In this document: piece by piece, positions 1 to 64,000 of the stretch | How positions within the stretch are numbered: the first letter of the stretch is position 1 | Layout of the letters: every line of letters starts with the position of its first letter | Source of the DNA: Methylocystis sp. KS32 | Lineage (GTDB): Bacteria; Pseudomonadota; Alphaproteobacteria; Rhizobiales; Beijerinckiaceae | DNA length: 64,000 nucleotides | NCBI GenBank assembly: GCA_002862095.1 | Contig: PHSQ01000004.1 | Coordinates: forward strand, 56,261 to 120,260 | Direction: 5' to 3' | Program-made: the position numbers and the translations under genes | The notes under the pieces: generated by a model | What the model was told of the DNA's origin: nothing | What the model saw: the letters and a program-made list of their open reading frames with translations, nothing else | Databases searched by the model: none

Positions 1-1
1 T

Positions 2-1024
2 GGCGTCAATCTCGTTGGCGGAAAGGCCTTCGTTTCGATTGCAGGCGATCCCTCGAAGGCCGATTCATGGGAAAATGTCCGGCGGCTTGCGGAAGAGGCG
101 ATCGCCAAGCTTCCGGGGGTGGACAAAGCCGTGGTCACCCTGACGGCGGAGCGGCAGGCGCACGCGGCGCATCATCAGCATAGCCACGCTCCGTCGGGGC
201 AAGCGGCCCCAAGACGCGGTCTATCGGCGGCGGTGCAAAACATTCGCTTCATTATAGCCGTCGCCTCCGGTAAAGGCGGAGTCGGGAAGTCCACCACCGC
301 CGCTAATCTCGCGCTCGGCCTTGCCGCGCAAGGCTGGCGCGTCGGGCTCCTCGACGCGGACGTCTACGGTCCGTCGGCGCCGCGGCTGTTCGGGTTGCAA
401 GGCAAGCCGAACCTGGCCGACGGAAAAATGGTTCCTCACGAGGCTTTCGGCGTAAAGGTCATGTCGATCGGTTTTCTGGTGGACGAGGACGTGCCGATGG
501 TGTGGCGCGGACCCATGGTTTCCCAGGCGCTGACGCAGATGCTGGGCGATGTCGCCTGGGGCGCGCTCGATGCTTTGGTGGTCGATATGCCGCCCGGCAC
601 CGGAGATGTGCAACTCACGCTCGCGCAGCAGGTTCCGATCAGCGGCGCTGTCATTGTTTCCACGCCCCAGGATCTTGCATTGATCGATGCGCGTCGGGCG
701 GTCGGCATGTTCCAGCGCGTCGAGGCTCCGATCCTGGGGATAATCGAGAATATGAGCTACTTCCTCTGCCCGCACTGCGGGGGGCGGACGGAAATATTCG
801 CCCACGGCGGCGCTCGTCGCGACGCGGAAAAGATGGGCGTGCCGTTCCTCGGGGAAGTGCCGTTGGACCCCGCGATTCGTGAGACCTCGGACGCCGGTCG
901 CCCCGTGGTCGGAGTCGATCCGCACGGCCAGCATGCGGCGATTTATCTCAACCTCGCCGCCAAGGTGAAGACGCTGCTGGAGACCCAATCGCGCCGCGCG
1001 CCGCCCAGGATTATGAAAGGATAA
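2..1024 (+). CDS. mrp: Mrp/NBP35 (ApbC) Fe-S cluster carrier ATPase, 5' end outside window
   Basis: Frame is open from position 2 (GVNLVGGKAFVSI...). Deviant Walker A SGKGGVGKST, DADVYGPS, VDMPPGTGD, ENMSYFLCPHCG. Confidence 0.93.
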   Translation, partial: GVNLVGGKAFVSIAGDPSKADSWENVRRLAEEAIAKLPGVDKAVVTLTAERQAHAAHHQHSHAPSGQAAPRRGLSAAVQNIRFIIAVASGKGGVGKSTTAANLALGLAAQGWRVGLLDADVYGPSAPRLFGLQGKPNLADGKMVPHEAFGVKVMSIGFLVDEDVPMVWRGPMVSQALTQMLGDVAWGALDALVVDMPPGTGDVQLTLAQQVPISGAVIVSTPQDLALIDARRAVGMFQRVEAPILGIIENMSYFLCPHCGGRTEIFAHGGARRDAEKMGVPFLGEVPLDPAIRETSDAGRPVVGVDPHGQHAAIYLNLAAKVKTLLETQSRRAPPRIMKG

Positions 1025-1094
1025 AACCAAAGCGCCCCATGGATTGCTCCATGGAGCGCGAAAGCGGAAATCCGGGTAATTGCGACCTCCGCTT

Positions 1095-2549
1095 TCAGAA
1101 GTGAGTGGGAATCAGAGAGTGGTCGCCGGTATCGAATTTATAAGTATAGCTCAACGAAAATTCGAGCCCGCTCAGCGAGGCCGTGATATTTGTGCCAGGG
1201 CCATAATGCGGCGGGATGGCGACGGGAATTGCCCCGAAGGGCGTGCTATACGCGAAGGACACGTAAGGCACCGCCTCCGGTCCGCTTACCGAGTGTTTGA
1301 AGGCGTAGACCGTCGCGAAGTCGATCGAGGAGTTCTTGGTCAGATCGTATTTGAAGCCGCCGGCGATATGGTGCTCGCTGATAGCCGGCGCCAGAACGTT
1401 GAGCGTGACGTCCTGCGAGCCAATCATCGGACTCGTGTGGTTGTAGCCGAGCCGAAGCGTAAGCTGCTTTGTCGTCCTCCACTCAATGCCGAAAGCCTCG
1501 GAATCGGTGTCACGCCAGCCGAGCCCTGGGCCGCCGAAGGTTCCAAGCATGGCGGGATAGAGCGGATTACTTGGATTTCCCATGGCGGGCACCGCTGAAT
1601 AGAAAATGTGCTTCCAGTCCACCATTACTGTGACACTCGGAAGAATATCATAGGCGAGGCCGGCGCTCACGTCGGCGGGGATATCCATCTTGCCGTGGTC
1701 GCCGATGGCGCCGGCGTATTTTCCGAAAGGCGTCATAAACATCGGCGTCGCGCCGGCGAGACCCAGTCGCAATTCCTTGGTGATGTCGTATTGAAGACCT
1801 ATACGGAACCCGCCGCCGAACGAGTAGTCATAGCCGTTGTCGGATAAGTGGTAGGGATCCCAGGAATAGGGCGAGAGAGTTTTGAGCCCCTGAATGTTCA
1901 GGGCCTGCCCCGCGAGTGTCGGAGCAAATCCGACAGAGACCGGGCCGAACTTGCGCGCGTAAACGACGCTGAAGAATTCCTGCTCAAGGTCAATGCCCGC
2001 GAATCCGCCCCCGAACGGGCCACCGAGCGTCGGGCTGATCAGTGGACCTGCGGCGCTGATGGGGCCGAGAGACAATGACGGCGCAAAGACAGGCGGCTTG
2101 AAATGTCCGGCGTCGTAGGAGGTGTTGATCCCGCCATTGCCGTAGGAAACCATGCCCCAGGCTGATTCGGCGTCGATCGGCTCGATATTGGCGCTGTAGG
2201 GAACAGGAAAGATTGTACGGCCGCTTTGCACATTGCCGGGAGCGACAACCGACAGCGGACCGCTGGCGTCATAGCCGCGATCAGGCAACAGGGCGGAGAC
2301 GCCGAACTGATATTGTCGATCCAATCCGACGATGCCGGCTGGATTGACCGCCATCGACATGGCGTCCTTGGAGTCCGCGACATCCGAGCCCGCGAGGGCT
2401 TTTTGCCTTGCGCCGTAACCGATAAGCTCAATTCCCTCGGCGGCAAGGCTGGAATGGGCCGGGATTAGCGATACGACAGACATAGAAGCCAATAATGCGC
2501 GCCGGATGTTCTGTCTCATATGGATCGACCTGTAGGCTAACGGTTGCAA
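1095..2549 (-). CDS. OmpP1/FadL/TodX family outer-membrane hydrophobic-substrate channel
   Basis: Signal peptide; N-terminal hatch-like GARQKALAGS..NPAG; beta-strand pattern; C-terminal Phe. Confidence 0.85.
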   Translation of the reverse strand: MQPLAYRSIHMRQNIRRALLASMSVVSLIPAHSSLAAEGIELIGYGARQKALAGSDVADSKDAMSMAVNPAGIVGLDRQYQFGVSALLPDRGYDASGPLSVVAPGNVQSGRTIFPVPYSANIEPIDAESAWGMVSYGNGGINTSYDAGHFKPPVFAPSLSLGPISAAGPLISPTLGGPFGGGFAGIDLEQEFFSVVYARKFGPVSVGFAPTLAGQALNIQGLKTLSPYSWDPYHLSDNGYDYSFGGGFRIGLQYDITKELRLGLAGATPMFMTPFGKYAGAIGDHGKMDIPADVSAGLAYDILPSVTVMVDWKHIFYSAVPAMGNPSNPLYPAMLGTFGGPGLGWRDTDSEAFGIEWRTTKQLTLRLGYNHTSPMIGSQDVTLNVLAPAISEHHIAGGFKYDLTKNSSIDFATVYAFKHSVSGPEAVPYVSFAYSTPFGAIPVAIPPHYGPGTNITASLSGLEFSLSYTYKFDTGDHSLIPTHF

Positions 2550-2765
2550 AATTTACGCCCATGCACGCACAGGCCTCTCCGAATCCATCCTAGCTCCTAA
2601 CAGAATCTCCGTGATTCGAGCAGTCTCTCGGAGGCGATGCCGGCTTTTTTGTCCGAATTGTCACGTATTTGCCACATCTGTATTCGCTTTCGGTTGTCAA
2701 GTGACGAACTTCATCTTCTCTAGAATTGCTTGCGAAGTGGCTAACAAATCGCTAGTTTCGTAAAG

Positions 2766-4782
<2,017 letters not shown>

Positions 4783-5251
4783 GCAAAATAACATTCGCAA
4801 TTAGGGCGGCGACACCTCCGCGACCCTTGCGTCGATCCACGACAGCGCGTTGTCGAGCTTCGAGACGCCGTCGGGGTCGTTTGCGATCTTACTCAAAGGA
4901 ATGCCGGGGTATTTTTCCAGTTGAGCGTCCGTGAGAGTAACGCCCGCTATTGAGGCAAATAAGCTCAATAGTTTTCGGCGGGTTTCCACGGAGCCGAATA
5001 CCGGTTTTCCGACGAGCGCGCCGAATTGAATGTAGAGTTTGCCGTTCGTCGAAAGGTAAAGTGGGGCCATACGCACGCCGTTGGGCCGAATGACAGCGGA
5101 AATCGAACCGCTTTGTCCGCCGCCATAAGCAATCTCTCGATCGCCGCGGCGCATCCAATCGAAAATGTGCCGTGCGACATCTACTTCTGGCGGGCTCGCA
5201 TCATGCGCCAACGCCTCATAGAAGGTGCTTTCGTTCCAATCGCGCTTAGTA

Positions 5252-5514
5252 CTACTGCGTCATGAACGAATTTATCGGCGGTTTCGTCATTGCGAGCCGA
5301 AGGCGTGGCAATCCAGGGGGGCTGGCGCGGCTTAAGGATTGCTTCGCTGCGCTCGCAATGACGGGCGCGCAATCCAGGGGGCTGGCCCACCCCGTCATTG
5401 CGAGCCGAAGGCGTGGCAATCCAGGGGGCTGGCGCGGCTTAAGGATTGCTTCGGCTCGCGCTCGCAATGACGGGCGCTGGCCCGGCCCCAGGCCGCTTCG
5501 TGACGCAGTAGAAT
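5252..5514. mobile_element. MITE-like unit A (263 bp) with two CGTC-type REP doublets
   Basis: Ends CTACTGCGTCA / TGACGCAGTAG(AAT), flanked by TA (5250-51, 5515-16). Contains two copies of CGTCATTGCGAGCCGAAGGCGTGGCAATCC...GGATTGCTTCG..GCTCGCAATGACG. Confidence 0.8.
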
Positions 5515-5516
5515 TA

Positions 5517-5629
5517 GAGCAAAATCCGAAAAAGTTGATAGACTTTTTCGATTGGATTTTGCTCCCGCTTTTTGAATCTGGAGCGATTTCTTAATCGACC
5601 AGACGATTCCGTCTGGTCGGAAAGCGCTC
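5517..5629. mobile_element. MITE-like palindromic unit C (113 bp)
   Basis: GAGC...GCTC ends flanked by TA; two internal hairpins (GAAAAAGT-TGATAG-ACTTTTTC; CGACCAGACG-ATTC-CGTCTGGTCG). An inverted second copy is at 60117-60228. Confidence 0.8.
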
Positions 5630-5631
5630 TA

Positions 5632-5789
5632 ATTCTACTGCGTCCTGAACGAATTTGTCGGCGGTTTCGTCATTGCGAGCCGAAGGCGTGGCAATCCAGG
5701 GGGCTGGCGCGGCTTAAGGATTGCTTCGGCTCGCGCTCGCAATGACGGGCGCTGGCCCGGCCCCAGGCCGCTTCGTGACGCAGTAGAAT
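5632..5789. mobile_element. MITE-like unit B (158 bp) with one CGTC-type REP doublet
   Basis: 14-bp TIR ATTCTACTGCGTCC / TGACGCAGTAGAAT (13/14 match), flanked by TA (5630-31, 5790-91); near-identical to parts of unit A. Confidence 0.82.
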
Positions 5790-6066
5790 TAGCTGCATTT
5801 GCGTTTCGCCTGTCCCGCGTTTCCTGAGTTTGCCCAAAAACCATCGGGATAATTGTCTCTATATCGCCTTCACCGCGATATCGTCGCAGCTCAATCGCAA
5901 GAACCTCAGCGTTTCTCATCTGATCGTTAAGGAACTCAACGACGCGTCGCAATTCAATTGGAATCTCATCAGCGACGAACAATAGCCGTAACCGGCCATT
6001 GTCAAGATTTTCTTGCGCATTTTTCCAGTATTGCTCAACGCCGTCAGTGCTGTCTTCGGACGGACT

Positions 6067-6571
6067 CTAATTTTCAACCCCATAAATCTCCCGCACCTTC
6101 ACCTCCATCCCCGGCGGATCGAGCGCAATGGTTCCGTCCCGCAGGATGCGAGTCAGAATGTCTTCGCCGTGGCGCTGGTGGTGGATGACGAGGACTTTAT
6201 CGGGATCGATGATGAGATAATGCGCGACCCTGGGCAGGCGGAAATAATCCGCCAGCTTGCGGCCGCGATCCACGCGCCCGGGCGAGGGGGGAAAGCATCT
6301 CGACAATGACCACCGGGTTTTCGACGAGCATGGCCGATGGCGGCGGCTTCTCGCCTCAATAGACCATGGCGTCCGGCTCATAGGCCGTCGTCTCGTCGAT
6401 CCTGACGGTCGCCCCATCCGGCACGACATGGCAGGGGAGCCCCTTGGCGCGCACGGCCGCCGGCAGGGCGACATGGGTGGCGGGTTTCTTCTCCCAATGC
6501 GCCGCCCGCTCGGCCCAGGCGAGAAATTCATCGACGCTCATGCGCGCCGGCGTTTGCGGCTGCGTGCACAT
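6067..6571 (-). pseudogene. Uma2/DUF820 family endonuclease pseudogene
   Basis: MSVDEFLAWAE..GLPCHVVPDGATVRIDETTAYEPDAMVY*GEKPPPSAMLVENPVVIVEMLSPS..KLADYFRLPRVAHYLIIDP; in-frame TGA at 6358-6356; N-terminal segment looks shortened relative to the family. Confidence 0.85.
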
Positions 6572-6746
6572 GGGCGGGAGAATAACGCATTGGGCCAGAA
6601 ACGGCCATGCGTCGCTTGCGCCTCCAAAACAGGCTCCCTGCGACAATCTGAATTTGTGTCTCTCTATTGACAGTAAATTGTAAAACTGGCCTATGCCCCG
6701 CCGGGGAGAGGCTCCGGATAAATAAATCAACCGAGGAAACACCAAG

Positions 6747-7022
6747 ATGAAAAAGACCATTCTTCTGGCGACGGCTCTGATGTTGGGCGGAATGATCGCC
6801 CCCTCTTACGCCTTCGAGGGCTCGGCCGTGATCGGCCTGAAAAGCCCCGTTACGACCGTGACTTGCGACATCCGCAACGAGGACGAGCAGGCTGTCTGCG
6901 CGAGCAACTGCGATGACAAGTATATCCGCGGCAAGCAGCACAACATGACCGACCAGTCCAAGAACGAGGAAGAAAAGAAGGCCTGCGACGCCAAGTGCGG
7001 CTGCCCGCAGAATTCCAAGTAA
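6747..7022 (+). CDS. Small secreted Cys-rich hypothetical protein (91 aa)
   Basis: GAGGA RBS; Sec signal MKKTILLATALMLGGMIAPSYA; six Cys; host-like codon usage. Confidence 0.85.
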   Translation: MKKTILLATALMLGGMIAPSYAFEGSAVIGLKSPVTTVTCDIRNEDEQAVCASNCDDKYIRGKQHNMTDQSKNEEEKKACDAKCGCPQNSK

Positions 7023-7148
7023 AAAGCGAAAGCGGGCCCTCGTTTTAGGAGGCCCGCGGCCGGCGCGCCGCGCGGCCTTGTGGACATCGACCGGACCCGC
7101 GTGTTAGGGCCGCGCCTCTCCCCATTTTCCAATTCCGAGGCTCTCCCG

Positions 7149-8453
7149 ATGATTCCGCGCTATTCCCGCAAGGCGATGACCGATATCTGGGAGCCGCAGA
7201 CCCGTTTCAAAATCTGGTTCGAGATCGAGGCGCACGCCTGCGACGCGCTCGCCGAACTCGGCGTCATCCCGGAGGAAAGCGCCAGGGCGATTTGGGAAAA
7301 GGCGGGGAACGTCACCTTCGATGTCGCCCGCATCGACGAGATCGAACGCGTCACCAAGCACGACGTCATCGCCTTCCTCACTCACCTCGCCGAATTCATC
7401 GGCCCCGACTCGCGTTTCGTGCACCAGGGCATGACTAGTTCCGACGTGCTCGACACCTGCCTTTCGGTTCAGCTCACGCGGGCGGCAGATCTGCTTATCG
7501 CCGATGTGGACGCCCTTCTCGCCGCGATAAAGAAGCGCGCTTTCGAGCACAAATTCACGCCGACCATCGGCCGTTCGCATGGCATTCATGCCGAGCCGGT
7601 GACCTTCGGCCTCAAGCTCGCGCAAGCCTATGCCGAGTTTTCGCGCGCGAGGGAGCGGCTTGTCGCCGCGCGCAAGGAAGTGGCCGTGTGCGCGATTTCC
7701 GGAGCGGTCGGAACCTTCGCCAATATCGATCCGCGCGTGGAGGCGCATGTCGCCAAGGAACTCGGCCTCGCCGTCGAACCCATATCGACCCAGGTCATCC
7801 CGCGCGACCGCCATGCCGCTTTTTTCGCGACGCTCGGCGTGGTCGCGTCCAGTGTCGAGCGGCTCGCGATCGAGGTTCGCCACCTCCAGCGTACCGAAGT
7901 GCTCGAGGCCGAGGAGTATTTCTCCGTCGGGCAGAAGGGCTCTTCCGCGATGCCGCATAAGCGCAATCCGGTTCTGACCGAAAACCTGACCGGCCTCGCG
8001 CGGCTGGTGCGCGGCATGGCGATTCCGGCCATGGAGAATGTAGCGCTGTGGCACGAGCGCGACATTTCCCATTCCTCCGTCGAGCGGATGATTGGCCCCG
8101 ACGCCACCGTGACGCTGGACTTCGCGCTCGTCCGTCTCACTAATGTTATCGAGAATCTTCTCGTCTATCCCGAGAACATGCGGAAGAATCTCGACAGGTT
8201 GGGAGGCTTGGTTCATTCCCAGCGCGTGCTGCTGGCGCTCACCCAAAAGGGCGTCTCGCGAGAGGACGCCTACGCCATGGTGCAGCGCAATGCGATGCCG
8301 GTTTGGCGCGGGGAGGGGGAGTTCCGGGCGCTCCTGGGCGCCGACAAGGAGGTGAGCGCCCGGCTCTCTCCCGCCGAGCTCGATGAACTCTTCGATCTCT
8401 CCTATCATTTCAAGCAGGTAGACACGATATTCAAACGGGTCTTCGGCGCCTGA
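7149..8453 (+). CDS. purB: Adenylosuccinate lyase
   Basis: MIPRYSR start; GRSHGIHAEP; signature GSSAMPHKRNP; WHERDISHSS. Confidence 0.97.
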   Translation: MIPRYSRKAMTDIWEPQTRFKIWFEIEAHACDALAELGVIPEESARAIWEKAGNVTFDVARIDEIERVTKHDVIAFLTHLAEFIGPDSRFVHQGMTSSDVLDTCLSVQLTRAADLLIADVDALLAAIKKRAFEHKFTPTIGRSHGIHAEPVTFGLKLAQAYAEFSRARERLVAARKEVAVCAISGAVGTFANIDPRVEAHVAKELGLAVEPISTQVIPRDRHAAFFATLGVVASSVERLAIEVRHLQRTEVLEAEEYFSVGQKGSSAMPHKRNPVLTENLTGLARLVRGMAIPAMENVALWHERDISHSSVERMIGPDATVTLDFALVRLTNVIENLLVYPENMRKNLDRLGGLVHSQRVLLALTQKGVSREDAYAMVQRNAMPVWRGEGEFRALLGADKEVSARLSPAELDELFDLSYHFKQVDTIFKRVFGA

Positions 8454-8460
8454 TCACGGA

Positions 8461-9507
8461 TTATTCTTGGCGTGGAGGTTTGCGATTTGGCTCGCGGTGC
8501 GGCCGGGTGAGGCCCATCCGCCGCATGAAGAGCAGCGCAGAGAGCGAAGCGGCGAGGCAAAGGCCGGCGGCATAGGCCGTGCCGTGCGCCGTTTCCGTGA
8601 AGGGCAATTCCCTGGTGTTCATGCCGAAAAAGCCGGTGACGAAGGTCGCTGGCAGCAACAGCGTGGTGACCATGGTCAGAATGTAAAGCCGATCGTTCGT
8701 GACGAGGCTGGCGATCGCATTAAGTTCGTCCTGCAAAAGTCGCGCGCGATCCTGCACTTCGGCGAGGTCGTGAGCAAGTATGTCGGCGCGACGGGCGAGT
8801 CTCGCCCCGACTTCCTTCAGTTCTTCCTCTTCGGGGTCGCTTAGGGTCGCTTCAAGCCGCAGCAATGGGGAGCGCAAGCCGGCGGCTTCACGCGCCAGCC
8901 GCAGCGCCACTCGACGCACCGCGCCAAGCGCCGCGCCCTCGCCCTGGCCTTTGCCGTCCGCCACGATGCGCTCCTCGACGCCGTCGAGCGCCGCGGACAG
9001 TTCAAAAATGATCTTGCCCAATTCGTCGCAAAGATGGCCGACAATCGTTTCGAACAATTCGAGCGGGGAACTCGCGAGGCGTCCAGCGGACAGCGCGATT
9101 CTCGTGGACTCGACGGCGTTGACAGGGGCGTCGCGAGCGCTGACCAGAAAGCGTTCCCCAAAGGCGAAACGCAGATAGCCTGTTCGCGGCAAGCGTCCCG
9201 CGACCCCTCGCTCTCGGTCGACAAAGGCGCCGCGCACGATGTCGCCGCGATGGTCGATAAACTGATGGTCCATCGGCTCCATCAGCGTTTTGCGCGCGTC
9301 TTCCGGCAAAGCGGCGAGCCGTTCGATCAGCCCTTTTGCGCGCGCGTCGTTCAAGTCGAGATGCAGCCAGATGAATCCCTCGCCGGGCGCGCCGAGCTTC
9401 GCAATGTCCTCCTCGTCGCCGGGTTCTGCTCGTCCTTCGTCGTCGAAATGCAATATCCAGGCGCAGCCAGGTATCGCGGTTGAGGGCTTAATATGGTCGG
9501 GACTCAT
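8461..9507 (-). CDS. CorA/ZntB family divalent-cation transporter
   Basis: WLHLD N-terminal motif; two C-terminal TM helices with LPATFVTGFFGMN. Start placed at ATG 9507; the upstream part of the 621-aa ORF is antisense to the desulfurase. Confidence 0.88.
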   Translation of the reverse strand: MSPDHIKPSTAIPGCAWILHFDDEGRAEPGDEEDIAKLGAPGEGFIWLHLDLNDARAKGLIERLAALPEDARKTLMEPMDHQFIDHRGDIVRGAFVDRERGVAGRLPRTGYLRFAFGERFLVSARDAPVNAVESTRIALSAGRLASSPLELFETIVGHLCDELGKIIFELSAALDGVEERIVADGKGQGEGAALGAVRRVALRLAREAAGLRSPLLRLEATLSDPEEEELKEVGARLARRADILAHDLAEVQDRARLLQDELNAIASLVTNDRLYILTMVTTLLLPATFVTGFFGMNTRELPFTETAHGTAYAAGLCLAASLSALLFMRRMGLTRPHREPNRKPPRQE

Positions 9508-9654
9508 GGATGACGCCTCCGGGGATGAATAGTTGCGGCGGCCGCCGAACATGACGCAAGCGCGATTTAAGGGGAAGCGGACCGAAGCCCGTGGTTGATG
9601 GCCGTCGCCGCGCTTGCTTATATGAAGCCTTGTTTGGGAAAATCGTGACGGAAC

Positions 9655-10818
9655 ATGGCTGAGTTGACACGCGTCTATCTCGATTACAATGCGACGGCTC
9701 CGCTGCGGCCGCAAGCGCGCGCCGCCATGCTCGCGGCTTTGGACACACTCGGAAATCCCTCTTCGGTCCATGCGGAAGGGCGCGCGGCGCGGGAATCGAT
9801 GGCGCGGGCGAGGCGCGTCATCGCCTCGGCCATTGGCGCCGCGCCGCGAAATCTTGTTTTCACGAGCGGCGCCACCGAGGCGGCGAATCTCGTCCTCACG
9901 CCGCATGTTCAGCTGGGCCGGCGCGATAAGCCTTTCGACAGACTGCTCGTGTCGGGAGGCGAACATCCCGCCGTGCTCTCGGGCCATCGGTTTCCCCCGG
10001 AGCGGGTGGAAGTCCTGCCTCTCACGGCCGAAGGCAGGCTCTGCCTGAACGCACTCAAAGCCGCTTTGACGCACGGTGCGGATTCGAGAACCATTCTCGC
10101 ACTTCAGGCCGTGAACAACGAGACTGGGGTCATGCAACCCGTGCGGCAGGCGGCGGACCTGGTCCATGCGGAGGGCGGGCTCGTTGTTTGCGACGCGACC
10201 CAGGCCATTGGGCGCTGCACTGCAACATTGCAGACATTCGGCGCAGATGTTTTGTTCTTTTCCTCCCACAAGCTGGGCGGGCCGGCCGGCGCGGGGGCTC
10301 TGGCGTTCTCCCGTGAAGACATCCATATAAAGGAAGCGCTTTTGAGAGGCGGCGGCCAGGAAAGCGGACGCCGGGCGGGAACCGAGAATGTGCCCGCGAT
10401 CGCTGGTTTCGCATCTGCTTTGGTCGCTTCGATCGGAAATCTGAACGAGGAGCGGGTGAGGTTGGAGGCGCTACGCGACGCCGTGGAGCGGCGGATCAAG
10501 GAAATCCTGCCCAAGGCCGTTATTTTGGGTGGAAATGTGGAGAGGGCGCCAAACGCAACGGCATTTGTCGCGCCGGGATTCGATCCGCAAACCGCCGTGA
10601 TAGCGCTTGATCTCGAAGGGGTGGCGGTTTCCGCCGGCTCCGCTTGTTCTTCCGGGAAGGTTCGCCCTTCCCATGTGCTTGCGGCGATGGGGTTTTCCGA
10701 GGAAAGGCTGCTCCGCGTCAGTCTGGGTTGGTCTTCGAGCGCAAAGGATGTAGAGTTGTTCGGCATCGCTCTTGCACGGGTTGTGGATCGGATGAGATCA
10801 CGGCAATCCGCCGCCTGA
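9655..10818 (+). CDS. Cysteine desulfurase, IscS/NifS type (first gene of suf cluster)
   Basis: YLDYNATAP, SSHKLGGP (PLP Lys), GTENV, SAGSACSSG. Confidence 0.92.
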   Translation: MAELTRVYLDYNATAPLRPQARAAMLAALDTLGNPSSVHAEGRAARESMARARRVIASAIGAAPRNLVFTSGATEAANLVLTPHVQLGRRDKPFDRLLVSGGEHPAVLSGHRFPPERVEVLPLTAEGRLCLNALKAALTHGADSRTILALQAVNNETGVMQPVRQAADLVHAEGGLVVCDATQAIGRCTATLQTFGADVLFFSSHKLGGPAGAGALAFSREDIHIKEALLRGGGQESGRRAGTENVPAIAGFASALVASIGNLNEERVRLEALRDAVERRIKEILPKAVILGGNVERAPNATAFVAPGFDPQTAVIALDLEGVAVSAGSACSSGKVRPSHVLAAMGFSEERLLRVSLGWSSSAKDVELFGIALARVVDRMRSRQSAA

Positions 10819-10885
10819 GTTGGGGCCGGTCCCCAAAAAATTCGGCCGACGGGCCTTGAACCCGCCGTGACGAGGAGAAAAGATC

Positions 10886-12355
10886 ATGGCGGCTCTGAAA
10901 GAGACCGTTGAGACAGTCGAGTCCATTGACGTCGACGCCTATAAATACGGCTTCACCACCGACATCGAGTCGGAGAAGGCCCCCAAGGGCCTCTCGGAAG
11001 ATATCGTCCGCTTCATTTCCGCGAAAAAGGACGAGCCGGAATGGCTGACCGAGTGGCGGCTCGGGGCCTATCGGCGCTGGCTCACCATGTCCGAGCCGAG
11101 ATGGGCCAAGGTCAATTACCCGCCGATCGACTATCAGGATCTTTATTATTACTCCGCGCCCAAGACGTCGCCGGGTCCGAAATCGCTCGACGAGGTGGAC
11201 CCGGAGCTTCTCCGCACCTATGAGAAACTCGGCATTCCTCTGCGGGAGCAAGAAATTCTCGCCGGGGTCGAAACGCGCAAGGTGGCGGTGGACGCCGTCT
11301 TCGACAGTGTCTCGGTCGCGACCACTTTCAAGGAAGAACTGGCGAAAGCGGGCGTGATTTTCTGCCCCATTTCCGAGGCGGTGAAAACGCATCCGGCGCT
11401 CGTGCAAAAATATCTCGGCTCGGTCGTTCCTGTCACCGACAATTTCTTCGCGACGCTGAATTCGGCGGTATTTTCCGACGGCTCTTTCGTCTATGTGCCG
11501 CCCGGCGTGCGCTGCCCGATGGAGCTTTCGACCTATTTCCGGATCAATGAAAAGAACACCGGTCAGTTCGAGCGCACCTTGATTATCGCGGACGCCGGTT
11601 CCTATGTCAGCTACCTCGAAGGCTGCACGGCGCCCAAGCGCGACGAAAATCAGCTTCACGCGGCGATCGTGGAGCTGGTGGCGCTGGATGACGCTGAGAT
11701 CAAATATTCCACCGTCCAGAACTGGTATCCCGGCGACGGCGAAGGCAAGGGCGGCATTTACAACTTCGTGACGAAGCGGGGCGATTGCCGGGGACGCAAC
11801 TCGCACATCAGCTGGACGCAGGTCGAAACGGGTTCGGCCATCACCTGGAAATATCCCTCCTGCATCTTGCGCGGCGATAATTCCCAGGGCGAGTTCTACT
11901 CGATCGCGGTTTCCAATGGCTTTCAGCAGGTTGATAGCGGCTCCAAGATGATTCATCTCGGCCGCAACACCAAGAGCCGCATCATCTCCAAGGGCATTTC
12001 GGCGGGACGTTCGCAGAACACCTATCGGGGACAGGTCTCGGCGCATCGCAAGGCTTCGGGCGCGCGCAATTTCACCAATTGCGACAGTCTGCTGATCGGC
12101 GACAAATGCGGCGCGCACACCGTGCCTTATATCGAAAGCAAGAACTCCAGCGCGCAATTCGAGCACGAAGCCACGACGTCTAAAATTTCGCAGGACCAAC
12201 TCTTTTACGCGATGCAGCGAGGGCTTTCGGCGGAAGAGGCGACCGCGCTGATCGTCAACGGTTTCGTGCGTGACGTGTTGCAGCAATTGCCGATGGAATT
12301 CGCGGTCGAGGCGCAGAAGCTGATCTCTATTTCGCTCGAGGGGAGCGTGGGCTGA
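10886..12355 (+). CDS. sufB: Fe-S cluster assembly protein SufB
   Basis: [46 protein letters not shown]. Confidence 0.97.
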
Positions 12356-12409
12356 GCGGGTTTCCCGCACGTCGGACCAATGGCTCAAAATCTCGAAAGG
12401 GACGCAATC

Positions 12410-13159
12410 ATGCTCGAAATCAAAAATCTCCATGTCTCCATTGGCGAGCGCAAAATTCTCGACGGACTCACGCTTACCGTTGGCGATGGCGAAATCGCGG
12501 CGATCATGGGGCCGAATGGCGCCGGCAAGTCGACGCTCTCCTATGTCATCGCGGGCCGCGAGGGCTATGACGTCAGCGGCGGGGAAGTGCTGCTCAATGG
12601 CGAGAACATTCTCGGCCTCGCTCCACATGAGCGCGCGGCCAAAGGCGTGTTTCTCGCCTTTCAATATCCCGTCGAAATCCCGGGCGTTGCGACGATGACC
12701 TTTCTTAAGGCGACGCTCAACGCGCAGCGTCGCGCCCGTGGCGAGGAAGAATTGCAGACGCCGGACTTCATGAAGCGCGTCAACGAGGCGGCGGCGCGGC
12801 TGGGCGTAGCTAAGGAAATGCTGCGGCGCCCCCTGAACAGCGGTTTTTCCGGCGGTGAAAAGAAGCGCATGGAAATCCTGCAAATGGCGCTGCTGGAGCC
12901 AAGCCTCGGGATTTTGGACGAAACGGACTCAGGGCTCGACATCGACGCTCTGCGCGTCGTGTCGGAGGGCGTCAACGCGCTGCGCGCCCGCGACAGAAGC
13001 TTTCTCGTGATTACCCATTATCAGCGGCTGCTCGACTACATCAAGCCCGACACCGTGCATGTCATGGCCCGTGGCCGCATCCTGCGCAGCGGCGGCGCCG
13101 AACTTGCGCTTGAGCTCGAGGAAAGCGGCTACAAGGATTACATCGTCGAGGCGGCGTGA
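12410..13159 (+). CDS. sufC: Fe-S cluster assembly ATPase SufC
   Basis: GPNGAGKST, FQYPVEIPGV, GFSGGEKKR, LDETDSGLDIDAL. Confidence 0.97.
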   Translation: MLEIKNLHVSIGERKILDGLTLTVGDGEIAAIMGPNGAGKSTLSYVIAGREGYDVSGGEVLLNGENILGLAPHERAAKGVFLAFQYPVEIPGVATMTFLKATLNAQRRARGEEELQTPDFMKRVNEAAARLGVAKEMLRRPLNSGFSGGEKKRMEILQMALLEPSLGILDETDSGLDIDALRVVSEGVNALRARDRSFLVITHYQRLLDYIKPDTVHVMARGRILRSGGAELALELEESGYKDYIVEAA

Positions 13160-14448
13160 AAATGAACGAGACGGCAAGCCAGGCGGAAATCGCCCTGAAA
13201 TCCTCTTTCGAACGCATGAAGAACGCGGGCGCCCAATCCCTGCGCCGGGGCGCATGGGAGGCGTTCTCGCGCTCCGGGCTTCCCAACAAGCGCGACGAGA
13301 GCTGGCATTACACCGATCTGCGCGCCGCGTTACGCGCCGTCGCGCCCATGTCGGGCGAGACGAAAACCGCGACGTCCGCAATCGAGCGCAAACAGGCGTC
13401 GTGCCGCTTCGTCGTGCTGGACGGCGCGTTCCGGCCGGATCTTTCGGATCTGTCGTTGGCGCCGTCCGGCGTCGCGGCGCAGTCGCTGCGCGAAGCGCTG
13501 GCGCATGGCGAGGCGGAAGTTCTCGCCGCGCTTGCTGGTGACGTCGATGATCCCGCGGTCGCCCTCAACGCGGCGCTGATGCAGGATGGCGTCGTCTTGC
13601 GCATCGCGCCGGGAACTGTTCTGGACACGCCGCTCGAAATCGCGAACGTCACATCGAACGCAGGCGCGCAATCGGTTTATTCGCGCTCCCTCGCGATGGT
13701 GGGCAAGGGCGCGTCGGCGACGATAATCGAGACGCTGGAGCCGCTCGCGCCGTCCGAGGCCCAAGAAAATCACGCTCTCACGCTGCGCATCGAGGATGGG
13801 GCGCGGCTCGAGCATGTCTGCACCGTCGCGCCGCAGGCTGGGGCGGCTGTCAGAGTGCTTTCGCTCCTCGCGACGCTCGGAGCGAAGAGCGCGCTTAATT
13901 CGTTTTGCTTGATCGAGGGGGGCGGACTCCTGCGCCGCCAGGTCTTCGCATTGCTCGCGGGCGAGAGCGCCGACGCGGCTTTTTGCGGGGCGACGCTGCT
14001 GCGGGGGCGGGATCACGCCGACACCACATTGCAGGTGCGGCACGAAGGCAGAGGCGGCAAGAGCCGCGAGTTCTTCCGTTACGTCGTCGACGAGCAGGCG
14101 ACGGGAGTCTTTCAGGGCAAGGTCTCCGTGGCGCAGCTAGCGCAAAAGACGGACGGCGCCATGCAATCGAAGGCGTTGTTGCTTTCGGACGGCGCGACGA
14201 TGAATAGCAAGCCGGAGTTGGAAATTTTCGCCGACGACGTCGTTTGCGGGCATGGCGCGACCTGTGGGCGACTCGACGCGGATCAGTTGTTTTATTTGCA
14301 GGCGAGAGGCCTGCCGGAGCGTGAGGCCGAAGCGCTGTTGATACAGGGCTTCGCTAATGAAGCGTTAAGACTGATCGCGAGAGAAGCGATGCGCGACATG
14401 CTCGAAGCGCGGGTCGCGACCTGGCTAGCGCGAAGGGACATACGATGA
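13156..14448 (+). CDS. sufD: Fe-S cluster assembly protein SufD
   Basis: E.WHYTDL, FQGKVSV, KPELEIFADDVVCGHGAT; GTGA overlap with sufC stop. Confidence 0.93.
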   Translation: MKMNETASQAEIALKSSFERMKNAGAQSLRRGAWEAFSRSGLPNKRDESWHYTDLRAALRAVAPMSGETKTATSAIERKQASCRFVVLDGAFRPDLSDLSLAPSGVAAQSLREALAHGEAEVLAALAGDVDDPAVALNAALMQDGVVLRIAPGTVLDTPLEIANVTSNAGAQSVYSRSLAMVGKGASATIIETLEPLAPSEAQENHALTLRIEDGARLEHVCTVAPQAGAAVRVLSLLATLGAKSALNSFCLIEGGGLLRRQVFALLAGESADAAFCGATLLRGRDHADTTLQVRHEGRGGKSREFFRYVVDEQATGVFQGKVSVAQLAQKTDGAMQSKALLLSDGATMNSKPELEIFADDVVCGHGATCGRLDADQLFYLQARGLPEREAEALLIQGFANEALRLIAREAMRDMLEARVATWLARRDIR

Positions 14449-15698
14449 ACCAGCAATTTGGCTTGTCTCAAGCGGCCCCGATTTTCGACGTCGACGCCAT
14501 CCGCGCGGATTTTCCCATCCTTTCCGAGCGCCCTTACGGCAAGGAGTTGGTCTATCTCGATAACGCCGCTTCCGCGCAAAAGCCGCGTCAGGTCATTGAG
14601 CGCCTGACTCATTTCTACGAACACGAATACGCCAATGTGCATCGCGGCCTGCACTTTCTTGCGAATGCGGCGACGGAAGCTTTCGAGGGCGCGCGGGAGT
14701 CGATGCGCCGATTTCTCAACGCGGAGCACGCCGAAGAAATAATTTTCACGCGCTCCGCCACCGAGGCCATCAATTTGGCCGCGGCCTCGTTCGGGCTCGC
14801 CCATATTGGCGAGGGCGACGAGATCGTGCTTTCGGTGATGGAGCATCACTCCAACATCGTGCCTTGGCATTTCCTGCGCGAACGCAAGGGGGCGGTGCTG
14901 AAGTGGATCGAGGTCGACGATGACGGCCATTTCTCGCTCGACGCATTCGAGCATCTCTTCACCAAAAGAACCAAGATCGTTGCTCTCACGCATATGTCCA
15001 ATGTCGTGGCGGCGCCCACGCCAGTCGCGGAGATCGCACGTATTGCTCATGCTCATAACGTTCCGGTCTTGATCGATGGCTCGCAGGGCGCCGTGCATCT
15101 CGACGTCGACGTGCAGGCGCTAGATGTCGATTTTTACATTGTCACGGGTCATAAGCTCTATGGACCCACTGGGATCGGCGCATTGTATGGCAAGCGAAGA
15201 TGGCTTGAAAATCTGCCTCCCTTCAACGGCGGCGGCGAAATGATCGAGACCGTGACGCGCGACAGCGTCACTTACAATGTTCCGCCGCAAAGATTCGAGG
15301 CTGGCACGCCGCCAATCGCGCAAGCGGTGGGGCTTGGCGCCGCGCTGGATTACATCGAAGGCGTCGGCCGGGCCGCCATTCGCGCCCATGAGGCGGACCT
15401 GACGGTTTACGCGCACGAGCGTCTGTCGGAAATCAAGGGCCTGCGCTTTTATGGCCGCGCGCGGGACAAGGGACCTATCGTCGCCTTCAATGTCGACGCG
15501 GCCCATGCGCACGATGTGGCGACGGTCATCGACCGCGCCGGCGTCGCCGTCAGAGCGGGGACTCATTGCGCCATGCCATTGCTTGCGCGTTACGGCGCTT
15601 CTTCCAGTTGCCGTGCGTCTTTCGCGCTTTACAACACCCGTAGCGAGATCGATCGGCTCGCGGAGGCGTTGTTGAAGGCGCAAGCGCTTTTTTCGTGA
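14445..15698 (+). CDS. sufS: SufS-type cysteine desulfurase
   Basis: YLDNAASAQKP, EHHSNIVPW, TGHKLYGPTGIG, RAGTHCAMP. Confidence 0.95.
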   Translation: MNQQFGLSQAAPIFDVDAIRADFPILSERPYGKELVYLDNAASAQKPRQVIERLTHFYEHEYANVHRGLHFLANAATEAFEGARESMRRFLNAEHAEEIIFTRSATEAINLAAASFGLAHIGEGDEIVLSVMEHHSNIVPWHFLRERKGAVLKWIEVDDDGHFSLDAFEHLFTKRTKIVALTHMSNVVAAPTPVAEIARIAHAHNVPVLIDGSQGAVHLDVDVQALDVDFYIVTGHKLYGPTGIGALYGKRRWLENLPPFNGGGEMIETVTRDSVTYNVPPQRFEAGTPPIAQAVGLGAALDYIEGVGRAAIRAHEADLTVYAHERLSEIKGLRFYGRARDKGPIVAFNVDAAHAHDVATVIDRAGVAVRAGTHCAMPLLARYGASSSCRASFALYNTRSEIDRLAEALLKAQALFS

Positions 15699-15709
15699 GG
15701 GAGGCCTTC

Positions 15710-16102
15710 GTGAATAAAACGGATAGCCTGGAGATGACCGCCCCTTCGGCGAACGACCCGCAGATAAATCTCGCCCCGAGCGTGGACCCCGAGGCGATGG
15801 AGCGTCTTTCCGCCGACGTGGTCAAGGCGCTCAAGTCCGTCTACGATCCGGAGATACCGGCGGACATTTACGAGCTTGGACTTATCTATCGCATCGACAT
15901 CACCGACGACGGCTATGTCGACATCGATATGACCTTGACGGCTCCGGGGTGCCCAGTCGCGGGCGAAATGCCAGTCTGGGTGCAAAATGCGGTCAACGCC
16001 GTGCCTGGAGTGGCGGACACCAAGGTGCACATGGTGTTCAATCCCCCCTGGGATCAGAGCCGTATGTCGGACGAAGCCCGGATAACGCTGGATATGTGGT
16101 GA
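15710..16102 (+). CDS. SUF system DUF59/SufT protein
   Basis: VYDPEIPADIYELGLIY, MTLTAPGCPVAGEMP, FNPPWDQSRMS; GTG start with GAGG RBS. Confidence 0.93.
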   Translation: MNKTDSLEMTAPSANDPQINLAPSVDPEAMERLSADVVKALKSVYDPEIPADIYELGLIYRIDITDDGYVDIDMTLTAPGCPVAGEMPVWVQNAVNAVPGVADTKVHMVFNPPWDQSRMSDEARITLDMW

Positions 16103-16109
16103 GGAACCG

Positions 16110-16541
16110 GTGGCGATGACCGCCTTGGCGCCAAAACTCGGCGCCGTGCTTGAAACGGCGCTTTACGTCGACGATCTGCCGCGAGCGGAGGAGTTTTATA
16201 CGCGGACCCTCGGTCTTGGCGCGCTTTATCGAGATGACCGTCTTTGCGCGTTCGATTGCGGCCCGGGCAGCGTTCTCCTGATGTTTTTGCGCGGCTCGAC
16301 AGGGGGAACCATACGGCTGCCGGGCGGAGAAATTCCCGCTCACGAGGGAACTGGCCGCCTCCATTTCGCGATGGCGATAGCAAGGGAGGATCTCAAAGCC
16401 TGGGAGCAGCGTTTGATGGACCTCGATATTCGAATCGAGGCGCGAATGAACTGGCCGCGCGGAGGCGTAAGTCTTTATTTCCGTGATCCGGATGACAATC
16501 TAGTGGAATTGGCGACGCCGGGACTGTGGGCCAATTATTGA
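16110..16541 (+). CDS. VOC (glyoxalase/bleomycin-resistance) family protein
   Basis: LETALYVDDL..AEEFY..LGL; HFAMAI; SLYFRDPDDNLVELAT. Confidence 0.9.
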   Translation: MAMTALAPKLGAVLETALYVDDLPRAEEFYTRTLGLGALYRDDRLCAFDCGPGSVLLMFLRGSTGGTIRLPGGEIPAHEGTGRLHFAMAIAREDLKAWEQRLMDLDIRIEARMNWPRGGVSLYFRDPDDNLVELATPGLWANY

Positions 16542-16595
16542 GATGGGATAATCATCCATCGTTCGGCGCAGCCTGGCGAACAACGGGAGTCCTGA

Positions 16596-16973
16596 ATGAA
16601 TCTGCCTTTGCCGAATGTCCTCACTCTCAGCGAAGCCGCAACTGCGCGCGTGCGCGCTCTGCTCGCCGACGCCCCGACTCCGACGACTGGCTTGAAGGTG
16701 AGCATCGAGAAAAGCGGCTGCGCGGGGATGGCTTATAAAATGGCGCTGGCTGAGCCCGCGCCCGGCGACGAAGTGATCGAACAGGACGGCGCGCGGGTCA
16801 TCGTCGACGGCAAGGCGGTGCTGTTTCTGATCGGAACGCGCATGGACGTGAAGGCGGAAAGGTTTTCGACGAGCTTCGTCTTCGAGAACCCCAATCAGAC
16901 TTCGGCTTGCGGCTGCGGCGAAAGCGTCGCTTTGAAGCCCGTCGAGTCTTTATCGACGGTTAACGGCGCGTGA
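16596..16973 (+). CDS. sufA: A-type Fe-S carrier (SufA/IscA, HesB family)
   Basis: GCAGMAY and CGCGES motifs. Confidence 0.92.
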   Translation: MNLPLPNVLTLSEAATARVRALLADAPTPTTGLKVSIEKSGCAGMAYKMALAEPAPGDEVIEQDGARVIVDGKAVLFLIGTRMDVKAERFSTSFVFENPNQTSACGCGESVALKPVESLSTVNGA

Positions 16974-17093
16974 TGAGATTAGCGGGGCGTTAACCTTAAA
17001 AAACCTCGAAAGTCGCTTCCGGCCCTTTTTTAAAATCTTTGTTTAACGTCAGGCGCCCAAACTGCGGCACGCTCGCGGTATTGGAGTAGGTTA

Positions 17094-19766
17094 ATGTCGT
17101 TTGTTCGTTCGCGCGTCGCGCGCATATTTGTCCGCGTCTGCTTTTTCGCCATGATGGGCGCTGTTGGAATTTCCGACGGCGCGGCGAGAGAACGCTCGCA
17201 AGGACGCGGCGAGCTCTCCAATGTTGAGATACAAAGACCGGCGCGTCACGGGCAAAACGATATAATCTTCGAAATCGGCCCGCTGCATCCGTGGCAAGGC
17301 GCCTCGATAAAATCGACCGCTCCAGCGGCAAAGGTCGCCAAACCTGCGCCAGCGCCGAACAAAGAGGCCCCGCCAACGGCGGAGGCGGCCGAATTACGCA
17401 ATGAGCCGGCCGCGAATGAGGCGAAAGCGGGGGACGCCGCGAAGCAGAGCGCGCAAGGCGCGGCCAACGAGCAAGCTCCGGCCAAGGAAAACGAAGTCGG
17501 CAAGGGAACAGCGCCGGTCGCCATTGCTCCGCAGGCCAAACAGGAGGCTACGAGCCAGGCGGCGCAGACCAGCGTGGCGGCGCCCGCGCTTCCCGCGCAG
17601 GACGCCGCTTCGAGCGCCCCGGCCGGAAAGCAGGAGACAGTGGCGGCGCCCGACGCGAAGCAGGCAGCCGAACCCGTTGCAATTCAGCCTCAACCGGCCA
17701 ACAACAATCAGGCGGCGGACGCGACCGTGAAGAATCCGGCGCCGGCGAGCGCTCCCGCCTCCGCCGCGAGCAGCGCGCCCATAGCCGCTTCCCGGGCGGA
17801 AGCTGGCGCCGAAAAGGTCGCGCCGTCGCAGGCGCCACAACCGAACCTCTCCGCGCAGGCCCCCGAAGCGGCTGCGGCGTCCAAGGCGCCGGAGAACGCA
17901 AAGCCCGGCGACGCCGATCAAAACGCCGGCGAGGCGAAGGCTCCGCGCCAGCCCCCGGCGACGCCCACGGAAGGAGCTTCGCAGCAGGCTTCCGCGCCCC
18001 GTGTTCAGGAGTCCAACCCCGTGGGCGCCGCCGCCCAGCAGGATTCACCGCCAGCGGTCGTCGCCAAGGAAGCCGGCGCGCAAGAAGCGGTCCAGTCCGC
18101 GGCTTCGGAGCCCAAGCCCGACGCGACCGCAAAGTCGCAGGCGGACGTGCTGGCGTCTCAAGTCGCCTCGTCGAACGTCAAGGCGAGCGAGGAAGGCAAG
18201 GCTTATGCGTCCCTGCTTGCGCAAGGCGTGGAAGGACCAGCGGAGGTAAAAATCGCCGATCGCGCGACAATGTGGCTGCCGGCTGGCCGCGTCTATCTGG
18301 AATCCGACAAAGCGCGCAAATTGCTCGGAGTGGAGCCGGGCTCTTGGGACGACGCCACGCAGGGCGTTGTGTTGCCGATGGCTTCCGGACCGAAATGGAT
18401 GGCCTATGTCGACCTGCTCAACGATGGCTATATCAAGGATGACGAAGGCAAGTCCCTGAATGCCGACGAACTGCTCGCGGTCTATAAGGTTGGCGTGGCC
18501 TCCCAAAATCCCGGGCGCATTCGTCTCGGACTCACGCCGCTGGAGGCCACCGGTTGGCTCGCGGCGCCGAGCTATGACGTCAAGCATCATTTGTCGTCCT
18601 GCATTGGCGCGACCGCGCAGGGCTCGAAGAATCCAGAAGATCGCATCGTGAACTGCGCTTCTTTCGCGCTTGGCCGCGAAGGCGCGATAAAAGTGATTGT
18701 TTCGGGCGACGAAGCGGCTTTCGCGCAGTTCAAGGGAGAGGCTTCCGCGCTGGCGGACACCATCGTCTACGATAAGGGCAAGGCATACGAGGACGTCGAC
18801 CTTTCGATGGATCGCACGGCGAATTACGGCGTTGCCGGCTTGCTCACCGGCGCCGTGGCGCTGAAAAAGCTGACCGGGGCCGCGGCCGCCGCCACCGGCG
18901 CCAAGAAAGTTGGCCTGCTCGCTCTGCTCATCGGGAAGATACTGAAGGGATGGAAGCTGCTGGTTGGCGGCGCGGCTCTCGTCGCCCTGGGCGCGCGCCT
19001 GATTTCGCGCAATCGCAAGAACCCCGCCCAGGCGGAACAGATCGAGCCGAAGCCGGAAGCGCCCGCAACTACTCCAATTTGGGGTCGACTCGCCAACGGC
19101 TTGCGCGCCCGCTTCTCGCGCCCCGCCGAGCAAGCGCAAGCCGCTCGCTCTCCGGCCGAGCAGGCGGCTCAAGAGGAGAAAGCCGTCGAGCCGGCGGCGA
19201 AGAAAGGTCGCTCATCTCTTTTCGCCTCTTTGGGACAGAAACTGGCTTCGCTCACCGCGCGCAAATCCGCCGGGGCGGCGCCGATAACCAACGCCGGACC
19301 GGGCCAATCGGATCGCGGCGCCCTGGAAACGGCAATCCACGAAGCGCTGACGGCGGCAGAGCAATCGCCGGGGTCGGCCCTGGCCAAAATGGCGGCCATG
19401 ATGCGCAGGCAAACCCAGAAGCCCGTCGCCGCGAGCAATGAATCCGCCGCTGATTCTCCCCTTTCGGCGCTGAACAAACTGGCCTCGCTTATGCGCAAGC
19501 AGTCTAAAGGGCAGCCGGCCGTCATAGATGTCTCGCGCGTCACGGGGGGTAGAGCCCAGCGCGTAGTTCTCGATGAGCCCAAACAGCCGAGTTCGGCGAC
19601 AGAGCTTGCGGTCGAGGAGGCTCCGCGGAACAGTCCCGCGCCGAGCGCGGCGACCGAGGCGCCGCGGCAGAGCGACGACCTCATTGGCCTGGTGGAACCG
19701 GGGGACGAGGCCGCTGCTTCCGCCGCGATCTCCGCGCGCCAAGCGCTACGCGAGGCGCGCGGCTGA
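17094..19766 (+). CDS. DUF2167-like membrane-anchored protein with long Ala/Pro/Gln-rich extensions (890 aa)
   Basis: GGAG RBS; N-terminal hydrophobic segment; central GYIKDDE..W...PSYD...H......ALGREG.I....Y.GK.YED....D..A.YGVAGLLTG...AKKVGLLA pattern of DUF2167. Confidence 0.75.
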   Translation: MSFVRSRVARIFVRVCFFAMMGAVGISDGAARERSQGRGELSNVEIQRPARHGQNDIIFEIGPLHPWQGASIKSTAPAAKVAKPAPAPNKEAPPTAEAAELRNEPAANEAKAGDAAKQSAQGAANEQAPAKENEVGKGTAPVAIAPQAKQEATSQAAQTSVAAPALPAQDAASSAPAGKQETVAAPDAKQAAEPVAIQPQPANNNQAADATVKNPAPASAPASAASSAPIAASRAEAGAEKVAPSQAPQPNLSAQAPEAAAASKAPENAKPGDADQNAGEAKAPRQPPATPTEGASQQASAPRVQESNPVGAAAQQDSPPAVVAKEAGAQEAVQSAASEPKPDATAKSQADVLASQVASSNVKASEEGKAYASLLAQGVEGPAEVKIADRATMWLPAGRVYLESDKARKLLGVEPGSWDDATQGVVLPMASGPKWMAYVDLLNDGYIKDDEGKSLNADELLAVYKVGVASQNPGRIRLGLTPLEATGWLAAPSYDVKHHLSSCIGATAQGSKNPEDRIVNCASFALGREGAIKVIVSGDEAAFAQFKGEASALADTIVYDKGKAYEDVDLSMDRTANYGVAGLLTGAVALKKLTGAAAAATGAKKVGLLALLIGKILKGWKLLVGGAALVALGARLISRNRKNPAQAEQIEPKPEAPATTPIWGRLANGLRARFSRPAEQAQAARSPAEQAAQEEKAVEPAAKKGRSSLFASLGQKLASLTARKSAGAAPITNAGPGQSDRGALETAIHEALTAAEQSPGSALAKMAAMMRRQTQKPVAASNESAADSPLSALNKLASLMRKQSKGQPAVIDVSRVTGGRAQRVVLDEPKQPSSATELAVEEAPRNSPAPSAATEAPRQSDDLIGLVEPGDEAAASAAISARQALREARG

Positions 19767-19803
19767 GCTTTGGACATGAAGCGGCCGATGCGAAATAAGC
19801 CAA

Positions 19804-19836
19804 GGCGGCGCTTTAGTTGCGCCGCCCTTTGATTTT
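19804..19836 (+). terminator. Probable intrinsic terminator
   Basis: GGCGGCGC-7nt-GCGCCGCC followed by CTTTGATTTT, downstream of the 890-aa gene. Confidence 0.5.
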
Positions 19837-20066
19837 CCGAACGAAGATGAATTGCCCTGGTGCAAAAAGGCGTTGCGGCGACTGAAAAGGCGCTTCTCCG
19901 GCTTTGATCTCGCCCCAATTTCCTAGGCTGCGTCGCACAGGCCGGCGATCAAATCATAACTAATTGGATTATTGATCGTTTCTCAGCCGGGTCCGGCTGG
20001 CGCGCGGGGGAAGAATCGCCTATAGCAAAGGGAGAATTTAACCCGAAGATTCGGATTGGCGCCCCT

Positions 20067-22823
20067 TTGGTCGACAGCGACATCACGAGAGACGAACCCA
20101 GCCCTTCGGGCTCGGATATCCGGCCGGTTTCCATCGCCGACGAAATGAAGCGATCCTATCTCGATTACGCGATGAGCGTGATCGTGAGCCGGGCGCTGCC
20201 CGATGTGCGCGATGGCCTGAAGCCGGTGCATCGGCGCATTTTGTTCTCGATGCACGAGAATGGCCACACGCCGGACAAGCCCTATGTCAAATCGGCGCGC
20301 ATCGTCGGCGATGTGATGGGTAAATATCATCCCCACGGAGACGCGGCGATTTACGACGCCCTGGTGCGGATGGCGCAGCCTTTCTCGATGGGCTTGCAAC
20401 TGATTGACGGGCAAGGAAATTTTGGCTCGGTGGACAATGATCCGCCTGCCGCCATGCGTTACACCGAATCGCGCTTGGCCAAGCCCGCCTTGGCGTTGCT
20501 CGAAGACCTCGACGAAGGCACGGTCGATTTCCAGCCCAATTATGACGGCAAGGAAAATGAGCCGACTGTTCTGCCGGCGCGGTTCCCCAATCTCCTTGTC
20601 AATGGCGCTGGCGGCATCGCCGTCGGCATGGCGACGAACATCCCGCCGCACAATCTTGGCGAGGTGATCGACGCAACGATCGCCCTGATCGAACGCGGCC
20701 ACCTGACGTTCGCGGAACTCATGGAGATCGTGCCGGGTCCGGATTTTCCGACCGGAGCCATGATCCTCGGGCGTGGCGGCATTCGCAAGGCCTTTGAATT
20801 CGGCCAGGGCTCCATAATCCAGCGCGCCACCGCGCAGGTCGAGACGCTGCGCAAGGACCGCGAAGCGATCATCGTCACCGAGATTCCCTATCAGGTGAAC
20901 AAGGCGGCGCTGGTCGAGCGTATCGCGGAACTGGTCCGCGAGAAGAAAATCGAGGGCATTTCCGATCTGCGCGACGAATCCAGCCGCGACGGCATGCGCA
21001 TCGTCATCGAACTGAGGCGCGACGCCGTCGCCGACGTGGTGCTCAACCAGCTCTGGCGCCACAGCGCGCTGCAATCGAGCTTCCCCGTCAATATGATCGC
21101 GCTGAACGGGAAACGGCCCGAGCGGCTTAATCTGCTCGACGTGCTGCGCGCCTTCGTCGACTTCCGCGAAACGGTGGTCACCCGGCGCACGAAATTTCGT
21201 CTGAACAAGGCCCGCGATAACGCTCATTTGCAAGTCGGTCTCGCCATCGCCGTCGCGAATATCGACGAGGTCATCCGCCTCATCCGCACTTCGCCCGACG
21301 CCGCCGCGGCGCGCGAGGCGCTGATGGCCCGCGATTGGCCGGCCAAGGATATGGCGCCGCTGGTGGCCTTGATCGCCGATCCCCGCCACCGACTCGCGGA
21401 GGATGGGACATGCCGTCTTTCGGAGGCGCAGGCGCGCGGCATTCTCGACTTGCGTCTGCAACGTCTCACCGCGCTCGGGCGCGACGAAATTTCGGCCGCA
21501 TTGGAGAAACTCGCCGCCGAAATCGCGGAATATCTGGAAATCCTCGGCTCCCGCGAGAGGCTGTTCGGCATCATAAAAGACGAATTGCTCGCGGTTAAGG
21601 AGGCTTACGCCACGCCGCGCCGCACCCGGATCATCGAGGCGGATGGCGAGGTCGAGGACGAAGACCTGATCGCCCGCGAAGACATGGTCGTGACGGTTTC
21701 TCACTCCGGCTACATCAAGCGCGTGCCGCTTTCGACCTATCGCGCCCAGCGGCGCGGCGGTAAGGGCCGCTCGGGAATGCAGACCAAGGAGGAGGATTTC
21801 GTCCACCGCCTCTTTGTCGCCAACACCCATACGCCGGTGCTGTTTTTTTCGTCTCTCGGCCGAGCCTACAAAGAAAAGGTCTGGCGCCTACCGCTTTCGG
21901 CGCCCCAGTCGCGGGGGAAGGCGCTGGTGAACATGCTCCCGCTCGAATCGGGCGAGCGCATCACCACGATCATGCCATTGCCGGAGGACGAATCGAGTTG
22001 GGGTAAACTCGACGCCATCTTCGCGACCACGAGCGGTTCGGTGCGTCGCAACAAGCTTTCGGATTTTTCCGACGTGCGCCGCAACGGCATCATCGCGATG
22101 AAGCTCGACGAGGGCGAGGCCATCGTCGACGTCGCGACCGCGAGCGAGGCCGACGACGTTCTGCTGACCACGCGCGATGGCCAGTGCATCCGTTTCCCGG
22201 TGACGGAGGTGCGGGTGTTCCAGGGGCGCACGTCGATGGGCGTTCGCGGCGTGACGCTGAGCGAGGGCGACCGGGTGATCACGCTTTCGATCCTCAGACA
22301 CTTCGAGGCGACAGGCGAGGAGCGCGCCGCCTATCTGAAACGTTCGGTCGCGCTGCGCCGCGCCCAGGGGGCGGAACCCAGCGAGGAATTGCCATCGGAA
22401 ACCGAGGAGACGCCGTCGGTCGACCTCGCCGACGAGCGTTTCGAGGACATGCGCCGCGCGGAGCAAGTGATATTGACGATTTCCGAAAACGGCTATGGCA
22501 AGCGCACTTCGTCCTATGAATACCGCATCACGGGACGAGGCGGCAAAGGCATTGTCGCCATGGCGGTCAATCAGCGAAACGGCGCCTTGATCGCGTCCTT
22601 CCCGGTGGCGGACGGCGACGAAATCATGCTCGTGACCAATGGCGGGCAACTCATCCGCTGCCCCGTCGCCGGCATCCGCGTCGCCGGGCGCGGTACGCAG
22701 GGCGTCATCGTGTTCAACACGGGCGAAGGCGAGCGCGTGGTGTCGGTCGAGCATATCGGGGATGTGGGCGGAGAAGAGGAAGCAGCGGAGGCAGAAAATA
22801 TTGGTGGAGGCGATAGCGCATAG
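20067..22823 (+). CDS. gyrA: DNA gyrase subunit A
   Basis: [26 protein letters not shown] (catalytic Tyr), GyrA-box QRRGGKG, six-bladed CTD repeats. Confidence 0.97.
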
Positions 22824-22829
22824 AGGAAT

Positions 22830-23112
22830 TTGATATGGCTGGCGCCGTCGCGGCGCGTGGCGAATAGGGAGGATCAAGATTTCGTCGCGCTCGACGGTCC
22901 AATAAAGGATGTAAGGATAAGGGTTCACCGGTCCTTGTCTTCGCCTCTTTCCAGCCAGAGGCTTGGCCGCTGGTGGGAAAAGCGCCCACCGTCTCGATTG
23001 CTCGTTTCAAAGCGCGTTTGACGCTCATGGCTCCCGCCGGGCCGTGCGTGTCGATATAGGCAAAAATGCGCTCGATATCCTGCCGCGCCCGCCGCGTGTA
23101 TCGCAGCCTCAC
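22830..23112 (-). pseudogene. RelE/ParE family toxin, frameshifted
   Basis: VRLRYTRRARQDIERIFAYID..GQA in one frame and VNPYPYILYWTVERDEILILPIRHA in another; shift near 22930-22945; 3' end approximate. Confidence 0.8.
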
Positions 23113-23336
23113 ATGCCGTGGCGCCGCCACAGCGCGGCGACCTCTTCGCCCGATGCGAAGTCTCCGCGCCGCGCCCGCGCCATTCCTTCGTCGATAGCGG
23201 CGCGGGTTTCGGCGTCGAGCGGGATGGAATCGCCTCCCGATTCAAGAGCTTACAGCGCCAGTAGGGCGATGGCGTCCTGGTCGGAGTCAGGGAGCGCCCG
23301 AGTCTTTTCGATCGCTTTACCGAGCAGTTTGGTCAT
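23109..23336 (-). pseudogene. Cognate antitoxin with premature stop
   Basis: [74 protein letters not shown]; in-frame TAA at 23252-23250; GTGA overlap with toxin start. Confidence 0.82.
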
Positions 23337-23411
23337 GTGACGATCTTTCCTTTTCAGAGAGCTAAAATAAGCGCGTTTCGGCCGATCGCAAAATCCCCTA
23401 TAGCTCCCCCC

Positions 23412-23930
23412 ATGACAGCAGCCTCGCCTCGCTCCGCCATTTACACCGGCTCCTTCGACCCGCTCACCAATGGGCATCTCGACGTTATCCGGCAGGGCGC
23501 GGCGCTGTTCGACCGCCTGGTGATCGCAATCGGCGTGCATCCGGGCAAGAAGCCCGTGCTCGGCTTCGAGGAACGCGCGACGATCATAAAGGGCGCCTGC
23601 GCGGCGTTGAACCTGCCTTGCGTCCTCGAAGTCGTCGGCTTTTCGGGGCTCGCGGTGGATGCCGCCCGCGAGCGGAAAGCCACAGCCATTATGCGTGGTT
23701 TGCGCGACGGCGCCGATTTCGATTATGAAATGCAAATGGCGGGGATGAACTCGGTCATGGCGCCGGAAGTGACCACGATTTTTATTCCCGCCTCTAGTGG
23801 CGCGCGCCACATCAGCGCTACGCTGGTGCGCCAGATCGCCGCCCTCGGGGGCGACATTTCCGGCTTTGCGCCGGCACAATCCGTCGACGCGCTCGAAAAA
23901 GCGCTCGGCGTCGGCGGCAACAAAAGGTGA
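23412..23930 (+). CDS. coaD: Phosphopantetheine adenylyltransferase
   Basis: [14 protein letters not shown] (HxGH), [22 protein letters not shown]. Confidence 0.96.
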
Positions 23931-23940
23931 GGGAGGCTAC

Positions 23941-24474
<534 letters not shown>

Positions 24475-24485
24475 GAGCGATCGGT

Positions 24486-24510
24486 CTCCCGCCGGGCTTT
24501 TCGGCGGGAG
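24486..24510 (+). terminator. Intercistronic hairpin
   Basis: CTCCCGCCG-GGCTTTT-CGGCGGGAG between the two cyclophilins; weak U tract, so it may be a stabilising hairpin. Confidence 0.35.
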
Positions 24511-24540
24511 CTTCCACTTCACCAGGATTAAGGAAAATAC

Positions 24541-24996
24541 ATGACCGACGCGGGCAATAGGCTGACGCTCGAAACGACGAAAGGCAATGTGGAAATCAGG
24601 CTGAGGCCGGACCTTGCGCCAAATCACGTCGCCCGGATCAAGCAACTGGTTTCCGAGGGCTTTTATGACGGCATCGTGTTTCATCGCGTGATCGAGGGTT
24701 TCATGGCCCAGACCGGCTGCCCGCACGGCACAGGCACGGGCGGTTCGAAATATCCGAACCTCAAGCAGGAATTCAACGACGCCTTCCATGTACGTGGAAC
24801 CTGCTCCATGGCGCGAGCCTCACATCCCGACACCGCCAACTCGCAATTCTTCATCTGTTTTAATGACGCGCGTTTTTTGGATCGGCAATATACGGTCTGG
24901 GGCGAGGTCGTCTCGGGCATGGAGAACGTCGACAAGATCAAACGCGGCGAGCCGGTGAAGGACCCAGACAAGATCGTCAAGGCCACGCTCTCCTGA
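24541..24996 (+). CDS. Cytoplasmic cyclophilin-type PPIase
   Basis: FHRVIEGFMAQTG, CSMARA, SQFFICF, YTVWGEV; AAGGA RBS. Confidence 0.94.
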   Translation: MTDAGNRLTLETTKGNVEIRLRPDLAPNHVARIKQLVSEGFYDGIVFHRVIEGFMAQTGCPHGTGTGGSKYPNLKQEFNDAFHVRGTCSMARASHPDTANSQFFICFNDARFLDRQYTVWGEVVSGMENVDKIKRGEPVKDPDKIVKATLS

Positions 24997-25148
24997 ATCG
25001 TCATCGTCCTGGTTGGTCGAGGCGGCCGACCAGGACATGATAGGTCCGGTAATTATCCGCCGCCCAAGAGATCGCTTGATCCCGCCGGGGGGCGGCATCG
25101 TCAATTTTGCGCCTGCTACCCTATGCGGCGTCGCATTCAAGGGGTTTT

Positions 25149-26222
25149 ATGCGCGTCGATCTGTTCGATTTCGAACTGCCTCAAGAGCGAATCGCATTGC
25201 GGCCGGCTGTCCCGCGCGACAGTTCGCGCATGCTTGTGGTCCCTTCGGAGACGGGCGCGTTCGAGGACCGAGCCATCCGCGATCTGCCGATGTTTTTGCG
25301 GCCTGGCGATGCGCTTGTCATCAACGACACGCGCGTCATCCGGGCGCGCTTGTCGGGGTTCCGCCAGCGCGGCGAGAATAAAGCGTTCATCGAGGCGACC
25401 CTGATCGAGCGCTTGAGCGAAAAGCGCTGGCGCGCCTTGGCGAGGCCGGCGAAGAAACTCGGGCTCGGCGAGCGCGTGTATTTCGGCTCGGATCGCACGC
25501 CTTCCAACGCCCTGTTTTTGAATGCGACTGTCGAGGCCAAGGGCGAGAACGGAGAAGTTACGCTCGGCTTTGATCTTTCGGGCCGTCTTCTCGACGACGC
25601 CGTCGAATCGCTGGGAGCCCTGCCGCTGCCTCCCTATATCGCGGGCAAGAGGATGCCCGATGCATCGGACGAGGCCGATTATCAGACCCTATTTGCTCGC
25701 GAGGCGGGCGCGGTGGCGGCGCCGACGGCGGGGCTTCATTTCACCCCGCAACTTCTTGCCGCCATCGAAGCGGTGGACGTGACGTTGCATCGCGTGACCC
25801 TGCACGTCGGCGCAGGCACTTTCCTGCCGGTGAAATCTGACGACACCCAAGATCATCGCATGCATTATGAGCACGCCATATTGAGCGGCGAGACCGCTCG
25901 CGCGCTCAATGAGGTCCGCGCGCGCGGCGGACGCATCGTCGCCGTCGGCACCACGGTTCTGCGTTGTCTCGAGAGCGCGGCGACGGAAAGCGGGGAACTC
26001 GAACCTTTCAGCGCGCGCACGAATATTTTCATCACGCCTGGCTATCGCTTCCGCGCCATAGACATGTTGCTCACGAATTTCCATCTCCCGCGCTCGACTT
26101 TGTTCATGCTGGTTTGCGCCTTCTGCGGCATCGATCGAATGAAGGTCGCCTATGCGCATGCCATTCGGCATGACTATCGCTTTTATTCCTATGGCGACGC
26201 CTGCCTGCTGTATCGCGCATGA
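25149..26222 (+). CDS. queA: S-adenosylmethionine:tRNA ribosyltransferase-isomerase
   Basis: [59 protein letters not shown]. Confidence 0.97.
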
Positions 26223-26562
26223 GCGATTCCCGTGACATCCGCATGCTTGCGCTTTGGCGCGACGATCCGACCGAGGCGCGTCTCACTGTGGACCTGCGAA
26301 TATGCGGCGAGACGGGAGCCGTGGTTTCCGGATGGGACGTTTTTGGCGCCTTCGATCTCGACGGGAAACACTGCCGGCCATTCGTGTTACGGCGCGATGG
26401 CGCAATGGATTTCGGCGCGGCGCCGGAGATGAAGTGGAGCGCCAATCTTCGCGAGATCGCGATTAAAGTCGGCGCTTGTTTCGTGGTGCGCTGGAATGAC
26501 AATGACAGCGGCGAATACAAAATCGTGAAAATCGCCACGCTTGGCGCCAAGGACGGCCGCAA

Positions 26563-26566
<4 letters not shown>
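26219..26566 (+). CDS. Hypothetical protein (115 aa) coupled between queA and tgt
   Basis: ATGA overlaps with both the queA stop and the tgt start; beta-rich composition; no recognised family. Confidence 0.75.
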
Positions 26567-27682
<1,116 letters not shown>

Positions 27683-27693
<11 letters not shown>

Positions 27694-28912
27694 CTCTCTT
27701 CGCAAGCGAAAAGAGCGGGCGAGTGAAGGGCTTTGCGCCCTCGCCGATCGACTGCGCGATTTCGAGGGGTTTGGCGCCCGAACGGTCGAGCATGTTGATG
27801 ATGGCGTTCCCTATTTCGTCAATGAGTTCTGGACTTCCGGCCAGCGCAGCGCGCATGCGTTGCACGAGATCAGTTATCGCGCCTGTTTCAAGCCGCAACT
27901 TCCCGAGTTCTTCATCACCCGCCTCACCGAACCTGGCGACAGCGTTTACGATCCGTTCATGGGACGGGGCACGACGCTGTTGCAAGCCGCGCTGCAGGGA
28001 AGGAGGCCGATAGGCAACGACATAAATCCTTTGTCTATTCTGCTCACCAGGCCTCGCCTGCGACCGCCCGCGCATGAGGCGATAGAGACCAGATTGTCGC
28101 AAATCGACTGGAGCGACAGCGCGGTCGAGCGAGAGGACTTGCTTGCTTTCTATCACCCCGAAACGCTTGGTCTGATTTGCGCTCTTCGTCGATGGCTGCT
28201 TTCTCGCGCGCCTCTCGACAAGGAGCCGGACCCGGTCGACGACTGGATCAGAATGGTCGCGATCAATCGTCTCACCGGTCATTCTCCCGGCTTCTTTTCT
28301 GTCTACACGATGCCGCCAAATCAAGCCGTGTCGATTGACGCTCAACTGAAGATCAATGCAAGGCGCAAACAAACTCCGCCGCCGAGAGACGTCGCGGCCT
28401 TAATCGTGAAAAAGTCGCGAGCGCTGTTGTCGGAAGGGCCGCCTCCGCCACATCCTGCTCCTCTCTTCATGACAGGCGACGCCGCGAAGGCGCCGCTCGT
28501 CCCGGATCAATCGGTGAGGCTGATTGTGACCTCGCCGCCATTTCTCGACGTCGTTCAATATGCCGCCGACAACTGGCTGCGAAACTGGTTTGCGGGAATT
28601 GACCCGGACAGCGTCAAAATCTCGATTCATCGCACCGAATCCGCCTGGTCCAGAATGGTTCGTGACGGCTTCGCGGAATTCGCCCGCGTCGTGGCGCCGG
28701 GCGGTCACGTTGCCTTCGAGGTCGGCGAGGTGAGAGGCGGCAAGGTTGCGCTGGAACGCCTGGTTTTGGAAGCCGTTGAAGGACTGCCTTTCGAGGCGCC
28801 GCTCGTTCTGGTCAACGCCCAGAAGTTCACCAAGACGAGCCATTGCTGGGGCGTGCGGAACAATTCGAATGGAACAAATTCGAACCGTGTTCTGATTTTT
28901 CGTCGCAAGTGA
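27683..28912 (+). CDS. Orphan amino-(N4-C/N6-A) DNA methyltransferase, alpha-type motif order
   Basis: [11 protein letters not shown], motif [10 protein letters not shown], later motif IV TSPPF; start overlaps the tgt stop by 11 bp. Confidence 0.85.
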
Positions 28913-29024
28913 TTGAGTGTCTCGTGGCTCGTTCTTCGCCGGTTGTCCTGTCCCTGGGGGCGTCGTATCCTGAAAAAGTCCTCGCGATATGAGGCGAATC
29001 AATCCAATCAAGCGAGGCTCGGCC

Positions 29025-30467
<1,443 letters not shown>

Positions 30468-30477
30468 CGGATGAGCC

Positions 30478-33400
30478 TCACGAAGGTTCCGCCGGCGCGC
30501 CGACCCATCTCGAATTCGCGGGCAGGCTCTCGCCCTTCATGACGACGGTGAGCGGACCCAGCCGGACATAATCGCCGACATGGGTGTCGTAAAGCACCGT
30601 CGAACCGGCTCCGACGCAAACGCCATTCCCGAGACGCACGCGACCGACTTTCATCACGCGGTCCTCATATAAATGCGTTTGCAGCGCGGAGACCGCGTTG
30701 AGAGCGCAATAATCGCCGACATGCACGCAATCGAATTCGGTGATGTCGGTCATATCCATGAACACGCCTTTGCCGAACTTTGCTCCGAACAGGCGCAGCG
30801 TCCAGGGCAGAAATGGCGTGCCGCGCAGATGTTCCAGCAGGACCTTGCCGGCAAGGCCCCAATAGAGCACGGCGCAGGCTTCGGTCCGCATGGCCCAGAA
30901 CGACCACATCGGCTTCACCTGAGGCTCGTAGCGGCCCATGGTGATCCATTTGACCGCGACCACGGACAATGTCATCCCGACCGAAATCAATACGGAGTCC
31001 AGAATGAACAATTCGGCGACCGTGAGATATTCGCCGTCGACCAGAGATTGCCCGAAACTTTCGACGGCCCAGGTGCCGAAGGTCATGAACAGCATGGTCG
31101 GCAAGGAAACATTCACCGCCTCATAGGCCGCGCGCATAAACTTCTTCCACATTGGCGGCTCATAGGTCCAGTTCGCCCCGCCGCCGTCGAATTTCTGCCT
31201 CACGGGCAATTTTATCGGGGGGGAGCCGAACCAGGTGTCGCCCGGCGACAATGCGCTATTGGCCGGAGGCTTGGATTTTATGCCGATCAAGGCGCCAGAG
31301 GGAATTTCCGCGCCCGGCGGCACGACAGCGTCATTGCCGAGGAAGACACGATCGCCCGTCTTCACCGCTTTGAGATACATCCAGCCGCGCCGGACATCCT
31401 CGTCCCCGAGCACGACTTCATCGGCGATGAAGCATTTCTCGCCGATCTCGACGATATCGTATCTGCCGGAGAGATTTGTGGAAATTTCCGAGTCCTTGCC
31501 GATGCGCGCGCCCATCAAGCGGTACCAACTCCGCATGTAGAGCGTTGCAAACAGCGACGACAAGGTTTCGAGCGTAACCTCGGTCGCGAGTGAAACCGCC
31601 CATTTGCGCAGATAGAACCAGGACCACACCGAATATGTTCCCTCGCGCACCCGCGTCGGCATCGCGATCCAACGGAAGGCGATGATGAAGGCCACGGAGA
31701 CCAGCACCAGAACAAAGGCGGTTGGCAAGGCGAAAAGCGGGATCGCGGCGAGATAATAAAGATGGTCTGATTCCGCGATGCCCATCCAGGCGTCGAGCTT
31801 GTCGAACAGATAGAATGCCGGAAAAATCGGCAATAGCCCGAGCGGCGGGATCGCCAGAACCAGCAGCGTGAAAAGGAAGGTCATGACCGGCCGGCGGATC
31901 GGACCCGCTGTCGCGGGCGGATCGAGTTCCGCTTCATTCACCATTCCGGTCTTGCGCGCGGGCGAGCCGTTCCAGATTTCATGCGCGCCAACGCGCGCGC
32001 CGGAGGGTAGGGAGGTCAGATCCTCCAGCGCGGCGCCGTCTCCAATCACGGCGCCGTCCTCTATGACGCAGGAGGCGCCGATATAGGCGTCGGCGCCGAT
32101 GTCGATCGTCCCGATGATCAGTTCATCGCCTTCGACCCGCGCGTTGGAAAGCTTAAGCTTGGAGCCTAGCGAAGCGCCCGCGCCGATAGTCACGAGATCG
32201 ATGGCGCCGGCGTCGAATTCGCTCACGAGGGCGTCGGGACCAACCCTCGCCCCCAGCGCCAACAAATAGAGGTTCATGAGCGGCGAAACCTGAAACCACT
32301 TGGCGTGGGTTAGGCCAATCAACCGCTGAGATAGCCACCAACGGTAATAATAGACGCCCCAAAGCGGATATCTTCCTGGCTTGGTGCGGCCGATGACCAG
32401 CCATTTGCCGATGATGGATATCGCCACCGTGGCGAGATTGACGCAAAGATAAACCCCGAGCAAAGCCACCGACTCTTCCAACAGCGTGGCGTCGGCCGTG
32501 GTGATGAGCTGATAGGAGACGAACACGCCGAGCCATTGCGCGGTGATGACCGCCAGGATGAACGGCAGCGCCGCGGCCTGGGCGAGACCGCATAGCAAGC
32601 GGCGCAACAATGGCGGCGGCTTGAAGGAAAGATCGCGTGGCGTGAGATCGAGCTCCGCCTTGCCCGCCATATGCGCGGCGAGCGCCCGTAGGGTTCGATG
32701 GGTGTACAGGTCTTGCAGGGTGACCGAGGCGAGGCTTGGCGTCTCGCGCACCGCCCCGACGAAACGGGCGGCAAGAAGCGAATGGCCGCCGAGGTCGATG
32801 AAGAAATCCGCGTCGAAAGGAATTGGCCCGGGAGGCAGCACGCGCTTCGCCGCCGCCAGCAGCGTCGCCTCCGTTATGTCGCGGGGGATTTCCTGCTCTT
32901 CGTCGACGCCCGCCGGAGCTATCAATTCAATATTTTTCAGTGCTTTGCGGTCGACCTTGCCCGAGGAGAGCTTCGGCAAGGTCTCGACAAACTCGTATCG
33001 CGAGGGGACCATATAAGGGGGCAGCGTTTCGCGCAGTTTGGCTCGAAGCTCCACCGGTTCCGGCCTTTCGCCGCCATCGGTCGTCAGAAAGGCCACCAGT
33101 TCGTCGAGACCGCGCTCGTTGCGCAGAACAACGGCGGCGTGGCGCACCGCCGGATGATGCGAAAGCGCCGCTTCAATTTCGCCGAGTTCGACGCGAAAGC
33201 CCCGAATTTTAATCTGGTCGTCGATGCGGCCCCGGAAGAGAAGATTTCCGTTTTCGTCCAGCACGACGGCGTCGCCGGAGCGATAGAGCACGGGATCGTC
33301 GGCTTTATCCACAAAGGGATTGGCGATGAATTTTTCCGCGGTCAACTCATCCCGTTTCAGATAGCCGCGCGCCACTCCCGGACCGCCGATCAGCAATTCG

Positions 33401-34533
33401 CCCTCGACGCCGGGAGCGACGAGTTTGAGCTGGTCGTCGACGACATAGCAGCTATAGTTTGGGATCGGCTTGCCAATCGTCACCGGCTCTCTTGGCCAGA
33501 CCTCGGAAGTCGTGGCCACGACGGTCGCTTCCGTGGGTCCGTAGCTATTGTAGATCGTGCGGCCGATGCGGCTCCAGCGCTCGGCGATCGCCGGCGGGCA
33601 GGCTTCCCCGCCCAAGATAATCGTGCGCAAGGTTTTTACGTCTCGTGGAAGAACCGCGAGCAGCGTAGGCACCGTATCGAGGACAGAAACTCTGGCTTCT
33701 TCGAGAATATCCGGAAGTTGTTCGGTTTCGCCGAGAATTTCAGGCGTCGCAACGAACAAGGCCGCGCCGACGAGATAGGGAATCCAAATCTCCTCCATCG
33801 AGAGATCGAAGGCGACCGACGCACCCTGAAACACGATATCCGAGGATGCGACCGCGTAAATCTCGTTCGCCGACCGCAGATAGTGACAAATATTTCGCCC
33901 CGTGATGACGATGCCCTTGGGGACGCCGGTCGAACCGGAAGTGTAGATCATGTAAGCGGGATGGTTCGGCGTCGCGCCCCGCGCCCGCGGATCGGGCAGG
34001 GGAGCGCCCGCGAGAAGCGCGATCTCCTCGTCCACCAATATCGGCGCCGGAATCGAGCCGGCCGCCTTTCGGGCGAAGGCGGCCGAGGTCAGGAGTCCCT
34101 TGGCCTCGGCGTCCGCCAGACAAACCGCGATGCGCTCCAAAGGCGCATCGGCGTCAAACGGCAGCCATGCGGCTCCGGTTTTGGCGATGGCGATCTGGGC
34201 GATCAGCAATTCCGGCCCGCGCGCCATCCAGAGGCCAACGACATCTCCGGGGCCGATGCCGCGCTCAACCAGGCCATGGGCGATTGCCGCCGCTTGCAAA
34301 TCGACTTCGCGGTAGCTGAAGCGGCGCTCCAGCGTCGTCATTGCGATGGCGCTCGGCGAGGCCGCTACGGTCGCCGCGAATATCTCGCAGAGCAATTCGT
34401 CCCGTAGCAACGAGGGCAGGGCTTTGCCCCGCAAAATCGCGGCGGCGACCCTGGCCGAACCTTGCGTTTCGGCGCCATCGACTGTGTGCGCCAAGGTCGA
34501 TTCTCGCTTTATGGTTTGCTGCAAGTCGTTCAT
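30478..34533 (-). CDS. Pls/PosA-family single-module NRPS-like enzyme (A-T-three membrane/hexapeptide C-domains)
   Basis: A domain YTSGSTGVPKG, YGPTE, YRSGD, GRIDDQIKIRGFRVELGEIE, SSGKVDR; T domain LGGHSL; three TM plus left-handed beta-helix repeats. Start uncertain (ORF open to 34689). Confidence 0.92.
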   Translation of the reverse strand: MNDLQQTIKRESTLAHTVDGAETQGSARVAAAILRGKALPSLLRDELLCEIFAATVAASPSAIAMTTLERRFSYREVDLQAAAIAHGLVERGIGPGDVVGLWMARGPELLIAQIAIAKTGAAWLPFDADAPLERIAVCLADAEAKGLLTSAAFARKAAGSIPAPILVDEEIALLAGAPLPDPRARGATPNHPAYMIYTSGSTGVPKGIVITGRNICHYLRSANEIYAVASSDIVFQGASVAFDLSMEEIWIPYLVGAALFVATPEILGETEQLPDILEEARVSVLDTVPTLLAVLPRDVKTLRTIILGGEACPPAIAERWSRIGRTIYNSYGPTEATVVATTSEVWPREPVTIGKPIPNYSCYVVDDQLKLVAPGVEGELLIGGPGVARGYLKRDELTAEKFIANPFVDKADDPVLYRSGDAVVLDENGNLLFRGRIDDQIKIRGFRVELGEIEAALSHHPAVRHAAVVLRNERGLDELVAFLTTDGGERPEPVELRAKLRETLPPYMVPSRYEFVETLPKLSSGKVDRKALKNIELIAPAGVDEEQEIPRDITEATLLAAAKRVLPPGPIPFDADFFIDLGGHSLLAARFVGAVRETPSLASVTLQDLYTHRTLRALAAHMAGKAELDLTPRDLSFKPPPLLRRLLCGLAQAAALPFILAVITAQWLGVFVSYQLITTADATLLEESVALLGVYLCVNLATVAISIIGKWLVIGRTKPGRYPLWGVYYYRWWLSQRLIGLTHAKWFQVSPLMNLYLLALGARVGPDALVSEFDAGAIDLVTIGAGASLGSKLKLSNARVEGDELIIGTIDIGADAYIGASCVIEDGAVIGDGAALEDLTSLPSGARVGAHEIWNGSPARKTGMVNEAELDPPATAGPIRRPVMTFLFTLLVLAIPPLGLLPIFPAFYLFDKLDAWMGIAESDHLYYLAAIPLFALPTAFVLVLVSVAFIIAFRWIAMPTRVREGTYSVWSWFYLRKWAVSLATEVTLETLSSLFATLYMRSWYRLMGARIGKDSEISTNLSGRYDIVEIGEKCFIADEVVLGDEDVRRGWMYLKAVKTGDRVFLGNDAVVPPGAEIPSGALIGIKSKPPANSALSPGDTWFGSPPIKLPVRQKFDGGGANWTYEPPMWKKFMRAAYEAVNVSLPTMLFMTFGTWAVESFGQSLVDGEYLTVAELFILDSVLISVGMTLSVVAVKWITMGRYEPQVKPMWSFWAMRTEACAVLYWGLAGKVLLEHLRGTPFLPWTLRLFGAKFGKGVFMDMTDITEFDCVHVGDYCALNAVSALQTHLYEDRVMKVGRVRLGNGVCVGAGSTVLYDTHVGDYVRLGPLTVVMKGESLPANSRWVGAPAEPS

Positions 34534-34793
34534 ATGGTGCATTAATCCGGTAGATAAGCCGTGTTGGGACGAGGCCCCGTCGTTGGTCCATTGCTGTAAC
34601 GCGCTTTTCGCTCGCATAGAGTTGGGCGAGCAATAAAAAATCGCGCCGGAACCAATAAATCGGAGCGAACGATCGAAAAAATTCGTCAATTTCTTCGATC
34701 ATTCGCTTTATCACAGGCCGCCCGAACAACCTATGCCGCTTCGCGGCTGAACGAATCATGAAAGCTTGCGATTTTGTCGCCGCGCATTCGTCG

Positions 34794-35795
34794 CTACTTT
34801 GTCGCGCTTTCAACCCCGGTCGAACGACGCAATTGCTCCACGGCATGGGAAACCAGAGCAGGGTGGGCTTTGAAAGGGCCGATTTCGACGGCCGCCATAT
34901 TGGCCATGACCTTGGGGAGATTTTCCGTTGGCCGTCCTGCGGGGTCGAAGAGGGTTAAATCCTGATCCGGTCCGCTGGCGACGCCTTCGGCGATATGCTC
35001 GGCGTAATTATTGATACGCATCAACTCGCTCGGGCAATCGGCTATCGGCCTCCGCGGTGGGCCGCCGACCAGAAAACCACTCGGCGCTGCTAACTGCTTA
35101 TGGGGCGGCTCTCCCATGCCTGGGGCGATCGCGGGCGCGAGCGCCAGATTGAGCGCGGCGCTCCCTTCGGTCGGTCGGACGCGACTTTTGGGCGGAAACT
35201 CGCCGCGCCCATGTGCCGCGAGCCAACGCGCTCGAAGCGTGTTAGCGAGACCATGCGGCGCGAGACCCATGGGGATGGGCCGTTGGGGCAGCATCCGGGC
35301 AAGTCCGGCGGGAGACGTCAATGGCTTCGCGGAAAGGGCGGCGGACGCCTCATAGCATTGCGACGGGGCCCAGCGCGAGGCAATCTCGCGCGCGGTATGA
35401 CGTTTATAATCAATATAATAGCGTCTAAGCAGGAGAGCCGCCACGGCGGCTCCGTCCTCCGCCCTCGAAAATGCGACATGGCCGTCCGGGTCCGCGGCTA
35501 TTTCTCCATACCAGCCCGCGTGCTTCACGCACCAATAGTTATTGAGTTTGACGCAGCGGGGAGGTGAGCCCGTCTCGGCTCCCACAACCTGACGCAGCGC
35601 GCTAATCGCGGGGATATCCAGCGAAAACGCGCTTTCTATTCGCCAATTGCCGACGGCCCGCTCGTCGGCCGAATAAGTCGTGGCCGCCGGCGCCGCCAAC
35701 TGTCCGGCTGCAAGGCGAGCATCCGGAGCCCCTCTGGGAGCCAAAAGCGTCAGCATGACCAGTAGCGATTCGAGCACCATTTGCGCCGCTCGCAA
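34794..35795 (-). CDS. Exported hypothetical protein with phage P5/lysozyme-like motifs
   Basis: Hydrophobic N-terminus; KLNNYWCVK..FSRAEDGAAVAALLLRRY..TAREIASRWAP; later NNYAEHIAEGVASGPDQDLTL. Confidence 0.65.
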   Translation of the reverse strand: MRAAQMVLESLLVMLTLLAPRGAPDARLAAGQLAAPAATTYSADERAVGNWRIESAFSLDIPAISALRQVVGAETGSPPRCVKLNNYWCVKHAGWYGEIAADPDGHVAFSRAEDGAAVAALLLRRYYIDYKRHTAREIASRWAPSQCYEASAALSAKPLTSPAGLARMLPQRPIPMGLAPHGLANTLRARWLAAHGRGEFPPKSRVRPTEGSAALNLALAPAIAPGMGEPPHKQLAAPSGFLVGGPPRRPIADCPSELMRINNYAEHIAEGVASGPDQDLTLFDPAGRPTENLPKVMANMAAVEIGPFKAHPALVSHAVEQLRRSTGVESATK

Positions 35796-35807
35796 TATAG
35801 GCCGTCT

Positions 35808-36341
35808 TCAGTCCGCCACTCCGTCGTCTCCGCGCAAGTCTCCGGGAGTCACAAAGCGCTTGAGATGAGCCGCGCCCTTGTCGACGCTCGCCCAGCCGCC
35901 GTTTGCGAAGTCCAGTATGGCCAGCCCGGCGGTGGGAAATTTCATCTGCATTCGCGTCATATCCTCGGGAGGGCCGGAACCGGCCAAGGAGCAGGCAAGT
36001 TCGGAAAAGCCCGGATTGTGGCCCACGACCAGTAATGTAGCGATTTTGTCCGGGGCTTGTCTCAGGATATCGAGCAAATGATCGACCGGGGCAAGATAGA
36101 TTGAATTTTCAATTAAATGGGTCACATGGCCCGGGAAGGCTTCGAGCACCGCGTTCAATGTTTGTTTGGCGCGTCTCGCATTCGAGGCGACCGCGAGTTC
36201 GGGCGTCAGGCCGGCTCCGGCGAGAAATTCCCCGACGCGGCGCGCGTCTTCCAGCCCGCGCCGCGTGAGCGGGCGTTCCCTGTCGCCCCCGGCGGAATGT
36301 CTGTCGGCTTTGCCGTGTCGAAGGAGAAGAAGTCTGCGCAT
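35808..36341 (-). CDS. SixA-like histidine phosphatase
   Basis: LLLRHGKA, R.LT..G, SNARRAKQT, VVGHNPG. Confidence 0.9.
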   Translation of the reverse strand: MRRLLLLRHGKADRHSAGGDRERPLTRRGLEDARRVGEFLAGAGLTPELAVASNARRAKQTLNAVLEAFPGHVTHLIENSIYLAPVDHLLDILRQAPDKIATLLVVGHNPGFSELACSLAGSGPPEDMTRMQMKFPTAGLAILDFANGGWASVDKGAAHLKRFVTPGDLRGDDGVAD

Positions 36342-36470
36342 GAGTGGTGTTTAGCACGGCGATCGCGAGGCTCGAACCGGCCTGCCCGCGGCAAATTGCA
36401 CCAACGCAATCGCGACTGGACGCCAGCGCATTCAAAAGGCAAGCTCCGGCCCTCTGGCTGAGAGTCGATC

Positions 36471-38177
36471 ATGTTCCCTCACTCGAAACGAGTTGTTATG
36501 ACGGCGGGTCTGCTCGCCGCTTTTTTTTCGTCCGGCGCCTCCGACCCCGGAAATGTCGCCGTTGACGACATCGCCATTGATTTCAAGGACATTTCTGTTC
36601 GGATTCCGCGGCTCGTGGCGGAGGGAACGCCGCTGACGGCGAGGGAAATCGCGGGAGTTTTCAAGGCCGGCGACGTCCAGTCGCTCGACGGGCGGCTGGC
36701 CCGTTTCTCCGCCTCGAGTTTGTCGATCCCCGAAATTCGCATCCAGTTCCAATCGGGGGGCCGCGAGACAAAGCTGGTTTATCGGGACGTGTCATTCGAA
36801 AATATAGTCGCAGGCCAGGCCGGCGCGATGCGCGCCGCGGCGCTGGATGAAGTCTTGAGCGGCGCGGGCGGCGGCCCAACCGAGGCTCACTTCTCTGGAA
36901 TCGTGGTGAAAAACGTGGACCTGCGCCAAATCGCGCATGTGGCCTTGACGCCACGAACAGACCAAAAGGAAACGCCCAAACCCCTTGAGGCGGAGGCGTC
37001 GATCGAGAGCGGCTCCGTCATTTTTCCAGACGCCGATTTAAGCCTTCGCTTCGGCAGGGTGAGCGCCGCAGGATTGCGGGCTCGGGCGCTGGCGGAGCCG
37101 CCCCTGCGTCTTATGGAAACGCCGTCTACGGAGCAAAGCGACGCTAGCGTGGAACTCGGGACGGCGACGGCGTTAACGGTGGTGGACGCGCTCGGCTCGT
37201 TCGAAGCGGGGACTTTGGAGGCGCGCGACCTATCTTTGTCGGGGTTGTCGGCGCCAGAGAAGAAGCCCTTCCGGGTGACGATCGGTTCGGCGGCCCTGAC
37301 CCGGCTCGCAAACGGCGCCTCCGAAGAGGGGAAGATCTGGAACTTTTCCTTGGACAGCGCCGATGGCGGCCATGTCGCTTTCCGTTATCTCGCCGCGCAG
37401 GGGCTAGACCTCGCCAAACTTCTCGCGCCGGGCGAGAGGAGGCTGTGGATGTTCAAGAGTGCGCAAATCGCCGATCTCTCGGCGGATTTGCCCGACTCCT
37501 CGACCGATGGGCGAATGATTTTCAAAATTGGCGCGTTCGAAACGGAACTCGGCAATTTTCACGAAGGCTTGCCTACCAAGGTCATGGCGCGGGTGGATCA
37601 TTTCAACCTGGATATCGCGGCGCGCGGGGCAATTCCGACAACGGCGCAATTCATTGCGCTCGGATATAAGAACATCGAAATGTCCGGGAATTTGAACGCT
37701 GATTGGCGCGACCAGAGCCAGGAAGCGGCGATCGAGGCGATGCGCATTGTGGCCAAGGACATGGGCAGCATTGAGCTGGCGGCGACCTTTGGAAATGTCT
37801 CCGGCTCGGTGTTCTCGCCAAGTCCGTTCATATCTAGAAGCGCGATGCTGGGGATGAGCTTCAAGAGTCTTGAAGCGACGCTCGAGGGAAGGGATTTGAT
37901 CGAGCGGCTTTTGGCGCAGGAGGCGAAAGCGAGCGGCGCGGACGTGGCTAAGCTGCGCAAAGCCTATGCGCGCGACGCCGCAGCCATGATCTCGGCGCGG
38001 CTGGACAATGGCGACAAGGCGCGCCGCCTCGCCGACGCGGCCGGGAAGTTCATCGAAGGCGCGAAAAAGCTGCGCGTCAAATTGATCGCTCCACGCGGAG
38101 TCGGCGCGCTGGAGCCGCTGTTTAAAAAGCCCGGCGACCTCCTGAACCAAATGGAGGTCGAGGCGGTCGCGGAATAG
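36471..38177 (+). CDS. Exported hypothetical protein (568 aa)
   Basis: Long ORF with host codon usage, signal-like N-terminus and beta-rich repeats; no family recognised. Confidence 0.75.
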   Translation: MFPHSKRVVMTAGLLAAFFSSGASDPGNVAVDDIAIDFKDISVRIPRLVAEGTPLTAREIAGVFKAGDVQSLDGRLARFSASSLSIPEIRIQFQSGGRETKLVYRDVSFENIVAGQAGAMRAAALDEVLSGAGGGPTEAHFSGIVVKNVDLRQIAHVALTPRTDQKETPKPLEAEASIESGSVIFPDADLSLRFGRVSAAGLRARALAEPPLRLMETPSTEQSDASVELGTATALTVVDALGSFEAGTLEARDLSLSGLSAPEKKPFRVTIGSAALTRLANGASEEGKIWNFSLDSADGGHVAFRYLAAQGLDLAKLLAPGERRLWMFKSAQIADLSADLPDSSTDGRMIFKIGAFETELGNFHEGLPTKVMARVDHFNLDIAARGAIPTTAQFIALGYKNIEMSGNLNADWRDQSQEAAIEAMRIVAKDMGSIELAATFGNVSGSVFSPSPFISRSAMLGMSFKSLEATLEGRDLIERLLAQEAKASGADVAKLRKAYARDAAAMISARLDNGDKARRLADAAGKFIEGAKKLRVKLIAPRGVGALEPLFKKPGDLLNQMEVEAVAE

Positions 38178-38192
38178 CGAAAGTCGGCTGAA

Positions 38193-39512
38193 TCAGGCGG
38201 TCAGGCTTTTTGCCAGTTCATCGGTATGCGCATGCATTCTGCGCGCCATCTGATCGATCTCGCGGGCCATGGACACCATGGCTTCCACTCCTGCGCCGGT
38301 CTGCGCCATGGCGTTGGCGACCTGTTCGGCGTGCGCCGACATCGAGCTTGCGCTGTCGGCGGCGGAACGGACGCTGCGGGCGATATCTTTCGTCGCCGCG
38401 TCCTGCTCATGCACCGCGCTGGTGATGATCGCGGAAATCTGCTCCACTTCGGCGATTTTTCGCTTGATCCGTTCGATGGAAGCGACCGATTGGTCCGTTG
38501 CCGCCTGAATTTCGGAGATCTGGTCCGCGATGTCCTGCGTGGCCTTCCCCGTCTGCGTGGCCAGGCTCTTGACCTCCTGGGCGACCACGGCGAAACCGCG
38601 GCCGGCTTCGCCGGCGCGCGCAGCTTCGATCGTGGCGTTGAGGGCCAGAAGATTGGTCTGGGCGGCGATGCGCGAAATCAGATTGACGACGTCGCCCACC
38701 CGATTGGCGGCTGCCGCTAGACGAAGCATCTCCGCGCTCGATCCATTGGTTTCGGCGACGGCCTGACGAACGACGGCGGTCGACTCCACCGCCTGGCGGC
38801 TGATCTCGCCGATCGCGGTCAGAAGCTGCTCGGAGGCCGTGGCGACGGAGGCGACATCGCTCGCCGCCTGTAGCGAGGCCGTTCGCGCCACGTCGGAATC
38901 CGCGCGGGCGCGGCGTTCCTGCCCGATCATTTCCTCGGAGGACAGCGCCATTCTCTTGGTCATGTCGCCGAGTTTGGCCGTCGTGGCGGACAAATCGATC
39001 GAGTAGTGCTCGACCTTGTCGCGGATCGCGGCCTCGCGCCTCAGCCTTTCCTCGCGGTCGTCGCGCGCCTTGATTTCGGCCGTCAATTCATTGTTGGCGC
39101 GCACGGCGTCCCGTAACACCACGAGCGCCCGGGCGATGTCGCCAATTTCATCCCGCCGGTCGGTGAAGGCCACGGTCAGGCCGGTGTCCCCGGTGGCGAG
39201 GTCGCTCATCTGGCGAGCGATCGATTTTATCGGCGAGGCGATGGTGGCGTTCATGGTCGGGACCGACACGCCGAGAATGAGCACCGCAAGAAAAATCATG
39301 CCTACCGCCAATTCGGTCGATAATGTGCTCGCAGCCTGATAGGCATGGCCGATGAGCATCCCGGCTTGGCCCGCGCTCGCCGCGCTGGCGGCGGCGGCGA
39401 GATCTCGCACGTTCAGCACGCCGACATAGGCGGCCGCGCCCATGAAAAGCATGACCGTCAGAAAAAGCAGCTGGCGCAGCACCAGTCCGGCGCCGATTGA
39501 AATAGTGCGCAT
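38193..39512 (-). CDS. Methyl-accepting chemotaxis protein
   Basis: Two TM helices, HAMP ([12 protein letters not shown]), signalling hairpin [37 protein letters not shown]. Confidence 0.95.
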
Positions 39513-39550
39513 AAGGGGCGTCCGATCAGTAATTTTTCTTCCCGCTTCTT

Positions 39551-39581
39551 TTAAAACGCTTTTAATTCATGCTTGGTTAAC
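39551..39581. promoter_or_regulatory. CtrA-type boxes upstream of MCP
   Basis: TTAA-AACGCTT-TTAA (39551-65) and near match TTCA-TGCTTGG-TTAAC (39566-81); the CtrA consensus is TTAA-N7-TTAA. Confidence 0.6.
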
Positions 39582-39700
39582 GCCTGCGGATCGCGGGGGG
39601 CGCCGCCAACGCTTCTCACCGCCGCAAAAAGGCGTTAGGTCCAAAACGGGCTTAAATTCCGCGAGTCGGGCTGATTTGCGGCCGAGGACGAGGAGGCAAT

Positions 39701-40657
39701 ATGCTCGAAGTCGCTGTCCAGATGGACCCTTTGGAGAGGATCAATTTTGCGGGTGACTCGACCTTCGCCCTGATGCTCGAAGCCGCGCGGCGGGGTCATC
39801 GCCTCTGGTTCTACACCCCAGACCATCTTTCTCTCGAAGGCGGAACGCTTTCCGCCAGGGCGCGGGAAATCGAGGTCCGGGATGAACCGGGCCGATACTA
39901 CGAGCTTGGGGAGTCGCGAATTCTCGATCTCGCCGAAGCGGACGTCGTCCTTTTGCGGCAAGACCCTCCGTTCGATCTCGCCTATATCACCTCCACGCAT
40001 TTTCTCGAACGGATCGGACCCAAAACCTTAGTCGTCAACGACCCGGCTCATGTGCGCAACGCGCCAGAGAAGCTTTTTGTCATGGAGTTTTCCGATTTGA
40101 TGCCGGCAACGCTCGTGACGCGAAGCCGGGAGGCGATAGAACGCTTTCGTGCGACTCACGGAGCCGTTGTGATGAAGCCGCTCTATGGGCATGGCGGCGC
40201 GAGCGTTTTCAAGGTGTCCGAGCGCGATCCCAATTTCGGGTCGTTGTTCGATCTCTTTTCCGTCACCTTCAGGGAGCCCTGGGTCGTGCAAAAGTTTTTG
40301 CCGCGGGTGGTCGAGGGCGACAAGCGAATTCTCCTCGTCGACGGCGAACCGCTTGGCGCCGTCAATCGCGTTCCTGCGCAAGACGACATTCGCTCCAATA
40401 TGGTGCGCGGCGGCGCCGCCGCGGCGACCGACCTCACCGACCGGGAGCGGGAAATCTGCGCGAAGCTCGGCCCGCAATTGAAGCAGCGCGGGCTTTTGCT
40501 TGTGGGCATTGACGTGATCGACGGCTTCTTGACAGAAATCAATGTGACGTCGCCAACCGGTCTGCGCGCTTTGACGCGCATAGGCGGCCCCGATCTCGCC
40601 CCCGCCGTTCTCGATGTTATCGAAAGGCGATTGAGCGCGATGCGGGCAGGGAGTTGA
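39701..40657 (+). CDS. gshB: Glutathione synthetase
   Basis: [45 protein letters not shown]. Confidence 0.96.
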
Positions 40658-43545
40658 ACAAGCCAATGGATGCGCAATCAAAGATTCAGCTCCGTGTTTT
40701 CTTGAAGCAGAACAGCGGATCTCCAACCCTTGCCGGGTTGCGGGAGGAGTTGGCGGAGCGGATCGCAACCTTGTGCGAGGCGGCGCCGAAGCCCGAGGCG
40801 ACCCGCGCGGAAGTGTTGGAGTTGCTGCGCGCGGCGTTGGATCAAGGGCGCGCCTTGGCCAGAGCCGAGCTAGAGGCTGGGGGAAAGGGGCTGGCCTGCG
40901 CGCGATTTTTAAGCCAGCTCGAAGACGAATTGATTCGGGCCAGTTACGACTATGTGGTCCGTTACGTTTATGTCGCCGAGAAGCCGACGCTGAGCGAACG
41001 GCTCACCATCGTCGCCGTTGGGGGCTATGGACGCGGCGCCCTGGCGCCCGGTTCGGATATCGATCTCTTGTTCTTGCTGCCCTATAAGCAAACTCCCTGG
41101 GGCGAGAGCGTCGTCGAGGCGATTCTCTATATTTTGTGGGATCTTCGCCAGAAAGTAGGGCATTCGACGCGCTCTGTCGCCGAGTGTCTGCGTCAGGCCA
41201 AGGCGGATATGACCATTCGCACAACGTTGCTCGAGGCGAGATTCATCCTTGGCAGCGAGGAGTTGTTCGCGGAACTGATCGAGAGCTTTGATCGCGAGAT
41301 CGTTCGTGTCGATGTGCGGGAATTCGTCACCGCGAAACTCGACGAGCGAAACGCTCGCGTTCAAAGGGCCGGCGCCTCGCGCTATCTTGTCGAGCCCAAC
41401 GTCAAGGAAGGAAAGGGCGGGCTTCGCGACCTGCATACTTTGTTCTGGATCGCGAAATATGTTTATCGCGTGCGCGAGGCGAAGGAGCTTATCGCCGCGG
41501 GATTGTTCACTTCAGCCGAATACAGTCTTTTCGAACGTTGCGACGAATATCTTTGGCGCGTGCGTTGCCACTTGCATTTTGCGACGGGTCGCGCGGAGGA
41601 ACGTCTTTCGTTCGACATCCAGCCGACGATGGCGGTCCGGTTGGGCTATCACGACCGCGGCGGACTCTCTCGGGTCGAGCGGTTTATGAAGCATTATTTT
41701 CTCGTCGCCAAGGACGTCGGCGATCTTACCGCCATTGTTTGCGCGGCTTTGGAGGAGCGTCAAGCAAAGCCGCGCGCAATGTTCGACCGCTTGATGGGGC
41801 GCTTGAAGCGGCGCCCAAAGAAGCAGCTTTCCGGCGATTTTGTCATCGAACATGACCGTGTGAGCGTGCATGACGAGGAGGCTTTCGCCCGTGATCCTGT
41901 CAACATCATTCGCCTTTTCTGGGCGGCGGACAGATTCGGCCTGCCGCTGCATCCGGACGCTTTGCGCGCGGTGACGCGGAATCTGCGCCGCATCGATTCC
42001 GAGCTGAGATCGAATCCTGAAGCCAATCGGCTGTTCCTGGAGCTTCTGCTTTCTCGCAATATGACGGAGACGGTGCTGCGGCGAATGAACGAAACCGGCG
42101 CGCTTGGCCGATTCATTCCCGATTTCGGGCGGATCGTCGCAATGATGCAATTCAATATGTATCATCATTATACGGTCGACGAGCATCTTCTTCGGGCCGT
42201 GGGCGCGCTCGTGGATCTGGAGGCCGGCCGCCGCCCCGAACACCAGCAGCTGGTCGCCGACATCTTGCCGACGATCGTCAATCGCAAGGTATTGTACCTC
42301 GGGCTGTTGCTGCACGACATCGCCAAGGGGCGGAAGGAAGACCATTCCGTGGCCGGAAAAAATGTCGCCCTGAGCCTGTGCCCGAGGCTCGGATTTGCGC
42401 CAGGCGAAACGGAAACGGTCGGCTGGCTGGTCGAACAGCATTTGCTGATGTCGAGCTTCGCGCAGAGCCGGGATCTGACGGATCCGCGCACAATAGAGAC
42501 TTTCGCAGCAGTGGTGCAGACCATTGAGCGCTTGAAGATGCTTTTCGTGCTCACCGTCTGCGACATAAGCGCGGTTGGCCCCGGCGTGCTCGACGCATGG
42601 AAATCGCAATTGCTGCGTGCGTTATATTGGGAGACCGAAGTCGTGCTTGGCGGCGGTCATTCGTCGGTTGACAGAAAGAGTCGCGTCGTCGCCTCCAAGG
42701 AACAAATGCGCGCGGCGCTGCAAACTCCCGGCGACAAAGGCCTTAGTCCGTGGATCGAGCAGCATTGGAGCGATGCGGAGTTTGAGGTTTACGCGCGGCG
42801 CCATTACCCCGCCTATTGGCTCAAGATGGACGTGAAGCACAAGCTCCGGCACGCCGAACTGATTCGCAACATCGCGGAATCTCGCGCGCCGCTGGCTGTC
42901 GCGGTCGACCTCGACGACGCCCGTGGAGCGGTAGAATTGACGGTCATCGCGCAGGATCACCGGCGTTTGCTTTCGACGATAGCCGGCGCTTGCGCGGCTT
43001 GCGGCGCGAATATCGTCGACGCCCATATTTTCACGACAGCCGACGGCTTGGCGCTCGACACAATCCTGTGTTCGAGGGCTTTCACGCTCGATGACGACGA
43101 ATTGCGGCGTGGCCGACGCATCGCGGATTTTCTGAAGAAGGCGCTGCGCGGCGATATCATCGTCTCCGAGGCCCTGGACGCCCGCAGCGGAAAGCTCCCA
43201 CAATCCTCGGCTTTTTCCGTCGCTCCGGAAGTCGTCATCGACAACAGCCTGTCAAACGACTGCACCGTCATCGAAGTTTCGGGGTTGGACAGGGAGGGTC
43301 TGCTTTTCGAGCTGACCAACGCCATCTCTCGGCTCAATCTCAATATCGTGTCGGCGCACATTACGACTTTTGGGGAGCGAGCCGTCGACGTTATGTATGT
43401 AAAGGATTTGACCGGCGAAAAAATCATCCTGCCGTCGCGTCAGGCGGCGATAAGAAGACAATTGCTGGAGATTTTCTCGAACGGCGGAGAGAAGCGCGCC
43501 TCGAGCCGCCTTTCGAAGTCATCCGAGGCGAGCGGTTCTAGATGA
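40654..43545 (+). CDS. glnD: [Protein-PII] uridylyltransferase/uridylyl-removing enzyme
   Basis: [42 protein letters not shown] motif LLHDIAKG, two ACT domains; alternative start at ATG 40666. Confidence 0.96.
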
Positions 43546-43620
43546 GGAGTCTGGGACTAGCCGACTTGATTTATCTCGCGAGAGCTCTGATATCGGGGCA
43601 AAACGGAAATTGGACCAGAC

Positions 43621-44223
43621 ATGATCGAGCAAAATGACAACCAGACGTCCGAGGAGAAGCAGGCGTCCGCCGCTGCTACGAAACAGGAAGCGATAACCGC
43701 GCAGGCGCAAGCGGCCTCCGAGCCCAGCCTGGAGTCGGAACTCGCCGCGCTACGGGCGGAGCACGGCGCATTGAAGGACAGACTGCTGCGCGCTCTGGCG
43801 GAAATGGAAAACCTGCGTCGTCGTACCGAGAAAGAGGTGGCCGACGCTAAAGCCTATGGGATGACCAGTTTTGCAAGAGAGACGCTGGCGCTGGCCGATA
43901 ATCTGAGACGTGCGATCGACAGTTTTCCGGCCGAGGCGCGGGTTTCGATGGACGCGCATGTCAAATCGCTGCTGGAGGGTGTCGAACTCACGGAGCGAGA
44001 TTTCGCGTCCCGACTGGCGCGATTTGGGGTTAAGAAGATCGAGGCCGATGGCGGCCGCTTCGACCCCAATCTACATGAAGCGCTCTTTGAAATTCCAGAT
44101 GAAACCAAGCCCGCGGGATCGGTGGCGCAGGTTGTGGAGCCTGGTTACATGATCGGGGAGCGCGTGCTTCGTCCGGCCAAAGTGGGCGTGACGCGCGGGG
44201 GACCCAAGCCCGGTTCCGAATGA
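43621..44223 (+). CDS. grpE: Nucleotide exchange factor GrpE
   Basis: RALAEMENLRRR, FDPNLHEA, GYMIGERVLRPAKV. Confidence 0.96.
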   Translation: MIEQNDNQTSEEKQASAAATKQEAITAQAQAASEPSLESELAALRAEHGALKDRLLRALAEMENLRRRTEKEVADAKAYGMTSFARETLALADNLRRAIDSFPAEARVSMDAHVKSLLEGVELTERDFASRLARFGVKKIEADGGRFDPNLHEALFEIPDETKPAGSVAQVVEPGYMIGERVLRPAKVGVTRGGPKPGSE

Positions 44224-44507
44224 GGCCGGAGAAGCGGCGCCTTCACGGCGGCCAAGGCTTTGTCGGGTTGCGGGAAAGCGGAAGCCGATTTTTCTCGCAA
44301 AGCGCGCTCTAATTTGTTGAGATCGATCACGCCGCGTTGAGCCATTCCGCTCAAACCCGGCGTGATCTAGACCGCCTTACCAAAGTTTCATGCTGTCTCC
44401 ATTGGCATGCAAGGGGTCATAACCCATCTTCAATCCCATAAGGCGTGCGCTAAACGCCGGATCGGCCGCCGCGAGGGCGGCGCACCTTCTTATGGAGATG
44501 AAGCTTC

Positions 44508-46052
44508 ATGTGGAATTCCGCTTTCACCGACCATAAACGCCGTCCGCTTACGGACCAGGCGGCGAGCCCCAAGAGCGCGCGGCGCCGTTCTACCAAAGCG
44601 GCTTTGTTGGGCGCGGCGGCTTGGATCGCGGTGGTGGGCGCCGTCATGGCCGGGGATCCCGCTGGCGTCGCCCGCGCGGAGGCCCCGCTCTCTCAGATCA
44701 ATGCGCCGCCGTCGGGTCCGGCCTCTTTCGCCGATCTGGTGGCGAGGGTCAAAGGCGCGGTGGTCGCCATCAAGGTGAAATCCGTGGAGCCCGGCGTCGG
44801 CCTGGAGGGCGGGGAAATGCCGGAGCTCGCTCCCGACGATCCACTATATTACTTCTTCAAGCGCTTCGGCGAAGCGCCGGGCGGCCGCCAGCAAAAGCGC
44901 GTGACAATGTCGCAGGGTTCGGGGTTTATCATCAGCCCTGACGGCTATGTGGTGACAAACAACCACGTGGTCGACCGAGCGAGCGACGTGGAGGTCACGC
45001 TCGATAGCGGCAAGACCTTGCCGGCTAAAGTCATCGGCGTCGACAAGCGGAGCGATCTCGCGCTCCTGAAAATCAATGACGGAGCCAATCTCCCCTATGT
45101 GGAATGGTCAAACACGGCTCCGCGCGTGGGGGATTGGGTGATTGCGGTGGGCAACCCCTTTGGCCTCGGCGGCACCGTCACGGCGGGGATTGTGTCCGCG
45201 CGAGGCCGGGATATCGGCGCCGGTCCCTACGACGACTTTCTGCAAATCGACGCGCCGGTGAACCGCGGCAATTCCGGTGGACCGGCCTTTGACAGTCACG
45301 GAGGCGTGATTGGCGTCAATACGGCGATCTACTCCCCGTCGGGAGGTTCGGTCGGCATCGGTTTCGCCATCCCGACCGAAGTCGCCAAGGACGTCATCGT
45401 CGCTCTGAAGGAAAAAGGCGCGGTGACGCGCGGCTGGATTGGCGTCCAAATTCAGCCGGTGACGGATGAGATAGCCGAGAGCCTCGGCCTGAAATCGACG
45501 AAAGGCGCCCTCGTTGCGCAGCCCGCCAAAGGCGGTCCCGCCGAAAGCGCAGGGCTGAAATCTGGCGACGTCATCATTGGGGTCGACGGAGAAAAAATCG
45601 AAGGCCCCCGAGAATTGTCGCGCAAGATCGCCGCGGCGGGACCGGGGAAGACCGTGGACATCACCTATTATCGAAACGGCGCGGAGAAAAACGTCAAGCT
45701 GAAACTTGGGACGCTGCCCAACGAGAAGGAAGCGCGCGCGGACTTCGAAAGCGAAGACAAAGCCGGCTTGCTCGGGGGGCTTGGCCTGGAGGTGACTCCC
45801 TTGTCCAAGGTGCGACCCGGCGCCGGCGAGGGGCTGTTCGTCACCGATGTGGATCCGGATGGCGCCGCCGCGCAAAAGGGATTGCGCCGAGGCGATATAA
45901 TCCTGGAGGCCGGCGGACAGGGCGTCGGCGACAGGAAGGATTTGTTGGCCGCGATCGAAGCCGCGCGTAAAGAGGGGCGGCGTTCGGTCCTGCTTCGGGT
46001 GAAATCGTCGGAGGGAACCCGTTTCGTGGCGCTGCCCGTCGGGGCTTCTTGA
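44508..46052 (+). CDS. degP: Do/DegP family serine endopeptidase with two PDZ domains
   Basis: GSGFII, TNNHVV, DLALLK, NRGNSGGP; signal region. Confidence 0.9.
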   Translation: MWNSAFTDHKRRPLTDQAASPKSARRRSTKAALLGAAAWIAVVGAVMAGDPAGVARAEAPLSQINAPPSGPASFADLVARVKGAVVAIKVKSVEPGVGLEGGEMPELAPDDPLYYFFKRFGEAPGGRQQKRVTMSQGSGFIISPDGYVVTNNHVVDRASDVEVTLDSGKTLPAKVIGVDKRSDLALLKINDGANLPYVEWSNTAPRVGDWVIAVGNPFGLGGTVTAGIVSARGRDIGAGPYDDFLQIDAPVNRGNSGGPAFDSHGGVIGVNTAIYSPSGGSVGIGFAIPTEVAKDVIVALKEKGAVTRGWIGVQIQPVTDEIAESLGLKSTKGALVAQPAKGGPAESAGLKSGDVIIGVDGEKIEGPRELSRKIAAAGPGKTVDITYYRNGAEKNVKLKLGTLPNEKEARADFESEDKAGLLGGLGLEVTPLSKVRPGAGEGLFVTDVDPDGAAAQKGLRRGDIILEAGGQGVGDRKDLLAAIEAARKEGRRSVLLRVKSSEGTRFVALPVGAS

Positions 46053-46289
46053 GGAACTCATAACAGATTCCTTGCTCGATCCAGCTATCCTTCGAAACTG
46101 GAATGAGGCTGCGGCCTCCCCTCCTAAATTCCGCGGTCTCCGAGCAGGAAAAGCGCCGAAGTTTAAGGCCCTTCAAGCTCGGCGCGTCGGCGGCCGGCTT
46201 CCCGCGAGCCGGCCGCCCTTTCTTCGAGTATAATAGAAAGCGGCTTTCAAAAATTTCGACCCTTTTCGAAGTCAGAGCGAAAGAACTGT

Positions 46290-46982
46290 ATGACCGGAAT
46301 GCGCATCTTGATCATCGAAGACGACAAGGAAGCGAACGCATACCTTGTCAAAGCCTTTCGCGAGCAAGGCCATCTCGCCGACCAGTCGAGCGATGGTTTG
46401 GAGGGATATGCCGCAGCGCGCGAGGGCCAATACGATGTGCTCGTCGTTGATCGCATGCTCCCCAAACTCGACGGATTGTCGCTGATTTCGGGTCTTAGAG
46501 AGCAGAACATAGATACGCCGGTTTTAATCCTGTCGGCATTGGGACAGGTTGACGACAGAGTGAAGGGTTTGCGCGCCGGCGGCGACGATTATCTCGCGAA
46601 GCCTTATGCCTTTTCCGAACTACTGGCCCGGGTGGAGGCGCTAGCGCGTCGCCGAACGGGAAACAGAGGCGAAACAACCGTTTACAGAGTTGGGGATTTG
46701 GCGCTCGACCGCCTCTCTCACGAGGTCACTGTCAGCGGAAAGGAAATCCTTTTACAGCCGCGCGAATTCCGTTTGCTGGAATATCTCATGAAAAACGCGG
46801 GGCAGGTGGTGACGCGAACCATGCTTTTGGAAAACGTGTGGGATTATCATTTCGATCCGCAAACCAACGTCATCGACGTGCATATCTCGCGTCTCCGCTC
46901 GAAAATAGACAAGGGTCGAGAGACGCCGTTGCTGCACACAATTCGGGGCGCCGGATACATGATCCGTGAAAACGCTCGGTAA
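46290..46982 (+). CDS. OmpR-family response regulator
   Basis: ILIIEDD, VDRMLP, GGDDYLAKP, winged-helix C-terminus (NVIDVHISRLR, TIRGAGY). Confidence 0.95.
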   Translation: MTGMRILIIEDDKEANAYLVKAFREQGHLADQSSDGLEGYAAAREGQYDVLVVDRMLPKLDGLSLISGLREQNIDTPVLILSALGQVDDRVKGLRAGGDDYLAKPYAFSELLARVEALARRRTGNRGETTVYRVGDLALDRLSHEVTVSGKEILLQPREFRLLEYLMKNAGQVVTRTMLLENVWDYHFDPQTNVIDVHISRLRSKIDKGRETPLLHTIRGAGYMIRENAR

Positions 46983-48381
46983 ACTCTTCCGGACGACGGC
47001 GTTCAAACTGTCGCTCGCCTATCTGGTGCTTTTCTCCTTCGGCGCTTGGCTAGTGCTTGGCAGCGTGGGTTGGCGCGTGAAAGAGGTGCTCGACGACGAG
47101 ATTTCTCAAACCGTTTACCGCGAAATTCTCGAACTTTCGGAACAATATTCCGAGGGCGGAATCTGGCAGTTGGCGTGGGCCGTGCAGCATCGCGCCAGCA
47201 GGCCCGGCAGTTCGATTTATCTCGTAACGACGGGCACTGGCGAGGTGATCGCCGGCAACATAGACGCGTCGCCCTTACTGCCCGCCGAAACCGGCGAACT
47301 CGTCGAGACCACCTATCAGCGAAGCGGAAATTCGGCCGACGAAGGGTCTCATCTTGCTCTCGCCCGTCTCTTTCTGTTGCCCGGCGGATACAGGTTGCTG
47401 GTCGGCCAGGATATCGAGGATCATCGCGTGCTGCGCCAAATTCTGCGGCACGGCTTGGGAACTTCCTTGTTCTGGCTGGTGCTCGTTGGTACGATGGGCG
47501 GGCTCTTTGTCGCTCAACGGCTCATCGAGCGCGTGGATATCATGTCGGCGTCGGCGCGACGCATAATGGCCGGCGACCTTGATCAGCGCCTTTCGGTGAC
47601 CGGAACGGGGGACGAACTCGACCGATTGGCGGAAAACCTGAATGCGATGCTGTCGCGCATCTCCGAGTTGATGGTGGGATTGCGAGAGGTTTCCGACAAT
47701 ATTGCCCATGATCTCAAGACGCCGCTCACACGTCTCCGCAATCGCGCCGAGGAGGCCGTTCGCGCCGACGCCAAGCCGGAAGAATATCGCGCGGCGCTTG
47801 TCGCGATCATTGATGAGTCCGACGGGCTAATTCGCGTATTCGATGCGCTCCTGATGATCGCAAGAGCCGAAGCCGGTTATTCAAGCGACAACATGAGCGT
47901 CGTGGACGTTAGTCAAATAGCAAGCGATGTCGTTGAGCTGTTTGAGCCGGTCGTCGAAGAGCGCGGAGCAAGGCTCGAACACGTTCTCGAGCCGGAGCTC
48001 ATGGTGGAGGGGAATCGGGAGCTGCTGGGGCAGGCCATCGTCAATCTCGTCGACAACGCGATAAAATATGGGTTTGAACGCGAAAAGCCGGTGATCGAGG
48101 TTGACGCCCGGCGCACGGATAATTTTATTGAAATCACGGTCGCGGATCATGGTCCCGGCATCCCTCCGGAGGATCGCGAAAGAGTGACGGGTCGATTTAT
48201 CCGCCTTGAGAATTCTCGCTCGCGGCCGGGTTCCGGACTTGGGCTATCGCTGGCCGCGGCAGTGGCGGGCTTGCATCATGGGACGCTTCGCATCGAGGAT
48301 AACGCGCCAGGACTGCGAGTGGTAATTTCATTGCCGATGCTGCGGCCGCCTAAAAGCGAATCTCTCTCCGAACGTAAATGA
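46966..48381 (+). CDS. HAMP-domain sensor histidine kinase
   Basis: Two TMs, HAMP (GDELDRLA), H-box IAHDLKTPL, N-box NLVDNAIKY, DHGPG, GSGLGL. Confidence 0.95.
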   Translation: MKTLGKLFRTTAFKLSLAYLVLFSFGAWLVLGSVGWRVKEVLDDEISQTVYREILELSEQYSEGGIWQLAWAVQHRASRPGSSIYLVTTGTGEVIAGNIDASPLLPAETGELVETTYQRSGNSADEGSHLALARLFLLPGGYRLLVGQDIEDHRVLRQILRHGLGTSLFWLVLVGTMGGLFVAQRLIERVDIMSASARRIMAGDLDQRLSVTGTGDELDRLAENLNAMLSRISELMVGLREVSDNIAHDLKTPLTRLRNRAEEAVRADAKPEEYRAALVAIIDESDGLIRVFDALLMIARAEAGYSSDNMSVVDVSQIASDVVELFEPVVEERGARLEHVLEPELMVEGNRELLGQAIVNLVDNAIKYGFEREKPVIEVDARRTDNFIEITVADHGPGIPPEDRERVTGRFIRLENSRSRPGSGLGLSLAAAVAGLHHGTLRIEDNAPGLRVVISLPMLRPPKSESLSERK

Positions 48382-50741
48382 TGGGTTCGCAACGGAAGGC
48401 TTGACGCCGTCGCCGTCCGCATTTTCGATGCGCCGCCTTCGCGTGGGCGCGGAGGTTCTCGAGAAGCGCCTCCCTTGGGGTTCTTGATGGAGAAGCGAGC
48501 CAGCACGACGGTTCCTACGCCCACGCGCGAGCGAAGGCGCAAGGAGCCGCAATGTAAATCCACGAGGGCCTTCGCGATCGCAAGGCCAAGGCCCGAACCC
48601 TTCATGCCATTTTCGAAAACGGCGCGAGATTGTTCGAAGGGCTTGCCCAGTCGCTTCAACGCCTCCCGCTCGACGCCCTGCCCATTGTCTTCAATGTAAA
48701 TATTTACCCACTGGCCGAGCTTTCTGGCGAGCACGCGCACTTTGCCACCGGAGGCGGTGAACTTTACGCTGTTCGAAAGAAGGGCGCTGAATATTTTGAC
48801 GATAGCGTCATGATCGCCCGGACAGGTGAGAGTGGCCGAAACGTTGCAACTGATCTCGATCTGCTTTTCCCGCGCTTTCGTCCGGCAGCGTTGCAAGGCT
48901 TCGTCAATGGCTTTAGCCAGGTTCACCTCGCGTTCGTCCAGCGGCATCCTGCCCGTTTCGAGGCGCGACATATCCAGAATGTCGGAAAGAACCTCGCTCA
49001 GATAATTGCCGCCTTCTTGGATATTCTTGCAATATTCGATATATTTTGGCGAGCCGAGGTCTCCGAAGGGCTGCTCCAGCATCAGTTCCGAAAAGCCAAG
49101 GATCGCATTCAACGGCGTACGCAATTCGTGGCTCATATTGGCGAGAAACTCCGATTTGGCGATATAGGCGGCTTCCGCCTCGGATTTCTGGAAGTGATAT
49201 TGCTCCGCGAGGGAGGCGAGCTGCTGCGCTTGGATCTCAAGCTTTTGGCGGGATTTCATGAGATCGGCGACGCTGGCGGTAAGGTGTCGTTCGGAGAGCG
49301 TCAGGCTCTCTTCGTGACGCTTCAGCGCCGTGATGTCGGCGCCGACGGAAACGTAACCACCATCCTTGGTGCGGCGCTCATTTATCTGCAACCAGCGCCC
49401 GTCGACGAGCCGCGCCTCATATGTGCGTGCGTCTCTCGAATCGATTTGGGGAGAAATTTCGGTTTGCGCCAGTGGCGCGGTGGCGAAGGTCATGACCCGT
49501 TTGTAGCTATCGCCCTGCGCCACGACGTCGCTCGATAGGCCATGCAATTCCAGGAATTTGGAATTGCATGTGACCAGCCTGTTTTGGGCGTCCCATAAGA
49601 CGAAGGCTTCCGAGATGGCGTCGATCGCATCGCGCAAGCGCATGTTCGCGGTGGCGGTTTGCTCGGCGAGGGACTTTTCCTCGGAAATGTCGACCGCGAT
49701 CCCGACGAGATGCTTGCCGGGTTCGCGATCGTTTTCGACCAGTCGGGCTCGCGCGCGCATCCACACCCATTCTCCGTCGGAGTTCTTGATCCGGAGCTCG
49801 ACGTCGACGCTATTGGTTCTCGAATGCGCGACCATTTCGGCCACTTGCGCGAGGTTGGCGTCCTCGGGATGCAGCAGTTCGTTCAGTTCGGCGATCGACA
49901 TACAGCGTCGCTCGGCCCTGCGCCCCAGCATCTCGTGCATGGAATCGGACCAGTAGATTCGACCATGTGGGATATCCCAATCCCAAAGTCCGCAGCGGCC
50001 GCAGGATAGCGCCGTTTCGAGGCGGCGCCGGATGTGATTGTTGACTTTCTCGGCGGCCCGACAGCGTTGCGATTGGCGCAAATAGCCTGCCAGTATGGCC
50101 AGGAGAAGCACCGTGGTGCTCGCGAAAAGCGGCGCGTAACGCCATGCGATGGCGCGCCACTCTTCGAGCACTGCGTCGAGCGGATGGATGAGCGCGACTT
50201 GTCCGTAAGGCGTCGGCAGTTTGCGCACTACCGCGATGGCGGGTGTTCCGTCGGCAAGCGTGACGCGGCTCGCTCCGGCCCCTTCGGCGAATTCCGTGAC
50301 GAGGGGATCTTGTCCTAGGATGTCGGCGAGCGTGAGGTTGGGACGAACCGATTGAGGCCAGGAAGCCATCACTCGGCCTTGCTCGTTTGTGATGATAATT
50401 CGCCGTCCTCGAGCGACATGCCCAGGCGCGAAATGCAATATTGGTTCGCCCGTTGAGGGCGCGTTCTTGGAGCCCTCGATGGCGTCACGCAGTTCGCGCC
50501 AGATGGCTTTCGAGAAAAGCTCGAGATCGACGGATGCGTCGATCACCAATTGCTCATGCACCCTCGTGGTCAAAGTGACGGCGAATTCCCCCAGCGCCAC
50601 GATGCAGACGGCGCAGGCCGCCAACGCCAGACGTCTTAGCCAGAGGCCATCTAATGAAGCGTTGTTATCGTTAGGAAAACTATAGGAGCCCCATACAGTT
50701 TCGGCGTGACTCAACGCTCTGGCTGCGGGTGGGCGCGCCAT
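48276..50741 (-). CDS. pleC: PAS-domain sensor histidine kinase, PleC-like
   Basis: AAGGAG RBS; TM-periplasmic-TM, PAS (GLWDWD..W), PAS-7, FLANMSHELRTPLNAILGFSE, GSGLGL. The gene name rests on architecture and adjacency to pepN. Confidence 0.75.
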   Translation of the reverse strand: MARPPAARALSHAETVWGSYSFPNDNNASLDGLWLRRLALAACAVCIVALGEFAVTLTTRVHEQLVIDASVDLELFSKAIWRELRDAIEGSKNAPSTGEPILHFAPGHVARGRRIIITNEQGRVMASWPQSVRPNLTLADILGQDPLVTEFAEGAGASRVTLADGTPAIAVVRKLPTPYGQVALIHPLDAVLEEWRAIAWRYAPLFASTTVLLLAILAGYLRQSQRCRAAEKVNNHIRRRLETALSCGRCGLWDWDIPHGRIYWSDSMHEMLGRRAERRCMSIAELNELLHPEDANLAQVAEMVAHSRTNSVDVELRIKNSDGEWVWMRARARLVENDREPGKHLVGIAVDISEEKSLAEQTATANMRLRDAIDAISEAFVLWDAQNRLVTCNSKFLELHGLSSDVVAQGDSYKRVMTFATAPLAQTEISPQIDSRDARTYEARLVDGRWLQINERRTKDGGYVSVGADITALKRHEESLTLSERHLTASVADLMKSRQKLEIQAQQLASLAEQYHFQKSEAEAAYIAKSEFLANMSHELRTPLNAILGFSELMLEQPFGDLGSPKYIEYCKNIQEGGNYLSEVLSDILDMSRLETGRMPLDEREVNLAKAIDEALQRCRTKAREKQIEISCNVSATLTCPGDHDAIVKIFSALLSNSVKFTASGGKVRVLARKLGQWVNIYIEDNGQGVEREALKRLGKPFEQSRAVFENGMKGSGLGLAIAKALVDLHCGSLRLRSRVGVGTVVLARFSIKNPKGGASREPPRPREGGASKMRTATASSLPLRTHHLRSERDSLLGGRSIGNEITTRSPGALSSMRSVP

Positions 50742-50948
50742 ATAGAGCTCCTTTTGTTTTGGCAGGCGAAGAAAGCAGCCGTTGCGTTCTCCGATTCGTC
50801 CTCATCTGAATCCGCTCCGGCCGAATTGTCCAGAGGTTAAATTCGAGTAAATGAAGTTCCTCAAGCAAATGAGTCGGTTACGAAAAACGGTTTTATCGTC
50901 GGGGGAGGGCGTCGTCCTCTCCCGACGAAAAAATCGCGCGAAGCAGGC

Positions 50949-53597
50949 TCAGCCCAGCGCGCGCGTTGCAATATCGTTCACGTCTCTCGATAAAGTCGGG
51001 GCGGCTAATACGCGCTTCAGTGCAGCCTCGGCGAGAGAGCGGCGCGCGGGCTCCAACATGCGCCATGTTCGAAGCGCGGACAGGAGTCGGGCGGCGATTT
51101 GCGGATTTTTTGGATCGAGCTCAAGCACGGTGTTCGTCAAAAGCTCATAGCCTGAGCCGTCTAGAGCATGAAAGCGCGTGGGGTTGCCCGCACAGAAGGA
51201 TCCGATCAACGCTCGCGTGCGATTTGGGTTGGCGAGCGAGAAATCGGGATGACGCATCAGCTCATGGACGAGTTTCGTCGTGGCGTCTTCCGGAATGATC
51301 GCCTGCAAGGCGAACCATTTGTCGACGACCAGCGCATCGCCGGCATAGTCTTCATAGAATTGCGCGAACGCCCTTTCACGCGGCTCGCCGCCGGTCAAGG
51401 ATAGCGTGGAGAGAGCGGCGAGGCGGTCAGTCATATTCGATGCGCTGACGAATTGGCGCTCCGCCAGCCTCGCGCCTTTGATTCTGTCGCCCGCGGCGAT
51501 GAGGTCGAGCACGGCGTTTCTCAGCGAACGTCGGCCCGCGCTCGCCGCGTCTGGGGAATAGGCGCCGTTGCTCTCCATGCGGGCGTAACTATCCTCCAAC
51601 GCGGGCAGCAGAGCCGCGCCGAGTTCTTGCCGGAGGGCGTCACGGGCCGAAAAGAGAATGTCCGGGTTTACATTTTCCCCCATCTCGCGCGCGAGATCGG
51701 TCTCGTTCGGCAGCGTCAGAGCGAGCGCGGCAAAGGCGGGGTCGATGTCGTTGGCGGTCAACACGCGCCGCAACGCCGAATAAAAAGCGCTGTCGTCTGG
51801 GGGGCGGGCCTCGCCGCGCAAGGCCGCGACTCGCGCGAAGATTGAACGCAACGCGAGGTTTTGCGCGGCTTGCCAACGATTGAACGGATCGTCGTCGAAC
51901 GCAAGCAATCGCCGTAGTTCTTGGTTATCCGCGGCGGGCTCCAGTCTGACCGGGGCCGAAAATCCGCGCAGGAGTGACAGCGTCGGACGCTCCGGCAGGT
52001 TATTGAAGCGGATGGTTCGTCGTTCGGTGGTGAGTTCGATCAGGCCGCGCGACTTTTCGCTGTTCGTCAGGTCGGTGGTGTCGAGCTTGAATTTTTCGCC
52101 TTTGTCGTCGAATAGCGCCAGGCTAACGGGTATCTGCAGTGGCTTTTTGTCGTTTTGGCCAGGCGTTGGCGGCGTGGTTTGCGCGAGCGTGAGATCGAGG
52201 GTTTTAGCTGCGGGATCGTAATCACTCTCGACATTGATCCGTGGAGTGCCCGCCTGGCTGTACCACGACGCGAAATGAGAAAGATCGCGGCCAGAACACT
52301 CCGCGAAGCAGGAGAGGAAGTCCTCGACCGTCGCCGCCGTACCGTCGAAACGCTCGAAGTAAAGGTTCATGCCGCGCCGAAACGCTTCGTCGCCGATCAG
52401 CGTTTTCAGCATCCGCACGATTTCCGCGCCTTTTTCGTAGACCGTCGCCGTGTAAAAATTGTTGATCTCGCGATAGACGTCCGGGCGCACCGGATGGGCC
52501 AGCGGCCCCGAATCCTCGACAAATTGCGCCAGCCTCAAGGTGCGAACGTCCGTGATGCGCTTGACGGCGCGCGAGCGCTGGTCGCTCGAGAATTCTTGGT
52601 CTCTAAAAACGGTGAGCCCCTCCTTGAGGCAGAGTTGGAACCAGTCGCGGCAGGTGATCCGATTGCCAGTCCAGTTGTGGAAATATTCGTGGGCGATGAC
52701 GGCTTCTATTCCGGCGTAATCGGAATCGGTCGCGGTTTGGGGCGAGGCGAGAACATATTTGTCGTTAAAGATGTTCAGACCCTTATTTTCCATTGCTCCC
52801 ATATTGAAATCAGAGACGGCGACGATGTTGAAAACATCCAAGTCGTATTCGCGCCCAAAGGTCTGCTCGTCCCACTTCATGGCGCGAACCAGAGCGTCCA
52901 TGGCGTAGTCCGCGCGCGACTCCTTGCCGTGCTCGACATAGATCGCGAGCTTGACCTCTCGGCCCGAGGCGGTGATGAAATTGCGCTCGATGTGGCCAAG
53001 GTCGCCGCCGACGAGAGCGAAAAGGTAAGACGGCTTGGGGAAGGGATCGCGCCAGACCGCGAAGTGTCGGCCGCCTGGCAAGACTCCACTTTCTTTCGGA
53101 TTGCCATTGCCGAGCAGGATCGGCGCCTCCTGCTTGTCGGCCTCGATGCGCGTCGTATAGACGCTGAGCACGTCGGGCCTGTCGATGAAATAGGTGATGC
53201 GACGAAAGCCTTCCGCCTCGCATTGGGTGCAATAGGCGGAGCCCGAGCGGTAGAGCCCGGAGAGCTGGGTGTTTTCCGTCGGATTGACCAGCGTTTCGAT
53301 TTCGAGAGTGAAGGGGTTCGCCGGCGGAACATGCAGGGTCAGTCCGTCTGGCGCCGCCTCGTATTCACTGGCCGAAAGATCGCGCCCTTCGAGCTTCAAC
53401 CCGCGCAAGACTAGGCCATCGCCATCGAGCTCCAGGGGGGCCCCCTCCCGCCCCTTGGGGTTGCGACGTATCCGCAGTTTAGCCCGCACCTCTGTCTGCG
53501 TCTTGTCGAGGGAGATATCCAATTCGACCGTATCGATCAGAAAATTCGGGGGCAGGTAGTCGCAAAGGCGAACAGCCTGGGGCGGAGGGTTGCGCAT
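50949..53597 (-). CDS. pepN: Aminopeptidase N (M1)
   Basis: CTQCEAEGFRRIT, GAMENKGL, HEYFHNWTGNR..LKEGLT, VDKWFALQA, NPQIAARL. Confidence 0.96.
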   Translation of the reverse strand: MRNPPPQAVRLCDYLPPNFLIDTVELDISLDKTQTEVRAKLRIRRNPKGREGAPLELDGDGLVLRGLKLEGRDLSASEYEAAPDGLTLHVPPANPFTLEIETLVNPTENTQLSGLYRSGSAYCTQCEAEGFRRITYFIDRPDVLSVYTTRIEADKQEAPILLGNGNPKESGVLPGGRHFAVWRDPFPKPSYLFALVGGDLGHIERNFITASGREVKLAIYVEHGKESRADYAMDALVRAMKWDEQTFGREYDLDVFNIVAVSDFNMGAMENKGLNIFNDKYVLASPQTATDSDYAGIEAVIAHEYFHNWTGNRITCRDWFQLCLKEGLTVFRDQEFSSDQRSRAVKRITDVRTLRLAQFVEDSGPLAHPVRPDVYREINNFYTATVYEKGAEIVRMLKTLIGDEAFRRGMNLYFERFDGTAATVEDFLSCFAECSGRDLSHFASWYSQAGTPRINVESDYDPAAKTLDLTLAQTTPPTPGQNDKKPLQIPVSLALFDDKGEKFKLDTTDLTNSEKSRGLIELTTERRTIRFNNLPERPTLSLLRGFSAPVRLEPAADNQELRRLLAFDDDPFNRWQAAQNLALRSIFARVAALRGEARPPDDSAFYSALRRVLTANDIDPAFAALALTLPNETDLAREMGENVNPDILFSARDALRQELGAALLPALEDSYARMESNGAYSPDAASAGRRSLRNAVLDLIAAGDRIKGARLAERQFVSASNMTDRLAALSTLSLTGGEPRERAFAQFYEDYAGDALVVDKWFALQAIIPEDATTKLVHELMRHPDFSLANPNRTRALIGSFCAGNPTRFHALDGSGYELLTNTVLELDPKNPQIAARLLSALRTWRMLEPARRSLAEAALKRVLAAPTLSRDVNDIATRALG

Positions 53598-53672
53598 CGT
53601 GTCCTCGAAGCTGGAATCAGGAAATCTTGCCGGGAATATAGGCGCAACTTAACGTCGGAGCGAGGCGTGGCC

Positions 53673-55022
53673 TCACTTTCCCGCGAAGGAAACGCGCCAG
53701 ATCGATCCGGCGCCGTCCTCGCTGAACAGCAGCGATCCGTCCTTGGCGACGGCGACGCCGACGGGGCGGCCCCATACATGCCCGTCGTCCAGGACAAATC
53801 CCGTAATGAAATCATCGTATTCGCCGGTAGGCTCGCCATTGGCGAAGCGTAGCCGGACGATCTTGTAGCCGGTGAGCTTGGATCGGTTCCACGAGCCGTG
53901 CAACGCCACGAAGGCGTCGCCTTGGTAGGCGGGAGGGAATTGAGAGCCGTCGTAGAAAACAACGCCAAGCGGCGCGGAGTGAGGTTGAATGAGCACGTCC
54001 GGCGTCGTGACTTTTCCCGCCAAGTCCGTGCGCTCTCCGGCATGGCGCGGGTCTGGATGAGGGCCGATATAATACCAGGGCCAGCCGTAAAACGCCCCTT
54101 CTTTTACCTTCGTGACGTAATCCGGCGGCAGGTCGTCGCCGAGCATGTCCCGTTCATTGACCGCGCACCAGACCTCCTTGCTGCTTGGCCTGATCGCAAG
54201 GCCCGAGCAATTGCGCAGCCCGGTGGCGAATACGCGCCCGTTCCTCCCGTCGGGATCGAGAGCCAGCACTTGGGCGCGTCCTTTCTCGGCGCCCCCCATC
54301 TCTCCGACGACCCCCGTCTTTTCCTCGGCTTGATTTTGCGAAAGGGCGCGCGCCGATAGGCCCTCGGCGACATTCGTTTTCGAGCCGACCGCGACATAAA
54401 GCATGGCGCCATCGGGAGAAAAGGCGATATCGCGCGTCCAATGTCCGCCTCCCGGGGGAAGAGCGGCGATTTTCTCCCTCTCGCCGGACGGCTTGAGCGC
54501 GCCAATGCCGTAAGGATAGCGCAGCACTTGGCTTTCCGTAGCGACGTATAGGTAACGGGGATTCGGCCCTGGCGGGTAAAAGGCTATTCCATATGGCGCA
54601 TCGAGACCTTCGGCGAAAACCTCGTTGATGGCGAGTTTGTCGCCGCTTTCCGACAGACGCAGCGCACGAATCCGCCCGGCGTCGCTTTCGGCGAGGAAAA
54701 TGTCGCCGTTTGGCGCGACTCGCATCGTGCGTGGACCGTTGAAGTCGTGAGCGAGCATCCGAACCTTGAAGCCGTCCGGCGCGTTGGGGCGCGCATCCGA
54801 GGGAAGCGGCGCGATCTCGCTTTGCTTTGCCGCGAGAGAGGTGGCAAAAGGCGGCGGCATATCTTCGACGCCGATCTTATGCCGCACGCCGGGAGAATCG
54901 TCGCGCCAGTCGCCGAATTCGACAGCGCTTGCGCGCTGCTCTTCTCGCGTCGACTGGCCAAACGCGGTGGCGAGAATGACGGCCGCCGACAAGGCTGAGC
55001 CTATAAGCCAGCGATATTTCAT
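53673..55022 (-). CDS. PQQ-dependent sugar/sorbosone dehydrogenase family protein
   Basis: Signal peptide; GHWTR, GLRNCSG, VNERDMLGDDLPPDY, FYGWPW, HSAPLG, HGSWNRS, GRPVGV. Confidence 0.9.
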   Translation of the reverse strand: MKYRWLIGSALSAAVILATAFGQSTREEQRASAVEFGDWRDDSPGVRHKIGVEDMPPPFATSLAAKQSEIAPLPSDARPNAPDGFKVRMLAHDFNGPRTMRVAPNGDIFLAESDAGRIRALRLSESGDKLAINEVFAEGLDAPYGIAFYPPGPNPRYLYVATESQVLRYPYGIGALKPSGEREKIAALPPGGGHWTRDIAFSPDGAMLYVAVGSKTNVAEGLSARALSQNQAEEKTGVVGEMGGAEKGRAQVLALDPDGRNGRVFATGLRNCSGLAIRPSSKEVWCAVNERDMLGDDLPPDYVTKVKEGAFYGWPWYYIGPHPDPRHAGERTDLAGKVTTPDVLIQPHSAPLGVVFYDGSQFPPAYQGDAFVALHGSWNRSKLTGYKIVRLRFANGEPTGEYDDFITGFVLDDGHVWGRPVGVAVAKDGSLLFSEDGAGSIWRVSFAGK

Positions 55023-55343
55023 GACGCCGCTCCCGTTGCATTTGGTTGATGCGTGTCGTCGTGGACGCCGCTTGCCGCGTAGGCGCCACAATGAGCATGC
55101 AAGCATATTGTCATCGCGAACGCCCAAGTAAACAAAATAGAGGGAGGCTCAACATGCGCCGGGACGACTTCCGCCTCGATTAGCGTAATTTAATTTGTCG
55201 GACACAAAAAAGTGGCTGATGGTGCGGAATTCGGGGGCTGAGCGTCCTGTCTTCCGGAGTCGGCTCATGAGGCGCCTGTCGACGCTCGATTAGAGCGCGG
55301 CGCGAGAATTGACAATACTATCAATAAATCGGAGGCCGACTCT

Positions 55344-56114
55344 GTGGGAGATTTGAATACCGCGCTTTATATGAAATTCGAAAATGAGCGGACGCGCGCG
55401 GCGAGCAATCTTCTCGCTCAGGTTCCCGACATTAATCCCAGAATTGTTTACGACCTTGGGTGTGGACCGGGCAACAGCACTCAACTGCTCAGGCGGCGTT
55501 TTCCGTCAGCGTCGGTCATCGGACTCGATAGTTCGAACAATATGCTGCAAGTCGCTCGGAGTCGCGTGACGGGTGCGCAATTCCTCAAGGAGGATATCGA
55601 GTTCTGGCTGCCGCCAAAAGACGTTGACCTGCTCTTCGCCAATGCTTCTCTTCATTTCGTGCGAGACCATTACAAACTCATGGTGCGGCTTGTCTCCTGT
55701 TTGAACGAAGGCGGATGTATCGCCGTGCAAATGCCAAATAACATGCAAGAAGACTCGCATGCGTTGATGCGCATGATCGCGGCGGATGGCCCCTGGGCCG
55801 ATCGCCTCGTGCCGATCGCGAAAACGCGGGCGATCATTGGTCCATCGGACGAATATTATCGTCTGCTTGCGCCAATTTGCTCAAAACTGGATATCTGGCA
55901 GACCACCTATATTCATCCGATCGACACGCCCGATCGTATCGTCGAGTGGTTCGAAGGCGCGGAGTTGCATGCCTTTCTCGAACCCTTATATCCAGAGGAG
56001 CGGGGAGAGTTTTTGGCGCGCTATAGGGCGGCGCTCTCGGAATCCTATGCGCCTCAGCCCGACGGAAAATTCCTGCTGCGCTATCCGCGCCTTTTCTTCG
56101 TCGCGCAGAAGTAA
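55344..56114 (+). CDS. tam: Trans-aconitate 2-methyltransferase
   Basis: Y.KFENERTR, DLGCGPGNST, FANASLH, AVQMP, LLRYPRLFFVA. Confidence 0.92.
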   Translation: MGDLNTALYMKFENERTRAASNLLAQVPDINPRIVYDLGCGPGNSTQLLRRRFPSASVIGLDSSNNMLQVARSRVTGAQFLKEDIEFWLPPKDVDLLFANASLHFVRDHYKLMVRLVSCLNEGGCIAVQMPNNMQEDSHALMRMIAADGPWADRLVPIAKTRAIIGPSDEYYRLLAPICSKLDIWQTTYIHPIDTPDRIVEWFEGAELHAFLEPLYPEERGEFLARYRAALSESYAPQPDGKFLLRYPRLFFVAQK

Positions 56115-56207
56115 CGACGCGCAAATCCGGGAGAGAAATCGGCCGTGACCATTACGATTTATCATAATCGGAATTACGAATTACGGAATTACGGAATTAC
56201 AATTACC

Positions 56208-56414
56208 AATTACGGCGACACGTCCGTCTTTCCCCTTTAAATAGCCGATACAACTCATAATCACCCGCCTCGAAAAAAAACACGGTTGCGCGACGATTGC
56301 CACGCTGGGCGACATGATGCGGAAGGCGGAGGACAACGATAGGGGCGATGCGGGTCATATATTCTCGGTAGCATCGAACAGATATAAGGTAAATACGGTC
56401 GTGTCACCGTAATT
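56208..56414. repeat. ~205-bp direct repeat, copy 1 (MITE-like)
   Basis: Begins AATTACGGCGACACG, ends CGTGTCACCGTAATT (TIR); differs from copy 2 by 6 substitutions and an A8/A5 indel. Confidence 0.92.
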
Positions 56415-56726
56415 GGGAAAAAAGCCTTGAATGTGATCCCTGTTGCTTGTTAACGTGTCGCACAGAGGCATGTCCGTGTCCCCATTCGGCGGGTGATTCG
56501 TCACTGAAACACCATAACCGAACGGGCTGCGGACGGCTTCGCTGCCTCTCATTCAGGCAGAAAAATTCATCGCGGCGCCGCCGTTTTGCAAGTCGCTCTA
56601 ATGGCAAAACGCCAGCGTTCAAACGTTGTTAAACAACTCCCTTGCTGCCGTGTTAGGTCGATAGCGGCGATGTTAGGGAGACAAGAACCTGATGCCTTAT
56701 AACGAGTTAGCAGCCAGGAGTACGCC

Positions 56727-57482
56727 GTGGCAACGACACAACAACGAGATTATTTTGCCGAACATCTACTGCCGGTGGTCGGTAGAAATGCTGAACAACT
56801 CCCCAAGCAGAAACTTACTGGTTTTTTGTCGATGGCGGGACACCTTTACAAAAATGAACTAATGGTTGTAGGTCGGGCCGTCAATGGGTGGGAAGAAGGC
56901 GTTATGCCAAGCGACCTTGCTTCAGCGCGATCAGCGAAGGACTATGCGGAAAAAATTTTTCAAAGCGTAATAGGAAGAAATGGTCAGTGTCCTATGGCCT
57001 GGGTGTCAGATTGTTGGGCTAATCCAGCGAATCCTGAAAGTGATTACAACACCAGAAGATCTGCGTTTTGGAGAGCAATTCGAGGGGTAGTCTCCAAATC
57101 AGGTATCGCCAATACAGACGAAGGAACATGGCCATCCCATCTTGTTTGGTCCAACCTCTACAAAGTTGCTCCAGAGGATGGCGGAAATCCAAGTAACGCC
57201 CTTTGTGAAATTCAATTACCGGGGTGTATTTCTCTTCTTCAGCAAGAAATTTACATTTATCTCCCGCGTCGTTTGTTACTCTTGACCGGCCTAGACTGGG
57301 CAAAACCATTCTTGGAGAATATAGCACCAAATTTTCGTTCGGATTCTGCATACAACTACGTTGAGGCTATCGCTCAAATTGCCCATAGCCCTGGTTGCAC
57401 GTCAAAAGTTGTTGTTGCAGCGCATCCGCAAGGAAGAAATGAGGGTGATTGGGTACAAGACGTCATAAAGGCATTTGAGTGA
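56727..57482 (+). CDS. Uracil-DNA-glycosylase-superfamily-like protein (251 aa), low GC
   Basis: AGGAG RBS with GTG start; LMVVGRAVNGW, WSNLYK, LLLLTG, AAHPQG motifs in UDG-fold order; GC ~38-48% in sampled lines. Confidence 0.7.
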   Translation: MATTQQRDYFAEHLLPVVGRNAEQLPKQKLTGFLSMAGHLYKNELMVVGRAVNGWEEGVMPSDLASARSAKDYAEKIFQSVIGRNGQCPMAWVSDCWANPANPESDYNTRRSAFWRAIRGVVSKSGIANTDEGTWPSHLVWSNLYKVAPEDGGNPSNALCEIQLPGCISLLQQEIYIYLPRRLLLLTGLDWAKPFLENIAPNFRSDSAYNYVEAIAQIAHSPGCTSKVVVAAHPQGRNEGDWVQDVIKAFE

Positions 57483-57552
57483 GGCTTATCCCATATTCCA
57501 TATTATATTACGCACATCATATTACGTATTACGGTGACACGCCCCGTATTGC

Positions 57553-57756
57553 AATTACGGTGACACGCCCGTCTTTCCCCTTTAAATAGCCGATACAACT
57601 CCTAATCGCCCGCCTCGAAAAACACGGTTGCGCGCCGATTGCCACGCTGGGCGACATGATGCGGAAGGCCGAGGACAACGATAGGGGCGATGCGGGTCAT
57701 ATATTCTCGGTAGCATCGAACAGATATAAGGTAAATACGGTCGTGTCACCGTAATT
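57553..57756. repeat. ~205-bp direct repeat, copy 2 (MITE-like)
   Basis: Begins AATTACGGTGACACG, ends CGTGTCACCGTAATT (perfect 15-bp TIR); same orientation as copy 1. Confidence 0.92.
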
Positions 57757-57983
57757 TTGGCGTGTCACCGTAATTACCGTAATTGCCTGTCACCGTAATT
57801 GCCCCGTAATTGGGGCGTGTCACCGTAATTCGTAATTCCGATCATGCTTGGAGCGGGCGAAAGTCCGACTCCGTCAATGACACCACCATTCTGGGGGAGG
57901 ACCACTCCGCCGCAAAGCCCTGCGCTACACTTTCGCCCGCGCCTGCTTTATAGGGAGGGAAACTTGGGCCAGGGAGCGCCCCG

Positions 57984-58496
57984 ATGTTCGACGCGCTTAA
58001 GGATTTTCTTTCCGAATTGGGTGGCGGCGGGACGCCGGCGAGGCAGTTCGAGGCGAGCGACTATCGTCTGGCGGCCGCTGCGCTGCTCGTGCATATCGCC
58101 ACCATCGACGGCGAGTTCGACACCAAGGAGCAGGAGCGTCTTCAGGCGATCGTCGAGAGTCGTTTCGGGCTGGATCGAGCCGCCGCGCGAGAATTGATCG
58201 CGCACGCCGCCGAGAGCGAGCGAGACGCGGTCGATCTCTTCCGATTCACAAGTGTCTTGAAGCGCATGTTGGATCAAGAAGGCCGCAAGCAGGTCGTCGC
58301 CATGTTGTGGGAGATGGCCTATGCCGATGGCTCGGTCCACGAGTTTGAAGAAAACGTGGTTTGGCGGGTCGCGGAATTGCTCGGCGTTTCGACGCGCGAT
58401 CGGATGATGTTGCGCAAGGACGCCCGGGAGGACGCCGCCACCCATGACGCTGACGCCAATAAAAATTCTGTTCCTGGTCCCTGGTCTAAGTCCTGA
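57984..58496 (+). CDS. TerB-family protein
   Basis: AALLVHIATIDG....E, RFGLD, DLFRFTS, MLWEMAYADG..HEFEENVVWRVAELLGV. Confidence 0.88.
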   Translation: MFDALKDFLSELGGGGTPARQFEASDYRLAAAALLVHIATIDGEFDTKEQERLQAIVESRFGLDRAAARELIAHAAESERDAVDLFRFTSVLKRMLDQEGRKQVVAMLWEMAYADGSVHEFEENVVWRVAELLGVSTRDRMMLRKDAREDAATHDADANKNSVPGPWSKS

Positions 58497-58529
58497 AGGG
58501 ATCGCCTGCGCTTTAGAGGGATTTTCTGA

Positions 58530-59330
58530 ATGAACGAGCTAGGCATGAGCCCGAGAAGGGCTACCATCGTCACCGGCGCGTCTGAAGGAATAGGCGCGGA
58601 ACTCGCCCGCGTCTTTGCTTGGAAAGGCCATGAGGTCGTGCTCGTGGCGCGCCGTCGCGAGAAACTCGAGGCGCTCGCGTCCGAGATTTGTTCGAAAGGC
58701 GGCAAGGCCCATGTCGTGGAACTCGATCTTTGTGGCGAGGGCGCCATCGACGTTTTGGAAAAGGCTTTGGAGCAAGCCGGGCTCACGCCCGAAATTCTCG
58801 TCAACAACGCCGGCTTCGGCTTGATCGGTCCGACGGCGAAGCTCGACCAAGCCGAGCAACTGGCGATGGTCGATTTGAACGTCGGGGCGCTGACGGCGCT
58901 GACGTTGCGCTTTCTCAAACCGATTATCGCGACGAGAGGGGCGGTTTTGAACGTCGCCTCCATCGCCGCTTTCATGCCGGGTCCGAACTTCGCGATTTAT
59001 TACGCGACCAAGGCCTATGTCCGATCCTTCAGCGAGGCGCTCGCGGAGGAGATGGCGCCGCTGGGCGTAAAGGTCTCGTGCCTTTGTCCAGGGCCGGTCG
59101 TGACCGGGTTCCAGGCTCGCGCCGGGTTCGATTTCTCGGGGGCGATGTCCGCGATGAAGGCGTCGCTCGTTTCGGCCGAAGAGGTGGCGCGGCAGGGCTA
59201 TGAAGGGTTAGTCGCCGGCAAACGTGTCGTGATCCCCGGCGCGATGAACAAGTTTACCGTCGCCTTCGCGCGTCTTGCGCCTCGGGCGGTCCTGATGCCC
59301 ATCCTGGCGTTCGCCCAGAATGGCCGCTGA
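58530..59330 (+). CDS. Short-chain dehydrogenase/reductase
   Basis: TGASEGIG, NNAGFG, ASIAAF, YYATK (YxxxK), CPGPV.T. Confidence 0.93.
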   Translation: MNELGMSPRRATIVTGASEGIGAELARVFAWKGHEVVLVARRREKLEALASEICSKGGKAHVVELDLCGEGAIDVLEKALEQAGLTPEILVNNAGFGLIGPTAKLDQAEQLAMVDLNVGALTALTLRFLKPIIATRGAVLNVASIAAFMPGPNFAIYYATKAYVRSFSEALAEEMAPLGVKVSCLCPGPVVTGFQARAGFDFSGAMSAMKASLVSAEEVARQGYEGLVAGKRVVIPGAMNKFTVAFARLAPRAVLMPILAFAQNGR

Positions 59331-59331
59331 G

Positions 59332-59372
59332 CAAAAAGAAACAGGAGCGGAATCGTCTAGCGATTCCGCTCC
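59332..59372 (-). terminator. Intrinsic terminator (rpmF; possibly bidirectional)
   Basis: 12-bp perfect stem GGAGCGGAATCG-TCTAG-CGATTCCGCTCC with an A-rich left flank (U tail on the minus strand). Confidence 0.72.
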
Positions 59373-59408
59373 TTAACGTTCTATCGATGCGGACGCGGCG
59401 CGCCGCGG

Positions 59409-59597
59409 TTAAGCTTCCTGCGATTTGACCTTGAGCACCTGACGGCCACGATACATGCCGCTCTTCAGGTCAATGTGATGCGGACGACGCAACTCGCCGG
59501 AATCCTTGTCCTCGACATAGGTCGGCGCCTGGAGGGCGTCGGCGGAGCGGCGGAAACCGCGCTTCATCGGCGAGGTTTTTCTTTTCGGAACGGCCAT
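59409..59597 (-). CDS. rpmF: 50S ribosomal protein L32 (Zn-free type)
   Basis: [36 protein letters not shown]. Confidence 0.96.
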
Positions 59598-59856
59598 TTA
59601 TCACTTCTCCAATAGTCCTTGTGCGCACGGCGGCGGCGCGCGAGGCGGAAACTCGAAAGGGCGGATACACCAAAACGACGACCGTGGCTAGGGGGCCGAT
59701 CCGGCGACGCCAGCAATATCGCTAACGGCTCGATTCGGGCAACCATCGCGATCGGTGATGTATCGTTCGCCATCAGCATTTATCATGGATTCGACGATCC
59801 GTTTCGTTATTTTGGCGGCGAAAGCGCGGGAAGTGAAGGGCGTGAAAGGCCGGAGA

Positions 59857-60734
59857 ATGGGGCTGTCGCTCGCGCGAGCGATTATGGCCCTAACAGTTTC
59901 GCTCATGCCGCTTCATGCTCTCGCGCGGGAGCATCAGAGCGGCGCGACGTTCAATACCGAGCACACATTTGGCTTTTCGGAAGGAAGCGATATCGGCGAC
60001 AAAGGCGAGAGCGAGATCGAAGGCGCCACGGTCGGGCGCGTTGGCGCAAGCCAGAGGGTTTAACCTCCTTCACCGATGAGACGTCTTACCGATATGGCTT
60101 GGAGCAGAGCTTCCTGGAGCGCTTTCCGACCAGACGGAATCGTCTGGTAGATTAAGAAATCGCTCCAGATTCAAAAAGCTGGAGCAAAATCTAAAAAAAA
60201 TGTCTATCAACTTTTTCGGATCTTTCCCTAGCCTCTATCGGCGCGATGGTCGATTATTCCAGCATTCACGGTTCGCCGGCTTTGGGCGACAAGACCGGAC
60301 TGGAATATAGCGACGTCTCTACCGAATTCCGCTGGCATTTTCTGGAGCACGACGCCGAGCCCATCGGCCTCGCCCTCTCTTTCGCTCCCAATTGGCGCCG
60401 CACCAACGATTCCGCGCCGGGGCAGGGCGAAAGTTTTTCAATGCCTGTGACGCTGCTTGTCGACAAGGACCTCATTCGCTACCAGCTTTATGCGATCTTC
60501 AACGCGACGTTGGAGCCAACTTTCAATAAGCTCGCGGGAGGGTGGCGCGCCCTGCAGCCGATGGAGCTTTCCGCCGCCGTCATCGCCGCGGTGGGCGTCA
60601 GGATTGTCCTCGGCGGCGAAATCCTCCCCCAACTCTCTCATAACGAGGATGGGATTTTCGCCAGCCGCGCGCTCTATGCGGGTTCCACCCTTCTCGTGAG
60701 GTCGCACCGGGATCTGACGATCAAAGCGGCGTGA
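59857..60734 (+). pseudogene. Disrupted exported/outer-membrane hypothetical protein (TEH.FGFSEGSDIG family)
   Basis: Signal peptide plus FNTEHTFGFSEGSDIGDKGESE; frameshift near 60044-47; MITE at 60117-60228; the frame resumes ASIGAMVDYSSIH..STEFRW. Confidence 0.75.
60117..60228. mobile_element. Second (inverted) copy of MITE unit C
   Basis: First ~75 nt match the reverse complement of 5517-5629 with 2 mismatches; flanked by TG/TA. Confidence 0.85.
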
Positions 60735-60940
60735 ACCGCGCCGCCGCCTATCGAAAACGGTGGGCGTCGGGACCTCGTCAGTTTCGAGAGGCGTCAGGTC
60801 ATCGCGCAATTCGCTTATGGATTCTGACGCCTTTGCCGTGAGAATCCCCCCCCGTCGCGAAGCGGCGAGCGCGTGTCACGGCGACAATCGGGCGAGCAAG
60901 CCAAGGCTGGCGCGGGTGGAAATCGGCCGCGTCACGCCGC

Positions 60941-61804
60941 CTAACCCTGCGTCTGCTCTTTGAGCCACTTCTCCCATTGCTCGTGAGAGCCGTGAAAGGC
61001 GTTCTGGTCGACAGCTCCCGGCACGCCCGGCACGGCGCCGTCGGAGCGATATTGCCAGAAGGTCCATTTGCGGGAGCCGTAACGAACCGTGGGGTGATAT
61101 TTGGTCGAGCGGACCCAGATCGGGTATTCGGAGAGCGCGTCGGAGTGCAGGATCGCCTGATAGAAGTCTACCGAGGAGTAAATGATCGGCTTTTTGCCGT
61201 AATGACGCTCGAGTTCTTCCAGCATCTTCCGCATGTCGGCCAGCACCTCTTCGCGATAGAGCGTGCGTTTGCAGGTTTTTGAAGTCGGCGTGGCTTCGAC
61301 GTCGAGCACGGGCGGGAGGGAGTCGGGCTCCACCGGCACGATGCTTTTGAAATTGCCGATCTCCTCATGCGGTGGGCGGCACCAGTAGACGAAGTGGTAG
61401 GCGCCGTGGGGTATGCCGGCTGCCCGGGCTCCCTCCCAATTGCGCTGAAATTTTGAATCAATGGCGTCGCCGCCCTCCGTCGCCTTTATGAAGGCGAATG
61501 CGACGCCGGAGTCCTTCGCCTGCTGCCAGTCGATGTCGCCCTGATATTTGGAGACGTCGATCCCGTGGACGGCGTAATGGGCGCTGAGGGTAGCCGGATA
61601 ATTGGGGAGATCCGACTCCGGCACCGCATAGGCGAGGAAGTCGGGGTCGCGTTTGGCGTGACTGAGCGGGGCGCTGGTGGAGAAGCGGGGCGAGCGATAG
61701 CTGTAGGAAGGATCTATGCCGCTTCCGCAGGAGGCCAGCAGGCTGGCGGCCACGAGGGACCCTGTCAGGAGAGACAACGGTCGGGAAATGTTCAAGGCGC
61801 GCAT
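60941..61804 (-). CDS. GH25 lysozyme-family lipoprotein
   Basis: Lipobox LLASC; HGIDVSKYQG, FIKATEG, GAYHF, PPVLDVE, WTFWQY, VDQNAF. Confidence 0.92.
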   Translation of the reverse strand: MRALNISRPLSLLTGSLVAASLLASCGSGIDPSYSYRSPRFSTSAPLSHAKRDPDFLAYAVPESDLPNYPATLSAHYAVHGIDVSKYQGDIDWQQAKDSGVAFAFIKATEGGDAIDSKFQRNWEGARAAGIPHGAYHFVYWCRPPHEEIGNFKSIVPVEPDSLPPVLDVEATPTSKTCKRTLYREEVLADMRKMLEELERHYGKKPIIYSSVDFYQAILHSDALSEYPIWVRSTKYHPTVRYGSRKWTFWQYRSDGAVPGVPGAVDQNAFHGSHEQWEKWLKEQTQG

Positions 61805-61827
61805 TCCCTCAATTTAGAGCCAAAACG

Positions 61828-61842
61828 GTAACGTTGCGTTAA
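61828..61842 (-). promoter_or_regulatory. Possible CtrA-type box upstream of GH25 gene
   Basis: The minus strand reads TTAA-CGCAACG-TTAC, one mismatch to TTAA-N7-TTAA, 24 bp before the start. Confidence 0.4.
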
Positions 61843-61867
61843 AGCCCGGACGCTTCCCAAATCATGC

Positions 61868-63277
61868 TTAATAAAGTTTAAACCACAAGGTTGCGATCGA
61901 AAGAAAGGCCGCATAACCCACAACGTCGGTCACGGTCGTGACGAAGGCCGAGGACGAGACCGCCGGATCGATCCTGAAATGCTCCAGCGTCAGCGGCACC
62001 AGAATGCCTCCAAGAGCTCCCGCGATGAGATTGGCGCTCATCGCGAGCGCCACGACGGGCGCCATGCCGAGGTTTTGAAACCAGTTGGCCGCCACGACTC
62101 CGGTGATGACGCCGAAAGCGGCCCCGTTCAAAGCGCCAGCAGCGAGTTCCCGCAGGATGATTCTCATGGCGTTGGCGCGCGATAGCTCCCGCGTCGCGAG
62201 GGCGCGCACCGCGACCGTCATGGTCTGGGTCGCGGAGTTCCCCCCCTGGCTCGCGACGATGGGGGCGATGACGGCCAGCGCGACCATTTGTTGCAGTTGG
62301 TTTTCGAACAGCCGCAGCACCGAGGAGGCGATGAACGCCGTCCCCAGGTTCACGAGGAGCCATAGAAAACGGCTTTTCGCGATAGTCCAGAAATTGTCGG
62401 AGAGTTCTTCCGACGCATTGACGCCGCCAAGCGCCTTGATTTCCTCGGAGGCCGCCTCCTGGAGAACGTCGACGATATCATCGATGGTTATGACGCCGAC
62501 GAGTCGTTCCGCGTTGTCCACGACGGGAACCGAAACCAGATTATAACGTTCGAAAAGCCGCGCGACCTCGGCGCTTCCGTCCGTCGCCCGCACATGACGG
62601 CGATCGGCCTGCATGATCTCGTCGACCCGCTTGCCCGGCACCGCGCGCACCAGCGCATCGAGAAAGACCGTTCCAAGCAGGCGATAGCCGGGGTCGACGA
62701 CGAAGACCTCGAAGAAATTATCCGGCAGCAGGTCCGGGTCGGTGTTGCGGAAAAAATCGAGCACCTGCCCCGCGGTCCAGAAAGGGGGGACGGCGATCAA
62801 CGTGGATTGCATCAAGCGGCCGGCGCTCTCCTCGGGAAAATCGAGCGAGCGGCGCAACACGACGCGCTCACGCGCGGGCAGCGCTTCAAGAACCTCGGCC
62901 TGCTCGGCCGGCTCTAGCGTCTCGAGGATCGCCACCGCGTCGTCGCTCTCGAGATCGCGGACCGCTTCCGCGAGCGTTTCGACCGGCAATTCCTCGAGAA
63001 TGTCCTCGCGCGTGGTTTCTCCGACCTCGGTCAGGGCCGCGAAGTCGAAATCGGCGCCCATCAGGGCGATCAGGCGAGGGCGGGTCTCGTGATTCAAAAG
63101 CTCCAGCAGCGCGCCGAGATCGGCCTCGTGGAGCTCGCCGACAAGCTCGAGGATCCGCGTCGAATCGTCTTCCGCTACCGCGCGTTCGACCTTGGCGACG
63201 AAATCGGCGAGGGGCTCGCCGGCCTCGCCGCGGAAATTATCCGGCTTGGTCGCGGTTTTTTCATTATCGAAGGTCAT
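61868..63277 (-). CDS. mgtE: Magnesium transporter MgtE
   Basis: N domain, tandem CBS (SAGRLM; LVGVITIDDIVD), ASQGGNSATQT, DPAVSSSAFVTTVTDV. Confidence 0.95.
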   Translation of the reverse strand: MTFDNEKTATKPDNFRGEAGEPLADFVAKVERAVAEDDSTRILELVGELHEADLGALLELLNHETRPRLIALMGADFDFAALTEVGETTREDILEELPVETLAEAVRDLESDDAVAILETLEPAEQAEVLEALPARERVVLRRSLDFPEESAGRLMQSTLIAVPPFWTAGQVLDFFRNTDPDLLPDNFFEVFVVDPGYRLLGTVFLDALVRAVPGKRVDEIMQADRRHVRATDGSAEVARLFERYNLVSVPVVDNAERLVGVITIDDIVDVLQEAASEEIKALGGVNASEELSDNFWTIAKSRFLWLLVNLGTAFIASSVLRLFENQLQQMVALAVIAPIVASQGGNSATQTMTVAVRALATRELSRANAMRIILRELAAGALNGAAFGVITGVVAANWFQNLGMAPVVALAMSANLIAGALGGILVPLTLEHFRIDPAVSSSAFVTTVTDVVGYAAFLSIATLWFKLY

Positions 63278-63346
63278 ACGGGGCCCGCTACGTTTATCCT
63301 TGGGTGCATAGCCCGCGCGCGAGCCAAATCAAAACGGTAAAACGTC

Positions 63347-64000
63347 ATGCTCATAGTCAACCGATTCCTCTTCCTCGCCGGCCTGACGCTGCTTGTCGCC
63401 GGCCCCGCCAGCGCCGCCTCTTCCTGCGGGCCGGACAAGCTCGGAACCTCGCGCGACATCGCCATCGACGGGGGGGAGGGGCTTGCGCTCGGATTGCAAA
63501 GCTATCCGACCACTTTGGCGCTCCATGACCATGAAGTGGTCCTGACCTTCGACGACGGACCGGCGGCGACCACCGCGCAAATCCTCAACGCGCTGGCGGC
63601 GGAATGCGTGCGCGCCACTTTCTTCGCGATCGGCTCCAACGCAGCGGCCATGCCCGCCACCGTCAAGCGCGAGGTATCGGAGGGACATAGCGTCGGCTAC
63701 CATTCCAACACCCATCCAGCCAGGACGCTGCGGCTGATGCCGCTGGAGGCGGCGAAGGCCGACATCGACGCCGGGATCGCCGCAGTGGACAAGGCCGCTT
63801 ACGGCGAGGCGTCGGCAAAGCCGCGGGGACCGTTTTTCCGCTTTCCAGGCTTCGCCGATTCGCCCGCCTTGCTCGACTATGTTCATGCGCGCGGGATGGC
63901 GGTGTTCGGCGCGGACCTATGGGCGTCGGACTGGCAGGCGATGACGCCGCAGAGCGAACTCGCACTGGTGATGGGCCGGCTCGAAAAGCTCGGCAAGGGA
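63347..64000 (+). CDS. Polysaccharide deacetylase (NodB-like), runs off window end
   Basis: ATG 63347; signal peptide; LTFDDGP, ATFF.IG, YHSNTHP, FFRFPG; not in the ORF track because it has no stop in the window. Confidence 0.9.
   Translation, partial: MLIVNRFLFLAGLTLLVAGPASAASSCGPDKLGTSRDIAIDGGEGLALGLQSYPTTLALHDHEVVLTFDDGPAATTAQILNALAAECVRATFFAIGSNAAAMPATVKREVSEGHSVGYHSNTHPARTLRLMPLEAAKADIDAGIAAVDKAAYGEASAKPRGPFFRFPGFADSPALLDYVHARGMAVFGADLWASDWQAMTPQSELALVMGRLEKLGKG

Follow-up and report, generated by a model that had tools for sequence, protein, structure and literature searches.

Three repeated units, here called A, C and B, lie end to end inside the remnant of a protein-coding gene in Methylocystis sp. 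KS32, and the locus raises the question of whether they were inserted there one after another or arrived together. The window that we analysed is a stretch of 64,000 nucleotides (C3:56261-120260) from a genome of 3.36 Mb with 61% G+C, assembled in 7 contigs; positions given without a contig are those of the window. The same genome carries two copies of pmoA, and the organism is probably a methanotroph.

The stack and the gene remnant around it

The order along the window is TA (5250-5251), unit A (5252-5514, 263 nt), TA (5515-5516), unit C (5517-5629, 113 nt), TA (5630-5631), unit B (5632-5789, 158 nt) and TA (5790-5791), which is the TA-A-TA-C-TA-B-TA layout, with the same lengths and coordinates, that the initial annotation described. 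Its view of three miniature elements from two families, with C standing apart from A and B, also agrees with our results, and all three are non-autonomous. The borders that it drew are right in part: TA is present at all four of them, but the flanks of related copies across the genome place the edges of A and B one base further in. The corrected cores are 5250-5513 for A (264 bp) and 5633-5788 for B (156 bp), both on the plus strand, and the flanking repeat is 4 bp long (YTAR), with TA as its centre only. As a whole, the composite core spans 5250-5788 (539 bp) and is bracketed by a single TTAG target-site duplication, found directly 5' of the A core at 5246-5249 and again at 5789-5792. There are two inner junctions. 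J1 (TTAG, 5514-5517) consists of a last T, the TA at 5515-5516 and the first G of C, and J2 (CTAA, 5629-5632) consists of the last C of unit C, the TA at 5630-5631 and an A.

Once 5250-5792, that is, the core and one TTAG, is deleted, 4801-5249 and 5793-6066 form a continuous minus-strand frame of 240 aa; the uninterrupted form of the site (5246-5792) would read TTAGCTGC. The joined product corresponds to the C-terminal two-thirds of DUF4268/DUF91-like hypothetical proteins of ~380 aa, with the distal (C-terminal) part encoded by 4801-5249 and the proximal part by 5793-6066, both on the minus strand. The ~140 N-terminal residues of the homologues have no counterpart upstream, and since these first codons are missing, the gene was already a remnant; a decayed Uma2-like gene adjoins it at the missing 5' part. 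A comparison with the empty site in related strains had been suggested, and the interrupted gene is absent from 40 relatives, so protein homologues were used for colinearity. The closest of these, P0001 (389 aa), shows 79% identity and aligns gap-free across the joint (NANAAKRDW vs NANSAKHDW), while excision at the TA boundaries leaves one extra codon. This argument for a 4-bp over a 2-bp outer repeat comes from one protein at 79% identity.

Two families of miniature elements

Units A and B have inverted ends in common, as the initial annotation had noted. The right 125 nt of A match B exactly and its left 74 nt are 95% identical to B, so that A amounts to B with a second internal hairpin module of ~108 nt; the repeat spacing inside A is ~107-109 nt. 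This second module probably arose by internal tandem duplication, and relatives of A with two modules are found at C7:62442-62700 (95% identity), C3:318413-318669 and C7:626746-627022. The left end of A, TACTACTGCGTCA (5250-5262), has one mismatch to the family end, and its right end is TGACGCAGTAGAA (5501-5513); the left end of B, TTCTACTGCGTCC, has C in place of A at end position 13 (5645).

The family to which A and B belong has ~45-50 copies in the genome, which, like the copy number of C given below, is far more than chance would produce. Every A/B-type end in the genome was located and the ends were then paired, giving 45 pairs, of which 30 have identical 4-nt flanks (CTAG in 9, CTAA in 8, TTAG in 8, TTAA in 4 and CTAC in 1). 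When the right flanks were shuffled, 9.1 +/- 2.6 matches were obtained, with a maximum of 20, and none of 100,000 shuffles reached 30. What had been taken as the first base of the element (A or G) varies together with the opposite flank and is thus part of the duplication; the element proper has the ends TTCTACTGCGTCA...TGACGCAGTAGAA and duplicates 4 bp at a YTAR target. Members of the IS701 family are 1400-1550 bp long, have the end consensus ---YACT-Y--YR with a conserved purine at position 13, and duplicate exactly 4 bp (PMC2266710; De Palmenaer, Siguier & Mahillon 2008). The end TTCTACTGCGTCA fits this consensus at T4, A5, C6, T7, C9, C12 and A13.

Full-length relatives of A and B were sought by an exact-pattern scan for their end in one genome per prokaryote species. 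The scan returned mostly chance 17-mer matches, and among those listed the Hyphomicrobiales matches alone were informative. These include elements of 1511-1539 bp in Lichenihabitans and in Hyphomicrobiales metagenome-assembled genomes (L050 212-1750; L056 2079-3589), which have the ends TTCTACTGCGTCACGAAG and TTCTACTGAGTCACGAAC and are flanked by TTAG or TTAA duplications. One of their ends, TTCTACTGCGTCACGAAG, matches the right end of B, and their other end, TTCTACTGAGTCACGAACG, matches the left end of B. Their single long frame encodes an IS701 transposase (NF033540, 430.8 bits against a cut-off of 150, together with PF13546). NF033540 is also matched above the cut-off in 14 of the 31 sampled genomes of the genus, and a sister species contains an IS701 element of 1487 bp that has TTTTACTGTGTCATAA at its ends and is flanked by a CTAA duplication (L138 1399-2885). 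The assembled genome itself, which is 92.8% complete, may thus lack a copy and has several contig ends in these repeats, contains no intact IS701 transposase. It does contain transposase fragments, the best of which scores 36.9 bits and has stops (C4:68571-68831, C7:209057-209283 and C6:485316-485480), one of which adjoins a degenerate end, TTCTACTTAGTCACGA.

Units A and B are thus miniature derivatives of an IS701-family insertion sequence, which they resemble in ends that fit the consensus, in the 4-bp duplication and in having full-length relatives of 1.49-1.54 kb. They differ from IS701 elements in that they lack a transposase gene, keep ~18-20 nt at each end and are filled with CGTC REP dimers. 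The initial annotation had read TA duplication and inverted ends as the signature of IS630/Tc1-mariner elements, and for A and B this family call has to be corrected to IS701 with a 4-bp YTAR duplication. It had also proposed a search for an IS630-family transposase whose ends match ATTCTACTGCGTCA or TAGAGC. Transposases of the genome were collected with PF01609 (29 matches) and PF13358 (16 matches), and the ends of 14 repeat families were determined. The 16 DDE_3 matches represent two types of IS630-family element, with the ends GTGGCCGCCGTCATTGC and TTAATCAGTTCATAA, and neither type matches either unit. No A/B or C ends were found within 2.5 kb of any PF01609 or PF13358 match in the genome.

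Unit C (plus strand, ends GAGCAAAATCCGA / TCGGAAAGCGCTC) is a miniature element of higher copy number, with 169 non-overlapping blastn matches in the 3.36-Mb genome, of which 127 are at least 100 nt and 82 are full length; the median identity to the window copy is 93.8%. Full-length copies have a pyrimidine at -3 in 80 of 82 cases and a purine at +3 in 80 of 82, and TA stands on both sides of 58 of the 82. Because the terminal G and C of the unit are constant whatever the flank, C duplicates TA within YTAR, and its target is mostly CTAG. Its terminal inverted repeat is imperfect (GAGCAAAATCCGA vs GAGCGCTTTCCGA, 9 of 13 matching), and it folds with -50.3 kcal/mol (z = -6.1) into two terminal hairpins, one at each end. 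A second copy in the window (60117-60228) splits a gene, and once 114 nt are removed there the frame aligns gap-free with orthologues in 5 sister genomes. The TA duplication proposed for the whole stack therefore applies to C, as judged both from the flanks and from this empty site. Of 31 genomes of the genus, 21 contain members of the family, at 77-86% identity, so the family is old, and in a plasmid collection the sole match was a copy of 71% identity on a Methylocystis iwaonis plasmid.

No element with C-like ends that could be the autonomous parent of C was found in the genome. Three loci were considered as parents and rejected: at C6:403532-405427 two copies of C enclose a rhodanese-like gene and a fragment of an unrelated transposase, C6:1105520 is a truncated C beside an unrelated truncated IS5/IS1182-like transposase frame, and at C1:196767-199580 the two parts of a split C enclose housekeeping genes. 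One IS630-family element of the genome duplicates TA in Y-TA-R (cTA|GTGGCC...GGCCAC|TAg), as C does, but neither of the two IS630-family elements has ends that match those of C, GAGCAAAATCCGA. Ends of the IS5 family (IS427 group) typically start with GA or GG. C may equally be of IS630-type or of IS5/IS427-type origin. By its ends and flanks, C is a separate TA-duplicating MITE family.

REP dimers as cargo of units A and B

The interior of A and B contains CGTCATTGCGAGC...GGCAATCCA together with an inverted copy, that is, a head-to-head dimer of CGTC-tagged REPs. Unit A holds two such inverted-repeat pairs on the plus strand, dimer 1 (CGTCATTGCGAGC...GCTCGCAATGACG) at 5285-5363 and dimer 2 at 5393-5472, and unit B holds one at 5668-5747. 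CGTC-tagged REPs carry a CGTC tag, a stem that begins with AT and a CCA tail, and form head-to-head dimers; the monomer has a stem of 8-9 bp and a loop of 4-5 nt (PMC3733652; Di Nocera, De Gregorio & Rocco 2013). The cargo of A and B is like these dimers in tag, AT stem start, CCA tail and dimer form, as CGTC-ATTGCGAGC...GGCAAT-CCA is paired with the inverted copy ...GCTCGCAATGACG, and the CGTC-type REP doublets of the initial annotation are confirmed in both units. The stem of the monomer is not continuous, with ATTGC...GCAAT on the two sides of a longer middle part, and it is the hairpin of the dimer that dominates the fold.

In 30 sampled genomes of the genus, matches to B are limited to positions ~36-116, which is the dimer, at 75-83% identity. 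These REP dimers lie naked in unique DNA of the sister species, often just after stop codons, and the complete shell with its dimer was found in this genome only, as against the 30 sampled. The presence of naked dimers in sister species supports the earlier suggestion that a REP doublet was captured inside a shell of inverted ends. In the genome, 126 of 342 matches to the REP-arm motif (~37%) lie between paired IS701-type ends, 72 more adjoin one end, and some IS701-type shells contain the module in tandem arrays. REP dimers are regularly found inside long palindromic shells in A. variabilis and H. neapolitanus, and CGTC REPs are reported to have no dedicated transposase (PMC3733652). The shell of A and B differs from those palindromic shells in that it can be assigned to a DDE family (IS701) with 4-bp target duplications.

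Arrival of the stack at its present site

When flanks are taken singly, A has matching repeats (TTAG/TTAG) and B has mismatched ones (CTAA/TTAG), while those of the whole stack match. The same arrangement, with the same orientations, J1 as TTAG and J2 as CTAA, is present at two other loci, namely a B-C-B-C-B-C-B array at C3:182337-183321, with CTAA as its outer duplication, and a B-C-B block seated inside another copy of C at C7:366421-366900. The sequence at J1 (GTAGAA-TTAG-AGC) is common to other B-C-B copies, and 8 copies at 5 loci share that at J2 (GCTC-TAA-TTCTAC) without a difference. All 8 B copies to the right of a C, at these 5 loci, have C instead of A at end position 13, and they do not differ from each other between C position ~77 and B position ~80, whereas their outer parts do. 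Copies of C in these blocks are 100% identical, as compared to the family median of 93.8%.

Assembly in place at a TTAG predicts CTAG at J2, where CTAA is observed, and assembly of the array in place at a CTAA predicts a J1 other than TTAG. Each locus thus deviates exactly at the junction that is unlike its own outer duplication, which suggests that the inner junctions were inherited and that the stack reached 5250-5788 as a block. The inner junctions are identical in the window and at C3:182337-183321, and the outer duplications are TTAG/TTAG and CTAA/CTAA, respectively. Since A-C-B recurs with identical inner junctions and one bracketing 4-bp duplication, assembly in place is unlikely, and from the DNA sequence the stack most likely arrived as a block and was not built where it lies. 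The initial annotation had regarded a constant A-C-B block as evidence for one element over sequential stacking; solo copies of A/B and of C are the rule, but the A-C-B arrangement does recur as a fixed block.

We give a probability of about two in three to the joint explanation that the locus is a composite of an IS701-type MITE, a C MITE and a second IS701-type MITE, which formed elsewhere and was block-copied into the TTAG of the gene remnant. The family assignments, the 4-bp and 2-bp duplications, the single outer duplication, the rejoined gene and the recurrence of the block are read directly from the DNA, and the following steps would connect them. The stack would have formed once, elsewhere, when C entered the TA within a TTAA that adjoined, or lay between, elements of the A/B type; this would have exploited the target YTAR, which is common to both families and regenerated at their edges. 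The composite would then have been copied as a block into the TTAG inside the gene remnant. An IS701-family DDE transposase provided in trans is the likeliest agent; it would have acted on the outermost left and right ends and left one 4-bp TTAG duplication, and such outer-end transposition is the most economical route for the arrival of the block. The change at position 13 may weaken the inner left end of B and so favour movement of the whole block.

Several observations count against this account. The B parts of different blocks are 95-97% identical though C is 100% identical, a pattern that ectopic gene conversion or fast hairpin-templated change would explain as well as recent block transposition does. 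A alone is flanked by TTAG, and the final sequence would be no different if C-B came first and A was inserted later at its edge. The B that adjoins a C at C1:186877 and at C7:62700 has its own intact CTAA duplication, so the C-B junction may have arisen repeatedly and then been homogenised. As the genome holds fragments of an IS701 transposase and no intact one, any present-day mobility is conjectural.

The divergence of the B parts, which look mosaic, makes recombination a serious alternative: a solo B-type element may have been inserted at TTAG, and C with a second B may later have been copied from a B-C-B locus by ectopic gene conversion or unequal recombination. The blocks have an identical core (C with ~60-80 nt on each side) between diverged outer halves, recombination does act on these repeats, as is evident from tandem B-C arrays and from a [B - 84 nt - C] unit repeated three times in tandem, and the assembled genome has no intact IS701 transposase. 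However, most differences between B copies lie in the REP hairpin, where quasi-palindrome templated changes recur (as with the GC/TC variant, by which the stem becomes perfect), so the mosaic pattern need not mean conversion. This route also needs a solo B already at the exact site, which is plausible but is an extra event, and we hold it to be unlikely on balance. The model of the initial annotation, three local insertions reusing TA/YTAR with B first, then C in its left TA, then A at the new edge, is improbable at this locus. Both families do target YTAR and every insertion regenerates it, B-family insertion loci are enriched at or in C copies, A by itself has matching TTAG flanks, and the C variant of the stack is the most recent in the genome, with three identical tandem copies outside any B context (C6:810565-810903). 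Against these points, the model predicts GCTC-TAG-TTCTAC at J2, where TAA is observed, B's own flanks are mismatched (CTAA vs TTAG), and blocks that are bracketed by CTAA have J1, J2 and the change at position 13 in common with the stack; a rescue of the model needs three insertions and a later conversion. Successive reuse of TA is thus frequent genome-wide, as seen in B-C abutments, but at the stack itself it is disfavoured by J2 and by the shared inner junctions.

We also considered that the repeats might be functional intergenic modules, such as terminators or RNA elements, which spread by duplication and are not mobile elements. A role as RNA elements or terminators is often ascribed to REPs (PMC3733652), and all units fold strongly, but the stack interrupts a coding frame, a second gene is split by a different copy of C, exact target duplications of 2 bp and 4 bp are present at dozens of unrelated sites, and the units have no match to an Rfam family. 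This explanation is accordingly very improbable, and a composite that arrived as a block is still the reading that we prefer.

The preference of the two families for each other is visible beyond the stack. CTAG is six-fold under-represented in the genome (1,799 observed vs 11,825 expected). The ends of C (G...C) rebuild YTAG and CTAR on either side of it, and an inserted B leaves two full copies of YTAR. Accordingly placed ends are common: 23 of 129 B-type ends abut an end of C, two B insertions lie in the internal TTAA of C, and tandem C-C copies are present. About 12 of the ~45 independent B-family loci are at or in C, and C-associated sites make up 4.3% of all YTAR sites (binomial p ~3e-7, a value that ignores selection against genic insertions). 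The order of arrival is usually unreadable, since both orders give the same sequence. B duplications that include the terminal base of C were considered as proof that B came after C and were discarded, as with a shared G or C both orders are identical.

In composites of the Tn10/Tn5 type, two like elements enclose other DNA, and the whole moves by its outer ends and makes one target duplication. The A-C-B stack is similar in that like elements bracket other DNA within one target duplication; it differs in that the cargo is another MITE and not genes, all its parts are non-autonomous, and the B-C-B block expands into tandem B-C arrays. As in E. coli BIMEs and nested plant MITEs, these miniature elements lie preferentially in or next to each other. 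The stack is therefore a composite or mosaic of kinds already known, with nothing outside known mobile-DNA biology. What is modestly new is the assignment of a CGTC REP shell to a DDE family and a recurrent B-C-B composite with a changed inner end.

In this genome, CGTC REP dimers are packaged in a transposable shell and multiplied to ~50 copies, which bears on the remark in the literature that these REPs have no known transposase. Whether CGTC-tagged REP dimers generally multiply in alphaproteobacteria by riding in IS701-type end-shells is a tentative extension, and we consider it rather doubtful. If it were general, IS701-family DDE transposases would be a vehicle, and perhaps a source, of REP spread in alphaproteobacteria, and composite MITEs whose inner end is crippled would open a way to still larger mosaic repeats. 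The genome shows how mosaic repeats, composites and tandem arrays arise from two families that have a rare target in common, and such structures break genes and fragment assemblies.

Tandem arrays of B and C elements

Outside the window, on contig C3 (C3:182337-183321), copies of B, an IS701-type miniature element carrying a CGTC-tagged REP dimer, alternate with copies of C, a 113-bp high-copy miniature element of a separate family, in a B-C-B-C-B-C-B tandem array with a period of 276 nt. A single outer CTAA duplication surrounds this array, in which every C copy shows 100% identity to the C of the A-C-B stack (window 5250-5788). At C7:62245-63407, a unit in which 84 nt of unique DNA separate B from C is tandemly duplicated three-fold; the same C-TAA-B junction is re-formed at the joints, possibly by way of CTA microhomology. 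Three head-to-tail C copies lie at C6:810565-810903 with no B context, separated by one base between neighbours and identical to the C of the stack over 112-113 nt. This triplet suggests that the C variant in question was recently active or was amplified in tandem.

Genes interrupted in the window

The DUF4268/DUF91-like gene remnant interrupted by the stack is without its first ~140 codons, and the joint lies at ...gaaaaTTAGagtcc.... Immediately upstream lies a decayed Uma2-like gene (window 6067-6600), recognized by a weak match to PF05685 and containing an in-frame stop. The second C copy of the window (60117-60228), which is in reverse orientation and flanked by TG and TA, splits an outer-membrane-like gene; colinearity with the orthologues of five sister genomes is regained when the 114 nt of this insertion are deleted.

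REP-dimer arrays, stem variants, and target sites

The REP-dimer module also forms minisatellite-like tandem arrays (C3:12314-12997, C7:17020-18223, C4:90287-91310, and C6:1230423-1231239), some of which are bounded by IS701-type ends, and several contig ends are located in arrays of this module. In hybrid repeats at C7:608236-609064 and C3:19810-20128, the left hairpin of C is followed by ggtaaagggcgac and then by REP-dimer arrays, the former being closed on its other side by an A/B-type end. A second A/B subfamily carries a right subterminal segment, GCAGAAACTGGAGCGGTAAAGGGGAAC, similar to the middle of C. In the genome-wide alignment of A/B copies, stem variants of the REP dimer recur (e.g., CTTCGGCTCGC vs CTTCGCTGCGC) and render the hairpin perfect or imperfect; their mosaic spread across copies is the pattern that gene conversion, or mutation templated by quasi-palindromes, should leave.

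Across the whole genome, CTAG occurs 1,799 times as compared to 11,825 expected from base composition, and CTAA, TTAG, and TTAA are depleted as well. Of all YTAR sites, a visible 4.3% are supplied by the two MITE families.

Shared ends in another genome

A sequence from an Alphaproteobacteria/Beijerinckiaceae MAG (L061) contains a 295-bp element (25-319) with the same IS701-type ends as A/B and a CTAA duplication. Since its subterminal sequence is unlike that of B, and no REP motif was found in the stretches of it that were read, these ends may have given rise, in other genomes, to miniature elements of a different make-up.

Follow-up and report, generated by a model that had tools for sequence, protein, structure and literature searches.

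Relatives of the host share the order tam-arsC-terB, with a 118-140-aa ArsC-family gene (PF03960) in the middle. In the window, by which we mean the whole 64-kb stretch of DNA analysed, about 415 bp of host DNA, corresponding to arsC from codon 9 to its end, are replaced by a block that is missing from the relatives compared. The original prediction had assumed insertion into an empty tam-terB site, and the replacement of arsC takes the place of that picture. In this block (56170-57842), non-autonomous relics of TIRtrons (TIR-associated tyrosine transposases, TIRYT; Di Nocera, De Gregorio and Rocco, 2013, PMC3733652) are clustered around one intact gene. The parts of the block and their borders are listed here, with the strand where there is one.

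56145..56169, plus strand: host arsC remnant, start codon and eight codons (VTITIYHN), from alignment with L009, L005 and L007 and blastn/tblastn against L009
56167..56186: left arm of the outer inverted repeat; the first 3 nt are arsC, the remainder is stutter
56170..56206: left stutter; the 8 nt at the outer edge of the element end (GGAATTAC/AATTACGG) recur about five times in tandem, lacking the GACACG core
56203..56358, minus strand: unit 1 ORF, 51 codons; its first ~40 residues correspond to the N-terminal part of a TIRYT-type Y1 transposase, after which the frame reads through into the TIR
56207..56414, minus strand: unit 1, a 208-bp internally deleted MITE-like TIRtron, from blastn to full elements in L034, L110, L089 and L079
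56415..56705: spacer between unit 1 and the cargo gene, 291 bp, GC ~0.53
56727..57482, plus strand: cargo gene, intact, 251 aa, uncharacterised family with a putative UDG-superfamily fold
57521..57545: extra left-type end copy, ATTACGTATTACGGTGACACGCCCC, pairing with 57812-57836 (25 nt, 96%)
57552..57756, minus strand: unit 2, 205 bp, which repeats unit 1 in the same direction and has an in-frame stop in the transposase remnant
57757..57842: right array, three more right-type end copies (57759-57775, 57785-57803, 57812-57830) and partial CCGTAATT/CGTAATT copies
57843..57919: right junction DNA, 77 bp beyond the outer repeat, with no counterpart in the closest relative

Homology to the relatives breaks at 56169/56170 and at about 57920, where host homology resumes (L009 710-890 matches window 57920-58100). 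The 77 bp in front of the second breakpoint (57843-57919) have no match in any locus compared and are linked by an inverted repeat to 57929-57943; tblastn rejected them as an arsC remnant, and they may stem from the junction itself or be what is left of a diverged intergenic region. The outer inverted repeat (56167-56186 against 57823-57842) matches at 20 of 20 positions, or over 24 nt at 96%. The predicted perfect 20-bp outer TIRs are therefore there as a match, but the left arm takes its first 3 nt (ATC), or 7 nt with one mismatch, from host arsC coding sequence. No target-site duplication is present at the block, as is expected with an HUH Y1 enzyme; a pentamer, ATCAT, had been put forward as a possible duplication, and its left copy (56161-65) turned out to be arsC codons, 4 nt from the junction and conserved in element-free relatives. 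Since the closest relative with an intact arsC site is only 93% identical, with none closer, the events at this site are not recent and their order is not recoverable.

The two units (56207-56414 and 57552-57756) are direct repeats that differ by six substitutions and one 3-bp indel, in agreement with the original prediction of TIR-bounded, non-autonomous direct repeats. Both terminate in AATTACGGYGACACG / CGTGTCACCGTAATT, with boundaries AATTACGG(C/T)GACACG and CGTGTCACCGTAATT, and their homology begins and ends exactly at the TIRs, which makes them discrete elements. The TIR arms reach about 30 nt and are imperfect (59 nt at 71%). In unit 1, a 5' TIR (56400-56414) and a 56-nt 5' leader precede the ~40 initial codons of a Y1 transposase, and these are followed by a 3' TIR (56208-56222 and further inward). 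The units have the properties of MITEs, being shorter than 300 bp, bounded by TIRs and devoid of a functional gene, with an internal deletion that was mapped against full elements. Each end contains a small hairpin, TACGG(T)...(A)CCGTA, of 4-6 bp, as do the substrates of HUH Y1 enzymes; the GTAG tag is absent from the unit ends, and Rfam gave no match in 55000-59000. The end motif forms a cluster of eight copies in the window. With up to two mismatches, GTGTCACCGTAATT has nine matches against 0.17 expected, eight of them within 56208-57830 and no real one elsewhere in the 64 kb, while 11 of the 12 matches to CCGTAATT (1.24 expected) lie inside the block. Tandem Repeats Finder described the left stutter as an 8-mer array (56169-56215, period 8, 6.4 copies), and the right stutter (57748-57837) is an array of complete and partial end motifs; the right array closes with the second arm of the outer inverted repeat (57823-57842). 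Because the extra left-type end at 57521-57545 pairs with 57812-57836, unit 2 is nested within an outer end pair.

The parent family was identified through the unit ORF by an exhaustive HMMER search of a representative library, which returned 450 protein matches; no other search identified it. The 45-51-aa ORF had no match in sequence searches of Pfam, NCBIfam and PDB, a word-indexed protein search found a single 41-aa match, and a protein-pattern scan of genome contigs matched 595 stretches, none of which was confirmed. Against plasmids, tblastn of the ORF found nothing and blastn of the unit found only cyanobacterial simple repeats resembling the stutter. The tblastn matches of the ORF had E values of 1e-9 to 1e-12. 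For the six longer protein matches with PF01797 (Y1_Tnp), the best NCBIfam model is REP_Tyr_transpos, which scored below its cutoff; PF01797 is also matched by the full-length relatives at L021 and L102. In the alignment, homology runs to residue ~40 and ends before the HUH motif, and both the HUH and the Tyr motifs are missing from the window remnants. The 221-aa protein of L021 contains PNHVH, LWQGRF and RYVALNP, the proteins P0389 and P0318 show the same motifs, and all three fit the signature of TnpAY1 subclass 2.1 (NHVH, W[EQ], Y[IV]xLNP), which corresponds to Bertels group 1 (Quentin, Siguier, Chandler and Fichant, 2018, PMC6006769). Judged by their sequence, the units are internally deleted, MITE-like derivatives of a RAYT-like TIRYT or "TIRtron" of this subclass, so that the ends, for which the original prediction recognised no family, do have a described one (PMC3733652; PMC6006769). 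The window copies are derivatives and not autonomous TIRtron members, because only residues 1 to ~40 are kept, unit 2 carries a stop and the 64-kb window has no other Y1 gene, full-length ones included.

A scan of genomes with ATTACGGYGACACGNCCGT found at least 112 loci, about 82 of which are true family loci, in Alphaproteobacteria. Roseiarcus, Methylocapsa, Novosphingobium and further Alphaproteobacteria have intact elements of ~750 bp that share these ends; at L021, L071, L102, L043, L110 and other loci, an intact Y1 gene lies between inverted end copies ~750 bp apart, and it is of the HUH or RAYT kind that the original prediction had suggested looking for within the same ends. In intact relatives and window units alike, the motif is situated 45-55 nt upstream of the ATG. 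End copies are repeated within genomes (at least 5-6 loci each in Methylocapsa sp. S129, Novosphingobium sp. B 225 and several Roseiarcus MAGs), the MITEs of the family form a size series of ~88, 110-160 and 205 bp, and the stutter is present at 50 of 126 family ends elsewhere (40%). A second genome holds two copies (P0121, P0392) whose deletion junction is identical to that of the window units; a metagenome scan with the 20-mer specific to this junction had no matches. No conserved flank or target motif was seen outside the family ends, nor did the flanks of about six miniature copies, from Methylocapsa and elsewhere, show a target duplication when inspected by eye.

Autonomous TIRtrons have a RAYT-like Y1 (HUH) gene of ~220-230 aa between TIRs of ~30 nt (PMC3733652). 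The family described here resembles them in having a RAYT-like Y1 gene between long TIRs rather than GTAG REPs (L021, L071, L102, L043, L110) and in the moderate abundance of its repeats as singles, dimers and clusters. Its repeats may also share with theirs a short, constant spacing to the gene and a GGGGWSAS-like core (here GGTGACAC, a 7/8 match). The window differs in holding internally deleted copies only (40 codons, no HUH/Tyr motif), and PMC3733652 and the other literature found using the term describe neither MITEs with gene fragments nor a stutter at the ends nor low-GC cargo genes bracketed by them. Relatives with these ends share NHVH, WQ and Y[IV]xLNP with TnpAY1 subclass 2.1, at ~220-235 aa against a signature length of ~238 aa with a C-terminal HTH-like tail. 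However, no nearby REP-like structures and no typical IS features were found for that subclass (PMC6006769), whereas the genes here lie between clear TIRs, are present several times per genome and also occur in truncated and miniature forms. As in REPIN-RAYT systems (Bertels and Rainey, 2011, PMC3116915; the REPtrons of Nunvar and of Ton-Hoang), a Y1 gene lies between inverted short repeats that are also dispersed genome-wide, and an inverted repeat pair with a short spacer makes a hairpin-like non-autonomous unit, to which the 88-nt Methylocapsa copies are similar. In contrast to those systems, the family has no GTAG tag, a hairpin of only 4-6 bp per end and an apparently far lower copy number (none elsewhere in the 64 kb, against tens to hundreds of REPIN-RAYT repeats); its units keep transposase remnants, and REPINs have not been reported around cargo. 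With IS200/IS605 elements (IS608, ISDra2) the family shares an HUH Y1 enzyme, the lack of target duplication and small hairpins near the ends, and it may have a TTAC at its outer boundary, reminiscent of the IS608 target. Those elements, on the other hand, have no TIRs, a TnpA of ~150 aa with Y...Q, often tnpB, and ends that are asymmetric on one strand, and the IS200 model NF033573 scored 16 bits against a cutoff of 55, which places the family outside IS200/IS605. Integron mobilisation units and IS26 pseudo-compound transposons likewise have two short elements flanking a passenger gene, in the case of IS26 as direct repeats with no duplication around the composite, but they depend on DDE transposases, while the composite here, whose mobility is putative, has an HUH Y1 parent. 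The analogy with integron mobilisation units drawn in the original prediction thus fails mechanistically because there is no target-site duplication.

The cargo stretch (56415-57526) has a GC content of 0.478 against a window mean of 0.610, the lowest of all same-size stretches in the window; the cargo had been predicted to lie ~15 points below its host, and it is indeed lower, but by 13 points. The 756 homologues of the cargo, none of which has a Pfam domain, are scattered across phyla, and on both composition and phylogenetic scatter the gene is foreign, as was also predicted. The protein itself has no Pfam, PADLOC or NCBIfam match. With its AF2 model (pLDDT 94.3), Foldseek gave matches of good probability but moderate TM score (0.42-0.55; E values from 1e-5 to 1e-4) to UdgX, TDG and family-4 UDG, and also matches to viral UDGs; at the sequence level there was no match to solved UDGs. 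An invariant AHPQG resembles UDG motif B (HPS), and GRAVNGW stands at the expected position of motif A. The model thus points to a putative uracil-DNA-glycosylase-superfamily fold that belongs to no known family. A defence role for the cargo is plausible, and the neighbourhoods of its homologues are only suggestive of defence. The ORF, and the ORF only, has 91% nucleotide identity to metagenome contigs, and homology to L001 and L002 begins at 56706. The 291-bp spacer is not common to the contexts of the closest cargo homologues, its origin as a remnant of genes neighbouring the cargo was rejected, and a promoter scan found no promoter-like or sigma-70-like site in it.

Low-GC genes bracketed by these ends recur in the family. 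Across the 112 loci of the genome scan, 21 segments between outward-facing ends, which hold small orphan genes, have a GC content that lies on average 13.3 points below that of the own locus, and 14 of them rank among the lowest 2% of stretches of equal size; segments with a Y1 gene deviate by a mean of +1.6. An independent metagenome set shows a weaker trend (-7.3 points over 13 segments, with clearly low GC in only about five of the 13). At L119, two ~160-bp units, which align clearly better direct than inverted, surround a single 134-aa DUF4440 gene (GC 0.50 vs 0.64) and repeat the unit-cargo-unit layout exactly, and at L071 and L079 a miniature unit is followed by cargo and then by a full TIRtron; the paired units around low-GC cargo that the original prediction had envisaged elsewhere are found at these three loci. 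Cargo ORFs start or stop 20-45 nt from the ends on both sides at L067, L071 and L105. A strict rule of direct orientation for flanking units was rejected, as the units are inverted at L079 and L039, and so was the idea of a cargo common to several loci, since no two loci share one. No second copy of the window composite, or of its cargo with the same ends, was found.

With modest confidence, we lean towards a history in which the block is a composite of TIRtron relics. A foreign gene would have been enclosed between two element copies, and the stretch reaching from the outermost left-type end to the outermost right-type end would have been moved or placed at arsC in trans by a full-length TIRYT, through a duplication-free single-strand cut-and-join reaction of the HUH Y1 type. 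The adjacent arsC deletion would have accompanied or followed the arrival, and the block would now be mobile only with a matching TIRYT encoded elsewhere in the genome. We infer that the ends are TIRYT substrates, that the window composite moved as a single piece and that the events at the site took this order; neither TIRYT transposition nor cleavage is reported in PMC3733652 or PMC6006769, and with 415 bp of host DNA deleted and a further 77 bp unexplained, the insertion is not a clean one. A broader reading, which we hold to be rather doubtful, is that TIRtron ends and their miniature hairpin-forming derivatives serve as boundaries of single-gene cassettes. RAYT-like Y1 enzymes, to date viewed as domesticated transposases or as ones with no cargo, would then capture and shuttle small foreign genes in Alphaproteobacteria, including candidate anti-phage cargo such as the UDG-fold protein and an RHS toxin tip, and the stutter would be a footprint of cleavage and rejoining; such cassettes might correspond, in single-strand form, to those of integrons or to left-end/right-end transposition in IS608.

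The bracketing could instead be a by-product, if the foreign gene reached arsC by another route, for example transformation or conjugation followed by illegitimate or homologous recombination, and miniatures then inserted independently on each side, either because AT-rich foreign DNA is richer in preferred targets or because end arrays attract new copies. This we consider on balance unlikely, although several observations speak for it: the ends have TTAC/GTAA and AT-rich outer bases, so that AT-rich DNA could be a preferred target, they cluster and nest (unit 2 within another end pair; arrays in L043, L072 and L084), each cargo is confined to one locus, some cargo stands beside single ends without visible partners (L053, L067), and about half of the metagenome inter-end segments have host-like GC. 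The low GC is nevertheless confined between the ends, with host-like GC directly outside, ORF edges so close to both ends (L067, L071, L105) would rarely be expected from random insertion, and the ends have no flank motif in common. The direct orientation of the units, the lack of a target duplication and the identical layout of L119 would also follow if a circle of unit and cargo had recombined with a resident unit, by homologous recombination or by Y1 acting on two equivalent ends, in the manner of IS26 translocatable units. IS200/IS605 relatives move via single-strand circles (PMC6006769), and the 3% divergence of the units is what recombination between two different copies would give; yet no relative compared has a solo unit at the site, and circle integration alone leaves the loss of arsC and the end arrays unaccounted for, so we regard it as improbable.

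A domesticated, REP- or BIME-like cluster with a host role in transcription termination or mRNA stability, immobile and next to the gene by coincidence, would accord with the view that RAYT-like genes are domesticated and their repeats have host roles (PMC5581495; PMC3733652), and the 5' end motif does score as a terminator-like hairpin with a T-run on the minus strand. This is very improbable, as the motif is missing from the other 62 kb of the window, the units hold decaying gene fragments and relatives lack the entire block; a classical GTAG REP was rejected, there being no GTAG-tagged palindrome. Even less can be said for a DDE-type MITE composite that, like an integron mobilisation unit, made a 5-bp ATCAT duplication. 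TIR-bounded units, the outer inverted repeat and ATCAT near both ends had suggested it, and it was rejected on the arsC origin of the left ATCAT and on the Y1 HUH gene, the only transposase gene found between family ends; the roughly six family copies inspected by eye also have no duplication. Repeats of ~205 bp can mislead short-read assemblers, but a collapsed or mis-joined repeat is scarcely credible here because the two units differ from each other, at six positions and an indel; they also have different flanks, the cargo ORF is intact and conserved, and analogous layouts occur in independent assemblies.

RAYT-like tyrosine transposases are found in about a quarter of bacterial species. 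To our knowledge, outside IS200/IS605 no transposition by a RAYT-like enzyme has been demonstrated and no passengers are known, and the TIR-flanked branch (TIRYT, subclass 2.1) is rarely mentioned in the literature searched. The TIRtron family may be an unrecognised gene carrier. If its ends do bracket and move small foreign genes, a widespread route of gene acquisition has been overlooked in Alphaproteobacteria of soil and peat (methanotrophs, Roseiarcus, Novosphingobium), "transposase" fragments of 40-130 aa should no longer be annotated as genes, and one small enzyme with a 30-nt end would make a simple system in which to study the handling of inverted-repeat substrates by HUH enzymes. At the site itself, the exchange of arsC, a homologue of glutaredoxin-type arsenate reductases, for a gene with a putative UDG fold would be expected to have a testable phenotype.

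Reading of the sequence of 55800-58200 and a repeat search bore out the unit-cargo-unit architecture of the original prediction. The two direct repeats, miniature copies of a TIRtron (an element carrying terminal inverted repeats around a RAYT-like Y1 tyrosine transposase, TIRYT), differ by six substitutions and one 3-bp indel. Both start with AATTACGG(C/T)GACACG and finish with CGTGTCACCGTAATT, and the complementarity of their ends runs on imperfectly to about 30 nt. The features are listed below, left-type and right-type being the two orientations of the end repeat.

56167-56186 and 57823-57842, outer inverted repeat, perfectly complementary over the outermost 20 nt on each side
Left of unit 1, an array of 8-mers
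56207-56414, unit 1
56727-57482, plus strand, intact cargo ORF of 251 codons between the units
57521-57545, extra left-type copy, pairing with 57812-57836 (25 nt, 96%)
57552-57756, unit 2
Right of unit 2, an array of end copies, some whole and some partial
57843-57919, orphan stretch of 77 bp between the outer repeat and the return of identity with the closest relative (L009)

Because the extra left-type copy pairs with 57812-57836, unit 2 is nested within another end pair. With up to two mismatches allowed, the end motif has nine matches in the 64-kb window against 0.17 expected, and eight of them fall within 56208-57830, an over-representation that is strong and strictly local. The GC content of the inter-unit segment is 0.478 versus a window mean of 0.610, below every other stretch of the same size in the window. 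The tam-like methyltransferase gene and its upstream spacer (55130-56114) have a GC content of 0.52-0.57 versus 0.60-0.65 around them; the gene is syntenic in all relatives examined, so low GC there is not a mark of recent acquisition. The tandem array of end fragments on the left, here called stutter (56171-56214), matches cyanobacterial plasmids (Dolichospermum, Tolypothrix and Microchaete) at 91-93% over 44 nt; tandem repeats of the AATTACG type are found on these plasmids and are probably simple repeats of separate origin.

Each unit is a discrete, non-autonomous copy made up of a 5' end repeat, a 56 nt leader, 40 codons and a 3' end repeat. Each has a minus-strand ORF with MTRIAPIVVLRLPHHVAQRGNRR as its first residues, interrupted in unit 2 by an in-frame stop; the final codons of the unit-1 ORF are the end repeat translated in frame. 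The 51-residue peptide was not placed by curated libraries or a word-indexed protein search, and an exhaustive HMMER search of 1.84 billion representatives returned 450 relatives. Seven of the ten longer relatives scanned match PF01797 (Y1_Tnp), and six of the seven exceed the gathering score; for six PF01797-matching proteins scanned the best NCBIfam match is the REP-associated tyrosine transposase, below cutoff. In the alignment, homology to Y1 proteins covers residues 1 to ~40 (...GDYELYR) and the units stop short of the HUH motif (PNHVH) and the catalytic tyrosine; they are therefore internal-deletion derivatives of a Y1 transposase element. Two ORFs on one contig of another NCBI genome (P0121 and P0392) have the same deletion junction, so the 205-bp form is a propagating MITE subfamily and not a gene decayed in place. 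Many other matches to the unit ORF (P0242-P0391) are ORFs of 40-130 aa that diverge at varied points past the N-terminus; public gene calls of the family are therefore full of truncated and frameshifted copies.

The heads or tails of many short library matches are the same DNA motif translated (ITVT..., NYGD..., DYGDYG...), and genomes, one per species, were therefore scanned with ATTACGGYGACACGNCCGT. This gave at least 112 loci, with about 82 true family loci among the matches listed, nearly all in Alphaproteobacteria. Family genomes include Roseiarcus (among them R. fermentans DSM 24875), Methylocapsa sp. S129 (at least six loci), Novosphingobium sp. B 225 (at least five) and MAGs of Hyphomicrobiales and Methylobacteriaceae. 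Matches in Lachnospiraceae and relatives (L013, L031, L061, L062, L059) were left out of the counts; there the 19-mer lies inside conserved Clostridia coding sequence (...MHYGDTTV...), and the matches reflect chance or coding sequence rather than membership of the family. IS110-family transposase gene fragments directly adjoin the end motif in several genomes (L039 4885-5217, matching PF01548; L034, L038, L089, L012, L121). REPs in Pseudomonas are insertion targets for IS110-type elements, and the ends of this family may by analogy be such targets too.

A Y1 gene adjoins the motif at 19 loci among the matches listed, and the motif precedes the start codon by 45-55 nt, the very spacing of the window units. 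A transposase gene of HUH/RAYT type inside the same ends, which the original prediction suggested looking for, was found at five loci (L021, L071, L102, L043, L110), where inverted end copies ~750 bp apart enclose an essentially full-length Y1 match (about 200-230 residues of the query); at four others (L114, L089, L104, L079) the gene is broken by frameshifts or gaps. Several miniature copies of ~88 nt occur in Methylocapsa in both orientations, and derivatives of 110-160 nt and of 205 nt are also present. A short hairpin, TACGG(T)...(A)CCGTA, lies within each end. The ends are those of a Y1 HUH element and, although first taken to be unrecognisable, they fit a family that is already described, though barely studied: RAYT-like genes lying between long inverted repeats whose core is GGGGWSAS (the end core here being GGTGACAC), named TIRYTs and TIRtrons, whose repeats form moderately abundant families in dimers and clusters (Di Nocera et al., 2013, PMC3733652). 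Most TIRYTs have been equated with TnpAY1 subclass 2.1, with NHVH, Y[IV]xLNP and ~238 aa (Quentin et al., 2018, PMC6006769), which the L021 protein resembles in its PNHVH and RYVALNP motifs; it also has LWQGRF.

Stutter is a hallmark of family ends and not peculiar to the window locus: at 50 of 126 ends the outermost 7-mer of that end recurs exactly at most 36 nt outside it, against 0 in the control. Stutter arises in situ, because the copied unit includes the variable first base of the end. At L043 (6260-7610) a near full-length TIRtron (Y1 match to query residues 13-211) comes before two partial duplications in tandem (213 and 313 bp), which extend from a point inside the gene as far as the 5' end repeat, each exactly abutting the preceding end; a CCGTAATCC stutter comes next. 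Together these suggest that the outer boundary of the repeat is nicked and rejoined again and again, or that slippage occurs there; we know of no described mechanism for terminal stutter.

TerB homologues were used to find the same neighbourhood in relatives. In Methylocystis heyeri and metagenomic relatives the order is pepN, a GSDH-type dehydrogenase gene, tam, an ArsC-family gene (118-140 aa), terB and an SDR gene. L009 shares 93% identity with the window as far as 56169, codon 9 of arsC (VTITIYHN is retained), and identity picks up again at ~57920, so ~415 bp of host DNA have been replaced by 1750 bp. The nearest intact arsC site is thus in a relative at 93% identity. The block does not fill an empty tam-terB site, as had been proposed, and the left copy of the ATCAT read as a possible target duplication belongs to the coding sequence of arsC, 4 nt away from the junction; the initial three bases of the outer inverted repeat are likewise arsC sequence (seven with one mismatch allowed). 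The host gene was lost, and there is no target duplication. None was seen either in the family copies whose flanks were inspected by eye, as would be expected of HUH Y1 chemistry and not of a DDE-type MITE. A 15-nt inverted repeat (57850-57864/57929-57943) joins the 77-bp stretch with the conserved terB upstream region and is perhaps an operator-like palindrome, perhaps a short inverted duplication formed at the junction. In a metagenomic relative (L006, 2209-4534) IS1595-type and IS4-type transposase genes stand between pepN and the dehydrogenase gene, two genes from the arsC site; the pepN-terB neighbourhood is prone to insertion.

Foreign genes bracketed by ends recur in the family. Neighbouring end-copy pairs 300-3000 bp apart in the at least 112 loci were classified by orientation.

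Table. GC content between neighbouring end copies (pair class; n; mean difference from the locus; number in the lowest 2% of same-size stretches)
Right-type then left-type, outward-facing; 21; -13.3 points; 14
Left-type then right-type (Y1 genes); 11; +1.6 points; 1
Same-type, right-right; 6; -1.8 points; 0
Same-type, left-left; 8; -4.3 points; 2

Each low-GC segment contains one or two small ORFs, mostly without a Pfam domain, and at L067, L071 and L105 an ORF starts or stops 20-45 nt from the ends. L119 repeats the window layout, with two ~160-bp units, aligning clearly better direct than inverted, around a single DUF4440 gene (GC 0.50 vs 0.64). L071 has a miniature unit, a 142-aa orphan (GC 0.34) and a full TIRtron, and at L079 an RHS toxin tip and its partner ORF lie between an 88-nt unit and a TIRtron whose Y1 gene is gapped. 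JGI metagenome contigs, scanned independently, showed an effect in the same direction (13 outward-facing segments, mean -7.3 points, only ~5 of them strongly low in GC), with the remaining pair classes at or above zero.

The cargo in the window is foreign and intact. Its protein has 756 homologues spread over phyla and no assignment in Pfam, PADLOC or NCBIfam. The AlphaFold model is confident (pLDDT 94.3) and matches UdgX, TDG and family-4 uracil-DNA glycosylases (E 1e-5 to 1e-4, TM 0.42-0.55) as well as viral UDGs; the sequence had no match among solved structures. AHPQG is invariant among the homologues and resembles UDG motif B. Two metagenome contigs match the gene at 91% nucleotide identity, across the ORF only. 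Homologues (L122-L125) adjoin SIR2, ResIII and DUF4276 genes, one on a plasmid-like contig (ParA/RepA_C/TraY/ParE) near partition and toxin genes, and their immediate neighbours are mutually unrelated from context to context. Divergent UDG-fold proteins on mobile elements defend against modified-base phages, as in Brig1 (PMC11078745) and likewise Brig2 (bioRxiv 10.1101/2025.10.29.685425), and by analogy a defence role for the predicted UDG-fold cargo is a reasonable hypothesis.

With no full-length Y1 gene within the 64-kb window, a TIRYT would be supplied in trans, recognise any left-type/right-type end pair and move the intervening DNA through the cutting and rejoining of single strands, so that a gene trapped between two element copies would travel as a composite. 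We infer this somewhat tentatively, as the reading we lean towards. The main rival, that gene and elements arrived separately, the elements favouring AT-rich foreign DNA or the end arrays attracting both, seems to us rather unlikely. On the other side, neither a metagenome scan for deletion junctions nor the comparison of loci found a second copy of the composite, which counts against the preferred reading, and no cargo was common to two of the loci compared, which favours the rival. A variant in which a circle integrates, resembling the translocatable units of IS26, is improbable.

Of the MITE-like gene vehicle first proposed, the non-autonomous composite around a foreign gene and the HUH/RAYT-type parent stand; the target duplication, the simple insertion and the unnamed family do not. 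The trans-acting TIRYT remains our preferred reading of how such a vehicle would move. This kind of element was already known, and it is the gene-fragment MITEs, the terminal stutter and the repeated enclosure of low-GC orphan genes between ends that appear to be new observations for the family.
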